NCBI GenBank assembly: GCA_051294905.1
Contig: CM119381.1
Span: forward strand, 22,754,001-22,818,000
Length of the DNA stretch: 64,000 nucleotides
Direction of reading: 5' to 3'
From: Botryllus schlosseri
Lineage: Eukaryota
The notes below the pieces were generated by a model, which saw nothing but the letters and a program-made list of their open reading frames with translations, made no database searches and was not told where the DNA came from. Positions 1 to 64,000 of the stretch are shown here, piece after piece. Position numbers and translations under genes: made by a program. Within the stretch, counting starts at the first letter, position 1, and each line of letters opens with the position of its first letter.

Positions 1-2476
1 ACTTGATCGCGAATAAATGGAGCTGGTTCCGTGCCAGTCGCAATGCGGTCTAATTCAGATTCGATCAGGCTATTTTCATATTTCCGCAAAGACGCATTCC
101 TGCCAATTGCAGCGCGTTCTAAAACGCAGATTACCCATTGCAGAAAGCAATCCTCGGCCGTGGAATGTTTGGGTCGTTTCTCTTTACTTGTCGCGCGGAT
201 GCCTTCTCTTTGTCTCTCGTTCACGATTTGACGGCGGCTGGTTTCGACTTTCGTACGCATGTGTGAAGTGTAAATCCGGTGCGAAACCCCTGCTTTTCAC
301 GTTAGGTATTCCGATATTTGTCGTTGGCGCTTTGCGATAAGCTTGTGGCATTTCAGACTGTCCGTCTGTCGATAAAGTCCATTGAATTTGAGTTAGCCAC
401 AAGAGAGTCCCGAACTATATGGCGACTAGCATCGTCGTGGTCCTGTGACATCACTAACCTTGCGAGCATTCGATTATTTGCGTCATAGTTCTGATTTCAA
501 TGATTGCTCGGCGGGCCAATTTGGACGGACATTTTGTCATTATCATGCTTATGATTATCATGCTCTGATTTGATATGAAATGAACTCGATTTTTGTGATA
601 TTTCTTTCTGAATTTACTTCAATATCCCAGTTTTCTCGAGTTCAGTAATTCTATTTCTAATCTAATTTGGAATAAATGAAAATTTTCTAGTTGTCGAACT
701 ACGGTTCGGAATGCAGTAGTTGTTTCTTGGCGACAGGTTCTTCATTAGTATCCACGTGAAATAAATTTGATATTGTTTCTCGATTTGTCAATATCCAGAG
801 GATTTCCGGTTGGGAAGCAATAAATTCCGGTGTCGCTGATGTATTGCATTCTCTTTCCAAGCGCATGCGTAATATTACCCGACACTGCTGCAATAATGAA
901 ACGAGATTCCCATCTCTAATCCCTATTTTCTGACAACTTGTTCAATGTGCATTCAGGCGCGCCCTGCGGATGTGTATACGGAGGGCTGCCGCACGCTCTC
1001 AATTTAGTGCGTTATGTAATGGGAAGCGAAACTGTTATTTGCTGCTTGTTTTTCTGTCGGACTTCTGGGTTTTGTGTGTTTTCGAAAGACCTTTGTAATC
1101 TTAAGCTAATCGAAAGCTCATTGGGGTCGGACAGGTCGCACGGCGGAGCTAGCCTCACAAAATTTTTTTTTGGAGGATTTTCCATCGTTTTCTGGTAGTA
1201 TCATTCCCTCGGTCACGTAATATCTCGTCAACATCGTTTTCATTTTACAAGCAATCCCATAAGCCGTAAGTATTCGCAAAATCGCGACAGTAGTGGCACT
1301 ATAATCGTATGCGCGCGTTTTCTAAGCCGTTTCAGTCGGTTTTATTGAAAGTGTAGTCCGTTTACACCACTCCAGATTTACGCGTGTATGAATTGAGATT
1401 TTGTACGGATTTCTCTCCGGGAAGCCTATATTTAGCGAGCCTGACTGGAATTTTAATTGGCCAACCGCTGCGAAACTACATGAAACGATGAACGCTGGAA
1501 CGAAGGTTATTGAATTATCCATATTGGCCTCCCGGCGACGACATTGTGACGTAGGCGCAGGCACGATTCTTATACAATTAGTTTCGGATTGTCGCGTAGC
1601 TTTCCGAACGATGCAAGGCGAAAAGTCTGCCGAATTGATGCCTCTGTATTGATTGGAGTCTTTCAAACACGGCTTGACGTGGGCGTGTAGTGGGATGGGA
1701 GTATTACGTTGTAAGACTGGTTTTGCGAAATTACGTCACGGTGGCTCCGAATTGAAGTTTTTTTTTTCGCCACGCAGTCTATTGATAGCGTGGCTGAATG
1801 GTTCTAAAAGTAGAACTGATGTGTTCAGTGGTATTGCACCGTGACGGCGTTGTGATTTACATGATTTGGGCCAATCGCACGCAGCCGTTGTACAATAAAT
1901 CAAGGCTTTGCTTCGATTTCACAGTACGAACGCCTGTCGCCTGTGCACTTGTGCAGTGTGCAGGGTCTGATTTATGTCTTTCGTTAGAGGTTTATGGAAT
2001 ATAGTAATGCAACTATCCGATTTAGAAAATCCTTGGACCCGTAAATCAGATTAGAATAGCCGGCTAGGCGCAGTTCACTACAAAGCACTAAACTGCAAGC
2101 TAACCCTATGTTGCGCGACCTTCTTGTATTGTATGTACAGTGTACAGTGTACAGGGTACACGTACAGTGCAAGGTTGAAATTATGATCATAATGGCCATG
2201 TTCGGCTGAGAAACATGTATCATGGCCTTACAGACAGGGTTGACGAAAATGAGACAAACTAAGGACGCAAGTCAACGATTGCACAAAACTTATAAATAAT
2301 GCCAATGCAGTTTTATAAGACTCCCCCCTACGAAATAAGATGTCTTAATGAGAATAGACGACGTGGTGAACACCCAGCTTATGGGCAATGGGCATACATT
2401 CCACGACTCATTAATTGCCGCTTTGTGCAAGTACTATCTGTACGATTTGTAAGTGTATTGCAAGAATTTTGTTTTT

Positions 2477-2610
2477 ACAATGTTCTTTCCAATTCTCTAC
2501 TAGTTGATGATGATTACCCTTGACAAGTGCCAGTCTAAAAATACTCGGTTTTATTTCAATATGAATATAATATGAAATTGTATATCGAAGTTCTGTACCT
2601 CCAAGAAGCT
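2477..2610 (+). repeat. Penelope pseudo-LTR copy, decayed hammerhead
   Basis: acaatgttctttccaattctctactagttg...gaagttctgtacctccaagaagct. Confidence 0.8.
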
Positions 2611-3258
2611 GTGCCAGTATTTTTTCATAATAGAGACGGCAAATTTAACGTAGCCGACGGCATCGGGAATGTAAGCACGGCAGGATATACCACCGCCACG
2701 ACTCACGAGGCTTTTTGATGACGCATTCCGAGCCGTTAGCGACTAATTAGTGCGATGTCGCATGCGTAATTACGGCATCAGCGTTTTTATGCGGGGATGG
2801 GGTTTGGGAGGGACGCGTTTGACGCACGCCACACGGTTGCGATACGTGGAATCTCCGTCAAATCGAAAGTGTTGTTCATCGCCCGTTGATTGCTTTGGAT
2901 GAGCCAGAGTGTGATACAGTACCTAGTCATGGTCATTGACCAGCGGTGAAATGTGACTATTACTGTTTTCGAATCGAATGCAGATGCGCTTTATGGTCAA
3001 ATATAAAGTGCAGTGCCTCCGGGCTAACAAACTACGTGCTGCCAGAGTAGCCAACTAGAAAATTTTCCAAACAACATTAGAATTAGAATTATAGCTACAC
3101 ATTTTTTTTCGAAATTGATTAGAATTAGATATACTGAATTCGCGTAAACTTCGAAATTTGTCCAAGTTCAGTTCGTATCAAACCAGAGTTCGTTCTCGAT
3201 AGCAAGAGAATGACAAATGTCAGTACGACAAGCTTGGCTCGTTTCGCACTATACACAG

Positions 3259-3917
3259 TAGGGCTCTTCAAAAATGACTTTTTTTCTCAAATCGTACTGG
3301 CTACTTGATAAAATTGTTAGGCTACCTAATTTAAGCCTACACACAAAATTTGGATCAATTCCACCAAGTAACCGCTTTGCTACAGGAGAAGAAAGTTTCT
3401 ATTTATCATATAAAAATAAATGATAAAAAATTTGAAAATTTTGTTCACCCCATGAAAGTGTTAGGCTGTCTATAGAAACGATGCTCACCAAATTTGGTTC
3501 AATTCCAACCAGTGGAAGCGGAGTTATTGCCGTCGAAAAATTTGGATTTGAATAAAATAGTATTTACGGTGACCGATTCTTTGTTTATTTATTATAGTTG
3601 TGCTCACCGTAAACTATTTTATTCAAATCCAAATTTTTCGACGGCAATAACTCCGCTTCCACTGATTGGAATTGAACCAAATTTGGTGAGCATCGTTTCT
3701 ATAGACAGCCTAACACTTTCATGGGGTGAACAGAAAAATTTCAAATTTTTTATTATTTATTTTTGTATAATAAATAGGAACTTACTTCTCCTGTAGCAAA
3801 GCGGTTACTGGCTGGAATTGAACCAAATTTTGTGTGTAGGCTTAAATTAGGTAACCTAACAATTTTATCAAGTAGCCAGTACGATTTGAGAAAAAAAGTC
3901 ATTTTTGAAGAGCCCTA
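3259..3917. mobile_element. Foldback MITE with TAGGG...CCCTA ends (probably Ac-type hAT), arms about 310 bp
   Basis: tagggctcttcaaaaatgac...gtcatttttgaagagcccta; near-perfect long inverted arms. Confidence 0.85.
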
Positions 3918-4930
3918 ATGCCCATGTCTGCTGCGAGCCACCAAGTGAAAAAAAAACAATTGACGAATTGTTAGTCGGAAGGTACTGCCAGTCATATTTG
4001 AAATTACGAATCAAGTCTGCACAGCAAGCTCATAATATGAGTCCAACGGCAGCGTTGTATTGATTAATAATTTCTCCACCGCCCGTAGTGCACACTCCTT
4101 AGCAACCCAAGGGTCATGTTAGTATAATGCGATTACGTCTCAAAAAACATCCACGACTGTGACTCACGCGGTTATGTTTGTTGGATTTCGCTCCGCGCCA
4201 TGAACGGATGACATTGGAATCCCCGGGGAGGAATGACGCATGCGTGTTGCTATTGGATACCGTTTTCGAGACTGGAAAGGCACCGAAAGAGCATACGAGG
4301 ACACGCGATTTATTGTTTTTCGAGTCTTAATCATATAATCAGGCCCGTCCGCATTGATTCATTATCAACAGGCTTGTTTTCAATCGTTGACTCGCGTTGT
4401 GGATGCATTGATCGTGTCTTAATTCCCATCAAGTACTCTGTCGCCACTTTAGAGTGCTTACCTGCTTACGAATGACGACGTTTCGCAGATCGACTGTGAC
4501 GTCAACGGCATTATCGCGATACAATGGAATCGGATATTCCCGGAAAAGGACAGTTCGCTTTTAAAAGTTACGATGACACGCCGATGCTTTTCGCGAAGTG
4601 GCGAAGCGATGAGTCATTATACTTGATCTTGTTGCGTGCCTTCGACGGGCGTGTCTCTCGGTAATAACACCGCTGTGTAGCGTCACATTTAGGCGTGTGT
4701 TTATAAGGATCGGAGTTTTATTATTGTCATATCGCGTGCGCCGATAAAAGCATCCCTGGCGCTCGTTAGGGTTTGGAAATGATGGAATAAATTTAAGATA
4801 CCGTCACGTGTTTGAGGTTTATTCTTCGCGATAAATCATGTAGTTGTAGTTACGCCTTGCTATCCAATTTCAGTCAGCTATGGTACACACGTCTATCTAC
4901 AAACAAAATATGCATGTTGAGTATTTGAAC

Positions 4931-5071
4931 AGCTTCTTTGAGGTACAGAACTTCAATATACAATTGAATAGTATATTCATATTAAAATGAACCCGAATAT
5001 TTTCGGCTGAGTGTCAGCCGAAAATATTCGGGTTCATTTTAATATGAATATACTATTCAATTGTATGTTGA
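4931..5071. repeat. Inverted pair of Penelope pseudo-LTR 3' ends
   Basis: Arms 4953-5010 and 5014-5071 around a gtg spacer. Confidence 0.85.
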
Positions 5072-6770
5072 GTATTAAAAGTTGTTATCGACTGGACGTG
5101 GTGTAGAATTTTTGTCAGCATTTTCGTACACAATTTTTGCTGATATAAACTTTTGTCGATGTTTCGGGACTCAATGGCCTGGGTCAGAAACTGCTTTTCG
5201 GGCGGAAGAAAATGACGTCATTTCCGAATTTTCTTTGCCGCTCAATTCTAAATTTTGTGGCGCTGTGTTGAGATTTTCGTGCTCAAACGAACCGAAGTTT
5301 CATTCACAGCCTTCGCGCCCGTCGTCCGATTCGTGTCGCTTTCACATTGCCATGGCCGATGCGATATTTCTTGAAATCACAGTTGTGTCGACAGACAATA
5401 GAATTATACCGGAATCTCTGAAGCCTCGCCTCGTTTCAATGGGCGAGGACAAATAATGCATAGTCGCCAAGACTATTTTTCCAAAGTTTTCAAGGAAACG
5501 AGTGCCACAGCCTCCCATGATTTAGCTTTAGCTTCCTTTTCGGCGTGGGCGCAATTTGCATGATGCTCCTTTGTCGCTTCGGTGTAATTTGAGATCTTTC
5601 CGCGGGCCCGCCACGCTGTCTTGTTTTTGCGGCTTCCTGCTTACAATGGCGAACACAGCCAGACAGCGTTGTTTATGTAATTTGTGACTGCAAGCAATTT
5701 TTGCGTACCATTCGCAGTGGCTTGACTTGAATGGGAGCTTTGAATTTGTTGAAGTGCTCAATAGTGACTCGAGGACAATACAAAAGTACAGGGAAACTGT
5801 ATGTGAAAGGGTGTGAATTTTTTTATTTCTAATGATACCAGTTATATTACAAACTATGCAACAGCCCCGTGCTGAAAAACCGTTGACTAACAACACCGAA
5901 TTAATACTACTAGCTTACACGGCTGTTGTGTATTCACTATTCAGCGTTACAAAGTGAGGAAGCGAGGCCTGTTCCGGCCGTAGTAATCTTCTGAATGTGT
6001 GACGCACGCCTCTCCTGCGCTGCAGCGGCCTGGGCAGGATGCGTGTCTCTGATTACACATGTCGTTTGTGGCCGTCAGTGTTTTGTGAGTCCTTAGAATT
6101 CGCGACTCAGCCCGTGCTTACAAAACAATTCAGCGCGGTTATTGCACGTATACGTTGATGACACGAAGAGGCGTTACCCTAACTAAGTTGCCAGCCGACG
6201 TTCTGATTTCCCCATTGTAGGCGCACCCGATGGCCTTCGTGTACATGTCGTCCGTGGCGGGTTATTCTCGATTCTGGAATCCGTATAGTGAAACCAGCGC
6301 ACTACTTTTTAGAGAACACGCAGGAAAACAAAATTATGTAACATTGATAATAATTTGCGGTAAACAAGAGCACAAACTCACCAAGATATATCATACCCGG
6401 TAGCGTCAATTCTGCAACGTATGAGATAATTGCCGCACATTTTACTCATCGTAGTTTAGTGAGCCGGCTATTACAAATAGCTGTTTCTATTGAACGCGAT
6501 GGAAACTTACTTTTATGCAGCGAATTCTATTAAACGATTCACAGCACGACACAATTAAATAGCTCTCTGTACGAATGCTTTACGATATATCGCATCGGAC
6601 CTAAGAGCAATGATAAACGTGTAATATGCCCATTTTAACTTTAAATATGATGGATGTCTTATTGTCCTATGTCGTGTCAATGGAACGAGTTCTATGCCGT
6701 GCATTATTCTGGTTTACTGCACCGTAAAATTATTTTTTCTCCGTTGCTGCATCGGCTACGATAAGCAGTA

Positions 6771-6834
6771 TTGAATAGTATATTGATATTGAATTAAACT
6801 CGAGTTTATTTCAATATGAGAATATTATTCAATT
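6771..6834. repeat. Short inverted pair of Penelope pseudo-LTR 3' ends
   Basis: gaatagtatattgatattgaattaaactc|gagtttatttcaatatgagaatattattc. Confidence 0.65.
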
Positions 6835-7620
6835 GGACATTGGCATTCTGTACATCCGAGAAACTCTCCAGACAAGCATTATGTACGGCTTGGCACGCTC
6901 GGGCACACATTCTGACGTTTAGCTAGGCGACATGACTATGCGATTTCTTTGATACCTGAGGCCGCTTCACGGTCGAGCACGCGTTGCCGTATTTAGGTGG
7001 AGAGAATGGCTTCGTAGTGCTCCCGTGTAATATATCGAACTGACGTAACGGTGATGCTGTGTCGTGTGGTACGATCCAAGCAATCCGTCATGTTAATACG
7101 AGGTAGCGCACCAAAGGGAACACTGTACCTTTTTCGTCTCGTGTGCTTTTTAAGTTAGGCCGTCTGTGCGCTGTCTCTCGCGCGCACCATTCTCCGCAGT
7201 TTACCGAAGCCGAGCTTGAAGCCGGCGTCTCTCGAAGCCTTTTTTTTCGACGAACGCGGGCTTAGGATACGTCACCGCGAAACAAATACCTCGGATTCCG
7301 CGCGATCCGAGTAATCTCGATCGACCGTCGAGCCGTGAGGGTGGAATTTTCGGCGTACAGATAGTCTGCAGACTTGGTTTATTGTGATACACAGTCAGCT
7401 GATTCAGGGATTATCTGTGCAATTCCAAACACACATTAGTAGCAATACTATTCCGTAACGCACCTAAATACTATATTCGTTATTTGAAGTATATATATCG
7501 ATTACTCATTAACCATTGGTTGTGGCGTATATGCCTGCTGCATATAAGCGGTCTCCCAGTTCGGGTGCTCCGAAGGCCGAAATCGATAACAGAGTAGGCA
7601 AGGGACAGCGTACTGCAACA

Positions 7621-9762
7621 ATGTCGGCGACAGCGGGCTCATCTCGGCCGTCGAGGCAACACTGTTATTTATGCGACCTTCCCCGCATGCCGTGGGCGAT
7701 GGTTTTCGACTTTACCGAGCCTCTTTGCAGAGGTTGCGTCAATTACGAAGGCCCGGATAGGATCGAGACTGTTTTGGATGTCGCGCGGCAACAAAAGCAC
7801 GCGCATCAAGGCTATCGACAGAGCGCCGCCTCGGGCCATGAACAGCCTACCGCCAATGGCGGTCATTATCAGACACCTTCGCATCACCCCACAAGACGAT
7901 CTCCACCGCATAAGCCTAGCGGTAACCACGCGTCGGACGCCCATCGACTACAAGACCGCTACCATTTATCGAATGATATCAAAACAAGCCTGTACGGGCA
8001 ACAGCACAATTCAAATTCCAGCAATTCTCACAAGTCCAGAATCAACGGAATACATTTCCAACCGAGCAAAGACGAAGACACGCCGTTGTCGATATCAAGC
8101 AGACGCGGCTCGCTGCCGGCTACTTTAGCAAACCCAACCGGGCCTGCACATTTACTAGCTGCCAACGGATGTATCATCGGCAGTCCTGGTTTATTGCCAA
8201 GCCACTCTGCAGCTAGACACGGACTTATCCCGGAGTACGTAAACTCGCCTGTGTTATCACGACAAACCAGCACCGGGCCTTTGAGCGCAAAAATGCCAGG
8301 AGAACCTCTGCACAGTCACCATTTAAGCATATCCCAATCGGCGTACGCTTTGGTCGACGAAAAAGCAAGCCTCGTGAGAGACGTGATAGGCGTGCTGAAT
8401 CAATGCGCGCCATTCGAGGTTAGGTTCAAGAAAGACCACGATTTGAAAGGCCGTGTGGTATCTTTCGACGCTCCGTACAAGCCAGGGTCGGAATACGAAA
8501 TGAAAGTGTACATCGAGTATCCTATCGGCTCCGCGAGCGTGTATTCGAGCGCGTCCGGTGTGGCGAAACAGATGTTTCAAGACACCCGTAAAGACGTGGG
8601 AAAAGGTACTCTCAGCTCCGGTTTTAAGTATCTAGAATACGAGATGAAGCACGGTTCCGGGGAATGGAGATTGCTGGGAGATTTACTACCGGACGCGACC
8701 CGATCTTTCAGAGAGCCGCTATCTCGCGAGGCGCTCCCACACCCGTATTTGGACCCTAACCACCCTGATTTGCCTACCACCACAGCGGGAATTACAAGCC
8801 CCGGGTATTTATCATTGAAAGGCGTGTCGCAAGGTGGTAACTTTCCGAGAAAACGCAAGTTATCGCCCGACACAGACGCGGACGCTCCTAGCAATAAGTT
8901 TTTCGACGCTGCGCTGGCTAGCAGGATATCATCCAACGAGGCTTTTTCGAAGCTAGGACTTTTGCAAGGCACGATCGGGTTCAACATGCTGCAACAGCAG
9001 CATTTGGCGATGGTGACGGCGGCGCCTACGTCGTCTAAAGTGTCTTCGGCGCTGATAGCCGGTCGTATTCCTACTTCTCTATCTTTGGGTCTGCACGAAC
9101 ACCGCCCCAGGGCCGGCAGCGACGGTCCACAAAGTCCTAATCACGGCTCAAACGCACAACAAGCGAGCTCTCCGACAGAAAAACGCACAAGCCCGTTGAC
9201 AAACAGCGCACAGCGTACTAACAGCAGCGGAAGTACAGGCAGCACGTCTTCCATGTCGCAAAACCCTGCTCCGGTTACGTCTCCTGTGACGAGAGGCCCG
9301 TCTCCGCCTAGCACTCAGAACGATTCGAGCAATCACTCCGACAGGCGCGCGCGTACTTCGAGCAGCACTAGCAGTAATGGTAGCGGTGTAGGCGGACATC
9401 CAAGCAGCACAAGCCCGAAACAAGCCGCAACTGTACCGAACACGCCTACATCTAGCATGCCGTTGCCTGGGGCGCCCGGAGCGGTGCCAATGACTCCTTT
9501 AAATTGCGCGTTATGCCGCGGCAGGCTGGAAGACACGCATTTTGTGCAGTGTCCTTCACAGTCGGCGCATAAGTTTTGCTTCCCGTGCTCGCGATCTAGC
9601 ATTAAAGAACAGACGGCCCGCGGGGGAGAGGTGTACTGTCCGAGCGGGATGAAATGCCCGCTGGTTGGGTCAAATGTGGCGTGGGCTTTCATGAAAGGAG
9701 AGATCTCCACGATTTTGAGAGGAGACGTGAAAGTGAAGAAAGAAACGGAGCAAGAAGCTTAA
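7621..9762 (+). CDS. IRF2BPL: Interferon regulatory factor 2-binding protein family (IRF2BPL/IRF2BP1-like) transcriptional corepressor / E3 ligase, single coding exon, 713 aa from ATG 7621 (an in-frame ATG at 7531 would add 30 aa)
   Basis: N-terminal C4 zinc finger [33 protein letters not shown]; middle domain [10 protein letters not shown]...[19 protein letters not shown]...[25 protein letters not shown]; LPHPYLD; RKRK NLS; C-terminal [36 protein letters not shown]...[15 protein letters not shown] lines up with the vertebrate start MSAAQVSSSRRQSC. Confidence 0.95.
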
Positions 9763-11748
9763 GATAGGTTTCTGAACACTGCGATTCGGCCTTAGGCCTG
9801 TGATTCGATTCAGCCTCGGCTGCATTTCGATTCGATTCGCGAGGCAAACACTGTCGGTGCCGCGCGTTAGGACGAAGTCAGTGCTAAAAAATTAACTGTG
9901 TGCTATGAAAAATCGAACTTTGCCAACGCAACGACGTTTTTTTTCTACTTTCGTACGCCGGTCGCTCGTGGCTTGCCCTGTCGTGATTATGTGACGAAGT
10001 TCCGAACCCGTTGGTTGTTGTAGTCGTGTCTCGTTTCGTTATTATTCCGAATTTCGTTCTATATTATCTGGATATGTGTGGCGGCTGGCGCGAGTCTCTG
10101 CTGTTACGTTTTGTTGTTTGTTCGCTATTTACGTCTACATTTATTCGGTTTTTTGTTGCTTATCACAGACTTTGCTACACTGAGTTATGTGCTTTCGAAA
10201 GACTTTTACTTTCTTATTCATGTGGAGTTCAATATAAATACACAGAAAATGAAATGATGACATGCGAAGATGCTATAGGTAATCGGACAGATGTGGTGTG
10301 TCTACGAAACCATAGACAGCTTCGATTACGTAAGTAGCAGACCACCTTGCCTATACGAGAGTCGATAACCACCGCGCAGCCATTGGTGCGTTTGAGAGAA
10401 CTCGCGGTGACGTCACAATCATTCCAACTCGATTGGTGGCCTGGTATAGTTACTCCTGAATTGGTCTGCTTTGATTCGTGTGTGTTCGCGGTGAAATGGG
10501 GCAGAGTTTGGATTATAGCGATGTATTTTTTTCTTCAAATTATATGGAATTAGAATTACTGAATTCGCAAAAACTTGTAAATTGTTTTCAATTCTGATTT
10601 AAAAGCGTCAGAGATAATTCTCGTAGCACGTTTCGCACTACGCAGGTCACCTTTAGTATCCAGGAAATTAATTAGATTAGTTCGACAACTAGAATTATCT
10701 AATTGTTCGGATATGGAGATCGCGGGCACGGTTTCGGGGGTATACGCCCCAATTGCGCAGCTCCGCCGGGTCTGATAGGCACAGGATCTTACACTTACAA
10801 TGACTAATGCGTTCGTGCCACCGCCTTCATCGTAACTGTATCCTTCATGATTCACCGGAAATTCGCGCGTGATGAGAGCGTATGAGCGTTGAGCATATTT
10901 TCGCGGTCCTCATAGTACGCGCCCGCCCTGGATGCAATGCGAATGCGGCATCTGAAATGCTGCGTTTCGAGTGGTCAACTTGGTCAGAAGTCGGCAATCT
11001 TTTTTGCTCTGCGGACGAGTTTCAAAATGAATTTTATTTCGCTGACCAGTCCTCAAAAACACAATCATGCAACATTGGAAATTGATTGCAGCTAATGCAG
11101 TATATGGTCACTAATGAGTGCACAGTAAGGCGGTAACACGCATGCTTAGATTGAATAGATTGCATTTATTTCTTTTTTCATTTTTATCAGTGGTTTAGAT
11201 TACCATGCAAAAGCATACGAACCCTTAAGGGCCCCTAAAAGCCTAAACTAAGTGACAGCTACCTGTAGTTTCTCGATATCGGAGACGGGCGACTGTTATT
11301 CCGATCGGCCCACATAAAAAACAGAACATAATGCGGCTCTGAAAATTTAACGTTCATAATCTCAATTCCCGTTATGCGGTTGCAAGCCTATGCTACATAT
11401 CATTAAACACCAATACAGGCCCGCTGTAGTTGACTGCTATGTTTACGTGTTTACAATCGCGCACGTCAAGTCTGAAGAGTGGTCGGAGTTGTTACGTAGG
11501 GTCTGTTTGAGAAACCTAACGGGTGAGATGAGGCCATCCATCCGTAGGTCACCCAGGTCTGCGTGTGGAGGATGTTAAAACGCTATATTGATATCAGATT
11601 CGTAAGAATTTGCATCGCGCCAAATAACACTCGCTTTTGGTACGTAGGCGTAATGGCGATACTGCACTAGTGCACAGTGCATACTGTTATGTAAGGATGA
11701 TAATGGGTTTTCCTACTGCTATCAAAATGCCGATATTCGTGTAGCGGT

Positions 11749-12246
11749 CAGGGCTGGGCACAATGATTCGAGTACTCGAATCTGAATCGAGTATTTTAAT
11801 GATTCGAGTCGAGTAATAAAAGTCGAATTTTTCGAGTACTGAAATTATACACTCCTCGGAACTGAAAGTTAATTTACTCGCGAGAATTATAATTTTGACA
11901 CTATTTTCCATGGATGAAGCCTTGAAACCTTGATCGTCCGTGTCGCAGCGTACGAGACATAGTACAAAGCTACGAACTTTACTAGAAATAACACATTTCC
12001 GAAGTCATGATCATCTCAAAACATTGTAAAGAAGTGCAATGAAATTGGTGGTCGAAAAAATACCAAAGTATCTTTAACGTGACAGATAACAGGCATTATG
12101 TTCAAGTACATATGTACAAGTACATATTTGAACTTTGATATAGGACATTCTGTTGTGACATCATGATTAATGATACTCGAAAACTCGACTCGAAGCGAAA
12201 TATGTAATTCAGAATCGAATCACTCAGGTACTCGATTTTGCCCAGC
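11749..12246. mobile_element. hAT-like MITE with internal TCGAGTACTCGA-rich repeats
   Basis: cagggctgggca / tgcccagc ends; flanks gtagcggt and atagcgga resemble a decayed 8-bp TSD. Confidence 0.55.
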
Positions 12247-15111
12247 ATAGCGGACATATATATTCGTTGCGATTCCCCCCTCACTGTTCCTCACAAACGG
12301 TACTGCTCGAGGCTATCATTCCCCGTCCGGTTTTAACATTGTTCAAGACTCACGGACGGGAATAATCACTGTAATTAGCAAGGTCAAAAATTATAATCCC
12401 CATTCCCCACTGTCCGGTAGAATGGTCCATGAACAATGGATATAATGAGCATGTTACTTGATAGCATGCGAGACTTGAGTGCGTGTGTTAAAGTTGAATT
12501 AATGGGTATGGTTTGGGTTAGGTTAGTGTTAGAGTTAGGGTATGGGTTGATTTTGGGGATTTGTGTCAGGTTTCTGATAGTGACTCATGCTAAAATGTCA
12601 GGAAACCCGGTATAATATTTATGATATGCTCATTCTACTTGCAATCGTGCCCGCACACCTCAAACTCTCGCGAAACGTGACTCAACTTTCGCGCGGAACG
12701 TGACTTAAGTCAAGACACTCCCTCTGCTGCGTTCGCGGCTCGCCCCGGCATCGCCAATATCGATTCTGTTTACGGATATGATTTCACGTGCTCTGCGTGG
12801 GACGGAACCTGCTCGCTCCTCTCTGCATCATCTTCACGCTCCGGCATCCCTGAATCACGCTTCCCCTTCCGTACGTGACTAAAGCCGGCGTGCGTAGTTC
12901 GAAACGTGTGGCGGCCGGGCGGATTTATTTATCGGTGTGGTGTGCCACAGTGCCGCTAAATTCGCGGTTACAGTTATTGATATCAAACGTTTGAGCATGC
13001 GACAGAATAAAAACGGCCATTGCGCATGCGGCACTTGAGCCTTGAACCCCCCAAAACCACCAAACTAACCCTATCCCTAACCCCAACCACAACCCTAACT
13101 TTAACGTAATTGGTTATCGCATACTATTATGTCGCCTGCTCTTCGGAAACTCCTCGTATAACGTCATATTTGTTCTAACACCCGGTGATAGACTCCTTAT
13201 TTCTTACCCTTTCCGAATCAACACTTGTCCGATGAGGCTTGGCGCAGGGATCCCAACACCCGGAGCTGAATCGAATGCTTTGGATTCGGTAGTAGAGCGT
13301 GGGGCAGCGATTATATACACAAAAGGCGCCCATTTTCAATATACACGATGACCATTTTTGCTCATTGCACCCTTGTATTTCGAAACGTTGTTCCCCTCTT
13401 CAAACAGGCCCGTGGTTGCATTATATTGCGCTGCATAGTTCTGGGTTGCAATAGTTGACATTCCGTTTTGCCGTAGCCTGGGGGGGGGGCATGATAACTG
13501 TAAAGGTCACGCATTGGGAGATTGTTGAAGGTTTTCATAGCGGTTATCCGATGCTTAGCCCCATGTTGAGTGCTTGTATTAGTTTTGTGTCGTGGATAGA
13601 TCCCTGTAAACTATTGCATGTTCACTTTTTGCATCTCTTCCTGCATTGCTTATAGGAGTCGGCGCTCATGCTGGTGTGAACAAAGCATAACCATATTGTC
13701 GTGTACAATTTGCCTTGCGTAACAGGTGTAACTATTAAAACGTGATGTAATATCCGAACGACACTGATTGTGTATGGCTATATGTCGCAACTGGCTTATG
13801 ATTATTCGTCAACAGTCGTAACCAGTCTAACGTGCGTTCTGTCAAAGGTCCAAGGTCGCACAAGTCCATTGGTACAATTCGTCAATTCACAACTATGCAG
13901 TCACTCATGATGATTACGCGCTGTAAATACATTGGTGGATAATTTAATAGGTGTTTTTACCAGATTTCCACCACAACGCAGGGGCAGATCAGGGCACCGG
14001 CATTTTCTAGTAACACATTATGCTTTCACACCCAATCTAATGGGTGGAAACGACTCAAATACACGAATCCTTGGCGAGAAATATCACAGGTGTAGTGCAC
14101 CACTTATTTGCGCCAATCCTGAAGCTGGTAGGCCTACACGAAAATAGAATCCACTCCTCCCCTGGAACATATCTCCATATGTCTCGTTTTCACTTATCGA
14201 GATGGCTGTGAAAGGAACTCTTTTACCGTGAGTGTCCTCTCCGTGATTTGCACACTACGCTAGGATGGAGATCAGGTAAAAACACTCAGCTCCCCCATGT
14301 ATTTACAGTATACTGATATGCCGTGTTCGAATCAATTTCAAAAGACTGCAGTTTTGATGATGATAACCGATGCCGTTTCTGTAGATACCATAAAATTAAC
14401 CTATTCAATACGATCGGTGGGTTTTCAGATATTGGCCTGTACCTATATCTTACCCAGACTATTGTCGGCCACTGCTACAGACAGATGGTGTCATTGTATA
14501 CTGTGTTGTGCGAGACGCGGTACGCGATTGTCTGTGAGTCGAGTTCTCGGTATCTGCCGCATTTCTTCGCTGAAGGCATCGCGATTCGGATTGTATCATG
14601 CAGCGGGCCGGCTGACTCGACTTTTTCCTCTGTGCATGTCACATCCCGTCAACGTGCGCGTGACTCAGCGCCGCGCATCCGTTCAAGATTGTGATTTCAA
14701 GAATTGAATTGTGACTAACTGGCCGGTATAAAGAACTTGCTCGAACCGTTGAATTTGATAACGTGCGAGTTTTCTCAGCGTCTGTCCGGTGCAGGTTTCT
14801 CGATGTGTGTCGCATTGGTACGTGACTGCTGGCAGTTCTGATTCACTGGTTGTGTAACGCATATCATTGCATACCATGGTATTTGTATGTCACTATGAAA
14901 CAATTCTTGGGCACCGCATTCTACCTACCAGCATTTCAAGTCCCTTTTTCGACTTACGTGCGTTCTGAGCGATCGAAAATTCGACACAGGCACAATTTCC
15001 GCTCCCGAGACCAATCGCTATATTTCGGAGACCTCGTAAAGCGCCACCGAACATGTGAGGTTTAACCAAGCCTTTTACTCGGGAAAACACACTGTACTTT
15101 ACACAAAAATC

Positions 15112-15162
15112 ACGAGTGTCAGCCGAAAATATTCGGGTTCATTTCAATATGAATATACTATT
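15112..15162 (+). repeat. Penelope pseudo-LTR fragment truncated inside the hammerhead core
   Basis: acgagtgtcagccgaaaatattcgggttcatttcaatatgaatatactatt. Confidence 0.8.
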
Positions 15163-15970
15163 TAAAAATCATATATGTCGCCGATTTTCACAACACCCAT
15201 ATCAGAGCCGCGCTTTCTGGCATAAAATTTTACTTTCGCGTCCATTTCAATGGAAAAGTATCCATGGGTTGGAGCGGGTTCTGTCTTTATGTACCACAAG
15301 GAATAACAAGGTGTAGCACATCAAAGAACATACACTACATTCTCGGGATATGTCATGCGTTTTCGCTGCATGGCATGCCGATGAAATGTGGTTATGAGTG
15401 TAAACGGTCCCGACCGATTTCTGCAGATTTAAGACACTGCTCGAAAACAACTTTACAAGAGCTATGATCAGCCATTGTTGCAAACAGCCGTAGTAAATAG
15501 GCGAGCCTATCACGAACCCTTGTGATGTCACTTAGAGTAATTCGCAACGTTCATGACTAAGCCATACTCTTTCTGTAAATTCTATCTCAAGTTTCGCATC
15601 GGTCACGTATACCGCCGTTTTGACCATTTTAACTTTCTTATTTTGATCGGACTTTAAATCATGGCTGGGATCGCTCTGAATTAACCGCGTCCGAACCAGC
15701 AACTGACTGCCGACGATTATAAATATGTATGTTGGTACTATTTATTGTCTGCCTTTGTAATGTATACTGAAGACGTGACTGTGTTCGTGTATCAATAAAT
15801 CGAGAATTTGATATCACGTTGCAGTTCTCCTAGAGCACGCGCTGCGGTGCTATGTTTAAACCGGGAAGTTCGGGGCGTATGTGGGGAAAACTTTCTACTT
15901 GGAGCTACAAATTCGGGTATTTTTAAACGCCATGACCTCGGACCGCTAACTTACAGATTCGCACGGCCGT

Positions 15971-16640
15971 TTGAAGAGCTTCTTGGAGATACTGAACTTC
16001 AATATACAATTGATTAGTTAGTATATTCATATTGAAATGAACTCGAATATTTTGGGCTGACACTGGTCAAGGGTAATCGTCAGCAACTAGTAGAGAATTG
16101 GAAAGAACATTGTATGTCAACAAAAGTATCGCAAAATATGACGTCACCGACATGAAATTTCGAACAATCTGGGCGGAGAGAGCGCTTAAGCTCAATGTAC
16201 TATTTTTAGATGGTACTCAAACTCCTTCTGAAGGCCCAGCTTGGTTGGCATATTTTGATAAAAGGCGACTGCAAGGCACCCAAACGAAAGTGTGAACGGC
16301 CTGTCCCGAAAACACGGTATCTGCCGTCCCGATATTTTTCGCGCAAACAGGATTATCGAACAAATGTTCGCGAATGGCAGAATTTATGACCTTTGCCTGT
16401 TGCGAATCAAGCTGCAGGGGATGAGTCAAGGGTGAGCCTTTCACCGAGCGTGATGTGCGTGTACTAATATATCTAGGTACATGCCGTTTTCCCCGGTCTC
16501 GCAAACGTTTCGTTTTTTTTATCTCACGTCGCCACAATCACAGTGGCGCTTATATTCATAAACTTGACTTTGTTGAAGTGTAAGAAGAACGTCTTTGCAT
16601 GTTGCATGGAGCACTGGTTATAATAACAAGATTTCGGGTA
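15971..16640 (-). mobile_element. Degenerate Penelope-like element: frameshifted GIY-YIG domain (16192-16640) plus pseudo-LTR
   Basis: Minus strand gives CKDVLLTLQQSQVYEYKRHCDC, RLRDRGKRHVPRYI, NSAIREHLFDNPVCAK and, after shifts, GRSHFRLGALQSPFIK...QKEFEYHLKIVH*, followed by the same repeat. Confidence 0.85.
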
Positions 16641-19138
16641 TTCCTGTTGATACAATGCTATATGTATGGTCCGGTAGCGTCACGTCCCGTTCCCGGTCCA
16701 GGGCCCAGAGACGTTGTAAGCCCATGATCTATTTAATGCTGTGGTATACGCTTAAGTGTAGTAACGATAAAATGTTGTCAATCACGTTGGGAATTGTGAT
16801 TCTGACAGTTATTAATAGTTGTTCGTTCGTATCCTTGTGTGGCGTACTGTGGTCGTCGTGGTATTAGTATTGTAAAATTACCGATACCAATTCACCAGTG
16901 CAGTAATCCTTCAAATGCCTTTCACAAATACACTTACTTCGTCATATCTCACGTTCGCGTCTTGTAGTAGTGTAATACGTTCCTGTATTGGTCGGATTGC
17001 AAGCTGTTATCTGGTCGCCTGCTAAGGACTATTTCGGTTCGGGTAATACCGGTCCGTGATTGACCTGCAAAGGTGCCGACATTCTGCAATCATCGGGCAT
17101 CGTTTCCTATTTTACAAATCTGATAGTCTCGATTGGCGTTACGACGCTGATAATGGAGTAGTCAATCAAATTGGAATGTCCGTTTTCGGTGCGGTTTTGG
17201 TTAACTCAGTTTCGGGAGTCCGGGAATCTTGTCGTCATTGCTGGCCTAATGTTGATCGCGCTGATAAGGTGTGGTGTTGGGTGTCGAATAGCAGACATAT
17301 TCTACTTATCGATTCGGTTGTTTACTGGAAAGTATAGATACCCCACAGTTTTTAACACCCCCTGTCAATTTGAAAATGCTACTCTGCGTCGGCGTAGCTA
17401 ACTCACATGTTCCGGACAAGAATATGATACCTTGCAGCTATGACGTCAATTTGCATAGCATCTAATTTTGAAGACGCAAGAGCTTTCATTCCTCTATCCA
17501 GGGCTACGCATACAGCGTTCTTGCGTAGCGGAAATTTCTAGATATTCCTGTAATCCTGTTGCATATATGCTTTGTATATATCTATACATATATCCCTACC
17601 AGAGACTAGCGGGTTCAGTATTTTTAGATTCGAAATCCTGTACCGAATCTAACCTAGTTCACATGCTTTTCGAACCCAGGTCCGAGTTATTCACACCGTT
17701 ATTAGCCAGCGCACATGCTCCCTTTTAGAAAAAATCCTAACCATTGACAAATACCATTTCGTTTTTCGTATCGCTCTCTGTATAACATTATCGAATTGCC
17801 TCTAATTTTGGCGCTGCAATTTGCATACACCGTGTCGTTCCGCCGTATGCCGAGATGTAGCTGATAAATAGCCGACTCTCACTTGTCGTTTGATTCAAAT
17901 TTCCGATAAGGGCTGTCTTTTTGTGTACGACGGGAAATTTCGAGTATAATACTCCACTCGCTGGCACAGCGTAGGCTATCTGTAGTCACTATGTCAAAAA
18001 CGTATTTATCCTTTGTTTTTGGGGCCTTTGAGAAGTGCGATATTCATCAGTATTGCTACTCAACACTTGCTCGTGAAAATGGCAACACCGCGCTAACCTT
18101 CACGCCCACGGTATGCTGGGTTAAATTGCTCAACGGGGCTTTAAAGTGATTGTTTACTCAAACCAAATTGAATTCTTGTGTGTTAATGAATTCGATTTGC
18201 ATACTAGAACGCGTGCATGCCCGAGTCACTTGGGATTATTGCAGTATATAGCATTGATTATGACACGCAATCGATTCACGGTTAGGAGAAATATATAGTG
18301 TTGTGTAACATGCGTCTGAGCGACATTTATTGAATGGAAGAGTGAAACGGATTAACGAGACCGATTGCGTGTAACGATCCGCCTTGATTGAACAGATGCC
18401 AACGGTGTTCTGTAGCTTACCTAGAAAAAGGTCACAACTCGCGACGGATATAACTATAAATTGGCGGATTGTGACGTCACTTCGGTACCTATCCAAAGTG
18501 GAGACGCGTCACAATTAATCTTTCCGAAGTCGCGATCAGCGTCTACGTTACTACATTTGGCTGTAAACCAGCTGTCATCGATAGCGAGCATACGCACTTA
18601 CGCAATAGCACGATATATTTTCGCGGAATTGGCCTGTGGTTTACGCAGTGCAGCGGCATTATAGCAGAGTCATCCGTGCGTTGCGGTAGCGTATCCATTA
18701 CTATGTAATGTATATCTATTCCATTGCCCATAACATTGAATATGATGACGTACGTCCTTGTAGACGGGACGCATTTTCTTCAACTGCTTCCACGCTAACG
18801 TATGTCTATTTGTACACTCGAGATGAGTGAGTCAGGGTGTATCGACCGCGTTGTAGTCGTAGGCCTATTCTCACAGAGAATTGCACTTGCAAATGTACGT
18901 ACAAGTACAGTACTTGAACAGTTGGTTTGTGGTACAGAACTTGAAGATAGCTTTCAATACAACATCCATTGTAGTAAAATATTTATTCAACTCGAAGTAC
19001 AGTAGAAGTACAACAAGTAGAAGTACAACAGAAGTACAGTACTGTGGGTGCGCGACGTTAATACTCTTGGCATGATGAATATTTGATGCCTTGTTGACTA
19101 ATCCAGTACCGGCACGCCCGTGATGTAGCTAATAGCTA

Positions 19139-20143
19139 TAGGGATGGTGTGGACGTGAGGTTCACGTTTACGCTCTGTGTGTGAGCCTCTGAAATTTAGA
19201 GGTTCACGTTCCCAAACGAACCTTGGCAGGTTCCGCACTGTGAACTTTTTCATATATTACAATTTTTCACGTCATAATAACATCTTTGATTGAAATTCTT
19301 TGTGTTTCAACTGCGGGCCACTCGATGCATGGCGCTGGCAGCATACAAAATCAACACTAAACGAGCATGAACAATGCACATTGACAATCTCAAAACTTTT
19401 ACTTACTTTATTTCAAAAGTTTGATCGAAATATCCAGTTTTCCGTTTGTGAATGTTTAGGAACTCTGCTATGAGCTTGACCCACAATCACACAACATCAA
19501 GAGCGAACTACTCTACATGTAGGTAGTCAGCGAATGATGCTTATAAGCTTATTCTACCAATCAATGAAATTCATATTAAGCATACATCGTTGTCTAATGT
19601 ACAAAATCTAGCAGGCGTGTGGGGTTCATATTGATTTGATATGTTTATTTTATCATAAAAACCGAATTCGTGTGGTTGGGGTGTTAACTACTCCTGTATA
19701 ACTTGTTAATGGGATAATATCGGTAGCAAGTATAGAAACCCGTTTTATTCTCTGCTCCATATCAATGTAGCAGTACTCTGACGCCGAATACATTGTCCGG
19801 TCTGACCTGGACCGGTAAGGCGTAAACTTATATTCCTGGCAAGTCGTCGTCGAAATTGTTGGCAAAGCGACGGAAGATATTGATTTCATGGGATTAATAT
19901 GTCATTTGATTTCTCCGTTTGATAGCCTACATTTGGCGACGGTTTAAAAGTCAGTACTTCAGCATTGTGGCATAATTGGGCCCGAGTTGTCGCTATATCG
20001 TGCACATTATTATATCAAGTCACTGAAATGTAGGGCTGGAATTAGCAATGTGACGTCACGTGACGTCATGAGGTCCACGTTCGCGTTCATTAAAGGTTCG
20101 CGTTCACACAACCTGAACCTTTCAGAGTTTCACACCATCCCTA
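19139..20143. mobile_element. hAT-like non-autonomous element with Ac-like TIR
   Basis: tagggatggtgtg / cacaccatcccta with subterminal gaggttcacgtt repeats. No TSD found. Confidence 0.6.
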
Positions 20144-22649
20144 CGAAAAGCTGTTGTGGTTTAGTCCTGGCTTAATCCGTGTACCAACGGCGACAGAAAA
20201 CTTGGAAGCCTGTTAAATTAGCCGCGAACGACCCTATCTACTAAAACGTGTGTAGTAAGGACATCAACAACCATGATTTGTCGTGTCTAGCCTACACCTC
20301 TCGTCATCATGTCACGGCGACTCGACAAACGACTGCATAAAAATTGATGAGCGTAATCAGACCGGCCTACAACTTCGTGTACTGCAGTGTGTTCACAGAT
20401 CGGTGATCGCTTGTCCGTGAAAACTCCTGATTTGCTAATTTATTGGTAGATGTCGCAACGCGGTTTAGACGACAGGGAGCAGCATCTGTTGGATATGTTG
20501 GAAACTAACATGTCCAATATCCATTGTACATAATAGGAATGTATCCATTCTAATCCTGGAATGAACAAAGACCCGTTTTGGGAAACCACATAGATATATA
20601 GGACTACAATAGGTTGATCACATTGCTGTGCAGTGTTCAGCTGTGCATTGTGCAAGTTTGCTGACAGCAAGATTCTGATTATCGGTAAAGGCAGCAATGC
20701 AAATATTATTTCAACAAGGGATATCCCTCTTTATTCAGTCACCCACGTTCCGCATTCCATCACAGCCGGTTCTAGCGACAAGGTGGTGACTATTTGCGTT
20801 TGTGTGCGCGCAACAAGATTTGTCATGTGACTATAAATGCAAGAAGGAAACTAGCCCGTTTTTGTGGCAGTGTATCCTACGTGAGCCGATCTATTATCCT
20901 GATATATTGTTCTTCCCAATGTAAACAGATGCCGATTTTCAATTGTGGTTTTTAGTTTGTAAGGATATCCGCTGCATTGTTATCGAAATATTCTGTACGC
21001 TGTGCGTGTGCGTATCCTGAGTGGCCTCACTGTTTCTAAGATTTGTTCGACCATTTTCTTACCTTTCGCCGACAAAAGGCTAAATTCTCTTATTTCACTA
21101 TTGTAACAGTCGTAATTAAGTAATAGGGTGCGGAGGTCATTTCACGTGAACTATTGTGCGCTAGATTGCGTTACCCGCCAAATATATTATATTCTTCAAG
21201 AGCATAGTTCAAGATGTCACTAGATTCCCAGCAGCTGCATGCATCTACGAATAGATTCATGCTATCTTGTGTTGACGTCAACACACCACTGCCCTTGTCC
21301 ATTTTAATATGTGCGCCGTTTGACGTCACGTACTCCGAAACATGAGCTTCACAAAGCATACAGGACACATCACTTTCCGTTCCTAAAACACCCCATAGCG
21401 AATACGAAGTCAATTAAAGCATCACGCGCACAGCGCAACGCCTCAACGAGCGACGCGTAGTAAGAAATTGATCGGCTATGGTTCCTAAAATAACCTCAGA
21501 TACTATGAGCGTGAGTCATCCAAACTGTTGCGGTATGGAGGCTAATTGCCGCACGGCACCGGATATCAAACTGCATGCAGGCATTGACTGTCTGTAGTAT
21601 AGCGTTGGCGGTAATTGAATTGATTACCTTGCACGCCACGGGCCATACGGAGCTATATCGATGATATACTCGCATTTCCGTCTCGCCTATAGGCCATGGT
21701 GTGTATTGCTTACGGGTCGACCGCTTTTATTCCGCGAATTAAATCTGACATTCTGCTAACAGCGATCGGCACTACTGGCTGCGAATTCATTATAGTCCGA
21801 CGGTTGGTTTGCAAATCTTAAAGCCCTATCGAATTGCTTGCGTCGGTAAAATAAACGCTGCTATACCGAATGACTGGTTTTGCGCTGAAAAATCAACGGA
21901 CACTACCGGTATAGCAACGTATCTCGTACCAGGCTAATCTCTCATCTTTATAAATCACGTGGTATAAACACAAAGAGATGGCTTTACGGCTGACTCGCGC
22001 AGACGCGCAGTCAAGGTGATTCCCGACGTAACACGCGCGATGTTGAAGCTAAAACGACCGCCTTTGCGTTACAGGCGGTCGGATATGTTTAATATAAGGT
22101 TGATGGGCTGATGTCTTATATCTAATGACACGACTAAAAATCTGTGTACACGTGAAGGCCTAGCCATTCGGGAACGGTGTCATTCGCAGTACTGAAGTTG
22201 CGAGCAACCGCCAGCTTTGAAGAAGGAATTTCACACTCAAACGATACTTCTCGCTTCGCTTCTCTCGAAGGAAAGTAACGTAGGCTTGCCTGATAACGCG
22301 ACACGTTTGCGTCATCAATTCTAAAAATATTGGATAATGGACATGGACATTGGACATCCGTCGTAATGGCTAAAACATTTGACTTCGTGGCTCGATCTAT
22401 CGACTAGATAAGAAGCTTTACGGTTTCCACACGTATCGTCGCCGAGAGCCCGTTAAAGGCCTTGCCAATTTCAAAGTCGTTCTGTACGTAAAAGAGCAGG
22501 AAACATTATTTATGGCTGTTACCCGGCTTCAAAACACATGTAATGGTGCATTTTAATCGATACGTATGTCACTAATATTTCAAGAGTAAGTCGCACTAAT
22601 TTTGTTCCTTTGAATGAATGTCACAAAATCTACCCTCGAAGAGACTGAT

Positions 22650-22960
22650 GGAGATACCGAACTTCAATATACAATTGAATAGTACATTCCTATTGAAAGA
22701 AAACCTCATATTTTCGGCTGACACTCGTCAGCGGTAATCATCAGCAACTAGTATAGAATTGAGAAGAACATCGTATATCAGCAATAGCCATATTTGGTGA
22801 TACGATTGTCGCTGTACTGTGCAGTACACGCACCCTATATTTCATTTACAATCGCGTAACACTGCCTATTATCATTCTTTATTGATCCGAACGTAGTCGT
22901 TGCGTGGTTTGTGTCGGCCGAAAGTATTCGGTCTTATTTCAATATGAATTTACTATTCTA
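22650..22960. repeat. Penelope pseudo-LTR (- strand, 22650-22785) with + strand fragments at about 22790-22812 and 22913-22960
   Basis: Matches the repeat consensus in both orientations. Confidence 0.7.
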
Positions 22961-23562
22961 CTCGCGTACACGAGCTCCTATTTATGTCAAGCGTGTTCTT
23001 ATTTGAAATACTCTCGTCTGGACGCGATATTTGACATTTTGCGCATCGTATAATGAGAAGCACACCTATTTTAATGCCGTCATAGCGGTACAATGCCTCC
23101 TCTTATCAAACAGGGTGTGCTTTGTCATCCGCCGCGTCTTCCCCTCGGATTCACTATTTTAGCTCGGCAAATATCATACGTTTCTGGTAATCGGCAAAGA
23201 CAACAACCGGCCGTAATGACGTCAATTCGGAACCTTCCCGATTCACCGTTCCATAAATGGGCGAAAATCTCTCGTTTCCGAAGTGCGCGTCGCCCTGGTG
23301 ACCTTACAAGGTCGCCGCACTTCCGATGCGGCGACGGATGGTGCGTGCCGCCGCTGGCTTGTTTGCTGTTCTTGAAGACGCGTCTGTTTACGTCGCAGTA
23401 AGGATACTTGCTGTATTATTCCGCGCGTCCATTAAATAACGTTTTATGTGAGTTTACATCATCTTGGTGGTAATGCTGTTATTTAAATAAGGAATAGCAC
23501 GTTATATATTTTTGTGTTTGATTTATATGCGGCATATACATCGACTCGACCCATGCTATACA

Positions 23563-23822
23563 ATATATATATATATACAACATACATGCACACGACGTGT
23601 GCATATGCAAACCATGAGTGCATGCTGTGCCTAATGCCGCTGGACGATGAAGGTGCAGAAATGGCCTTGTAAGGCTTTCTAAGTCTTGCACCACCCCTCC
23701 ATGCTACCTCTGAAATGCTGATCGCTAAGTGGGGAAGTCACGGCTACCAGTTTTACTGATCAGTGACCTGACCCGACCGGGGATTGAACCAACGACCTAC
23801 CGATGTCGGATGCTCAACCGTA
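23563..23822 (-). mobile_element. tRNA-derived SINE family B with a (TA)n tail; central domain reminiscent of Meta-type SINEs
   Basis: B box GGTTCAATCCccggtcgggtca then aaaactggtagccgtgacttccccacttagcg. The domain assignment is from memory. Confidence 0.6.
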
Positions 23823-23883
23823 ACGATATCTTGAATCTTGAGATAGGGCAGTTATGGGCTTCTACAGAACAAAGTCATCGTAT

Positions 23884-24166
23884 TGGCGAGATAACGCGTT
23901 GGTAAAATCCACAGCTGCAACACCAATGGGCTGCGGGCTTGAGTCCGGCCCAGGTCGACTTCAGAACTCCCGCCTAAGTGTTAGAGGTTTGTCTAGGGTC
24001 CTCCTCGTCATGTCATCCGCGTAAGCGGTGTCTTATAAAAGCCTATAAGTGGGCCGTGCTACAAGTCGTCAGCTTCGGAATAACAATGAAGAAAAATAGG
24101 CATGATGTAAATGACCATAGCAGTCGACAAAACACCATGAATACCACATATAAACAAACAAACAAA
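23884..24166 (+). mobile_element. tRNA-derived SINE family A with an (AAAC)n tail
   Basis: Homologous to 41167-41443; decayed A and B boxes. Confidence 0.75.
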
Positions 24167-24507
24167 CGAAACCACCGTGTAAATTGATTGAATGGAATGT
24201 AGCTCTGCTCCCCCAATTTTTTTGTCCTGGATTCTGGCATTGCCCAAAATGATACGGGTCGAATGGCCCTCGTCTTCTGCACAAAATTATACGGTTCTGG
24301 ATATATCCTGACGTTCCAATAGAATCTATCTAATTCAAGCTGTGAGCACTTAGGTCAAGTGGTGTTTACGACAATATCTTCGCATTATGTGATAAAAATG
24401 TACACTGCACAGTTAAATATCCACTGGTTTTACAATGTATATTGTAGAGCTTCTTGGAGGTACAGATCTTCAATGTACAATTGAATAGTATATTCATATT
24501 GAAATGA

Positions 24508-24541
24508 ACCCGAATATTTTCGGCTGACACTCGTCAGGGGT
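24508..24541 (-). ncRNA. Minimal hammerhead ribozyme (family 1), left arm of an inverted pair
   Basis: Reverse complement of acccgaatattttcggctgacactcgtcaggggt has the intact core. Confidence 0.78.
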
Positions 24542-24582
24542 AATCGTCTTTTAAGAACATTCTCTACTAGTTGCCGACGATT

Positions 24583-24616
24583 ACCCCTGACGAGTGTCAG
24601 CCGAAAATATTCGGGT
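24583..24616 (+). ncRNA. Minimal hammerhead ribozyme (family 1), right arm of an inverted pair
   Basis: acccctgacgagtgtcagccgaaaatattcgggt. Confidence 0.78.
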
Positions 24617-25549
24617 TCATTTCAATATGAACATACTATTCAATGTACAATTGTACATTGTACATGCGAAAACTTTGATCAATGTTGACACCGGTTGTGT
24701 TGCTGCCTAACTTCCTTCGATTTACATCGAATTTGAGAGTATGATCGCTCCTAATGTCAAAGTATTTGGATACAATTCAAAAACCGATCGGTCGACATAT
24801 TTCGAATTTCGTCCGCTTCCGAGTGACAGAAAAAAAAGATGATTTGAGCGAAATTTTGGTTTCAGAGTTACCGAAATTTTCCGTTACGACCCCGCCTTTG
24901 ACACGCCTGCGTTAGGTGGATTGGAGATTTCAAGTCAAGATCGCTGTGGATTAGTCAACAGTTGTGGTGAAAATTCAGAGGTTTGGAAGCACTGTCGCCA
25001 AAATACGTGAATATATTAATATCCAAATCCTTATACACCTCTGCCGGAATAACACACGAATCTCATCTCTGCGAGTTCGCCTGTAGGCCCGTGTGGGTGA
25101 AGCCATGTCCCGAAGCCGGATGCCGAAAATCTGTTTGGCTTTCGGTCTGCGCGCTGTTTGCGGTACTTTTACATCGATCTATTCAGCTCTCCCACACATA
25201 AACCAGCGCAGTTTGCCCACCGTGCTATTGCAGTTCGTTACGGTGTCCTGCAAGGTCGCTTGTTAGCGCTTGTCAACATGTTTTTACATGCACGCCGGTA
25301 CTGACTCACAGGTGTAAACTCAAGATGTGGATCCGCTAAGCTAATTCGGTGTGTGCATGCGTGGTTGTGAACTTAGAACACATAAACAGTAAACAAGCCT
25401 CGGGATCTGAGGACTACAATGACGTCATTAATGGTTATTTTAGATGACACCAGAGCAAACGTGAATTTAACAGTATATATATAGGACGATTGCCATCAGT
25501 GACTGGCCTCTGGTATGAATGGTGGGGTAACTGCTCGGTGTGCGGGTAT

Positions 25550-26143
25550 TAGGGTTGTTCAAAAATAAGTTATTTTCTGTATTCCGGGGATTCAGTGATT
25601 ATGTTTTTAGGTTGCCTAAAAAACGTTGCACACCAAATTTAGCTCTATTCCAACCACTAAAAGCCGACGCTGAGCCAATTGAAATTTTCGAATTAATTAT
25701 AAAAAATAAAATTTCAAATTTTACTGTCAACTCCATAAAATTGTAATGTTGCCTGAAATAACGATGCAGAGCACTTTTTGCTCAATTCCAACGGGTAGAA
25801 GCGAAGTTAATAGTAGCTGAAAGTGTTAAACTTGCAAAAATCGCATTGACGGTGGGACAACCCAGAATTATTAATGAAAAACTCAAATTACTTCGCTTCT
25901 ACGGGTTGGAATTGCGTCAAATTTATTTTGCATCGTTTTCGTAGACAACTCAACAATTTCTTGAGGTTTACAGTAATATTTGAATTTTTTCTTATAATAA
26001 ATAAATTTCAATTGTCTCTGCATCGGCTTCTACTAGTAGGAATCGAGCCAAATTTGGTGTGCAGCGGTTTTTTTTGGCAACCTAATAATACAATCAGTGA
26101 ATCCCCGGAATCCGGAAAAACAAGTTATTTTCGAACAACCCTA
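25550..26143. mobile_element. Foldback MITE related to 3259-3917
   Basis: tagggttgttcaaaaataagttatt...aagttattttcgaacaacccta; shares internal ccaaattt/caattccaac blocks. Confidence 0.8.
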
Positions 26144-27847
26144 CTGTGTATGCAGCTGTAGACAGTTCTAAATCCATTTTGTTTCAAAATTTCTACTTCA
26201 TATGCACGAACAACCTACTTGAATACTATACAGAAAAGTGGAAGGAGGACCTTACTGATGACCTCTAGTCTCTTGGGGCCCGATAAAGATATGTTGAGCT
26301 TGATAAGAGGACGATGACTCAAAAAGGTTTGGAACCACTGGATTAGGTGCAGTTGCGTAGAACAGAATATGTGTCGCATTGTAGACATTACGTTCAAACT
26401 GCATAGTCAGTGTACTTAACACCACCGTCTAACTGTTGGCTACCTAGTACTTGGATTTGGAGCACATCATAATGGAGTCAATATGTATTTCTCACTGTCA
26501 TTTGATATTGTAAGTTTCACCCACACCAATGTGGCAGCAAGAATTATAATTTGGAGCGGGCGAGATATTTTAACAACGTGAGAGAAGGAGGGAGAGAAAT
26601 ACCATTCATCATCACAGAAAAAGAAAAAGAAATAACTAAAAATTCAGATACGTAATACCATAGTGTCCTATATGGTGTCGACACAGGCAAATCTCACGCC
26701 TCAGTGAAATTGTATCACGTCACAATTTCCATTTGGCTACAGGCAATTAGACGGTCATTTTTAACCGGCGTGCCGAGCATTAAATTTGGTAAAACATATA
26801 TCAATCAAAAGCTGACTCTGCACTGATTACGAAAATATAAATTTTATTTCGCTCGTGGCCCTGGAACTCCCACAATCAGCCTCGAATTTTTCATTGTTAT
26901 GGAGATTGGCATTGGGACGCAACAATTCTGTCTGGCGAAACGAGAGAGTAGCTCAAGAGAAAAAGAGCAAGACAGCATTGTTCAGCATTGTTTCGTCCCA
27001 ATGCCAATCTCCATAACAATGAAAAATTCGAGGCTGATTATGGGAGTTCCAGGGCCACGAGCGGGATAAAATTTATATTTTCGTAATCAGTGCGGAGTCA
27101 GCTTTCGATTGATACCCGTTTTACCAAATTTTAATGCTCGGCAAGCCGGTTACAAATGACCGTCAAATTGCCTGTAGCCAAATGGAAATTGTGACGTGAT
27201 ACAATTTCACTGAGGCGTGAGATTTGCCTGTGTCGACACCATATAGGACACTATGGTATTACGTATCTGAATTTTTAGTTATTTCTTTTTCTTTTTCTGT
27301 GATGATGAATGGTATTTCTCTCCCTCCTTCTCTCACGTTGTTAAAATATCTCGCCCGCTCCAAATTATAATTCTTGCTGCCACATTGGTGTGGGTGAAAC
27401 TTACAATATCAAATGACAGTGAGAAATACATATTGACTCCATTATGATGTGCTCCAAATCCAAGTACTAGGTAGCCAACAGTTAGACGGTGGTGTTAAGT
27501 ACACTGACTATGCAGTTTGAACGTAATGTCTACAATGCGACACATATTCTGTTCTACGCAACTGCACCTAATCCAGTGGTTCCAAACCTTTTTGAGTCAT
27601 CGTCCTCTTATCAAGCTCAACATATCTTTATCGGGCCCCAAGAGACTAGAGGTCATCAGTAAGGTCCTCCTTCCACTTTTCTGTATAGTATTCAAGTAGG
27701 TTGTTCGTGCATATGAAGTAGAAATTTTGAAACAAAATGGATTTAGAACTGTCTACAGCTGCATACACAGTAGGGTTGTTCGAAAATAACTTGTTTTTCC
27801 GGATTCCGGGGATTCACTGATTGTATTATTAGGTTGCCAAAAAAAAA
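26068..27847. repeat. 1.78-kb palindrome (arms about 26068-26919 and 26994-27847)
   Basis: An identical 60-aa ORF lies on both strands (26215-26397 - and 27517-27699 +). The outer arms read as exact reverse complements where I compared them. Confidence 0.95.
26658..27256. mobile_element. Foldback MITE at the palindrome centre (same family as 31110-32176)
   Basis: TIR ccatagtgtcctatatggtgtcgacacaggcaaatctcacg; a homologous end ccatataggacaccatgg occurs at about 32156-32173. Confidence 0.75.
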
Positions 27848-27931
27848 TTTTTCAGTTGGCCGCAGCTTCGAGCCCCCTTCCGATGCTTTCATGCCCCCCA
27901 AGGGGAGGGAGGGGCAGTTGGAGAAACACTG
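27848..27931 (-). mobile_element. Truncated end of a hAT MITE (family of 47958-48281)
   Basis: Minus strand cagtgtttctccaactg...atgaaagcatcggaagggggctcgaagctgcggccaactgaaaa matches 47958-48040. Confidence 0.7.
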
Positions 27932-28283
27932 CACTAGCTGGTCGATGCGTGGCATATGTTTGCTCAAAGCGCATCGAAAGTCATGCATTGGCGCAACAAG
28001 TCGGTTTCGTTTCTTCGACTTGGTAGTCATCAGAGATGAAAATCCTTGCTCGCACTCCCACGTAGAAGGTAAAATTAGCAGCTGGGGAATAACTTGAGAA
28101 GCTAGAGTCGAGTACGAGGAGGTCATGCTAAGCCTGATGTTTATTGGAGAACAATTTTTGTGTTCAACCCCACCTGAACTAATAACTCTCTTCGATCGAA
28201 AAAAAACAGAATCTGCTCGCGTACCACCTGGAAGACCTTCGCGTACCACTAGTGGTACGCGTACCACAGGTTGGGAACCACTG
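27932..28283 (-). mobile_element. hAT (Buster/Charlie) remnant with a transposase dimerisation-domain fragment
   Basis: LLILPSTWECEQGFSSLMTTKSKKRNRL...DFRCALSKHMPRIDQLV; terminus cagtggttcccaacctgtggtacgcgtacc at 28283. Confidence 0.85.
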
Positions 28284-30572
28284 CTGTGAGCGGTGTGATG
28301 CGCCGCCGATGTGCGTACGTTGGCCATAGGCAAGGTTTCCCGATGCATTCAAACTTGCAGAGGAGTCAACCCGCGTCTGATAGCCGCAAGGTAACGCCGT
28401 GGAATTTGATGAGACATAAAAACCGTGTACGATGATCGTACAAGTATTCGTGACCTTCTAAATATCAATGTCAAGTCGCCCGCGGACTAAATGTGCGTAG
28501 GTAATGTTACATTCTGTACGTTGCTGAGCGTGCAATAACTATATCGCCATAGATTCCACGCTGATTATAACACCGATTCGTGATTATATCTACGATGTGA
28601 ATTTTGGTTTTGTCCGAATCGAAACGGGAGGATTTATTGTTATTCAACATTTGAACATGCGATACTTGAGCAATGAGCATGTGACTTCGTAACCCGAAAA
28701 GTAACACTATAACCCCAACATCAACCGAGCGACTTGAGTCAACCATGTCCCAACCCTAACCCTATGTTTAACCTACATGCCCGAGTGCCGAAGTCTATTA
28801 TGTTGCATGCTAATATGTACATATGATTTTTGTGATTGACTTAATGTCGCATATACATATCTTCTCAGTACTAATTTCCATGTCGATTTATGCGCTCTGG
28901 GTGTTGGTAAAAACAATCAGCTTCTCCTTATCGAAAAGCGGGCCAGAACGGTTCACTATCACGCACAAATAGCGCCCTTTGGCTGCAGCAATGAGTATCG
29001 CATCATTATCAACAAATCCACCATGCTGCAGCAATGTTGGCATCTTTACCATCCAGAACTATCACCGTTTGTGTTTGCCAATCACGGCTTACGATCAGCG
29101 CGCGCTGCAAATAAAACAACGTTCCACGACGACTATTGACGTCATAATGACGCAAGAGACCGGCGCATCGGCCGACTGTTGGCGACAATTAAGTGTCGGC
29201 CTGTCACCAACCCGGTTATTTCGGTCTCGAAGCGTCCGAAATGGAGCTGGCAGTTTCTCACGGATCTATTATTGTAGCGTTCGCTTTTTCATGCAGGAAA
29301 ATGCGGGTCGCTGTCACGCACCAGTTACGTAACGCGCTTCTGAGCAAATAAATATTTTTTGCTCACAGCCAGACTTGTAATAATGTAGTTGTAGCCGTTT
29401 AATAAGACTAATTACAGCGAAATGTCGGTAATATAAATCTAATCCAATTAGTGAAATGTTTCTGTGGTCTAATGTTGATTCTAATCCAATGTCTGAATTT
29501 ACTGAAAATGTTACAAGAGAGCGGTATTGTACGAAACCAGACAACCTTGGTATACAGCCATTTGCCATTCCCATGCTACTGCGCATGAACTTTGATTTGA
29601 TATGACCTGAACTTGATTTCTGTTGTATATTTTTCTTATTCGAATTTAATTTAATTTCCAAGTAATTTTAATTCTAATCTAATTTAATCTAACTCTGATT
29701 TGAGGCAAGACGGATGAATTGTCAATATAGTACCGGTGGGATATGGCATTCATTGCGATGATGTGATGTCTGATAGATATTGCGCTGTAGATGGAGCACG
29801 CATATGGTCGGTTTCGGGTTACGGCCTTCGTTATTGGATTACGTGATCTTTCCGGTACTTAAACGTTGCTGGCATTTGCCGTGTTTTTTGGGACACCTTG
29901 ATACCTCCCGGCTGTTTAACAGTCCGACCCGACGCACAGCCTATTTTTTATGACAAACGCGTAACACAGCCTATTGTAAATATTGATTGGTCCGGGCCTA
30001 CGATAACTTAGGTCTGAATGAAGTCGTTGTACAATGTACATACAGTTAACCGAATTAGAATGGGCTGGATTTTACGAATTCCTCACTGATCTAGGATAAT
30101 TACGATGATGATAATAAATAATAATGTATGCAATTCTGGAACCTCATCTACCGCTATTCTGTAATCTGACTATTTCGTGTATTGCACAGGAATACCAATT
30201 AGACTTGATTACTGAAATTTTAACAGTTCACTTCAATCTCGCCATTTTCCGTATAGGGGCAGGTTGCTCCCCTGATTATGTGTGTATTTATCAGTTTTAC
30301 CGTGAATAAAGAGTATAATGTATGAACCGATTTAGGAATTTGTATTTTGTGTGTCTGGATTTAGAAATTTGAAGTCGACTCAGTACTGATATATTGAAAT
30401 TGCATCAAATCATAGGGTTGGTCACATGGCAACTATTGAAGAGTTAAAAATGACTGTTACCTCAAAATATGGATAATTTCAAGTCGCATTGTGCAATATC
30501 CATTATTTTGGAATGACATTGACACAGACACCACCAAATTCGTTCCAGGCCATAGCGACGTATGGTCTATAT

Positions 30573-32587
30573 CAGAGGTCTCAAACTCAAATGTGCTCGC
30601 GGGCCAATTTCCTATTTTTGATGGCGCCGCGGGCCGCACCACCAATAATAGGGGAATTCAATGTATTTCAAAGTAGGCCTTATTCCCTAGTTTCGAGCAT
30701 AGGTCTACTCCTGATAACTAGGCTATATTGACATGTCACTACGAAAGTTAAATAGAACCAGCGTTTCATTTTACCTTCGAATGTTGGAACAGATCAATAA
30801 CAACTTGAACATAATGGATCTGTGCAATAACAATAGAAATGTGCAATCGCCGAATAATCCGTTGGTGTTACAGCTGTGAAGCGTAGGCTACGACTAGTTA
30901 ATACTCGCCACATTAAATTGGCGACAAAAACATATATAAAGATACCCAAGATGACACGGGATGTGGGCAACTATATCAAAGGGGCAACATAATGCCAATG
31001 CCATACCTATATGCTTAGAAATCTAAATATGCTACGCAACGCAAGCTATACGGCCTTTTGATATTTTACTATTTCTCCTACCAGTTTGATAGTTTGTTCC
31101 TACTGCCCTTATGGTGTGGACACAAGCAAATCTCACGGGCCCAGTGGTGGCTTTTGGGGTGGGTGAGGTGGGCGGTCGCCCGGGGCCCTCCTGGTCGAAG
31201 CCCCCGCCCCCCATATTTGGATGATGCGCTTTTTTCAAGGATAATAACGAATATACAGGGAAATCCGTGCACCAAGCAAGAATATGATTCCGTACAGATG
31301 TGTCAATCATCATCAAATCTCTGCATTTGTTAGAAAAGTCCCGTATCCCGATAATCATCACGTCTCTGCATGCGGTAGAATTACTTAGTTTTGATGTAGT
31401 CTATCCTTGCACACATGGAATAATAGACATGGCCGAATCCAGCACCTGACCGAACCTTACCGTGGTGAAAGATAGATAAGAATAAGAGATGCGAAAGGGG
31501 GTCTGGGGGCGGAGACCCCCAGAAGTTACGGTTATATGCTTATTGCTTATAGGACCCCCCGGTAAGTCTCGCAGTTCGTAGGGCTACCACGCTCAGTGAA
31601 ATTGGTATTTATTGTCACACTTTTCATTTGGTCGAAGGCAATTTGACGGTAATTTTTGACCGGCTTGTCCTGCATTAGCCTAAATTTGATAAAATGGGTA
31701 TCAATGGAATGCTACCACGGTACTGATTGTGAAAATATCAATTTTATTCTGTTCGTGGCCCTGGAACTCGCCAAAATAAGCCTCAAATGTTGCATTGTAA
31801 GTGAGTTTGGTATTGTGACGCAACCATGATCAATCGCCTGCGTAACAATGGCCAATACGCTTGCATCTTGCAGTGCTCCTCGCCTGCTCCCAGATGTCAT
31901 TGCAGCATCACAATACCAAACTCACATACAACGCAACATTCGAGGCTTATTTTGGGGAGTTCCAGGACCACGAACAGAATAAATTGATATTTTCGCAATC
32001 AGTACCGCGGTAGCTTTCGATTGATACCCGTTTTATAAAATCCAGGCTAATGCAGGACAAGCCGGACAAAAATTACCGTCAAATTACCTTCGACCAAATG
32101 GAAAGTGTGACGTACACCAATTTCACTAAGCCGTGAGATTTGCTTGTGTCCACACCATATAGGACACCATGGTTTGTTGCGTCCGTGGTTGACCAAGTCA
32201 CGGCATTCCGAGTAACAAAAGTCCTTCTCTGATTGTAACGTTTGACGTGACGAGTACGAGTACGAGTAATTCTACAGAGGGTCGCGCTCAAGTCCAAATC
32301 ACAATTTTCAGTCACGAATCATCAACGGGTCATGTTTTACCATATTAAACAAGTAATGTCACGTAGTAGTTGATCTTCCACTGAGTGGTAACTGAGTGGA
32401 AACTGATGTATTAGGGAAGTTTGAGTAGTTTCAGGCTTCTGGAATAGTTTTAGAGCGAATTTTAAGTTCTCAAAAATTGGTAGTAAAATATTGTCGAATA
32501 CTTTGATATCCAAAATGCCGTCGCGGGCCGCACAAAATGGTCTCGCGGGCCGCATGCGGCCCGCGGGCCGCGTGTTTGAGACCTCTG
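30573..32587. mobile_element. Non-autonomous hAT (Buster-type) element with a perfect 8-bp TSD and a nested foldback (about 31110-32176)
   Basis: cagaggtctcaaac / gtttgagacctctg; GTCTATAT on both sides (30565-72, 32588-95); gcggcccgcgggccgc subterminal motif. Confidence 0.9.
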
Positions 32588-33091
32588 GTCTATATCATTA
32601 CCTGAATCATCCATCGTTCTTTACCGCTTACCAATCTTATCTTACCTACCCAACTGGGACAGAGATCAAGTATACATTGTAAACTGATGCGTGTACTCTG
32701 GTACGTTACTTGGCATGCATGCAATTTATCAGGTTGGTGCGCGTTACATAACTGTTATTGTTTACCTGCACGCGCAAGGGCCACGATTTAATAATGAGTA
32801 TGCCGTAGCGGAATATGTAAACACAAACAATGTAGTCCCACGCCTGGCGTTGTGGATGTGAATCATGACACCTAAACGCAACTTGCCCGCTGTCGGCGGG
32901 TTGTAGCAAGACTTGTAACACTTCTCGTATGATTTCGTGTAATCTGAACCTAACTGCCGTTATTATTCATATTGCCTGTGTAATCTCCCATACCCCTCGT
33001 TGAGAGCAAGGGCAGCGGTTGATTGCAGATGTTATATACAACTGTGGCAAATATTGAATGTGTCGCAAAGGGTGTCAGACCTATTTTCATA

Positions 33092-33203
33092 TATTTGGTG
33101 ACACGATGCAATGTTCTTATCAATTCTCTACTGGTTGCTGACGATTACCTCTGACGAGTGTCGGCCCACTATATTCTTGTATATTTCAATATGAATATAC
33201 TAT
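33092..33203 (+). repeat. Penelope pseudo-LTR copy, decayed
   Basis: caattctctactggttgctgacgattacctctgacgagtgtcggccc...tttcaatatgaatatactat. Confidence 0.75.
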
Positions 33204-34672
33204 CACATTTCATTTAAGGTACTGACAAAAGACAATGTAATTCGTTTTGTTCGGTAACGGTACTTCTAAAAGCCAAAGTCTCAGTGTCATTATTGGTTAA
33301 CCGCTTATTACCAGAAACGGGCGGATTAAATGCTATTTTAAACCGTTGCCCTGCCCCGGTGTAAGTCACACTTGTACAAATTACTGGGCATTCGAAATGC
33401 GCTACGAGAACTAGTACTAACGAACTTTGACAATCCGCAACTACCTAACTAAAACACAACTAACTATATTCAATTTCGAAGCAACTAGTAAATATGTGGA
33501 CGGGGTTTCGAGTTTGAAATGAGATTTTGAAAACTTTTCGACCGTTAGTACTGTGTTGACTGAAAAAAGGTCATCACTTTGACCCGACCACTGTTCTACC
33601 CGATTTTTTTACGAAACCCTGACGTTCGCTGCGTCGGGGTCGAGATTTTGATAGCGTTTCAATACTTTTTCTAGAAAAAGAGGACAAATTCCTCAAAAAC
33701 AGGACATTTAGGCGTCCTCCGAGGACACTTTCAATTTGTTGAAAAAAGAGGACAAATCCTCTTCAAAGAGGTCGTATGGTAACCCTAGTTCGTAGTGATG
33801 ACTCAGAGCTAGCAATGAATGCGGGAACATCACAAAGCAGAACACCGGCATCACAGTTCACGACAAACCACGACCGGTGTTTCTTCTTTAAACTTTAATG
33901 AAGTTCCGATCCAAATCCTATTCGCTCCACATAGTTCAATGCAGTGCGCACGCTGTAGTCGCAATATTACGTAACACGGCCGTAGAGGTAAAACAACGTG
34001 ACCCAGCGCCAATGTCAGAGCACGGCGCCGCGTAGATTAGCTTGAGGTCGTCCACGTTTCTTATTTTCCCGCGCATTTCGGTTGGTCCGTGTCCGCGCTC
34101 ACTTCCGCGTTAGCCGTTCACCGCAAATTTCTTGCAAACGTGTGCGCGCGGCCGCGCATGCTTCGGCAATTTGACACTAATGTACACTAATCATAGGTAG
34201 CGCGTCACGTCACGATTGTCTGCTGTGGCCTGCGCAGTTGGGAGCGGTAATTTACCGCCGCTTTCGTGAACTGTGTAGTCACGCCTGCCCGGGGGAATCG
34301 ATGTTATGACGTCATTGGCGTCGTGTGAAACAGCGTGCTGCATGGATGCTAAACATGCGACATAATGCAATGCTGAGTAAGTGAAGAAATGCTAGTCAGC
34401 AAATAGAATTTATTGTAATAAATGCAGCTGACCATTACTAAAATTTCTTCGCGCGATTTCTGCTATTATATGTCCATTGCATTGGTCACTAGCCAGACTT
34501 GTACAAACTGCCAATATAGTTGGATGACTGTAAACTTAAAAAAATAAAAAAATAAATAGTTGCCGAACAACGAGAAAACTCGTATCATCGTTCGGCGCTC
34601 ATCGTGATACCGGTGTTCTGTTGTGTGATATTCTTGCAAACATTGCTCCCAGAGAGTCAAGAGAGTCAAGAC

Positions 34673-35898
34673 TAGGGCAAGTTTTTGAAACTTTTTCAAC
34701 TTTTTTGACAGCTTCCGGAAGCTTCCTAAATACTCGGAAGTTATGTAGTATGGTGTTTTGAGCTGTTTGGAGGAATCCTATAGTGCAGTCTGCAGTGGTC
34801 GGGAACCTTTTTTGTCCGAAGAGCCATATTGGCCCTATTTTTCCATCTCAACTCCCAAAGAGCCATGCATGTCAATCAACTGTTACGTCACAATCGAAAA
34901 TTCGTGACGTCGTGGTAGCCCCAATTCGAACTCACTGCATTGGATTCCTCGTGTGCGCCATATTTTCTCTATAAAAACTGGTATTTATTGTTCGAAAATA
35001 AAGTTCGAAACGAGAGGTAAGGCACATACGGGCCACGCCTCACCATTGATAACGCAATTCACCATAAGTAGCTTATTATAACTGATATTTATCGAATATG
35101 ACTGTCACACTGCACTTTGAATTTGACTAATCAACGTATCGCACAATTCGAGATTTCGAGTCGGGTACATAGAATTCGCGAGTGATATTGACCGCCGGCG
35201 TGACAGTTACTTAAATTTGATGAATTTGAAAAGAGGGAGTCCGAGCCCCCAAACCCGAATACGGCATTGTTTTTACCTCTCAAAGACATGTTTATAATGC
35301 CACGAGAACAATTATTTTGGCCGTGATGAAAATTTACCAACAAGTCGCTGCAATTTTGATCAATTCAGTACAATAATAAATATTTGGCAAAGAGCCATAT
35401 CTGATACCCAAAAGAGCCATATATGGCTCGCGAGCCTTAGGTTCCCGACCACTGCTAAGGTGAAACGTTTTGCAACTTTTCTCCATTTTTTTCATGCTGC
35501 TTTTTGCAACTTTTTTCGATTTTTCATGCATCCAACTTTTTACTGTAAATATTGGCAATATATGTAAATAGATCGCTTGATTATTTCACTGTCGTTTAAA
35601 TTTCAGGTCCTTTCTGATTTGACGTTCCTTCAAGGTAGACCGCCGACAATTATATTTTCACGGGGTCAATTTTTCAGGCTATTGATTTTGTTGAAGTCGC
35701 CAACACTGAGTTTTGCTACAGTGCCTTGGATACGGATCGATCCGATCATGCCATGCCCTAATAATTTCAAGGAACTTGCCCATAAATGCATCTTAATATT
35801 GCAACTTTCGTGAAAAATGAATGCAACTTTTTACTGCACCTTTTGTGAAAAATAAGTGCAACTTTCCACGGATTTGGGTGCAACAGAAACTTGCCCTA
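34673..35898. mobile_element. TAGGG-ended element carrying a nested hAT MITE (34793-35454)
   Basis: tagggcaagttt / aaacttgcccta with flanks gtcaagac and gttatgac (6/8); inner cagtggtcgggaacct / aggttcccgaccactg. Confidence 0.7.
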
Positions 35899-37212
35899 GT
35901 TATGACTATATTGACAGTGGCGTAGCCTGGGGTGTTTTGTGGGGGGTCAAAATCCCTCCCATTCCGAGCTTGTATTGATTTTCATATGAAAAACCGATCC
36001 GATTACGATAAAATAAAAATGAATGAATCGCTTCGCTATTGAATCTAGTTAATTGTGTTTTAGTTGTTGGTTGCGGATCTTTAAAGGTTGCTCGTTCTCG
36101 TTCTAGTGTCGAGTTTTGAAAAGTGAGTGGTCACAGTTCTAGCTCTAATTGCGAGTTATCATAAGTGAGTATTTCTAGTTCTAGTTCTAGTTGCGCACTA
36201 AAAAACACTTCAAACTCGAAACCCCGACCCCTAATTAGTCGTGTTTCAGTTAGTTAGTTGCGGATATTTAAAGGCGCATTTTGAAAATCCAGTGGTTTGT
36301 AGAGTTCAATGTTTCGTAGAATTGTAACCTACTGCAACTGGTCGTCTGTTAATCTGTATCTTGTCTATGTCGCATATGTCTGAAACCTGCGTATTTTGAG
36401 ACGTGTGAATGTGGTGCACTGACCGCCGTGAGACCTTCGCGAAACTCAAATTTGGATCGCGATCTAAAAAGCTTCGTAACCACTGACGTATCAGTTAATC
36501 TCTCGATTTTTGGCGTCCAAGCGTGGTTAAGCGAACTTTGGACTAGCACACTTATGCGTCACATTGCCCGTCATCTGAGGGCAACTCTGTCTGCTCGCCG
36601 TGGTATAGATCGACCTGCGTGATACGTAGTGGAGTGGCCGTAATTACTTCACCGGGTGTATTGCGACATTCTTATCGCGAGTCATTCGGGCTTTATCTCG
36701 CTGTTGGGAAGTGTGGAAACCGAGATGCTTTGTATATCTGTCTAAATTCTCGGTGCTGTTAAATCGTCGGTATGATACTCCTTTTCATGCATTGTGATGA
36801 CCAAAAATCATTAATGAAACCTATGCAATGCAGTCAGAGGTGGTTAGTAACGAAATAATTCTACTTTTTGGGAGTACTCAAGTATAGCTTTTGCCTAATT
36901 TCGCTACTCAAGCGGTTGTGTTTTCAAGCCACTTGTACTTGTACTTGGAACAGTTTTTTAAGCAAAACTGGTTGCATTTTATTTACACTCTGATTTTTGT
37001 ATAATATATAACGCTCCCTGCGGATTGGTGTGCATCACAATTTTGGGGAGATTTATCACAAGGTGGCGAAATAGTCCCTGTAGCATGGTAGCAAAATGTA
37101 TATTCGAATATGCTATAGTTATAGTATGTTCAGTCATTTTGCATTGCCTACCTATTGATTTCAAAAGTAACCTCCTCTGACGTAATACTCAAACTTCCAC
37201 CAAATCTATGTT

Positions 37213-37262
37213 CGGGGCCTACGATACTTAAGTACGTACGTACTTAAGTATCGTAGGCCCCG
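37213..37262. repeat. 50-bp spacerless perfect palindrome flanked by a 7-bp direct repeat
   Basis: cggggcctacgatacttaagtacgt|acgtacttaagtatcgtaggccccg; CTATGTT at 37206-12 and 37263-69. Confidence 0.85.
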
Positions 37263-38299
37263 CTATGTTTTAAAACTACTTGATCATTTTTCATACGTTT
37301 CATTATATGTCTATGCTGGGAGTAGTTTTAGCATGTGTTTTTACATCCCTAGTTTTACTTGCACTTGAGTATAAATTTGACACTATTTCTCCTTGAAAAG
37401 TAATGCTGACTTTGACTACTCTTTAACCACATCTCCTTATACCAAGCCAAATATCGAAAACTGAAAACACTGAACAGTGAACATGAACACGTATGACCCA
37501 TCAACGACAAATGCTTGTTGCAATTATCACGCCAGATGCTTTGAAGTGACCGAATTTGGCACGTTAGGCTCCGAACCTTGATCCGGATCCAACTTACATT
37601 CGTGTCGGAGACGCAAATTTAGGAACTAATCCTATTTCGGCGAATTATCTGCCTTGTTACGGTGTTACGTGAGAGCGTACCTACGAATGCCCACTACAGT
37701 TTGTATAGTCGGCGGTTTCCTGATTGCCAATCGCTCAAATCGAGTAATTTCATAAAACCAGCGGCTCCATCAAAAACATCCGTCCCGGGTCACGGCGACA
37801 GTGAGGATTTAAGCTAGTTTCCCGACCGCTTAACCGCGATTTGTTTATTACCAATCGGGCTTACATTGCTCTCACAATTGACACAGTTGACACGAATCAC
37901 TATGACGTCATTATTTGGCATAGCGCACAGCTCACGGTGTTAGCGAGACTCATTTTCAAAAGGCTATCTCGGCAACTTGTCTGTGCTTGCGATGGCTATC
38001 ATTGTCGAAATCTGCGGTATCGAAAAGTCATTAGTTTACGACGTGTTTGTATGCCGTGTTCGGCATTCGGTTCTCTATATCTGAATACGCCGCTGCCTGG
38101 CTTCGTGATGGAAGTATTCCTTGGAATCGATTGCCGTTTCGTGGTTTCTGTGTTTCCGATTGGACGTGAAGGAATCTCTAATCGGGAATGTGTTGTGAAT
38201 TTTTGTGGCTTTTGTCCTGTCTTATGTTTCGTTCTACGTCGAGGCCGACCGCAGGCTACATTAACCACTACCTACTCGAAGCTATTATTGATTTAAAAT

Positions 38300-38405
38300 A
38301 TTGCTCTCAATTCTCTCGTACTTGCTGACGATTACCCCTGGAGAGTGTCAACAGAAAATATTTGGGAAAATTTCAATGTGAATATACTATTCAAGTTCTG
38401 TACTG
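38300..38405 (+). repeat. Penelope pseudo-LTR copy, decayed
   Basis: caattctctcgtacttgctgacgattacccctggagagtgtcaacagaaaatatttggg. Confidence 0.75.
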
Positions 38406-40010
38406 CCGAGAGTTTGAAATAATCCTTGGTCGCCTGTGCATTTAGGCGTTGAGGCTTGGACTAAATGTTACACGTATCTGTGAGATGTGACGTAATAACG
38501 AAATGCCTCTCGAGATTGCAATCAGAAATTTCGTTGTCTCAAGCTTGCCTGCTTTTCATTTGTGTGTGTGTGTATCATGGATCCATGTCTAATTGTCTAT
38601 GCATTTTCGTTTGCACTTGGCTAAATACATTAGAACACGAGACAACGCATCGCGGTTCGGGTGTGACGCCATAATCACATTAAATTTGAGATTGTAGCAG
38701 AGCAGACAAGCGCAGGCTTTGCCGATGCTAACCTATGTGCAGATAAATACTACTTAATACAAGGATTACAAGCAACCAATTTTGTCCGATGCCTACCGAA
38801 TTAGTCACTGCGTAATTTGCGTATTTATTGAAATGCTGTATTCCTTCGGACGTTCATGATACGTAATCATAATAATAATTTGTAGAAATATACCAATAAT
38901 ACTCTCGCTCAAATACCTACTTGCATTGACCGGGATTTGCGTTACACGTTGATGAGATAAGATTATGGGGAATATATGCATGGTCCACGATGACGTATAC
39001 CGGGGGTGTGCATTTGCGTAACCTTTTTTTTTATAGACGGGCTAGATTTGAAAAAACCATACTCTTTCTAGTTGAAACTGGTAGCTTTTTGATAGTAATT
39101 AAGAAACTGGTAACACTGATGCTGACTTTATGAATATAATTCGATATTGGCCTACATGATCAAAGACGATAACCTAAATCAGAAACATTCGCGGGCCGCA
39201 TACCATTTAAAATTATAGCTTCGTCGGGGTTGCACAATGCACAATATTGTACGCACATTTTGCACAACCCTGACGTAAACCACGAATTCAGCCAGAATTA
39301 CGGTGTCACGCCCGATTACCGCCCACGCCTCTTACATACATTTGTTTTACAATGGCACTCCGGTACTATGTTATTTCACAGCAGCGTACATGTATTCATT
39401 TGCATAACTTTTCTTCCCGCCATGCTGAGCACCTAGACGCGCGCCACGTTTGTGATTGGCTATACGACGCGATTGTGAGGCCGGCTGTACCGCATCCGAT
39501 TCAATCGCTCTGTTTTACTGATTGATCAGGCGATGTTTACCTCGAAACAACCGGTTTATGCAGTATAAAAAGGAACCTCGATGACACACAGTTCCGACGC
39601 GTATGTTACGCCAATAAGTTGGGATTCGATGCAGAGTTGATGGATCAATGCGCAAGTCGTTAAGCCTATGATAATCCACACCGGGCCCGCCGGTATTGAT
39701 CACGAGATCGCAATTATTACATTGTCATTAACCTGCTATTTATTGATTTTACGTCTGTTACGCGTTCGCTGGTTCTCAAACTTTACGAACATGGCTGCAC
39801 AAAATGAACCGCGCATCAATAACAGGGTTAAAAGAACAAAACCATTTAAGCACGATTTTCACACAATAAGATTGCCATGAATATTCACTGCAATTCAGTG
39901 TAACTTCTGCTGTATGAGTCGGGTGGGTGTCTTGACTTCCCTATTAGTTCGTGTCAACCTCGGTTAAGAACTGGCTTAAATAGTACTATTCGTTATAATT
40001 GTAGCCTTAA

Positions 40011-40032
40011 CATACATACATACATACATACA
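40011..40032 (+). repeat. (CATA)n microsatellite
   Basis: catacatacatacatacataca. Confidence 0.8.
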
Positions 40033-40739
40033 GGCAGCGTACCAAATATTGACGTCACGATCGATTTATCAAGCCACGTGAATCAGGCTAGCGTGAAATA
40101 TAGATTATGACCGGCGTAAGTAGGGTGGTACTAATCATACAGCGAGTCAGCAATGACAAATCTTACTCGGTTTCCTAGAATCGGATGAATCCTTTGCTTT
40201 GGTCAGCACCTGAGTGGCTCGCGTTGCGAGATTTCGGTCATCCGCTCGCCGGTCACTAGTGTTACGTCATAATGTGAGTCAGCGTGTCGTCCAAAACGGA
40301 CAGATGGGTTGTAGGCACGCGCGGTTGCCGTGGATCTGCTATCGCACGAAATCTCGTTCTGAAAACGGGCTCGCTTTTTATCGCAAGCTTCCAGATATCG
40401 CCTGGCGAACCCGGGTGACCCGCGCGGAATGATTTTTGCGTTTTGGCTGCTGGATTGTAGAAGGCATGCTTTCGCTTTTGATTTACAGGTAAACGCTCAG
40501 GAGTGCAGAATCATATATACATTTGAATAATATATTCATATTCCCCGAATCTTTTCGAGCTGACGATCACGGCGATGTATCCCAATTTCTCCTGATATAG
40601 TTTTGGTCTCGCTTGCTATACAGTCTGCACCCTGGCTAGTAATGTCTCTACTGGAACGTAATTTTAAACTGGGATTTATGATGTTAACTTTTAATCATAG
40701 CAACCACCGGCACTGTATCACAAACGCGGCACTAATATC

Positions 40740-40845
40740 ATTTGAATAATATATTCGCATTGAAATAAACCCGACTATTTTCGGCTGACATTCGTCGGGG
40801 GTAATCGTCAGCAACTATTAGAGAATCGTAAATAGTATGTCAACA
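40740..40845 (-). repeat. Penelope pseudo-LTR copy
   Basis: aaacccgactattttcggctgacattcgtcgggggtaatcgtcagcaacta. Confidence 0.75.
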
Positions 40846-41166
40846 ATCGTCCTTTCAGCCAGCCATTCTGCTTGGGTGTCGTGAAATCGTATCGAAATTT
40901 TGTCTATTTTCGTAGGCCTGTTATACCGGGATAAGTTTAGGATATGCTTATGCTTATTTGAGTCGATCATATACTATACTTCACCATTTTGCGGTGTCAG
41001 ATTTCGCACAGTAATTATTGATATTTGTAGTGGAAGGTGTACCTTTGGCGTTTCGTGTCTGTGAATCCAATCGCTTTGCAATTCCGAGTCGCTGCCAGTC
41101 AAAAACAACCTGTGCATCATTCAACTCATTACCGGCGCCCTTAATTCGTTCCGGCCCGTTTTCAAT

Positions 41167-41443
41167 GTTTTGTTTGTTTTGGGGTATTCATGGTGTTTGT
41201 CGACTACTATGGTCATTTACACCAGGCCGATATTTTTCTTATTTTCCGTAACTGCCGACTTATAGCACGGCCCACCTCTAGGCTTTTGTAAGACACCGCT
41301 GACGCGGATGAGGTGGCGAGGAGGAGCCTAGGTAAACCTCCAACACTTAGGTATCGGAACTCGGAAGTCGACCTCGGTCGGACTCGAACCCGCACCCATT
41401 GGTGTTGCAGCCGCGGATTATACCACTGCGCTATCTCGCCACC
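41167..41443 (-). mobile_element. tRNA-derived SINE family A, best copy
   Basis: ggtggcgagaTAGCGCAGTGGtataatccgcggctgcaacaccaatgggtgcgGGTTCGAGTCCgacc; 3' caaacaaaac tail. Confidence 0.82.
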
Positions 41444-41746
41444 AACCGTTTTCAATGTGTCTGACACGATATCCAATTTCAACAGATTAGTGCCAGCGGC
41501 CGGATGCGCGGGCCTCGTGACGTAATGTTGTCGCGCAACCAGCCAGCAGGAGGCGCGCTGCCTCGTAGCGGTTTGCTGTACGGAGAATCGGCTGTTGTCG
41601 TTTCCCGGGGTTTTGTTTATAGATTTGGCTTGCTTGCGATTCCTGCGTGCGCGGATGTTATCTGTGATGGTGATGCAAGCGGCGTTTCGCTGTAATGCGT
41701 TCTCGAAAATAGAAATTAATGTTTAATACGTTCACAATTCCAGTAT

Positions 41747-41830
41747 AGCTTCTTGGCGGTACAGAACTTCAATATACAATTGTACAATACATTCTTATTG
41801 AGATGAACCGGACATTTCGCCCGACGCTAG
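41747..41830 (-). repeat. Penelope pseudo-LTR 3' end, decayed
   Basis: agcttcttggcggtacagaacttcaatatacaattg. Confidence 0.65.
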
Positions 41831-42436
41831 CAGATCAAAAATACATCATTCGAGGCCTGCGATATTCGTAGGCCCGCATCATTTGCTCGGGAGTGCCTTT
41901 TACCAAACACTTGATGAAACCCGAAACTTGTGTGCGGTCTCCCGCGTTTGGAATCTGCCTGAACGGTGTTATCTGCATTAAAACTTGAGGAGTTTTTGGT
42001 AACTTTCAAAAATTTGATACCGGTATGTTGATTTGACCACTGTCCGAATTGGTAAAATTTATTTTTAAAGCGTATAAGTTGTGTGATACTTACGGTTGTG
42101 CAATGACACGGATTGCGCGACCTAGATTGATAGCGGTGGAGGGCTTGTGACGGGGTATTGGGGTTAGATGTCTGGTCTAGTGTTCGTAATGACTGACGTC
42201 ACAATTTACTCACTCCTACCCTATTGCCCTCGTAGAATCGTGTTTTTATGACATGTTCCTCATGAATCACCAATTTCGTCATATAATGCAGTAAAAGGGA
42301 CATTCTTACAATATACGCGTGTCGCAACGCTGTGACGGATCGCCTTTTTAGAGGAGTTCCCGTTTGCGTGAATCTTTTTGTATTTCTTCATTTTCTTTCG
42401 GTTATTAACATCAGAGCCTGCAATCGAGCCGTCATC

Positions 42437-42560
42437 AATATATTCATATTGAAATGAACCCGAATATTTTCGACTGACACTGGTCAGGGGTAATCATCAG
42501 CTACTAGTAGAGAATTGGAAAGGACATTGTATATCAATAACAACCGTATCGCCAAATTTC
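42437..42560 (-). repeat. Penelope pseudo-LTR copy
   Basis: gaacccgaatattttcgactgacactggtcaggggtaatcatcagctactagtagagaattgg. Confidence 0.78.
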
Positions 42561-42642
42561 TCGAAATATAGCCGGTAGTGAACTCGTTACACTGCAAAGT
42601 AATTGAGGGGTAATAATATAGTCATATTGCAAAATGTATTCC

Positions 42643-42676
42643 ACCCTATGCTTTTCGACTAACTCCCATCAGGAGC
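42643..42676 (-). ncRNA. Minimal hammerhead-like motif (family 2), inverted partner, with A9 changed to G
   Basis: GCUC-CUGAUGG-GA(GUUAG)UC-GAAA-AGCA-UA-GGGU; flanks are homologous to the 42831 copy. Confidence 0.55.
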
Positions 42677-42830
42677 GATTGTCAGTATATGTGGTTAACC
42701 TTAACCAAATTCGAAATAAATAACCTGCGCGTTGTTATATGCCGTTGACGACTCCATTTATTCGTAATGATTACGTCACAAGGACAAAATTCTGTCTGTA
42801 TTTTGAATGTGGTTGACCGGACATCCATTC

Positions 42831-42864
42831 GCTCCTGATGAGATTCAGTCGAAAAGCTTGGAGT
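42831..42864 (+). ncRNA. Minimal hammerhead-like motif (family 2) with G at position 17
   Basis: GCUC-CUGAUGA-GA(UUCAG)UC-GAAA-AGCU-UG-GAGU; palindromic AAGCUU stem III. Confidence 0.6.
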
Positions 42865-44245
42865 GGTATAATTTGCCGATACGAATATACTTTTTTGTTG
42901 CAATATTGTAGTTTTGTACTTGTCTATTTAGAAGTAGTATTATATCAAAATCGTACAAGTATAGCGTACCGATTACGTATGGTGACTACTGACTATGATC
43001 AATGCGAACCGCGCGCACCGTAAACCAGCCTCAAAAGTCGTGTATCAATCTTCACGAGATGATTTAATCCGAATTGGTCATCGCGCGGACAGATGTCATA
43101 ACGTTTCGTTGCTTGCAAATCGGCCCATGTCGTCGCGCGTGTCATGAGACGATTCCGCGCGCGCACCGATTACTAATATCTCACTCTTGCGTTCGTGAAC
43201 TTATCCGACTCCTTGTCGTGAATTCTTGTTATGTTGCTTGGCGGAAAATGTACTAATTGCTCATCGCCGTGTACCTTGTTGACTCTCGTCGGCGATTATG
43301 ATTCATTATATTCGACTTGTCTTCGTCTTATTGCGCGCCGGATTGCGCAGATTTCGCGATCCAATCCGGCGGCTATCGGGCCGCTGGTAAATGATTGTTA
43401 TCAATGTAATTATTCAGTAAACTTTTTCTTGTGTACCGCGAATGCTTTTGACGGGGGTCTGCAACCGGGTGTAGACTGGTCAGTGGTCATACAGAAAACG
43501 CTAAATGCGGTTTCTGCAGTAAAAAATGGATTGGTCTTGCCTGCATTGCAGCAATTCATTTGATCATTTCATCATGATGTTTGCATTTGCGCCATGCACC
43601 TTCATTGGCTAGACCAGCACCATCAAGCTGGGGTCCGGGTACAGCAGTTTAAGTGAGTTCGCAATGAGATTTTTTTATGATTGTGATTCGATAATTAAGC
43701 TTTATCGGTTGTAATGATTTCTTTATTATGAGTCAAACCGAACATTGACGGCTCAATTGCAGCAATACCTGTGCACCCACCCCATAAAACGATTCTACGG
43801 GGCTGGTCAGTGGTCACACTTGATAGTTTTCGCATTTTTTTCACTGGCGTGGTGTTGGCGTTTTTCCTGTAGGAGTGTTTTTTGATTTTCATACGGCCGC
43901 GTAGTGTCAAAATAATTGCCAAAGATTTTAGGCAAGTTTGGCAATCAGTCTGCCTTGTAGTTAGTTAGCCAGTTGCATTGACTCAATTATTGTAATTTCT
44001 ACGCCAAATATACCATGGCGCCTTCCATTCATCGTGGCTACCCGATTCGGAATAGCAATAGTGGTTGAAAAACGCACAAAATTCGCGCATATCTGGCATA
44101 TACATCTCGCATGGTGTTGCAAAGTAAATGTTGAATTCATTTTAGCGTTATGTATGTCATGTATTATCGACTTGTATTCAACCCTGCATAATATTCAATA
44201 CATGTATTCACAAACTATCCAATTCTCTACCAGTTGCTGACGATT

Positions 44246-44279
44246 ACCCCTGACGAGTGTCAGCCGAAAATATTCGGGT
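44246..44279 (+). ncRNA. Minimal hammerhead ribozyme (family 1), intact, in pseudo-LTR copy 44213-44340
   Basis: Core identical to 59439-59472. Confidence 0.8.
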
Positions 44280-45809
44280 TTATTTCAATATGAATATACT
44301 ATTCAATTGTATATTGAAGTTCTGTACCTCCAATAAGCTCTTAACTATCTCGAGCGCACGATTGCTTTTACACCGATGAATATTTTAACCCGCTAAAAAC
44401 CGTCGATTATTCAGTTGCAATCGATGTTGCAATTTGAACGTCTTCGATTTGCCCCGTCTGCGATAAAAAACTTTCCGTAAAATCCCAGCCTCCGAGACGC
44501 TTACCCGAAACGAAATCATCGCTTGTCATTCCAAAATGGATTCCAGTCGCTCGCGTCATGATTATAAAAACGCGCACGCCTATTACGACACAATTCGTGC
44601 AATGTTGCGTTGCCTGCGACCACGCAATGCTCGTTACGATATAATGACTGCTCATGTCGAATGCAGTAGTTGAACCGATTGAAAAGAAAGTATTTATACG
44701 CGCGGGACACGACATATACAGTACACGCAACGAAACATGTTTTTAGTATCTCCCCGTGACTAAATCATGATGTTTTAGTTGGTCAGTGTATCGCGTCTCG
44801 TATTTTCTTCAGGGAACGCCAGGGACATTTCCAATTGCTAGTCGCTGTTTTTACGCTTTCGGTTGTAATACTTTACATATACATTTGCGTTGCATTTTTA
44901 CACTCAGTTGTGACGCAGCGTGAGTCCAACTGTTCTGCAATTTTAGTGACTGCAGCAGCGGTAAACATACCAATTTCGATGTTGCGCTGGCATTCGTCAT
45001 GTGTTGTGGTTTATTTTGTAACGCGTCCTTATTGCTCACGAATTGAGATAGTTTCGAATTGTGTTTATCGCTAGAGCCATTTCAAAGATGCTGACCAACG
45101 CTTATCGCAGAGCTCTATGGTTAAACTTTGAATGATGCGGTGACTTGGTGTGTCTAAAATGTGCCTTGTCGCGTCATTATAACAGTCAATGCCCTATCGG
45201 GTATGACTGCAGAATTGAAATTCTCATTCCGCGGACGTTATGTGAGTGACTGCTGTTTTAACTTTCGATATATGTCACCGTGCGGCAATAACAAACTTGT
45301 TGGTGCGGTAATGAAACCTCCTTCGTATAAGCCGTCTTCCTGCCCAAACGATTTGAAATATAAGATGGGCTTGACGAAAATGGGACCAAAATACGTTAAA
45401 TTGATTCATAAATTAATTGTACAAGTTAACATGGTACGTCCAACTCAATCTGGGTGTTAGGTTTCCAAAATTCCCATATAATGATGTCAAGTCCACACTA
45501 CTTGATATAAAACACATAAGGGAAAGAGTTGTCATCCATAATTTTTAGGAAGACCTGAAATCGCCACTCAGGTCTTCCTAAAAATGCAGGTTATCTGTTT
45601 CGTCGCTGTGCGCTCTCTTTGGAGTGGTCTTGTATTTCCCTTCCGACAACCCCGCACTGCGATCCGACTGGCAGAGATAAAGCACTGGTTTGGATGGATT
45701 CGAACATGAAATTTCAATTAATTTCGAAGTTTTATGGCACGTCTAAACGAATTTCAGTGTTTTTTCGGATATGGAATTGGCATAAGATACGGTACGAAGA
45801 CGAAGCGTA

Positions 45810-46145
45810 TGGTGTCCGGTCAATACCGAGAAAACCATTACCGAGAATGGACACCACCGAGAATGAACATTGCCGAGAATGTAATGGATGCAATGCAGGA
45901 ATGTCACGCATACGTACAGGCATTGTGCATGTACATCACGGCGGTGCCAATTCTGTGTCGATTTTCAGATATAAATTTATCGAAAACGTTTTTCTCAGTA
46001 GGTTAGATTCTTGGCATTGGTCGTTCTCGGTAATGTCCATTCTCGGTGGTGCCCATTCTCGGTAATGACCATTCTCGGTAATGTCCATTGTCCATTATCG
46101 GTAATGGCACTCTCGGTAATGGTTTTCTCGGTATTGGTATGGAAC
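45810..46145. mobile_element. MITE with inverted arrays of subterminal (ccgagaatg / cattctcgg) repeats
   Basis: caataccgagaaaaccattaccgag at the left, ctcggtaatggttttctcggtattg at the right. Confidence 0.7.
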
Positions 46146-46408
46146 CATTCGTTTAAAATTTTCTCCCCACCAGTATTATCTCTGTAAAATTGAGCTGTGC
46201 GAATAGTATATCGTAGAAATGATTATGATGGTTGGTGATTAAGACCCAATCACCAAAAACGGCGGTAACTTGATTACTTTTCTACTGCAACCTTTTTGGT
46301 GATTGGTTCTTAATCGCCAACCATCATAATCATCTATATTCTACGATACTGTGCGCACAGCTCAATTTTACAGAGAATTACTGGTGGGGAGAAACTTTTA
46401 AGCGAATG
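46146..46408. repeat. Foldback element with arms of about 110 bp
   Basis: cattcgtttaaaattttctccccaccagta... / ...tactggtggggagaaacttttaagcgaatg. Confidence 0.8.
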
Positions 46409-47421
46409 CACTCAGTTCACCAGCGCAATGACATTGTCGCCTAAACTATTTTGTGTCACATCCCATCCGACGCACGCATCCACTATCAAATCGATTCGGG
46501 CCGCGGCCCACGCCCATCACAATGGATTACTCATCGTAGTAGTAGCGCGAGAAGGATATCCATCCCATACAAAGCATACATTACAAATTACAATCATCCC
46601 ACATTATCATTGCCTCAGTCATCGCACTTTTCCGTTGACATTCGACACCCTTCCGCCGCGCACTGTGGGAAGCCTTCCTGTTCTGCGATATGGTCCGGAT
46701 TACGCCCTCGGCCTATCACAACTGCACCAGCGCCATCATAATTGCCTTGTTTATGGCGTGGCCCGTGTTTTTATTACTTCGTAAGGGAAACGGTACACGT
46801 TGATGGCTCTAAATAGGTGGTGCGGTTATCGGTTTATTTATTCCGGGTGGAAATTTTTCAATAATTATTCCGCGTGGAAATTTGTTACTAACTCGAATTA
46901 CGTGTTATATTTAACCGTGATGGTCAAAGCAGTCAGTGTTACGTATGTGAAAGTAGAAGTAGCAATTGCAAGTAGAAGTAGCAATTTTTAAGACATAACA
47001 AATCTACTTTTATTGGAAGTAGAAAATGAAAGTCATGAGAAATACGCAAATGAGCAGTTACAAAAAGTACATTTGGTCGAGGGATTGCATAATTTTAGCA
47101 GTGTATGGTGGAGGGGGGGGCTGTTTTCCAAAGTGCGATATCATCTCCACGAATCGCGAATGATGCAAAATCATCAATGCAAAGAGATAGAATATTAGGA
47201 AGAATAGATTCAATCCAATGACCGTGATACACGCACGATGCGATGTAAGCTTATCCCAAACCCATGTTCTACTTTTCAAAGTGAAAATTGTATAAAGTTA
47301 GAGGTGCTTTCGCTAAAACTTCACAAGTATATAGAAATGGAAGCTGCCTCAAAAGAACCACGCGAGTAAGTGGTGCAAGTATGCAAAAGTTAATTGAGTA
47401 CTTCGACTAAGTCCTCATTAC

Positions 47422-47832
47422 TAGGGTTAACATATTTTGAGATACGAAAAAAGAGGACACTTTTACTAGTGAAAAAAGAAAAAACTATCGGACGAGGAAA
47501 CCTGTAATTTAAAATTTTTTACGGGAAATATTAGTGGGTTGAATGAAAAAGAGGTCATTTTTCCAATTCGAATCTCGAAAGACCCGTTTTCGCGTAAATT
47601 TCTTGTCGTTGACCTATTTTTAGTCGACCTTGCCGTCTATGCCGTCGAAGTACAGATTTCGCGTCATTTATGCCACTTCTGAGTTGTCCGCGTACGATCT
47701 CCCGGCTCTCACAGCTATAAAGGAGGATGAATTGTCAAAAAGGACATTACATTTGGGTGTCCTCGGCGTACATTTTCGATTTCTTGAAAAAGGAAGTCAA
47801 ATTCCCCTAAAGGAGGACGTATGGTAATCCTA
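47422..47832. mobile_element. TAGGGTTA(A/C)CATA MITE; related partial copies at about 33530-33790 and 49085-49395
   Basis: tagggttaacata / tatggtaatccta with gaggac subterminal repeats. Confidence 0.65.
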
Positions 47833-47957
47833 TGTCCGTCGAGATGAATCATTGCTGGTCAAGACGGTGTTTGACGTACGTCTGACCAGAAAAGATGAAA
47901 TTATTTGTTCCCCGAAGATATTACATCGGGGAAAATATTGTTACGTTTCCCCTAACT

Positions 47958-48281
47958 CAGTGGTTCTCAAACTGGGGGCGCACGCTCCTTCGTGAAAGCA
48001 TCTGAAGGGGGGCGCGAAGCTGCAGTTAACTGAAAAGTTTCTTTGCGTTCCGCGCGGTTTACCTTCAATTCATAGTTAATGCTCTGCGTGTATGCTGTAT
48101 ATATAGTCATAATTTCATATTTGAGAATTCTCTCGTCAACAGTCATAACCTTCCATGCAATCGAACTATCCGTTGGGATTGCTAGCATTCTGGTTGCATT
48201 TTGTGACATGACGATATGGGAGGCGCGAAATATTTCACTATCAAAAAGTGGGGCTTGTCTAAAAAAGTTTAAGAACCGCTG
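47958..48281. mobile_element. hAT MITE with a near-perfect 8-bp TSD
   Basis: cagtggttctcaaac / gtttaagaaccgctg; ccctaact vs ccataact. Confidence 0.8.
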
Positions 48282-49827
48282 CCATAACTGGTTGTATGAA
48301 GAAAAAAAACACTCGACCGTCTGTAGCCTCCATGTTTTTTGAATGATGATTATGAATATGACGAAGGCTAATTGAAACTCAAATTTCTGAGTACAGGATA
48401 TTTTGAAATTCTAACCCGTGTTCATTCCGTATCAACATGAAAAATGGGATCTTTCCTAATCATGAATTCGCAGAAGTAGCGAATTGTAATCTACTCTCTC
48501 TTCGACTAATGCGCGGAAGTGTGATTTTGAAGTATATTATATTCCATCGTGGTTCACAAATGAGAATGGCGCTTCTGCGGGCTTGCCACCATCGCGCGGT
48601 AATGCTTTCGCGTTTTGCCACGCGGTCGCAACACTCCAGGGAAAATAGTAATTACTTCCTTACGTTAGCGATCGTGAAATGAATGAGGATTAGCTCACCG
48701 CGTGATTCATCCGTCCTTATGATCGAACGCGTGCATGCCGCAATAGCATTATGTCAGCGCTTGATGTCGAAGATTTGCTAACCTAATATAGTACCAGTGG
48801 AGGTCCGCAACGGAGTAGCCTATACTCCTACTTTTTCAAATTATTCATGTAGATTTTGCCTAATTGGAAAAGTTACGCAAGTGGTTTTGCGTTAAACTAC
48901 TTCCACTTCTATACTTGGAAAGTGTTTCAAGGAAACTACTAACATTTTACACTATGTATTTTGAAAAGCGAAGAAATGGTAGTTATTGCATAAGTTTTTT
49001 GTACTTTTAGATGTGAAATCATCATTAAAAAAAAGCAAGCGAAATAGCCATTGCAGTCATTCGTGAAATTTTACTAGTAATCTTGTCATGTTGACTGAAA
49101 AAAAAGATAAGAGGTCATCTTTCCGACTGGACTCCCGAATTACCCACTTTTTAACAATACCGATGTGGATTTGACTAAAATAAGGTCATTGTCCCGGTCC
49201 CAACTCCCGAATGACCGCACCAACGTCCGCGTTTCGGATTTCGCGTCATTTATGCCGTCTTTAGTTCAGCCTGTCCCTTACCCTGGCTTTCAAAGGTATA
49301 TAAAGGAGGGGTTTCCAAAAAGGAAGACATTTTCGTTCACGGGGGACATTTTCGATATCTGCAAGAAGAAGGACGCATGATAATTGGTAGCCCTATACTA
49401 CATGTAGCGTTGTTAGGTCATTTTTCGCTCATTGAGAAAATATACAATTTCGTCAGTATAGCCACCACCGATTAACTGTTGAAAAGTATGGGAGGCCTCG
49501 ATCAAATATACTTTTAGAAACTACCCTTGCTTGACCACTTCAGACCTTTCATTTTATATACTTTCCTTTGGCGTGTTTTAACATGTCTCGAGAATCGCAA
49601 ATTATACTTGGAATTGAGTAGAAATTTGACATTTTTCGGACTACTCACATAGGTTTTGCCTGCGTGCACTACTTCCTCAAGTTGATATGATTTCTACTTC
49701 TGAGTATATCCCTTATTGGAAGCAAGTGTGCATTTACGCGACATGCAGCTTCCGCCTGTGTGCTTAAAAGTATTTGTCAACGACTTAGCCTTAGCCCGTT
49801 ATTGCGTATCGATGTGCTAAACGCGAT

Positions 49828-50415
49828 ATATATATATATCGGCTTTCAATTGAATAAAAGGGCAAAAGAAAACAGGAAACAAATGAACATCAAGATAATG
49901 AGTTTTGGGCCCTTAATAAGCGCCTCCATCGTGGGCGGTCGTGGGCGTCTTCGAGCGATAGCCCGCGTTGCGCTAGCTCGGTATCTATTGTTGAGCGCCA
50001 TGTGGTTCTATTCCAGCCACCTCTGCGCCATGGCTCGGTCGGAATGTGGTTGATGATGGCGGCGGCTGGTTGATCGTCTTGATGCCGCACTAGATGACCG
50101 ATTAAGCGTAAGCGTCGTTCAGCAGCCAGCAAACGGCATGGGACTGTTTTTGTGAGTTTGCGTAGAGCATTGGTGGATATGTGCTCCGGGTGGTGGATGC
50201 CGAGTGCGTAGCGGAGGAGTGCATCGTAGTTGGCGTTGAGTGTCTTAGCCAGCTTTTCTGTCAGCGTGAGTGCTTCTATTCCGTAGAGAAGAACCTGCTC
50301 GACAGTGGCACGGAAGATGCGGGTCTTGAGCTGTGTTGAGGCACTTGATTGGAAGAGGCTATGTAGCCGTCTTGCCGCGCCCCAGGCCTTTGCTCGCCTC
50401 GCCTTGAGCGCTTTG
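49828..50415 (-). mobile_element. 5'-truncated RTE-clade LINE (C-terminal region after the RT domain) with a (TA)n tail
   Basis: KTRIFRATVEQVLLYGIEALTLT...RRLRLIGHLVRH...TWRSTI; (AT)7 at 49826-39; candidate TSD aacgcgat at 49820-27 and 50416-23. Confidence 0.85.
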
Positions 50416-50602
50416 AACGCGATGGACATTTATGCACTTCGTCAAATACGACTAATGAATCAGCGATGTACATTGCATACGGTGACGATCGTCGTAGCAT
50501 ACTTGGTGCTGCATCATTGCAACGCTTTCGCTCATCTCTATTTTAAAATCTTCAACGCGGCCGCCGGATTGCAAACGCATGGACGCCTGTAATAGCCTAT
50601 GG

Positions 50603-50760
50603 GTTTGCTTGTTTGTGGTATTCATGGTGTTTGTAGACTACTATGGTCATTTGCACCAGGTCAATTTTCTTCATTCTTGTTCCGTAGCTGCCGACTTGCA
50701 GCACGGCCCACTTCTAGGCTTTTATAATACACCGGTTACACGGATCAAACCGCCTAGTAA
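50603..50760 (-). mobile_element. SINE family A, 5'-truncated copy
   Basis: gtggtattcatggtgtttgtagactactatggtcattt...gcacggcccacttctaggctttt. Confidence 0.75.
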
Positions 50761-52904
50761 TCAGCGGATAGTCCTAGTTTTCTAGGAACAGTCCGCCTTG
50801 ACGTGGCGTAACATATTCCCGCAGGAGTCAGCGGTTTCTGTCGCATGACTCGGCCTAGCGTGCCGTGACGTACGCGCGCTGTTGCGCATTTTAAGCCTTG
50901 GCGACGTAATTCCGTGACATGACCGGGGTCGGTCAGTAAGGTCGAGTGACTTGATTGATATTTCATTTCCGCGGTTTTGCAGACGTTGCAAAACGTTGGT
51001 AAATGATGGCGGAAACTGCTCGCCGAGTGCGAGTGCTTCTCGGTAGAACACGGTCGTTCCTGCAACTACAATCTACTCGAGACCGTGGAAAATGCATTCC
51101 CGACGCGTCATAATGCATTGTCACGATGTCTCTTCGATTGTTGCAACTGCTGTATCCGGTTAGGTATCCGGTACTATACGCGTCTCTTTTTGCACCCTTG
51201 AGCAAAGGCCGTTGTGCGTGACAGCCTTACTCACTGCGGCTTGTAACCAGGGCCGGGAAAAATGGATTACCGGAGTGCAGAGTTTACACTATAACATTTT
51301 CAGCCTTTCCAAATTACAGTACAATTAGAATTATAGCTGCACATTTTATTTTCCAATTAGATTAGAATTAGAATCAGTGAATTTGCAAAAATTGAAGGAC
51401 AAAAGCTCATATCAAATCAGTTAATTCTCATAAGCATGTGAATGGCAAATACATAATATATACACCAAACTTGGCTCGTTTCGCGCAATACTGTTTTTCT
51501 GTAGCGTTTTCGGGCAAATCAGAAACCAGATTAAAATTAATATTAAAGCAACTTGAGTTATTTAGGTCCCCAAGTCTGTGTGATTCGATACCGGTATAAG
51601 CACTGGAATCATTGTGGCGAGCCATACTTCACAAGTGAAAGCAATAGTGTACTATTGTAGTCAATTAGATTTTTACTCCAAAAGAGACACAGGCAACCTA
51701 ATTAGACTCAATAAATACCAGCAACAGTCTAATTTTCTGCCCTTATTGATGCGTGGATTGAGAGATTTCTGACCGCATCTTTGATATTCGGCATTGTTTT
51801 GATTCGTGACGTGTGTCACTTCTATTCTGGCAGGTAGCAGTAAGCACCGCCAATGCCTGGCACGACTCGTATCCTGCGTTTTCACGTTTCAAATCAAATC
51901 GTTTGTCGATCGTGTTTGCGTTCGATATTTACGCCGGTTAGGAAGCTAATTGATACGATATTGTTGCGTCACTGTGTATATCGCGGTTGGTGTTATTGCG
52001 TCTTTTTCTGTGCGTCGAGCGCGTTATTGATAAGTGCGTGCTGATTGCAGGCTGCTTTCTAGCTGTTGCGAAGACACAATGTTAACACACAACACTTTAC
52101 AACGCTCCTGCAGATTTCTGAATCACCCTTGCAGCAATGTAATTTCGTGACTTTGAAATCTCAAGTCGAGTTTGTCTTCATGTGCGAGTTTTAGGTGGAA
52201 AATACAGGGCTTTGGAAGGCATTCTCTCGTGTGAATATTAAAGGTAACGACCAAATTCGTGATTCGGACATCAGTCATGTGAATCTTACCTGGCAGGTTT
52301 CAATTATTTTACATATTTGCGTGCTGACGCTGTACACAAGCTCGTATACGAATTTGATACGGAAATGGCAAGTTTTGGGACCGATTCTATCGTAACGGCC
52401 AAATCCACGGCCCGGACGTCGGTAATTGTAATCTGAGCCGACAGGTTTCAGTAATTATTTTACACACTTGTGCGCTGACGCTGTATACACGCTCTCTTAC
52501 GTTTTTTTGCTTTAAAATGCGTGAAGCATGCACGCATTGGTGATAAGTTGATTACTTGCAAATCGCGATATGCCAATCGACGCTGCGCGTGGTAGCTATT
52601 TTAAACGCGAAACTTTCGCTGATGTCGCGTGCGTTGTAGCAATAAAGCGAACGGATCACTTGTCATTAGTACTTGTGTTAGAGGTGGTTCAGGTGTGTTT
52701 TGCTAAGCTCGATATCACCTGTTAGGATTGTTTCGTGGTACACTCCGGTTTAGGCCTTTAACTGATTAGGTTGCAATTCTCTTTCTCTATCTCATTGACA
52801 GCAAGCGCGAATTTCCCTTGACTTCTAGATAGCGGGAAAAAGAATACCAGTATCAGTATGACCGTGTTTTATGGACAATTATGTGTCCCGGCGTGGCTGG
52901 ACAA

Positions 52905-53070
52905 CTAGAAAATTTTCAGTGTTACAAATTAGATTAAAATTAGAATTACAGTTTTTAGATTAGAATTAAAATTAGAGCAAATAAACATTTCACAAATTAG
53001 ATTAGAATTAGATTACCGCGAATTCGCTCTAATTAATCTAATTTATTCAACTAGAATTACTTGCAAGTCT
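52905..53070 (+). repeat. Interspersed repeat with an (ATTAGA)n core; relatives at about 3045-3200, 10545-10700, 29640-29700, 51320-51400 and 56310-56450
   Basis: Shared caactagaaaatttt head and attagaattag / gaattcgc body. Confidence 0.6.
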
Positions 53071-53982
53071 GGTATCGAGCAACGGATTGCCGATAATGGG
53101 AATTACTGTGACCGGGGCTTACGATATCGCAGGCTCCGCTGTGACCATGTGGCCAACTTATTTCGCCAAAAAATTAGAACTTAGCTCTGCTAAAAATGAA
53201 AAATCCGGGGTAAATGGCGTCTTGCAGCAAAGTAGATTTTTGACTTGTAAATCACACTCACACGGAGAGGAGAATCCCGATATTTACGTTCCGCGTCCCC
53301 TGCGACTGTGTAAACACGCAGCTAACCCGAGGGTACGACCGCGCGCGTCATCGGCTTAGCTCTTTATCTGCGTCAAGTCCCATTTGAAAGCTCTCAAATC
53401 CGATTTCGCGATTCGCTATTCACGACACGACTTGAAATTAGTCACGCCGATGGCTCCGTAACCGCGAGACACGCGGCCGATCGCGTGTGACGTAACAATA
53501 GCGTCTATAGATGAATTTTTAATTCGGGTTGCGCGATTCAATATCATTATCAATGATAGCTAGTCTATGACATAATGCACATATCACTGCGAGTGTCTTA
53601 TTGTTTATTTTTATGCAACCGCAGATCTTACATTACGTATATCGTGGTTATTGCTAGTCGTCATACGCTGATATAACATATTCCTGTGCACGATAGACAA
53701 TGGAACTTTTATGTCATAAATGCCACGTTATCGCAATCATTTTGTGCGATTGAGTTCGCAGAAACGCGCGTGTAGAACCGCCAAGAATATACTATACTAT
53801 GTTATTCAATAGTATATTCAAACTCATATTGAAATGATATCAAATATATTCACAACTAAGGCACAATGGCAAAATATGTGTTCGCTCTTAGGCCAGTCCA
53901 ATCACGTGTAACAGAAACAGACTTTATAATATAGCTTATGACGCGGAATCCCCTTGTACTGATCACATGGTTTTAATTGCAG

Positions 53983-54055
53983 GCTCGGCATGACCGTGAC
54001 TTCAACTCCCCATGCGGACGATGACGATCGCGCCGCTGTGCGCAGAGCGAAAAAG
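53983..54055 (+). CDS. Tentative upstream exon of TALPID3 (LGMTVTSTPHADDDDRAAVRRAKK)
   Basis: Good acceptor ttttaattgcag, weak donor AAG|gtcgga, and a phase-0 end compatible with the next exon. No recalled homology. Confidence 0.35.
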
Positions 54056-54234
54056 GTCGGATTCGAATCGTGTCGTAATAGCAGACTCGCTAATCTGTGT
54101 TTTGGAAACGTATGTAGCGCCAACTAACTAACGATTTTTGTAGAGCGCGAGAGAAGAGGCGGAGAGACTGGAAATTATGAAGAGATTCCCCGGGTCGATT
54201 CATGATTATATGGTAAGCGTACTTGTGTAGTTGA

Positions 54235-54492
54235 AGAGCTTCTTTGAGGTACAGTACTTCAATATACAATTGATTAGTATATTCATATTGAAACGGACCC
54301 GAATATTTTCGCCTGACACTCGTCAGCGGTCATCGTCAGCAACGGGTAGAGAATTGGAACATGGTAATTCACCGTCACCGGCATGCAATTTCGAATAATC
54401 GGGGCGAAGAGAGAGCTTAAGCTCAATGCACTATTATTTTTCGAAATTTCATGCCGGTGACGTCATATTTTGTGATACGATTGTTGATATAC
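54235..54492. repeat. Long Penelope pseudo-LTR (-) followed by a re-inverted (+) segment
   Basis: The - copy runs to gcttaagctcaatgcacta, then ttcgaaatttcatgccggtgacgtcatattttgtgatacg follows in + sense. Confidence 0.78.
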
Positions 54493-55142
54493 GAATACAA
54501 TGCAACGCAAAATGACTCTTGACAACTAGACTAGGAAGAATCGTCGAAAACACATTCATACCGTGATACAACGACTCTATCGCTCAGCTGTCATGAAAAC
54601 ATTACGCGTAAAGCGATGCAAACGAAGGTATTCCTTTTGCACAGCACCCAAAGCATATTTTGCATAATCTTTGCACCAACTCAAACAGTTTTGATTTTGG
54701 ATTACTTCTAATTCTACAGATTTCAGCTTTAGGCAAAATTGGGCCTAGAATAATTTCTTCCTCTACGTTCTCGGGAATCGCTAGTTCTATTTGTATATAT
54801 TTGTATTTCTACTTATTCACGACGACTTTTGTACCAATGACTGTTTTGAATTGGTCCACCCGTTCAAAATCTGATCAAAATCTGCTTCTGGGGCGTTTCG
54901 CAGAAAAGAATTACCTCTTACGAGAATCCAAAGAGGTTTTGATGCTAATGTATCGTTGCGAATCGACTAATATCTCGTGAACACTCAGACTGTTGATATC
55001 GCCGTTTCGAATTGATTTATGACGGGATAATTTAAAACCCATATAGTAACACCTCAAGTTACAATCCAGATATGAATCTCGCCTAATGCCTAGTTGACAC
55101 AGATGCCTCAAAGTCTGTCGATGTCATATAACCCTTTCCCAG

Positions 55143-55366
55143 CTGCCGGAGGCGGTATCCGGGTGCGACCGCGGCGTATCCGGTAAGATCCTGCAGCACG
55201 CCCCGGACACGCCCCTCGACTCTATATGGAGCGACTTGAAGGAATTGCAGACGCGCAGGAAGATTTTAGACGCGAATCTGGCCATAGTGGAAAGGGGCCG
55301 CGGCGGGGAGGATATAGCGGCCGCCGTGGAGTATGACTTGTTGTTGAGTCATCCAGAGATTGATCC
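55143..55366 (+). CDS. KIAA0586: TALPID3 exon, conserved coiled-coil region
   Basis: tttcccag acceptor, CC|gtgagt donor (end coordinate approximate to a few nt). LKELQTRRKILDANLAIVERGRGG resembles vertebrate [24 protein letters not shown]. Confidence 0.75.
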
Positions 55367-55957
55367 GTGAGTCCGATTTGAAATACGTTGACTTTCGAGA
55401 AAATTTATAATTTTTTAATATCGAATATATAAAGCGAAGCTTTTCGAGGCGTACGCACGCAATAATGCCTACGACAAGTTAAACTTGGTTACTGTCCACT
55501 ACGCATGAGCCGACCGACGCCTATGACGTCAGAACGTCCGAATTCGTCGAAATTCGCGGCGAAAAGGCGTTTCGCTTCCTGTAATTCGACCCCGTCTAGA
55601 ATGAATCGACGCAGGCTTTGTTATTGCAATAAGCACCGCGATAATTGCCGACGTCGAGAATGTTCTGCAGATTTTTATGTTTGTCAAACGCTCGTTAGCC
55701 GCATGTGAGTCACAAAGCAAGCCTGCGTGTCGCTTTCACCTTGCGTAATATTACCAATATTCAAAGCTTCCATTCGGCTAACGTCTAGGTATCGTGCATA
55801 CGCGTATTTCAATCTACTCGCCGAGCTCAGCAAAGGCAGTCTTGTGCCGCGAAATCACGGATTTCAAATTATGCAACACTGTCTATCCGTACGCGCGTTC
55901 GCGTGCCACACCAGTACGGTCACGTGTCGATCATTATCCCGCGTTTTTTTCATCCAG

Positions 55958-56030
55958 AGCCAAGGCAGAGGAGCTGCGCGTGAAGAAAATGGTGGACGAT
56001 CAGATAAAGAGCCTGCAACAGCGTCCTGCG
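55958..56030 (+). CDS. KIAA0586: TALPID3 exon
   Basis: tttttttcatccag acceptor, gtaata donor. EELRVKKMVDDQIKSL resembles EKIRIRKTVDEWIKTI; phase 2 in, phase 0 out. Confidence 0.8.
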
Positions 56031-56100
56031 GTAATAAAATCTCACCTCTCACCGCGCGACACCGCATGACATTGCAGCTCGCTTGTTATTTGTTCCGCAG

Positions 56101-56248
56101 GCCGATACCATCTGCGGTCCGCCCGGTGTAGCCGGCGTTCGCAAGGCTGAAAGGTCAAAGGTCGGCGGGAAGAAAAGCCGCTTGCCAGCTGCGATGACTC
56201 AGCGAGCGGAGAAAGGCGGCAAAAAGCCGGCAGCGCAGGCCAAACTGA
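56101..56248 (+). CDS. KIAA0586: TALPID3 exon (basic low-complexity linker) after a 70-nt intron
   Basis: ttgttccgcag acceptor; donor GA|gtatga gives phase 1, matching the next exon. ADTICGPPGVAGVRKAERSKVGGKK... Confidence 0.65.
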
Positions 56249-56754
56249 GTATGACCGAGATTTAGTGATGGCTGTGTTTGTAAGGACATAATTTCGCACA
56301 CGGGTGGAGACTAGAGCAGCTAGAAAATTTTCAGAATTCCAAATTAGATTGTATTTTGAATAATAGCTACACAATCTTTTCCATATCATATTGGAATTAG
56401 AACCACTGATTTCGCTAAAACTTGAATGCTGAAACCAATTTCTAATTAGCAAGAAAAACAACAAAAAATCACGTTGTATTCGTAGCAAATCACAGTTTAT
56501 TGTCATGAGCATGAAGAAGGCAAATGTCTGCACGCCAAACTTGACTTGTTTCTCACTATACAGTTCTCCTGTAGCATTTTCAGGAAAAGCAGAAATGAGA
56601 TTGTAATTAAAATTTGACCATAGAAACGATCATCAATCAGTCATCATCATCAATCGGACAATCATTGAGCACTCAAGTTTGAGTTAAAAACAAATTCGCC
56701 GCTTCGCCTAATGTCGCTGAATCCGTGTCCATGTTTAATCCCTCGATTTTGCAG

Positions 56755-56955
56755 CGCAAAAGACCAGGCCACGCGACCCGCGCTCCGACTCGGAAGACAT
56801 CTTTTGCCCTGACACCGAGGACTTCGTGACCCGGGTCTACGGGAAGGCCGAATATCAGCCGCGCCGGACCACGGTCCACAACCCCTACTTTCACGTGAAG
56901 TCTCCTGTGAAGAAACCTACCTTCCGAAAGAAGAAGGCAGTCGAAATAGTGAAAG
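56755..56955 (+). CDS. KIAA0586: TALPID3 exon
   Basis: ttttgcag acceptor, G|gtgctg donor. TEDFVTRVYGKAEYQPRRTTVHNPYFHVKSP resembles [32 protein letters not shown]. Confidence 0.88.
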
Positions 56956-57321
56956 GTGCTGGAAATTGGATAGTCATTGTTAACCAGAACGGGTTAAAAT
57001 GATAGATTTAGCCAGGATGAGAATTTGAGAAGGGCTGATGAAACTTTTTTCAACTAGCCAGTGAAATTGAGTATAAAAAAGTTATTTTTGAACAGTCCTA
57101 CTCAACACACACTATACGTGAGAGCATTTTGAGAAGGCAAATACTTGGAAAAATCTACCTGAACATTTCGTTAGTCCCTCGTACTCTACAATTACTATGC
57201 TCCTATCTTGGACATTGTACCTTTTGTTACTTCACGACCGACTCAAGCAGCGTATCTTTTTACTGATTTTTTGATATTATTATTTTATTTTTTCAACAAT
57301 TTTGTTTTCATCTCTTCACAG

Positions 57322-57648
57322 CAAGCATGGTGAAATCGGCCAGGACCCAGACATCCCCTACTGTCCAGTCGCCCCAACCCCAGTACTATTTCACCCCCAC
57401 TTCGTCCCCAGTCCGTCCGCCCATTTCGACCAGCCCCACCCCGGGGCAGTTGATACCCATGGCCGTTCCGTTGGGACCGCCCGTCATATCAAACGCTCCC
57501 GACCCCACCCCGGTTGTTATCCATCAAACTGACCCGGCTTACACTACTTTCGTGGTGGACACACCCAAGCAAAGGAAGATAAGGATCTACAACCCTGCTG
57601 ATGCGTCGCACACAAGAAAACCGAACACAGCAGTCATATCAGTTCGAG
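57322..57648 (+). CDS. KIAA0586: TALPID3 exon
   Basis: tctcttcacag acceptor, G|gtaggc donor. VKSARTQT, GQLIPMAVPLG and RKPNTAVI match VKSIRTQT, GHLIPMAILLG and KKPNIAIV. Confidence 0.9.
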
Positions 57649-57836
57649 GTAGGCTTATGCAATTAATGCATTATTATACAACAACACAATTTTTTAAAGG
57701 CATTTATTTAAAATGCAACCCTACCTGTAGTATTTAAAATTACGTTTTCGATAAATATAAATACATTAAATCAAGGCGCGACATCATTTGATATTTATCA
57801 CGCAAATATAGAATAGGCGAGGTGCCTTCTGTTCAG

Positions 57837-57997
57837 GCGAGGACGGTCCTGACCTGAGCGTTCACAAGATGGATAACATCGACATCGACACCCCTGAAGT
57901 AAGCGAAATGACAGAGGTCAAAGAAATCTACTCTCCCGTCAGAGACACGGTGCCCGGGTCGAGACCAGTACTGAAACACGACAAGGACGAATCGGAA
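57837..57997 (+). CDS. KIAA0586: TALPID3 exon
   Basis: ccttctgttcag acceptor, GAA|gtaagt donor. DGPDLSVHKMDNIDID resembles DPPQLTVQVLPSVDID; phases are consistent. Confidence 0.8.
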
Positions 57998-58229
57998 GTA
58001 AGTTTTCAACCTGCGATACGCACATATTGGGAATTTGAGAAATATTGTAATGGACCGATACCGCAAAATGTCTTCTTGTTCGGCGTGGTAATTGATTTGA
58101 CACCGATTGGGCTCAATATAGAGAGGCTTGGAACTGAATAAACCTATCACTGACTACGACTGTTTATTGCCTTATTTTTGTGACTTTCATATGATCGGTT
58201 GACATTGAACCTGCAACGCTTGACCATGG

Positions 58230-58415
58230 GGTTGAAGTTTAAGTTTGGGTGGATTATTGTTAGAGTTAAAGCCAGGGTTACAGTTAGGGTTAGGCAAGGG
58301 TTAATTTTTGGGTTACGGGAAAAGGGTAATTTTGGATATGTGTTGGGATTAGAGACAGTTTTGGGGATACAAGTGTAAGTTTTGGGGTTAGGGTTGGGAT
58401 TACGTTTAGTTTAGG
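58230..58415 (+). repeat. Degenerate (TTAGGG)-like tract; others at about 12505-12565 (+), 13045-13105 (-), 28748-28765 and 42150-42170
   Basis: ttagggttaggcaagggttaatttttgggttacggg...ttggggttagggttggg. Confidence 0.65.
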
Positions 58416-58609
58416 TCACATGGTGTAGTGTCGCATTTTCGAATGTCTGGCAACCCTTTTATCTATATCATCGCGACCGCATAACAGTATCGGCATCTGT
58501 GTTACTAAAATATCGGTATCGGACAGAAGTTTTAATATCCCTCGCTGTATGGTGTGACGGGCTATTGAGTCGCGAGAAATCATTCACTTCAACCTGGCCG
58601 TTTCTTCAG

Positions 58610-58770
58610 GGTAGCGACGCGAGCCTCCATATCGAGCTACGGGGTGCGGCTAACAGCGGGGTCCCTCTGGACTACCACGGCCCCAGTTTCCCGCCCGCGC
58701 GCCCGCAGGGACGCGAGCTGAACGCTGACGACATCGCGGACGAAATCGACAAACATGAGCTGGAGCAAGA
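58610..58770 (+). CDS. KIAA0586: TALPID3 exon
   Basis: tttcttcag acceptor, GA|gtgagt donor. DYHGPSFPP resembles KYNGPPFPP. Confidence 0.85.
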
Positions 58771-59082
58771 GTGAGTTTAGGGCCGGATTATATCGTCACG
58801 CCCAGAATTCTGTTATCAGCAGTAGAACTGTAGAACTATACACAAGTCGTGTGTATGTCGCCGATTTTCATCATAGCGCCGTCTTCAGGTGGCGCACGAC
58901 AGCAGAACCTACCCCCTTGGTATATATCTCCGTAGGAACTAGGAAACGGTGTATTTGACTAATTTCCACTCACGGGAATATGGGTGAAAGCATACTTTGG
59001 TACTTTTGCAACCTACGCTATAGTGTAAATATTTAAATACACCTATGTATCATATTTATCATACCGTGTATTTAGAGAGTAA

Positions 59083-59497
59083 AACTCTCAGCGAAAAGAA
59101 TGTATTCACACTACAAAAGATGCTGATCGATCAAAGGCCATTAATTCTGCCATCGGCAAACATCTGTTGGATAATCCGATTTGTGCGAATAATTATCGAG
59201 ACGACCGATTTCGAATCGTAGGTCGAGGCCGTTCACAATTCCATTTGTGTGCCTTGGAATCAACTTTTATCAAAATACACCAACCAAAACTCTGTCAACA
59301 AAAGGAGTTCGTGTATCACCTAAAAATAATACACTGAACGCTCTCTCATTCGAAATTTCATGCTGGTGACGTCATATTTTGTGATACGATTGTTGATATA
59401 CAATGTTCTTTCCAATTCTCTTCTAGTTGCTGACGATTACCCCTGACGAGTGTCAGCCGAAAATATTCGGGTTCATTTCAATATGAATATACTATTT
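59083..59497 (+). mobile_element. 5'-truncated Penelope-like element: open GIY-YIG C-terminus (59083-59337) plus 3' pseudo-LTR with hammerhead, inside a TALPID3 intron
   Basis: ATG-less frame reads INSAIGKHLLDNPICANNYRDDRFRIVGRGRSQFHLCALESTFIKIHQPKLCQQKEFVYHLKIIH*, the typical PLE endonuclease end. It runs directly into the abundant repeat. Confidence 0.88.
59439..59472 (+). ncRNA. Minimal type-I hammerhead ribozyme (family 1), intact core; predicted cleavage after C59468
   Basis: ACCC-CUGACGA-G(UGUCAGC)C-GAAA-AUAU-UC-GGGU: full catalytic core, 4-bp stem I, 1-bp stem II, palindromic AAUAUU stem III. Confidence 0.8.
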
Positions 59498-59731
59498 AAC
59501 TACAAAAGGTGGTACTCGAAAACAGCCTACCACACCCCACGGGTGTGTATGATCAGAATCCACCCTAGCATATTGCGAAGATATTGTGATGTTAAATGGA
59601 GAATTAAGAATAGCAGTGCTTTCCCTTCGACAATTTAGTGTAGTTGAGTTCTGTTAGTGAAATATTCTCTGTAGATTTCTCTCTCTCTCTCCCCCACCGA
59701 ATGTTGCTTAGAATTCGGGACATATTTTCAG

Positions 59732-59844
59732 GACGGTTCGATGGGTGGAACAGGAGATACTGGCCAGAATTCTATCGGAGCTGCACCCGCCCGGCTCGCA
59801 CGACATCAGAGACTCGGGGCCGGTCCAAAGCCCGAGCGACCCAG
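59732..59844 (+). CDS. KIAA0586: TALPID3 exon
   Basis: attttcag acceptor, G|gttagg donor. TVRWVEQEILARILS resembles LIQWVEQEIMSRIIS. Confidence 0.9.
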
Positions 59845-60070
59845 GTTAGGCTATTTCTTGGTTGACTTACGTGACGTCCGTGGTCACAGTATATTTGGAC
59901 GGATAATGTTAGCGATAGAAAAATAGCCCCTGGGTTGTTAATATTTTTGGTTGGCCTATCGTTTTCATGTTCTACAATTTATATTTTCGCCATCGTGACT
60001 TCACTGCCCGCGTATTCCACGGCTGGATTTACAATGAACATACTCGCTCAGGTCACTGTTATTGATGCAG

Positions 60071-60659
60071 GTGCTTTGAATCCGGAGAGCTTGCAGCTTT
60101 ACGTGGACGCTGGCCTGCCAGTAGACGACGCAACGATAAACAGACTCGTGGAAGAGGAATTGACTCGAATCTTGAGAGAGATGATAAAACGACCCGCACA
60201 AGACCAAAACCCGCCCAGACCCAAAACGCCGGTACCCAAGACCCGACCCCCGAAAACTCCCTCTCACCAAGTACCCACCCCGTTACCCACTCCAGATCCC
60301 AGCCCTTGCGCTAGCGTATCAGAACAACCCCACTTGCACACCCCATCTTTAACCCCCGATTCTTCAATGGCCGAGTCGCTACCCGTAAAAGACCCATCTC
60401 CAGCCCCAAGTCCGGAAGCCCGAGCTCCATCCCCGGAAGTGGATTCCCCTCCCAAAACCCCAGAAGAAGTGACCCTCGTAGAAACCCCGTGTGCCACCCC
60501 GCCTAGTACCCCGAAACCGGAACCGGCGGAGCCCCGCACCCCGGTTTTGTCTGTTAAGTCCGTATCGCCTCCTGTTACCCCAAAAAGGGTTCTGCCGGAC
60601 CCTTGGGGCGATGCGCAGTTTCCATTGCCTGAAGAGATGTGTGCTCCCAAGCCTCCAAG
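60071..60659 (+). CDS. KIAA0586: TALPID3 Pro/Thr/Ser-rich exon
   Basis: SLQLYVDAGLPVDDATINRLVEEEL resembles [25 protein letters not shown]; also TPLPTP and PWGDAQFPLPEE (vertebrate PWGDGDLPLEEE). gatgcag acceptor, AG|gtacga donor. Confidence 0.9.
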
Positions 60660-61019
60660 GTACGATTTTTTACAAGTGTCCGTTAATATTATGAAATTCC
60701 TCACTTTATATATACTATATTTATACCTTTTATACAGCCGCGTAGTCAGGGGGTTAGGGTTCGAACCCCTCCTTTTCAAACTCGAAACCCCGTCCTTTTG
60801 AAATGGCCATTTTATTTTGAATATGCAATTTACAATTCAGTAATTCGCATCATCGGTGTTGGCGAGGACAATTAAGGAGAAGCGTGTTGCCAATTAGCGA
60901 GAATCGTCTGTGAACATTGAACAATGGCGAGCGTTCTCCCGCTGAGGTTGTTTTTCATTGAATTAGAAAGTGAGCGTTCGCGCAATTGTCGCCGGCTTGA
61001 TTTTTCGCGTCCGCGACAG

Positions 61020-61246
61020 ACCTGGTGCGCAAGATATCATGGCCTGATTTATCACATCTACAACAGACCTAGTTCCGCTGGCCTGAACAATAGCATCTGC
61101 AACAGGCCTGATGCTTTTTATATCATTGATGGCCTGAACATTGAACAATCGCATCTCCAATAGGCCTGGTTCGCAAGATATCATGGGCTGATTTATCGAA
61201 TCTGCAACAGGCCTGGTTCCGCTGGCCTGAACAATCGCATCTGCAC
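61020..61246 (+). repeat. Minisatellite with a duplicated higher-order unit of about 82 bp
   Basis: cctggt(g/t)cgcaagatatcatgg...ccgctggcctgaacaat(a/c)gcatctgca at about 61020-61101 and 61164-61246. Confidence 0.75.
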
Positions 61247-62749
61247 CCCTCACATGTTTTGGCTCCTATCGCTCCATTGTTTTAAAACAATGCGTTATTC
61301 GTGTATGCTGATAAGCGATTGTTATGTCATAGTGGTTCAAGAGTGACATCGCGAAACTGAATGACATCGAATCTCGCAAACATTGAAACAGACTTCAACG
61401 TGCCGATTTGATTTCCACTAATACTAAAACATAACGACCAGACGATGCGTGTCAAGTTCGTCAACAAGAGAAGCTTGCATGATTGCCATTTACGCATGCA
61501 CTATGTACTTAACCCTAATGAATTGATGCTGCATTGGTAAATTTGGTTAATTTGAAAAATTCGAAACCCATTTTTTTTCGGCGGGCTACGCGCCTGCATT
61601 TATAGATATAGATATATTATACTCGCATTCTTGTTTTTGATAATTCATTTTATCTTATCAATAAAACCGACTTCAATCGAGTTGCAAAGTCGCAGAAGTG
61701 GTCTGTAACGGAACGGAACTTTATTAGACTACTCAAGTTGTTTTTGCCTGCTTTCACTTGCGCTCATTTTACGATTTTGATTTTGAAATGTAGGAAGGAG
61801 TTTTCGGATAAGTTTACATCACTTTTTGCGGTCGATATTGTCATAAGAACTGCATGAAATCGTCCCTTATTATATTTCTACCTACACAGTTTTTAGTTTT
61901 TATTGGCAAAACAAGGCCTATAATACTTGCCTTTTCACTTGCTTGTACTTTGGCACCAATGATGACAATTTGACCACCTCTGCCAAGTAGATACTCTTGT
62001 GTCCCGCTGGAAATAGCACGGATTCTCCTCAGTTTACACAGCATTATCGGGCTGGGCGCGTAAATCTTATACCGATCGAATTGCGCCAGAAATTTGCATG
62101 TAACCCATGGAATGCAGGTGTCGCCTTACCCGCGCCAACTTCAAATTTCAACCGCAGCACGTCACGGCATCGATATCGGGAGGATGCGTGTCAATTTTAT
62201 ATCGTGCCGTGTCACGTTACGTTTAGTCTCGCACACAATAAAGAATCTGCCGCTCGGAACCGCAGCTGACTGGAGATGTGACTCTTTTTTTGCCAACACG
62301 AAATCACACCTTGACGTACTTAAGCCGATTCTTATTCACTTGAGTGTTAGACGATAAAACGCCTCTCTGGCTTTAGGGAAGGCTGATATGGGGTGTTCGT
62401 CACAAGTAGTAAAAGCAGTCAGCGTTGATACTTAAAACAGAAGGTTTGTCAATTTTCACTCAATGACAAGTAAAAGGAGCAATTTCCAAGACATACGAAA
62501 ACTACTTCCAACTGAATTATAAAATGAAAGGTCTGAAAATTTCTCAAGTAAGTTGCATTAAAAAGCAGATTTGGTCGATGAATCGCACAATTTCAGTAGT
62601 AAATTAGAGAGGGGGGGGTACTTTCCAAATTTCAAGATGCATATTCGCGACAACACAGAATGACTGATGCGCTGTAACGCTCTAAATCTTTCCACAATTA
62701 TTTAAGTAGAATTAGCGGTTTCCGAGACACGTCAAAACTGCTTCCGGCG

Positions 62750-63218
62750 CAGTGGTTCCCAACTGGTGGGGAATTCAATGGTTTCTGGTGGGGAATAGGC
62801 GCATTTGGTAAACATTATATACAGAACCGTCTATATTTTAACGGAGACACCTGTGCGATTATCGTTACCATAGTTAACTGCTGTGGAATGTACGTACCGA
62901 AAATATTATTGCGTGTCGTTTACAAAAACTCATTTCAACTCCGGATAACCAATGATGGCGTCACAAACGCGTCCAGTACGACCGGTATGACGTGCAATAA
63001 TGCTTTCGCTAAATCTTGAGGGTTATCGATATCGGTTCACAATGCGTTTTATGTCGCAGTTACAGGCGATTGTCTTGCGTACTGGTGTGGTTGTGTGTCT
63101 TGTGTACTCAAACAAGCAAATAGATGCTCCGTAATGACAAAAACTACGGGTAGTGGGGAATGAATACTCGTTATAAATCTTAAGTGGGGAATGAAGACAA
63201 AAAGGTTGGGAACCATTG
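62750..63218. mobile_element. hAT MITE in a TALPID3 intron
   Basis: cagtggttcccaac / gttgggaaccattg; TSD ttccggcg vs ttccagcg. Confidence 0.8.
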
Positions 63219-63774
63219 TTCCAGCGAAAGCAGAATATGTATTGCGTTACTGCGCGGCTCTGCAATGGGCCGTATCTGCGCGCGATAAATATTCAACGCA
63301 GGTCTGTTTAAAACAGTTCGCGGTTAGTGAAATGTCAATGCAAACCCGCGGTGCAAATAACTTCGAGATAACAACGGGGCGAAGACACAACATGCTGTTT
63401 ACGATTGACCGCGTTTGACGTAACAAGACGTGTAAAATATACTCGGCGTTCTTTTATTAGCCGAAATTAGCGAATTTGCATACATTGCAATTTGCTTACA
63501 AATCCACATGCGTCGAGTGATCGTAGAGCTCATGTGTATATACCTTTCATGCGACCACAAAATATATATTGCCAGTTATACATCGCATTAAAGAATCTTT
63601 TTGGACCATACCTATTTCATTGCGCTTTGTGACAATGCTGTGTGTCGATCAGGACTTCACAGAGATTTCATTCCATTAGCGTGCGTAGCTTTCTGCCATA
63701 TGTTTCGTATGCGGTAAATGTTGAGAACTACTGGCCTAAGCGGTTGCTTTCAACCTTTTGTCTCCGTTCCACAG

Positions 63775-63986
63775 CGCCGGCTCTTTTGCGCCTCCTCCCG
63801 AGGCTGTCGATCTGGTGGTGCGTACGCTGACGCCCCCTCCGGCTACGCCTACAGACCGTTCGCTGTCGGAAGGCGACACCACGACTACCATGTCCAGCGA
63901 TCGCGGCGAGAGCAGCATTTCAGAGGGCCAGCTTCTCATCAGCCACGGGGAGGTGCGGGCGAAAATGAAGCGCGGACAACTGCCAG
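63775..63986 (+). CDS. KIAA0586: TALPID3 exon (gene continues beyond the window)
   Basis: tctccgttccacag acceptor, G|gtgggt donor. SISEGQLLISHGE resembles PISEGEILFSCGQ; phase 2 matches the previous exon. Confidence 0.82.
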
Positions 63987-64000
63987 GTGGGTTACAGTTG

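What the first reader, a model, noticed from the sequence alone, without database searches (positions are those of the whole stretch)
26068..27847. 1.78-kb palindrome apparently extended outward from a foldback MITE
The inner arms (about 26748-26919 vs 26994-27166) show roughly a dozen differences, while the outer ~680 bp read as exact reverse complements. The outer arms contain unrelated material: unique DNA, a hAT-end fragment and the terminal ~75 bp of a different MITE. This fits a recent fold-back primed in the old MITE hairpin that copied flanking DNA, meaning a MITE seeded a genomic palindrome. An assembly or chimeric-read artefact is the main alternative.
Basis: partly seen in the sequence, partly recalled or inferred. 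Interest (0 to 1): 0.7.

Follow-up and report, generated by a model that had tools for sequence, protein, structure and literature searches.

The report
Fold-back palindrome seeded by a MITE
A small hairpin-shaped jumping gene (MITE) seems to have folded a broken DNA end back on itself, so that 589 bases of neighbouring DNA were copied in reverse and some DNA on the other side was lost; this kind of repair scar is already known, and here no sequencing reads could be checked.

Summary
The palindrome is real in the sequence. 26068-26748 and 27166-27846 are exact reverse complements (681 bp, 0 differences). The inner arms differ at about 13 sites around a 52-bp loop.

The anatomy needs correcting. 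The foldback MITE is 601 bp (26657-27257), not about 420 bp. Its own outer 91 bp on each side lie inside the exact zone, so 589 bp of true flank was copied.

- **Which arm is the original:** the left. It runs on into a complete older MITE (25550-26143), and the right arm holds only that MITE's last 76 bp.
- **Right junction:** the right arm ends in an A-run, joined to the middle of a truncated hAT-N element. Positions 543-989 of about 989 are present, and the first 542 bp are absent from the window.
- **Missing target duplication:** this copy lacks the family's 3-bp TSD (AAT on the left, ATT on the right). Of 40 other copies, 34 have a perfect TSD and none has palindromic flanks.
- **Private changes:** all 17 deviations of this copy from the family consensus lie in the inner 405 bp.

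Best reading: a recent fold-back, or template switch, primed in the MITE stem, with fill-in copying and a microhomology join to a distal end.

The mechanism is known; this is a new natural instance, of modest interest.

The parts
25550..26143 (.). MITE-B: a complete 594-bp copy of an old, abundant foldback-type MITE family. Its last 76 bp (26068-26143) form the outermost part of the left arm.
   Evidence: full-length matches at 77-83% identity at many loci, with 4682 first-look candidates; its own terminal inverted repeats lie at 25550-25623 and 26069-26143.
26068..26656 (+). Template (original) arm outside MITE-A, 589 bp. It holds the last 76 bp of MITE-B, then DNA unique to this locus (26144-26656) that includes an old hAT-type end fragment (26210-26346).
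   Evidence: apart from the 26210-26346 fragment, this stretch occurs in the genome only in the two arms; 0 differences from 27258-27846; it is contiguous with the rest of MITE-B.
26657..27257 (.). MITE-A: a 601-bp foldback MITE. Arms 26657-26930 and 26983-27257, loop 26931-26982. The family makes a 3-bp TSD and has thousands of copies.
   Evidence: 40 full-length copies match these limits; the consensus arms are nearly perfect, and the window copy has 16-17 private deviations, all between 26749 and 27153.
26749..27165 (.). Old core of MITE-A, which kept its own unmirrored mutations and the asymmetric loop. It was not re-copied by the event.
27166..27257 (+). Outer 92 bp of the right MITE-A arm. 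The priming point of the fold-back lies somewhere in this interval or at its end, and the stretch was probably re-synthesised from 26657-26748.
   Evidence: none of the 17 deviations falls in the outer 2x91 bp, against 29.7% in 40 other copies. P is about 0.0025 if both ends are original and about 0.065 if only the left end has to be clean.
27258..27846 (-). New arm: an exact inverted copy of 26068-26656. It starts flush with the MITE end (ATT in place of the expected TSD AAT) and stops in the T8/A8 run of MITE-B.
27839..27847 (.). A9 run at the distal junction. A8 comes from the copied T8 of MITE-B. It overlaps the A-run (A3-A5 in five close copies, A6 inferred for this copy) that begins the retained part of element D. 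The possible microhomology is 2-5 nt.
   Evidence: other D copies read A3-5 T6-8 CAG with a constant run length of 11, and the BLAST match of D reaches back to 27842.
27842..28283 (+). Element D: the right 447 bp (positions 543-989) of a roughly 989-bp non-autonomous hAT element (TIR CAGTGGTTCCCAACC, 8-bp TSD in L022), truncated exactly at the palindrome junction.
   Evidence: five copies at about 98% identity continue 542 bp further left. That left part is absent from the 64-kb window.

Best explanation
This is a one-off structural rearrangement, not a mobile element or a gene.

Inferred ancestral order: MITE-B, unique DNA U, MITE-A, an unknown right flank, then somewhere further on a full hAT-N element D.

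Inferred steps:
1. A break arose in or to the right of the right arm of MITE-A. A stalled fork is the equivalent alternative.
2. The break left the top strand as a 3' single-stranded tail.
3. The two 274-nt MITE arms annealed within that strand.
4. Any unpaired 3' flap was trimmed back into the outer stem, to a point between 27166 and 27258.
5. A polymerase extended that end using the same strand as template. It re-copied the outer MITE stem, all of U and 76 nt of MITE-B.
6. Synthesis stopped in a T8 run. The new A8 end was joined, through a few A:T pairs of microhomology, to the other broken end, which had been resected into the middle of element D.

Result: a 589-bp inverted duplication of flank (681 bp of exactness), loss of the original right flank, and loss of at least 542 bp of D.

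Shown: the anatomy, the direction of copying, the missing TSD, the truncation of D, and the young age of the arms relative to the MITE.

Inferred: the break, its position, the enzymes, and whether the event was break repair or a replication-fork template switch.

Likely consequences: a locus whose single strand can form a hairpin with about 865 paired bases. It may be fragile and, if transcribed, could yield long double-stranded RNA. Neither was tested.
For: - Exact 681-bp arms around a diverged core and an asymmetric loop.
- MITE-A spans 26657-27257 and belongs to a family with a 3-bp TSD. Of 40 other full-length copies, 34 have a perfect TSD and none has complementary flanks. The window copy has AAT on the left and ATT on the right.
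- The family consensus arms are near perfect. The window copy has 16-17 private deviations, none mirrored and all inside 26749-27153. In other copies 29.7% of deviations fall in the outer 182 bp.
- Relative age: an inner divergence of about 3.8% predicts about 45 arm-to-arm differences in 589 bp if the arms were as old as the insertion. None is observed, so the duplication is younger than roughly 7% of the MITE's age.
- The left arm continues into a complete MITE-B, and the right arm holds only its last 76 bp.
- U exists nowhere else in the genome.
- The right junction falls inside a hAT-N element whose left 542 bp are missing, at an A-run that allows 2-5 nt of microhomology.
- The strand polarity fits extension of a 3' end reading its own strand.
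- The same chain of steps is documented experimentally: fold-back priming at inverted repeats near a break, flap trimming by the proofreading activity of Pol delta, fill-in synthesis, and capture of the other end by end joining (PMC10622511, PMC7467729, PMC11724301; abstracts read).
Against:
- There is no ancestral or empty allele. The deletion is therefore inferred only from the truncated element D, which could have been truncated earlier.
- The microhomology lies in a homopolymer run and is weak evidence.
- The left outer 91 bp of the MITE is also free of private changes (P about 0.065), which this model has to accept as chance.
- Experimental fold-back insertions that end by capture of the second end are mostly 5-34 bp (PMC11724301). 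This one is 589-681 bp.
Confidence: 0.68

Rival explanations
1. Assembly or library artefact. A chimeric or fold-back long read, produced in vitro at the MITE hairpin, was built into the consensus, and the animal's chromosome has no inverted copy.
For: Zero differences in 681 bp is what an artefact would give. Hairpin-forming repeats promote polymerase template switching in vitro. Both outer breakpoints lie in abundant repeats and homopolymer runs. No read evidence could be obtained. Earlier notes on this genome list other fold-back palindromes that were also unchecked by reads.
Against: A missed-adapter or snap-back read is symmetric right through the axis, and its arms run to the end of the molecule. 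Here the axis keeps a 52-bp asymmetric loop and about 13 unmirrored differences. The arm stops after 589 bp of flank and joins a second, specific sequence. The assembly then continues without N for at least 26 kb on the left and 36 kb on the right. An artefact would therefore need two independent chimeric joints inside one consensus, and it would also have to remove the real right flank. None of about 58 other repeat loci surveyed (about 200 kb, 40 MITE-A copies) shows the pattern.
Confidence: 0.2
2. An older inverted duplication whose outer arms are kept identical by arm-to-arm gene conversion, as in sex-chromosome palindromes. On this reading exactness says nothing about age.
For: Conversion between palindrome arms is well established for large palindromes (general knowledge). 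A diverged core could block conversion tracts and so keep a sharp boundary.
Against: The arms are only 681 bp long. The part nearest the axis, where conversion in a hairpin or cruciform would be easiest, is the part that is diverged. Zero differences leaves no trace of any earlier divergence. This rival still needs a fold-back-type origin, so it changes the dating, not the mechanism.
Confidence: 0.06
3. A transposase-made rearrangement: hAT alternative transposition, as with maize Ac/Ds, or movement of a composite 1.78-kb foldback element.
For: hAT-type ends lie in both arms (the 26210-26346 fragment and its inverted copy), and a hAT-N element abuts the right arm. Alternative transposition is known to make inverted duplications (bioRxiv 10.1101/2020.01.07.897926; abstract seen).
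Against: No breakpoint coincides with a transposon terminus. The breakpoints lie in a T8 run inside MITE-B, inside MITE-A's stem and in the middle of D. The 8 bp next to the candidate composite ends, ACCTAATC at 27566-27573 and CTGTGAGC at 28284-28291, do not match (read). U is found only at this locus, so the unit has not transposed.
Confidence: 0.03
4. MITE-A inserted into the centre of a perfect palindrome that already existed.
For: The MITE sits exactly on the axis.
Against: Such an insertion would leave a direct 3-bp TSD (AAT...AAT) and three extra bases on one side. The flanks are instead exact reverse complements, with no extra bases. By its private mutations the MITE is much older than the arms.
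Confidence: 0.02

Closest known systems
Fold-back (foldback-primed) inverted duplications at double-strand breaks near inverted repeats, in yeast and human (PMC10622511, PMC7467729, PMC3907307)
   Same: The axis is a pre-existing inverted repeat whose spacer survives. The duplicated arm is an inverted copy of the DNA on the proximal side. Sequence on the distal side is lost. The 3' flap is trimmed before priming, which fits the re-made outer stem seen here.
   Different: In those systems synthesis runs on to make a hairpin-capped or dicentric chromosome that needs secondary rearrangements, giving duplications of kilobases to megabases. Here synthesis stopped after about 0.6-0.7 kb and the chromosome was closed locally.
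Short templated fold-back insertions at breaks, with Pol delta synthesis at one end and end joining at the other (PMC11724301)
   Same: The overall layout is the same: fold-back, limited fill-in, then capture of the second end by NHEJ or microhomology-mediated joining, leaving a local inverted insertion.
   Different: Those insertions are mostly 5-34 bp and are primed from microhomologies. Here the primer stem is a 274-bp MITE arm and the copied tract is 589-681 bp.
Replication-based template switching through inverted repeats (FoSTeS/MMBIR; the DUP-INV class of human rearrangements; recalled from general knowledge, not tested)
   Same: It predicts the same product: a switch to the complementary template at an inverted repeat, then a second microhomology switch downstream that skips DNA.
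   Different: It starts from a stalled fork, not a two-ended break. The sequence alone cannot tell the two apart.
Ac/Ds alternative transposition and Mu killer-type inverted duplications in maize (bioRxiv 10.1101/2020.01.07.897926; PMC3440606)
   Same: An inverted duplication associated with a transposon, able to give a long hairpin RNA if transcribed.
   Different: Those arise from transposase cuts at element ends, or they duplicate the transposon itself. Here the breakpoints are internal, most of the duplicated DNA is flank, and transcription was not tested.

Membership tests
Fold-back inverted duplication seeded by an inverted repeat | The axis is a pre-existing inverted repeat whose loop and older arm differences are retained | tested here: met
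   The 52-bp loop and about 13 unmirrored differences lie inside 26749-27165. The repeat is a member of a 601-bp MITE family.
Fold-back inverted duplication seeded by an inverted repeat | One arm is in its native context and the other is a truncated inverted copy | tested here: met
   The left arm continues into a complete MITE-B (25550-26143). The right arm has only that MITE's last 76 bp and then unrelated sequence.
Fold-back inverted duplication seeded by an inverted repeat | The copied arm starts flush with, or inside, the repeat stem and replaces the native distal flank | tested here: met
   The TSD is absent (AAT/ATT), whereas 34 of 40 other copies have a perfect 3-bp TSD. None of the 17 private changes lies in the outer stem.
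Fold-back inverted duplication seeded by an inverted repeat | Loss of DNA distal to the repeat | tested here: inconclusive
   Element D lacks its first 542 bp exactly at the junction, and that part is not in the window. Without an ancestral allele, the timing and size of the loss are unknown.
Fold-back inverted duplication seeded by an inverted repeat | The distal joint is made with little or no homology | tested here: met
   An A9 run joins the two sequences, with 2-5 nt of possible overlap and no longer homology. The evidence is weak because the run is a homopolymer.
Fold-back inverted duplication seeded by an inverted repeat | The structure exists in the organism's DNA (spanning reads, doubled depth) | not testable with these tools
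Mobile composite or long foldback transposon (the whole 1.78 kb) | More than one genomic copy with target-site duplications | tested here: not met
   26144-26656 occurs only in the two arms in 495 Mb. There is no TSD around 26068-27846.
hAT alternative-transposition product | Breakpoints at transposon termini, with 8-bp target duplications | tested here: not met
   All three breakpoints are internal to elements. The 8 bp flanking the candidate hAT ends do not match each other.
Palindromic read artefact (missed adapter or snap-back) | Perfect symmetry through the axis, with arms running to the end of the read or contig | tested here: not met
   The core is asymmetric and diverged. The arms end after 681 bp. 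Sequence without N continues for at least 26 kb on the left and 36 kb on the right.

The most novel reading that the evidence does not exclude
The thousands of long-armed foldback MITEs in this sea-squirt genome may be recurrent seeds of germline fold-back repair. On this reading they convert unique flanking DNA into perfect long hairpins, which could be fragile sites or raw material for hairpin-RNA and small-RNA loci. This locus, and the other fold-back palindromes noted elsewhere in the genome, would then be members of one active process, not isolated scars.
Probability: 0.1. Interest if true: 0.55.

Novelty: new member of a known kind. Interest (0 to 1): 0.33.

Why it matters
If real, this is an unusually readable natural record of fold-back repair in an animal germline. 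Because a MITE family consensus is available, several things can be read from one locus:
- which arm served as template;
- roughly where priming began, within about 92 bp;
- that the native flank and part of a neighbouring transposon were lost;
- that the event is much younger than the MITE.

It shows how an ordinary foldback MITE can enlarge itself into a hairpin three times longer (about 865 paired bases; ssDNA folding energy about -1070 against -318 kcal/mol) that now includes unique host DNA.

The mechanism itself is established in yeast and in human disease, so the value is as an example and as a lead for a genome-wide survey, not as a new principle.

Tried and rejected
- **Independent contigs.** I looked for contigs holding the 201-aa ORF that spans the right junction (27746-28348, minus strand). 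Nothing is on record, and the tool notes that records of this genome may be left out.
- **A second haplotype or paralogous copy of the unique arm DNA in the assembly.** None found.
- **The missing left half of element D.** It is absent from the window, which holds only an unrelated copy at 74% identity (47993-48281).
- **Continuation of the palindrome beyond D, which would make D a later insertion into a longer arm.** No further inverted match within 25000-29000.
- **Recurrence.** No other extended palindrome in about 200 kb of fetched loci plus the window, or around 40 full-length MITE-A copies. The sample is small against more than 2000 copies.
- **Gene context as a check on contiguity.** An IRF2BP-like ORF lies at 7.5-9.8 kb and TALPID3 exons at 56.8-60.7 kb. 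No gene brackets the palindrome, so this gave no help.
- **Rejected readings.** A mobile composite element, hAT alternative transposition, MITE insertion into an older palindrome, replication of a hairpin-capped end (this would make the core symmetric), and an inversion by staggered breaks (this would leave an extra MITE end beyond the right arm).

Full report
**Observation.** The region was read directly, scanned for inverted repeats and aligned arm against arm.
- 26068-26748 and 27166-27846 are exact reverse complements: 681 bp with no difference.
- The inner arms, 26749-26930 and 26983-27165, differ at about 13 positions.
- 26931-26982 is a loop that is not palindromic.
- Position 27847 is an extra A with no partner on the left.
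- The window has no N and an even base composition.

**Corrected anatomy.** The window lies at C11:22754001-22818000 of a 495-Mb assembly in 219 contigs. Earlier notes of this scan call the organism a sea squirt; I did not check this.

The core 26748-27166 belongs to a very abundant repeat, with 2047 first-look candidates and best matches of 94-95%. When flanks are included, full-length copies elsewhere match 26657-27257. The foldback MITE, called MITE-A here, is therefore 601 bp with 274-bp arms. The 91-bp stretch next to the core is the MITE's own outer stem; it is not a separate hAT-end fragment.

Left of MITE-A:
- 26144-26656 occurs nowhere else in the genome except in the opposite arm, apart from the 26210-26346 fragment.
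- 25550-26143 is a complete 594-bp copy of a second, older MITE family, MITE-B (77-83% identity to other copies). Its last 76 bp are the outermost part of the left arm.

Right of the palindrome:
- 27842/27848-28283 matches a young repeat family at about 98% identity.
- In five other loci that family continues a further 542 bp to the left.
- The full element, D, is about 989 bp. Its terminal inverted repeats are CAGTGGTTCCCAACC, with an 8-bp duplication in L022, so it is a non-autonomous hAT.
- The window holds only positions 543-989 of D, cut exactly at the palindrome junction. The missing half is not elsewhere in the window.

**What the MITE family shows.** I compared 40 other full-length MITE-A copies.
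- *Target duplication.* 34 of the 40 have a perfect 3-bp target-site duplication and none has complementary flanks. The window copy has AAT on the left and ATT on the right. Its right flank is therefore the reverse complement of its left flank from the first base, and the native right flank is gone.
- *Source of the arm differences.* The family consensus has almost perfect arms. The arm differences in the window copy are its own mutations: 16-17 deviations from the consensus, none mirrored in the other arm.
- *Where the mutations lie.* All of them fall between 26749 and 27153. In the other 40 copies, 29.7% of deviations fall in the outer 2x91 bp, as uniform decay predicts. Zero of 17 has P of about 0.0025 if both outer stems are original, and about 0.065 if only the left one has to be clean. 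This favours re-synthesis of the right outer stem from the left one. The private change at 26749 is not mirrored at 27165, so copying began between 27166 and 27258.
- *Relative age.* The core has diverged by about 3.8%. Arms as old as the insertion would differ at about 45 of 589 positions, and none is observed. The duplication is therefore younger than roughly 7% of the MITE's age, unless it is an artefact or has been homogenised.

**Direction and junctions.** The left arm is the original, because it runs on into the rest of MITE-B. The right arm is the copy.

A 3' end in the right MITE arm, paired with the left arm of the same strand, would read that strand from 26748 down to 26068. This is the polarity of a top-strand 3' tail at the left side of a break.

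Copying ended in the T8 run of MITE-B, giving A8. The retained part of D begins with an A/T run whose total length is 11 in five close copies (A3-5 then T6-8). The window has A9 then T5, so 2-5 A's could be shared. This is a microhomology joint, although a weak one because it lies in a homopolymer.

**Mechanism.** The best reading is a fold-back event:
1. The MITE arms annealed within one strand after a break, or at a stalled fork.
2. The 3' end was trimmed into the outer stem.
3. About 0.6-0.7 kb was filled in.
4. The other end, resected into D, was captured by microhomology, with loss of the DNA in between.

Each step has experimental precedent:
- A break near natural inverted repeats drives inverted duplication. 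The proofreading activity of Pol delta trims the flaps and Pol delta fills in (PMC10622511).
- Long-stem hairpins work whether they are proximal or distal to the break (PMC7467729).
- Local fold-back insertions are completed by end joining at the second end (PMC11724301).
- Human inverted duplications form the same way (PMC3907307).

A replication-fork template switch predicts the same product and cannot be separated from break repair on sequence alone.

The single strand of 26068-27846 is predicted to pair 865 bases, at -1070 kcal/mol with DNA parameters, against -318 kcal/mol for the MITE alone.

**Rivals.**
Simple palindromic-read artefacts are symmetric through the axis and have arms that run to the end of the molecule. 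This structure has an asymmetric, mutated core, a short arm and a second specific junction, and it sits in the middle of at least 60 kb of gap-free sequence. It would therefore need two chimeric joints and the removal of the true flank. I give it about 0.2.
- *Arm-to-arm gene conversion.* This could make an older palindrome look young. It does not change the mode of origin.
- *Transposase-based models.* These fail because no breakpoint is at an element end, no 8-bp duplication flanks the candidate composite, and the unit is single-copy.
- *MITE insertion into an older palindrome.* This fails on the missing TSD and on the relative ages.
- *Replication of a hairpin-capped end.* This would have made the core symmetric, which it is not.

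**Recurrence.** Nothing similar was found in about 200 kb of other loci or around 40 other MITE-A copies. Earlier notes of this scan mention two other fold-back palindromes in the same genome. I did not check them, and they are leads only.

**Verdict.** It is a new natural instance of a known kind of rearrangement. It has not been verified at read level, and the interest is modest.

Noticed in passing
Loci L005-L074 (40 MITE-A copies); window 26646-26659: MITE-A inserts into a palindromic target. In 34 reconstructed empty sites, T precedes the 3-bp duplication in 31, G stands before that T in 22, A follows the duplication in 29, then C or T in 31 (pattern A..GT|NNN|AY). The left flank of the window copy (ACGT|AAT) fits. 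The superfamily of the element was not determined. The TSD triplets vary widely rather than being restricted to TTA/TAA.
   Followed up: partly
window 27842-28283; L022-L026: The hAT-N family D (about 989 bp) has copies 97-98% identical to one another, so it may have been active recently. Its internal A/T run keeps a constant length of 11 while the A-to-T boundary shifts (A3T8, A4T7, A5T6).
   Followed up: partly
L012:1409-2504: One MITE-A copy lies directly against a 77%-identical relative of the same family. Its left flank reads like the family's own terminal sequence (…CACCATATAGG), which suggests self-nesting consistent with the target preference.
   Followed up: no
window 7516-9762 (+): An uninterrupted 748-aa ORF carries all three IRF2BP1/2 domains: the N-terminal zinc finger, the middle domain and the C3HC4 RING. 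It looks like an intact single-exon IRF2BP-like gene.
   Followed up: partly
window 56808-60657 (+): Three exon-like matches to TALPID3 (KIAA0586), covering profile positions 539-1070, lie in order on the plus strand. Upstream exons were not detected, so it is unknown whether the palindrome lies in the gene's 5' region.
   Followed up: partly
window 25550-26143: MITE-B is itself almost entirely a foldback: its two halves are 74% complementary over 615 bp. It is one of the most abundant families seen here, with 4682 first-look candidates. The window therefore holds two unrelated foldback MITE families side by side.
   Followed up: partly

What the first reader, a model, noticed from the sequence alone, without database searches (positions are those of the whole stretch)
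59428..59472. The dominant short repeat of the window is a mobile minimal hammerhead ribozyme
Seen: at least 15 dispersed pieces of one 100-280 bp repeat. In element sense the best four (24508-41 -, 24583-616 +, 44246-79 +, 59439-72 +) read ACCC CUGACGA G-UGUCAGC-C GAAA AUAU UC GGGU. That is the full hammerhead core with 4-bp stem I, 1-bp stem II and a self-complementary AAUAUU stem III. Established: Penelope-like elements carry minimal type-I hammerheads with palindromic stem III that are thought to work as dimers. Inference: this is a high-copy ribozyme-bearing family (about one piece per 4 kb), possibly retrozyme-like; I cannot tell whether it has been described for this species.
Basis: partly seen in the sequence, partly recalled or inferred. 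Interest (0 to 1): 0.85.

Follow-up and report, generated by a model that had tools for sequence, protein, structure and literature searches.

The report
Penelope retrotransposon hammerhead with pseudoknot helix
The repeat is the tail end of dead copies of a Penelope-like retrotransposon, which carries the small hammerhead self-cleaving RNA motif already known for such elements; the unusual part is that one of the motif's three helices is made by pairing with a box just upstream instead of by a hairpin.

Summary
The 34-nt motif is at 59439-59472, three more perfect copies lie at the stated places, and about 20 pieces of the repeat occur in the window.

Genome-wide, a hammerhead descriptor hits 8,445 times against 26 for a reversed control. 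The exact 44-mer occurs 2,539 times.

The pieces are 5'-truncated 3' ends of a Penelope-like element (PLE). A full copy (L031) has an 859-aa reverse-transcriptase ORF with a GIY-YIG-like C-terminus, the motif in both flanking repeats, head-to-head inverted partners and the PLE 'tail' signature. It is not a retrozyme.

'Loop II' (GUCAGC, 59452-59457) pairs with an upstream box (GCUGAC, 59429-59434). This 6-bp pseudoknot stacks on G10.1:C11.1 and serves as helix II.

- The pairing covaries across eight families or subfamilies in this genome and eight related PLE contigs from elsewhere.
- Every pseudoknot position shows at least three different standard base-pair types.
- Stem I and the C3-G8 core pair (U3-A8 in three contigs) also covary.
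- Loop III is always palindromic, as in dimer-type hammerheads.

Cleavage is not shown: Rfam gives no hit and RNA-seq shows no ends at the site.

The hammerhead-PLE link and pseudoknot hammerheads (PDB 8YDC) are each published. I did not find their combination in the papers I could read. This scan had already reached the same reading on other DNA of this genome.

The parts
59119..59499 (+). 5'-truncated dead copy (about 380 bp) of Penelope-like element family A. It holds the last ~70 codons of the ORF, the 3' UTR, the hammerhead motif and a 31-nt stretch after the cleavage site.
   Evidence: 98-99% identical to at least 40 genomic copies over 59130-59499. The alignment of L001 with L002 starts at L001:1490, which is window 59119. 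Homology to the tandem junction in L031 stops after ...TATACTATTTAA at 59499.
59335..59337 (+). Stop codon (TGA) of the truncated RT-endonuclease ORF (...KEFVYHLKIIH*).
   Evidence: Sequence compared with the translation of the full ORF.
59429..59434 (+). Upstream box GCUGAC: the 5' strand of the pseudoknot that serves as helix II (positions 10.2-10.7).
   Evidence: Complementary to 59452-59457. It covaries in families A-G of this genome and in 8 foreign PLE contigs.
59435..59438 (+). Linker GAUU between the box and stem I. The first G is conserved in 15 of 16 representatives.
59439..59442 (+). Stem I, 5' strand ACCC.
   Evidence: Pairs with 59469-59472. Covaries between families: UCCC/GGGA, GCUA/UAGC, ACUG/CAGU, ACUC/GAGU.
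59443..59449 (+). Core box C3 U4 G5 A6 C7 G8 A9.
   Evidence: The 3-8 pair is C-G in 12, U-A in 3 and U-G in 1 of 16 representatives.
59450..59451 (+). G10.1 (pairs with C11.1 at 59458), followed by one unpaired U that would cross the deep groove of the pseudoknot helix.
   Evidence: G10.1:C11.1 is present in all copies. The spacer is a single nucleotide in 14 of 16 representatives. Its groove path is inference from H-type pseudoknot geometry.
59452..59457 (+). GUCAGC: the 3' strand of pseudoknot helix II (11.7-11.2).
59458..59462 (+). C11.1, G12, A13, A14, A15.1.
   Evidence: invariant in alignment A1.
59462..59467 (+). Self-complementary AAUAUU: A15.1, loop AUAU, U16.1. This is a dimer-type helix III.
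   Evidence: Always palindromic across families and taxa: AAUAUU, AAGCUU, AACGUU, AGGCCU, AAAGCUUU.
59468..59469 (+). Predicted cleavage site, between C17 (59468) and G1.1 (59469).
   Evidence: Inferred from hammerhead numbering. Not shown experimentally; no RNA-seq ends at the equivalent site.
59469..59472 (+). Stem I, 3' strand GGGU.
59483..59485 (+). ATG that starts the element's ORF in full-length or tandem copies, 15 nt after the cleavage site. Here it is only a relic inside the 3' stretch.
   Evidence: In-frame M at residue 12 of the mechanical ORF in L031.
44215..44342 (+). Another family copy with a perfect motif (44246-44279). It extends about 72 nt past the cleavage site (long-tail class).
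24442..24660 (.). Head-to-head inverted pair of copies, with perfect motifs at 24508-24541 (-) and 24583-24616 (+).
4917..5071 (.). Palindromic junction of two inverted tails, joined inside the motif (...CGGCTGA|GTGTCAGCCG...). The core is lost.
16019..16395 (-). Older copy, 79% identical over 379 bp, with a mutated core (UUGACCA).

Best explanation
The repeat is the 3' end (pseudo-LTR region) of a young, very abundant Penelope-like retrotransposon, and the copy at 59119-59499 is an inert 5'-truncated insertion.

The motif it carries folds as a type-I hammerhead with these parts:
- a stem I of 4 bp (up to 7 bp in sister families);
- the full catalytic core;
- a helix II made of G10.1:C11.1 stacked on a 6-bp pseudoknot, formed between the strand just 5' of C11.1 and a box 13-16 nt upstream of C3;
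- a helix III reduced to A15.1:U16.1 around a palindromic tetraloop, so that two copies must pair to build it.

Inferred mechanism. In read-through transcripts of tandem copies, or between two transcripts, two motifs dimerise through the palindrome. Each then cleaves after H17. This would release a unit-length RNA whose 5' end lies 15 nt before the ORF's AUG.

Shown here: the element's identity, and the base pairs by covariation. Not shown: dimerisation and cleavage.
For: Element identity:
[quoted passage not shown] The motif sits in both flanking repeats.
- 656 homologues share one domain architecture.
- 5' ends are progressively truncated and head-to-head inverted partners are frequent.
- There are two classes of 3' end, about +31 and +72 nt after the cleavage site. 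This matches the PLE 'tail' described in PMC11167929 and PMC8557442.

Abundance: 8,445 descriptor hits against 26 for the control; 2,539 exact 44-mers against 0.

Structure:
- On 53 distinct copies, 86% of cells are paired, against 23-44% when the partners are slid.
- The covariation score beats all 500 shuffles.
- 4 of 6 pseudoknot pairs and 6 of 7 stem I pairs change on both sides.
- Across 16 family or taxon representatives, every pseudoknot position shows at least 3 standard pair types.
- Spacing is constant: the box starts 13-16 nt before C3, with 1 nt after G10.1 and 0 nt before C11.1.
- 8 of 9 foreign PLE contigs (RT 40-64% identical) carry the same architecture with unrelated pseudoknot sequences, just 5' of the ORF start.
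- The 3-8 core pair switches C-G to U-A in three of them. That switch is a hammerhead-specific tertiary pair, already reported in PLE hammerheads (PMC4209133).

Precedent: a solved pseudoknot hammerhead has this connectivity, a 6-bp PK replacing helix II and closed by G10.1:C11.1 (PMC11300833, PDB 8YDC).
Against: - No Rfam hammerhead model matches, even at E<=10 on 301 bases.
- Bulk RNA-seq shows no pile-up of read starts or ends at the predicted site. The ORF body is almost unexpressed in the sample read. 96% of reads over the motif run into unrelated flanks, so they come from passive transcription of dispersed relics.
- The nested minimum-energy fold of a monomer is not the hammerhead. A competing hairpin (core CUGAC with GUCAG, -5.4 kcal/mol) exists.
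- The AAUAUU dimer duplex of family A is very weak (-0.2 kcal/mol).
- Published PLE minimal hammerheads cleave poorly in vitro (PMC4209133). Hammerhead mutants did not affect insertion of an Anolis PLE in vitro (PMC11167929).
- The representatives were found with a regular expression that demands the core, so conservation of the core is partly circular. The pseudoknot, stem I and the 3-8 covariation are not.
Confidence: 0.8

Rival explanations
1. The conserved fold is real, but it serves mainly as a recognition or positioning element for the PLE protein (RT initiation, RNP assembly or translation start). Self-cleavage would be vestigial or absent.
For: No RNA ends at the predicted site. In the Anolis PLE, catalytic mutants of the hammerhead did not change insertion in vitro and no RNA-seq ends were seen at the site (PMC11167929). 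In vitro activity of PLE minimal hammerheads is low (PMC4209133). The motif sits 15 nt before the AUG and next to the RT start or 'tail' region.
Against: All catalytic core positions are kept across PLEs whose RTs are only 40-64% identical. H17 is never G. The C3-G8 pair covaries to U3-A8, which is what the active-site geometry demands. The two roles are not exclusive.
Confidence: 0.15
2. One reading: a hammerhead with a 1-bp stem II and an unstructured 7-nt loop, the upstream complementarity being a by-product of a duplicated CUGACGA box.
For: The upstream box GCUGACGA resembles the core CUGACGA in family A. The loop can also pair with the core itself, with 84% of cells paired.
Against: When the loop sequence changes, the compensating change is in the upstream box and not in the invariant core. 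The core:loop hairpin has 0 two-sided changes, and every shuffle equals or exceeds its counts of such changes. In foreign PLEs the box (UCAAGG, CUCAGU, CUCCAU, UGACGC) no longer resembles the core, yet stays complementary to the loop.
Confidence: 0.03
3. It is a non-autonomous retrozyme or SINE-like family that spreads as small circular RNAs.
For: Most copies are short (100-380 bp), and hammerhead-bearing retrozymes are thought to derive from PLE pseudo-LTRs (preprint 10.64898/2026.07.22.740005).
Against: There are no tandem arrays in the window. The short pieces are colinear with the 3' end of the autonomous element and form a continuous series of 5' truncations up to full length. The tandem periods seen are full-length units, 2,778 bp in family B.
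Confidence: 0.02

Closest known systems
Minimal hammerheads of Penelope-like elements (Cervera & de la Pena 2014, PMC4209133; Lunse, Weinberg & Breaker 2017, not readable here)
   Same: Located in both pseudo-LTRs of a PLE. Type I with a short open stem I, conserved G10.1-C11.1 and a palindromic, minimal helix III implying dimers. U3-A8 core variants occur, and there are thousands of dispersed copies per genome.
   Different: The published consensus has a hairpin helix II of 6-8 bp and an unpaired nucleotide between A9 and 10.1. Here there is no hairpin: the 5' strand of helix II lies upstream of stem I (pseudoknot), and the unpaired nucleotide follows G10.1.
Pseudoknot-containing hammerhead (found by Weinberg et al. 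2015 according to Zhan et al. 2024, PMC11300833; crystal structure PDB 8YDC)
   Same: Helix II is replaced by a 6-bp pseudoknot between a loop closed by G10.1:C11.1 and a segment 5' of helix I. The order of strands along the chain is the same.
   Different: In 8YDC the 5' strand sits in the loop of a 5-bp stem-loop (helix IV), braced by an A-rich linker, and helix III is a normal stable helix. Here no conserved helix IV is seen, the linker is 7-10 nt including stem I, and helix III is the dimer type. The host is an animal retrotransposon.
Non-circularly permuted hammerheads, types SGC, CSG and GCS (Eckert & Weinberg 2023, PMC10085705)
   Same: Natural hammerheads whose helices are built from strands in an unconventional 5'-to-3' order, creating pseudoknots. 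A short linker joins one side of stem I to one side of stem II.
   Different: Those keep 'block C' (stem I strand, CUGAnGA, stem II strand) intact and permute whole blocks. Here block C itself is split: only the stem II 5' strand, beyond 10.1, is moved.
Canonical C-terminal-endonuclease PLEs such as Penelope/Poseidon (PMC8557442, PMC11167929)
   Same: [quoted passage not shown]
   Different: The clade was not assigned here. Pfam GIY-YIG did not reach threshold for this ORF.

Membership tests
Hammerhead ribozyme (type I) | Core nucleotides C3 U4 G5 A6 N7 G8 A9 ... G12 A13 A14, A15.1-U16.1, H17 not G | tested here: met
   All are present at 59443-59468. They are kept in families A-G and in 8 foreign PLE contigs.
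Hammerhead ribozyme (type I) | C3-G8 tertiary pair, seen as covariation | tested here: met
   C-G in 12, U-A in 3 and U-G in 1 of 16 representatives.
Hammerhead ribozyme (type I) | Stem I supported by covariation | tested here: met
   6 of 7 pairs change on both sides; the inner 4 pairs are 87-96% paired.
Hammerhead ribozyme (type I) | Helix II adjoining A9 and G12 | tested here: met
   G10.1:C11.1 plus a covarying 6-bp helix is present, but it forms as a pseudoknot and not a hairpin.
Hammerhead ribozyme (type I) | Match to curated covariance models (Rfam Hammerhead_1, _3, _II, HH9, HH10) | tested here: not met
   No hit at gathering score on the window, nor at E<=10 on 59300-59600. This is expected, because the models require a hairpin stem II and a stem III.
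Hammerhead ribozyme (type I) | Site-specific self-cleavage leaving 2',3'-cyclic phosphate and 5'-OH | tested here: inconclusive
   The RNA-seq layout shows no ends at the site, but the element is barely expressed and the library is not end-specific.
PLE minimal hammerhead (Cervera & de la Pena 2014) | Located in the pseudo-LTRs of a Penelope-like element | tested here: met
   The motif is at both ends of the full copy in L031. It is in the same position in foreign PLE contigs.
PLE minimal hammerhead (Cervera & de la Pena 2014) | Palindromic 15.x-16.x / loop 3 (dimer-type helix III) | tested here: met
   AAUAUU, AAGCUU, AACGUU, AGGCCU and AAAGCUUU.
PLE minimal hammerhead (Cervera & de la Pena 2014) | Hairpin helix II of about 6-8 bp with an unpaired nucleotide between 9 and 10.1 | tested here: not met
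   Only 7-8 nt lie between G10.1 and C11.1. They pair with the upstream box, and no nucleotide lies between A9 and G10.1.
Pseudoknot hammerhead (PDB 8YDC type) | 6-bp pseudoknot replacing helix II, loop closed by G10.1:C11.1, partner strand 5' of helix I | tested here: met
   compared with the description in PMC11300833.
Pseudoknot hammerhead (PDB 8YDC type) | Partner strand presented in the loop of a stem-loop (helix IV) with an A-rich linker | tested here: not met
   Flanks of the box can form 3-5 weak pairs in families A and C, but not in B, E, L092, L095 or L100. There is no covariation (inspection).
Penelope-like element | Single ORF with reverse transcriptase | tested here: met
   RVT_1 at E 7.8e-9, with the YVDD motif.
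Penelope-like element | GIY-YIG endonuclease domain | tested here: inconclusive
   A C-terminal block (VVYEY..CGYVGRTSRRL) is visible by eye. Pfam PF01541 is below threshold for this ORF and only present or faint in some homologues.
Penelope-like element | Partial-tandem pseudo-LTRs, inverted 5'-truncated partners, 30-40-bp tail | tested here: met
   Tandem junction in L031. Inverted pairs. Two 3'-end classes about 40 nt apart.
Non-LTR retrozyme | Head-to-tail arrays of 150-300-bp units bounded by hammerheads | tested here: not met
   No such array in the window. The copies are 5'-truncated PLE ends.

The most novel reading that the evidence does not exclude
A whole clade of Penelope-like elements, abundant in this animal genome and in marine metagenomes, uses a hammerhead topology not yet described for retrotransposons. 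The 5' strand of helix II is displaced upstream of stem I, forming a pseudoknot that splits 'block C' of the hammerhead. This is combined with a helix III that exists only in dimers. It would be a natural eukaryotic counterpart of the crystallised PK hammerhead. It would also explain why descriptor and Rfam searches miss these elements, and possibly the 'HHR_core only' cases noted in PMC8557442.
Probability: 0.4. Interest if true: 0.62.

Novelty: new variant of a known kind. Interest (0 to 1): 0.5.

Why it matters
- Hammerheads in Penelope-like elements are known, so the finding as written is mostly a confirmation.
- What is worth keeping is the architecture. Thousands of copies here, and related elements from other organisms, build helix II as a pseudoknot, so standard hammerhead descriptors and Rfam models do not see them.
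- Surveys that report PLE clades 'without canonical hammerheads' may therefore undercount.
- The pseudoknot form was reported to be more active than other hammerheads in vitro (PMC11300833). This clade would be a good test case for whether PLE hammerheads really cleave in vivo, and for whether they need to dimerise.

Tried and rejected
- **Rfam:** no hammerhead hit at gathering score or at E<=10. The only hit was a chance snoRNA match at E 4.3.
- **RNA evidence:** one bulk and one single-cell raw-read run plus two contig runs were laid on a tandem junction. There was no pile-up of ends at the cleavage site. Coverage is mainly passive, in both orientations, from dispersed relics. This counts as no support, not as evidence against.
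- **Core:loop hairpin (CUGAC/GUCAG) as the conserved structure:** rejected, with no two-sided changes.
- **Upstream CUGACGA as the true core, with the downstream hairpin as helix II:** rejected by inspection. Six and two unpaired nucleotides would separate the helix from A9 and G12, and no stem I is available.
- **MITE or foldback DNA transposon, suggested by the palindromes at 4917-5071 and 24442-24660:** rejected. These are head-to-head PLE insertions, and the family has an RT ORF and 5' truncations.
- **Retrozyme:** rejected.
- **Conserved helix IV around the box:** not found.
- **L096:** this foreign PLE contig gave no motif with my relaxed expression.
- **Papers not held:** Lunse et al. 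2017 (PMC5785218) and Weinberg et al. 2015 (PMC4509812). I therefore cannot exclude that this variant is drawn there.
- **Organism:** not identified, because run labels are coded.
- **Fetch error:** one region (L048) was fetched at mistyped coordinates and was not used.

Full report
**1. Observation**

The stated sequence is there. Positions 59439-59472 (+) read ACCC CTGACGA G TGTCAGC C GAAA ATAT T C GGGT.

The same 34-mer occurs at 24508-24541 (-), 24583-24616 (+) and 44246-44279 (+).

The 20-nt core has 11 hits at up to 3 mismatches, against none in 100 shuffles. blastn with four copies finds about 20 pieces of 30-380 bp in the window.

The window is G000:C11:22754001-22818000 of a 495.5-Mb assembly. 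Genome-wide counts are:
- descriptor CTGANGAG-N5-9-CGAAA-N4-TH: 8,445 matches, against 26 for the reversed pattern;
- the subset with loop III = AGCT: 1,103 against 0;
- the exact 44-mer from the upstream box to stem I: 2,539 against 0.

The window holds five descriptor matches in 64 kb, about 4.6 times the genome average.

**2. What the repeat is**

The 40 best genomic matches to 59130-59530 are 98-99% identical over 59130-59499. Many lie in head-to-head inverted pairs.

Comparing 30 loci shows a common 3' end and a continuous series of 5' truncations.

A 9.9-kb stretch (L031) holds full copies. It has an 859-aa ORF with RVT_1 (E 7.8e-9), YVDD and a C-terminal VVYEY..CGYVGRTSRRL block. The 20-mer core sits at both ends (L031 902-921 and 3594-3613, minus strand). 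A partial upstream copy forms the pseudo-LTR.

The ORF has 656 homologues with one shared domain set.

Solo copies end either about 31 nt after the predicted cleavage site (59499 in the window) or about 72 nt after it. This is the 30-40-bp 'tail' signature of Penelope-like elements. It has been tied to two internal RT start sites (PMC11167929) and is described for PLE insertions in PMC8557442.

The ORF's ATG lies 15 nt after the cleavage site (59483-59485 in the window copy).

The finding is therefore a 5'-truncated, dead Penelope-like insertion at 59119-59499. No tandem arrays exist in the window, so the retrozyme reading is not supported.

**3. The structure**

The core is complete: C3-A9 at 59443-59449, G12-A14 at 59459-59461, A15.1 at 59462, U16.1 at 59467 and C17 at 59468.

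Published PLE minimal hammerheads have a hairpin helix II of 6-8 bp (PMC4209133).

The six nucleotides before C11.1 (GUCAGC, 59452-59457) are complementary to a box at 59429-59434 (GCUGAC).

I selected copies by their loop sequence only. I fetched 60 regions; one (L048) was mistyped and was not used. I then read the flanks. The families, written as box: strand, are:

| Family | Box : strand |
|---|---|
| A and C | GCUGAC : GUCAGC |
| B | ACUAAC : GUUAGU |
| B2 and G | ACUGAC : GUCAGU |
| E | ACUGGC : GCCAGU |
| E2 | UCUGGC : GCCAGA |
| D | GCCGAC : GUUGGC |

Stem I changes in step: ACCC/GGGU, UCCC/GGGA, GCUA/UAGC, ACUG/CAGU, ACUC/GAGU.

On 53 distinct copies (alignment A1; rows with a non-homologous upstream flank were left out), one search gave:
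- the pseudoknot helix is 89.6% paired, with two-sided changes at 4 of 6 pairs;
- the whole structure is 86% paired, against 23-44% when the partners are slid;
- no shuffle out of 500 reaches the observed covariation score.

The rival hairpin between the invariant core CUGAN and the loop shows no two-sided change, and its counts of such changes are equalled or exceeded by every shuffle.

These copies are related, so I count events per family: at least five independent compensatory events.

**4. Other organisms**

I fetched nine contigs that encode homologues of the ORF at 40-64% identity. Most come from marine metagenomes and one from a genome assembly.

Eight of them carry the same architecture just 5' of the ORF start, some twice in tandem. 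Their pseudoknot sequences are unrelated:

| Contig | Box : strand |
|---|---|
| L092 | UCUGAC : GUCAGA |
| L093 | UCUAGC : GCUAGA |
| L094 | UCAAGG : CCUUGA |
| L095 | CUCAGU : ACUGAG |
| L097 | CGUGC : GCACG |
| L098 | UACAGC : GCUGUA |
| L099 | CUCCAU : AUGGAG |
| L100 | UGACGC : GCGUCA |

L096 gave no match.

Over the 16 representatives:
- every pseudoknot position shows at least three standard pair types;
- the box starts 13-16 nt before C3;
- one nucleotide (once 0, once 2) follows G10.1, and none (once 1) precedes C11.1;
- a G follows the box in 15 of 16.

Three contigs have U3-A8 and one has U3-G8 in place of C3-G8. That switch is predicted by the hammerhead active site and has been reported before in PLE hammerheads (PMC4209133).

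Loop III is palindromic in all of them.

**5. How it would work**

Shown: the element's identity and the base pairs.

Inferred:
- The 6-bp helix stacks on G10.1:C11.1 and plays the part of helix II.
- The single nucleotide after G10.1 crosses the deep groove, as loop 1 does in an H-type pseudoknot.
- The 7-10 nt between the box and C3 carry the 5' strand of stem I back towards the core, alongside helix II.

This is the connectivity of the crystallised pseudoknot hammerhead. There, a 6-bp PK replaces helix II and is closed by G10.1:C11.1 (PMC11300833, PDB 8YDC). Here, however, no conserved helix IV stem-loop presents the upstream strand.

Helix III can only be built between two copies (AAUAUU, AAGCUU and so on), as proposed for PLE hammerheads (PMC4209133, PMC6765202). 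Cleavage after C17 would give a unit-length RNA starting 15 nt before the AUG.

**6. Evidence that does not help**

- Rfam gives no hammerhead match.
- In a bulk RNA-seq run the ORF body has depth 0-3. The pseudo-LTR region has depth of about 190 in both orientations.
- 96% of those reads continue into unrelated flanks, and no place shows an excess of read starts or ends.
- So the RNA seen is passive transcription of relics, and cleavage is neither shown nor excluded.
- The nested minimum-energy fold of a monomer is not the hammerhead. The competitor hairpin is worth -5.4 kcal/mol, against -8.1 for the pseudoknot duplex.
- The family A dimer duplex is worth only -0.2 kcal/mol.

**7. Novelty**

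The link between hammerheads and PLEs, and their dimer-type helix III, is published. Pseudoknot hammerheads are published too. So are non-circular permutations, which keep the stem I strand, CUGAnGA and the stem II strand contiguous (PMC10085705).

I found no paper among those searchable that describes a pseudoknotted helix II in PLE hammerheads. Two key papers could not be read.

This scan's earlier follow-ups on other pieces of the same genome (s1-231978, s1-229058) reached the same reading. First-stage notes (s1-300840, s1-270895) reported the covarying families. I re-derived both points independently here and extended them to other organisms.

Noticed in passing
window 59499 versus 44342, 15974, 24442; L031 3555-3557 and 3512-3522: Insertions of the family end at two alternative points, about 31 nt and about 72 nt after the predicted cleavage site. 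This ~40-nt 'tail' is the start of the element's own ORF, as expected if reverse transcription starts at two internal sites.
   Followed up: partly
L031 3606-3560 (minus strand); window 59483-59485: The element's ORF start (ATG) lies 15 nt downstream of the hammerhead cleavage site. A mechanical ORF even reads through the ribozyme from a GTG inside loop II. In 8 foreign PLE contigs the motif is likewise just 5' of the ORF start.
   Followed up: partly
L092 62-68, L094 1156-1162 and 3997-4003, L099 464-470; L095 617-623: Related elements from marine metagenomes have core variants: U3-A8 (UUGAUAA, UUGAAAA) or U3-G8 (UUGAAGA) in place of C3-G8.
   Followed up: partly
window 59435 and the equivalent position in 15 of 16 representatives: A G immediately 3' of the pseudoknot box is nearly invariant. 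It might cap the helix opposite the unpaired nucleotide after G10.1, as the non-canonical end pairs do in 8YDC.
   Followed up: no
window 4917-5071: Two inverted tails are fused inside the motif itself (...TTTTCGGCTGA|GTGTCAGCCGAAAA...). The result is a near-perfect 150-bp palindrome without a core.
   Followed up: no
G000:C1:22034530, 22037308, 22040086 and G000:C2:4939687, 4942465: Family B motifs recur on the same strand with a period of exactly 2,778 bp. These look like head-to-tail arrays of full-length units.
   Followed up: no
families B and E (for example L032, L076): In these families stem I can extend to 7 bp (UUCGCUA/UAGCGAA, UUCACUG/CAGUGGA). That leaves a single G between the pseudoknot box and stem I, a very tight connection if all pairs form at once.
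   Followed up: no
L096 (whole contig): This contig encodes a PLE ORF 50% identical to the query, but my relaxed hammerhead expression finds nothing on it. It may have a further variant or an incomplete flank.
   Followed up: no
window, whole: Descriptor-matching motifs are about 4.6 times denser here (5 in 64 kb) than the genome average (8,445 in 495.5 Mb).
   Followed up: no
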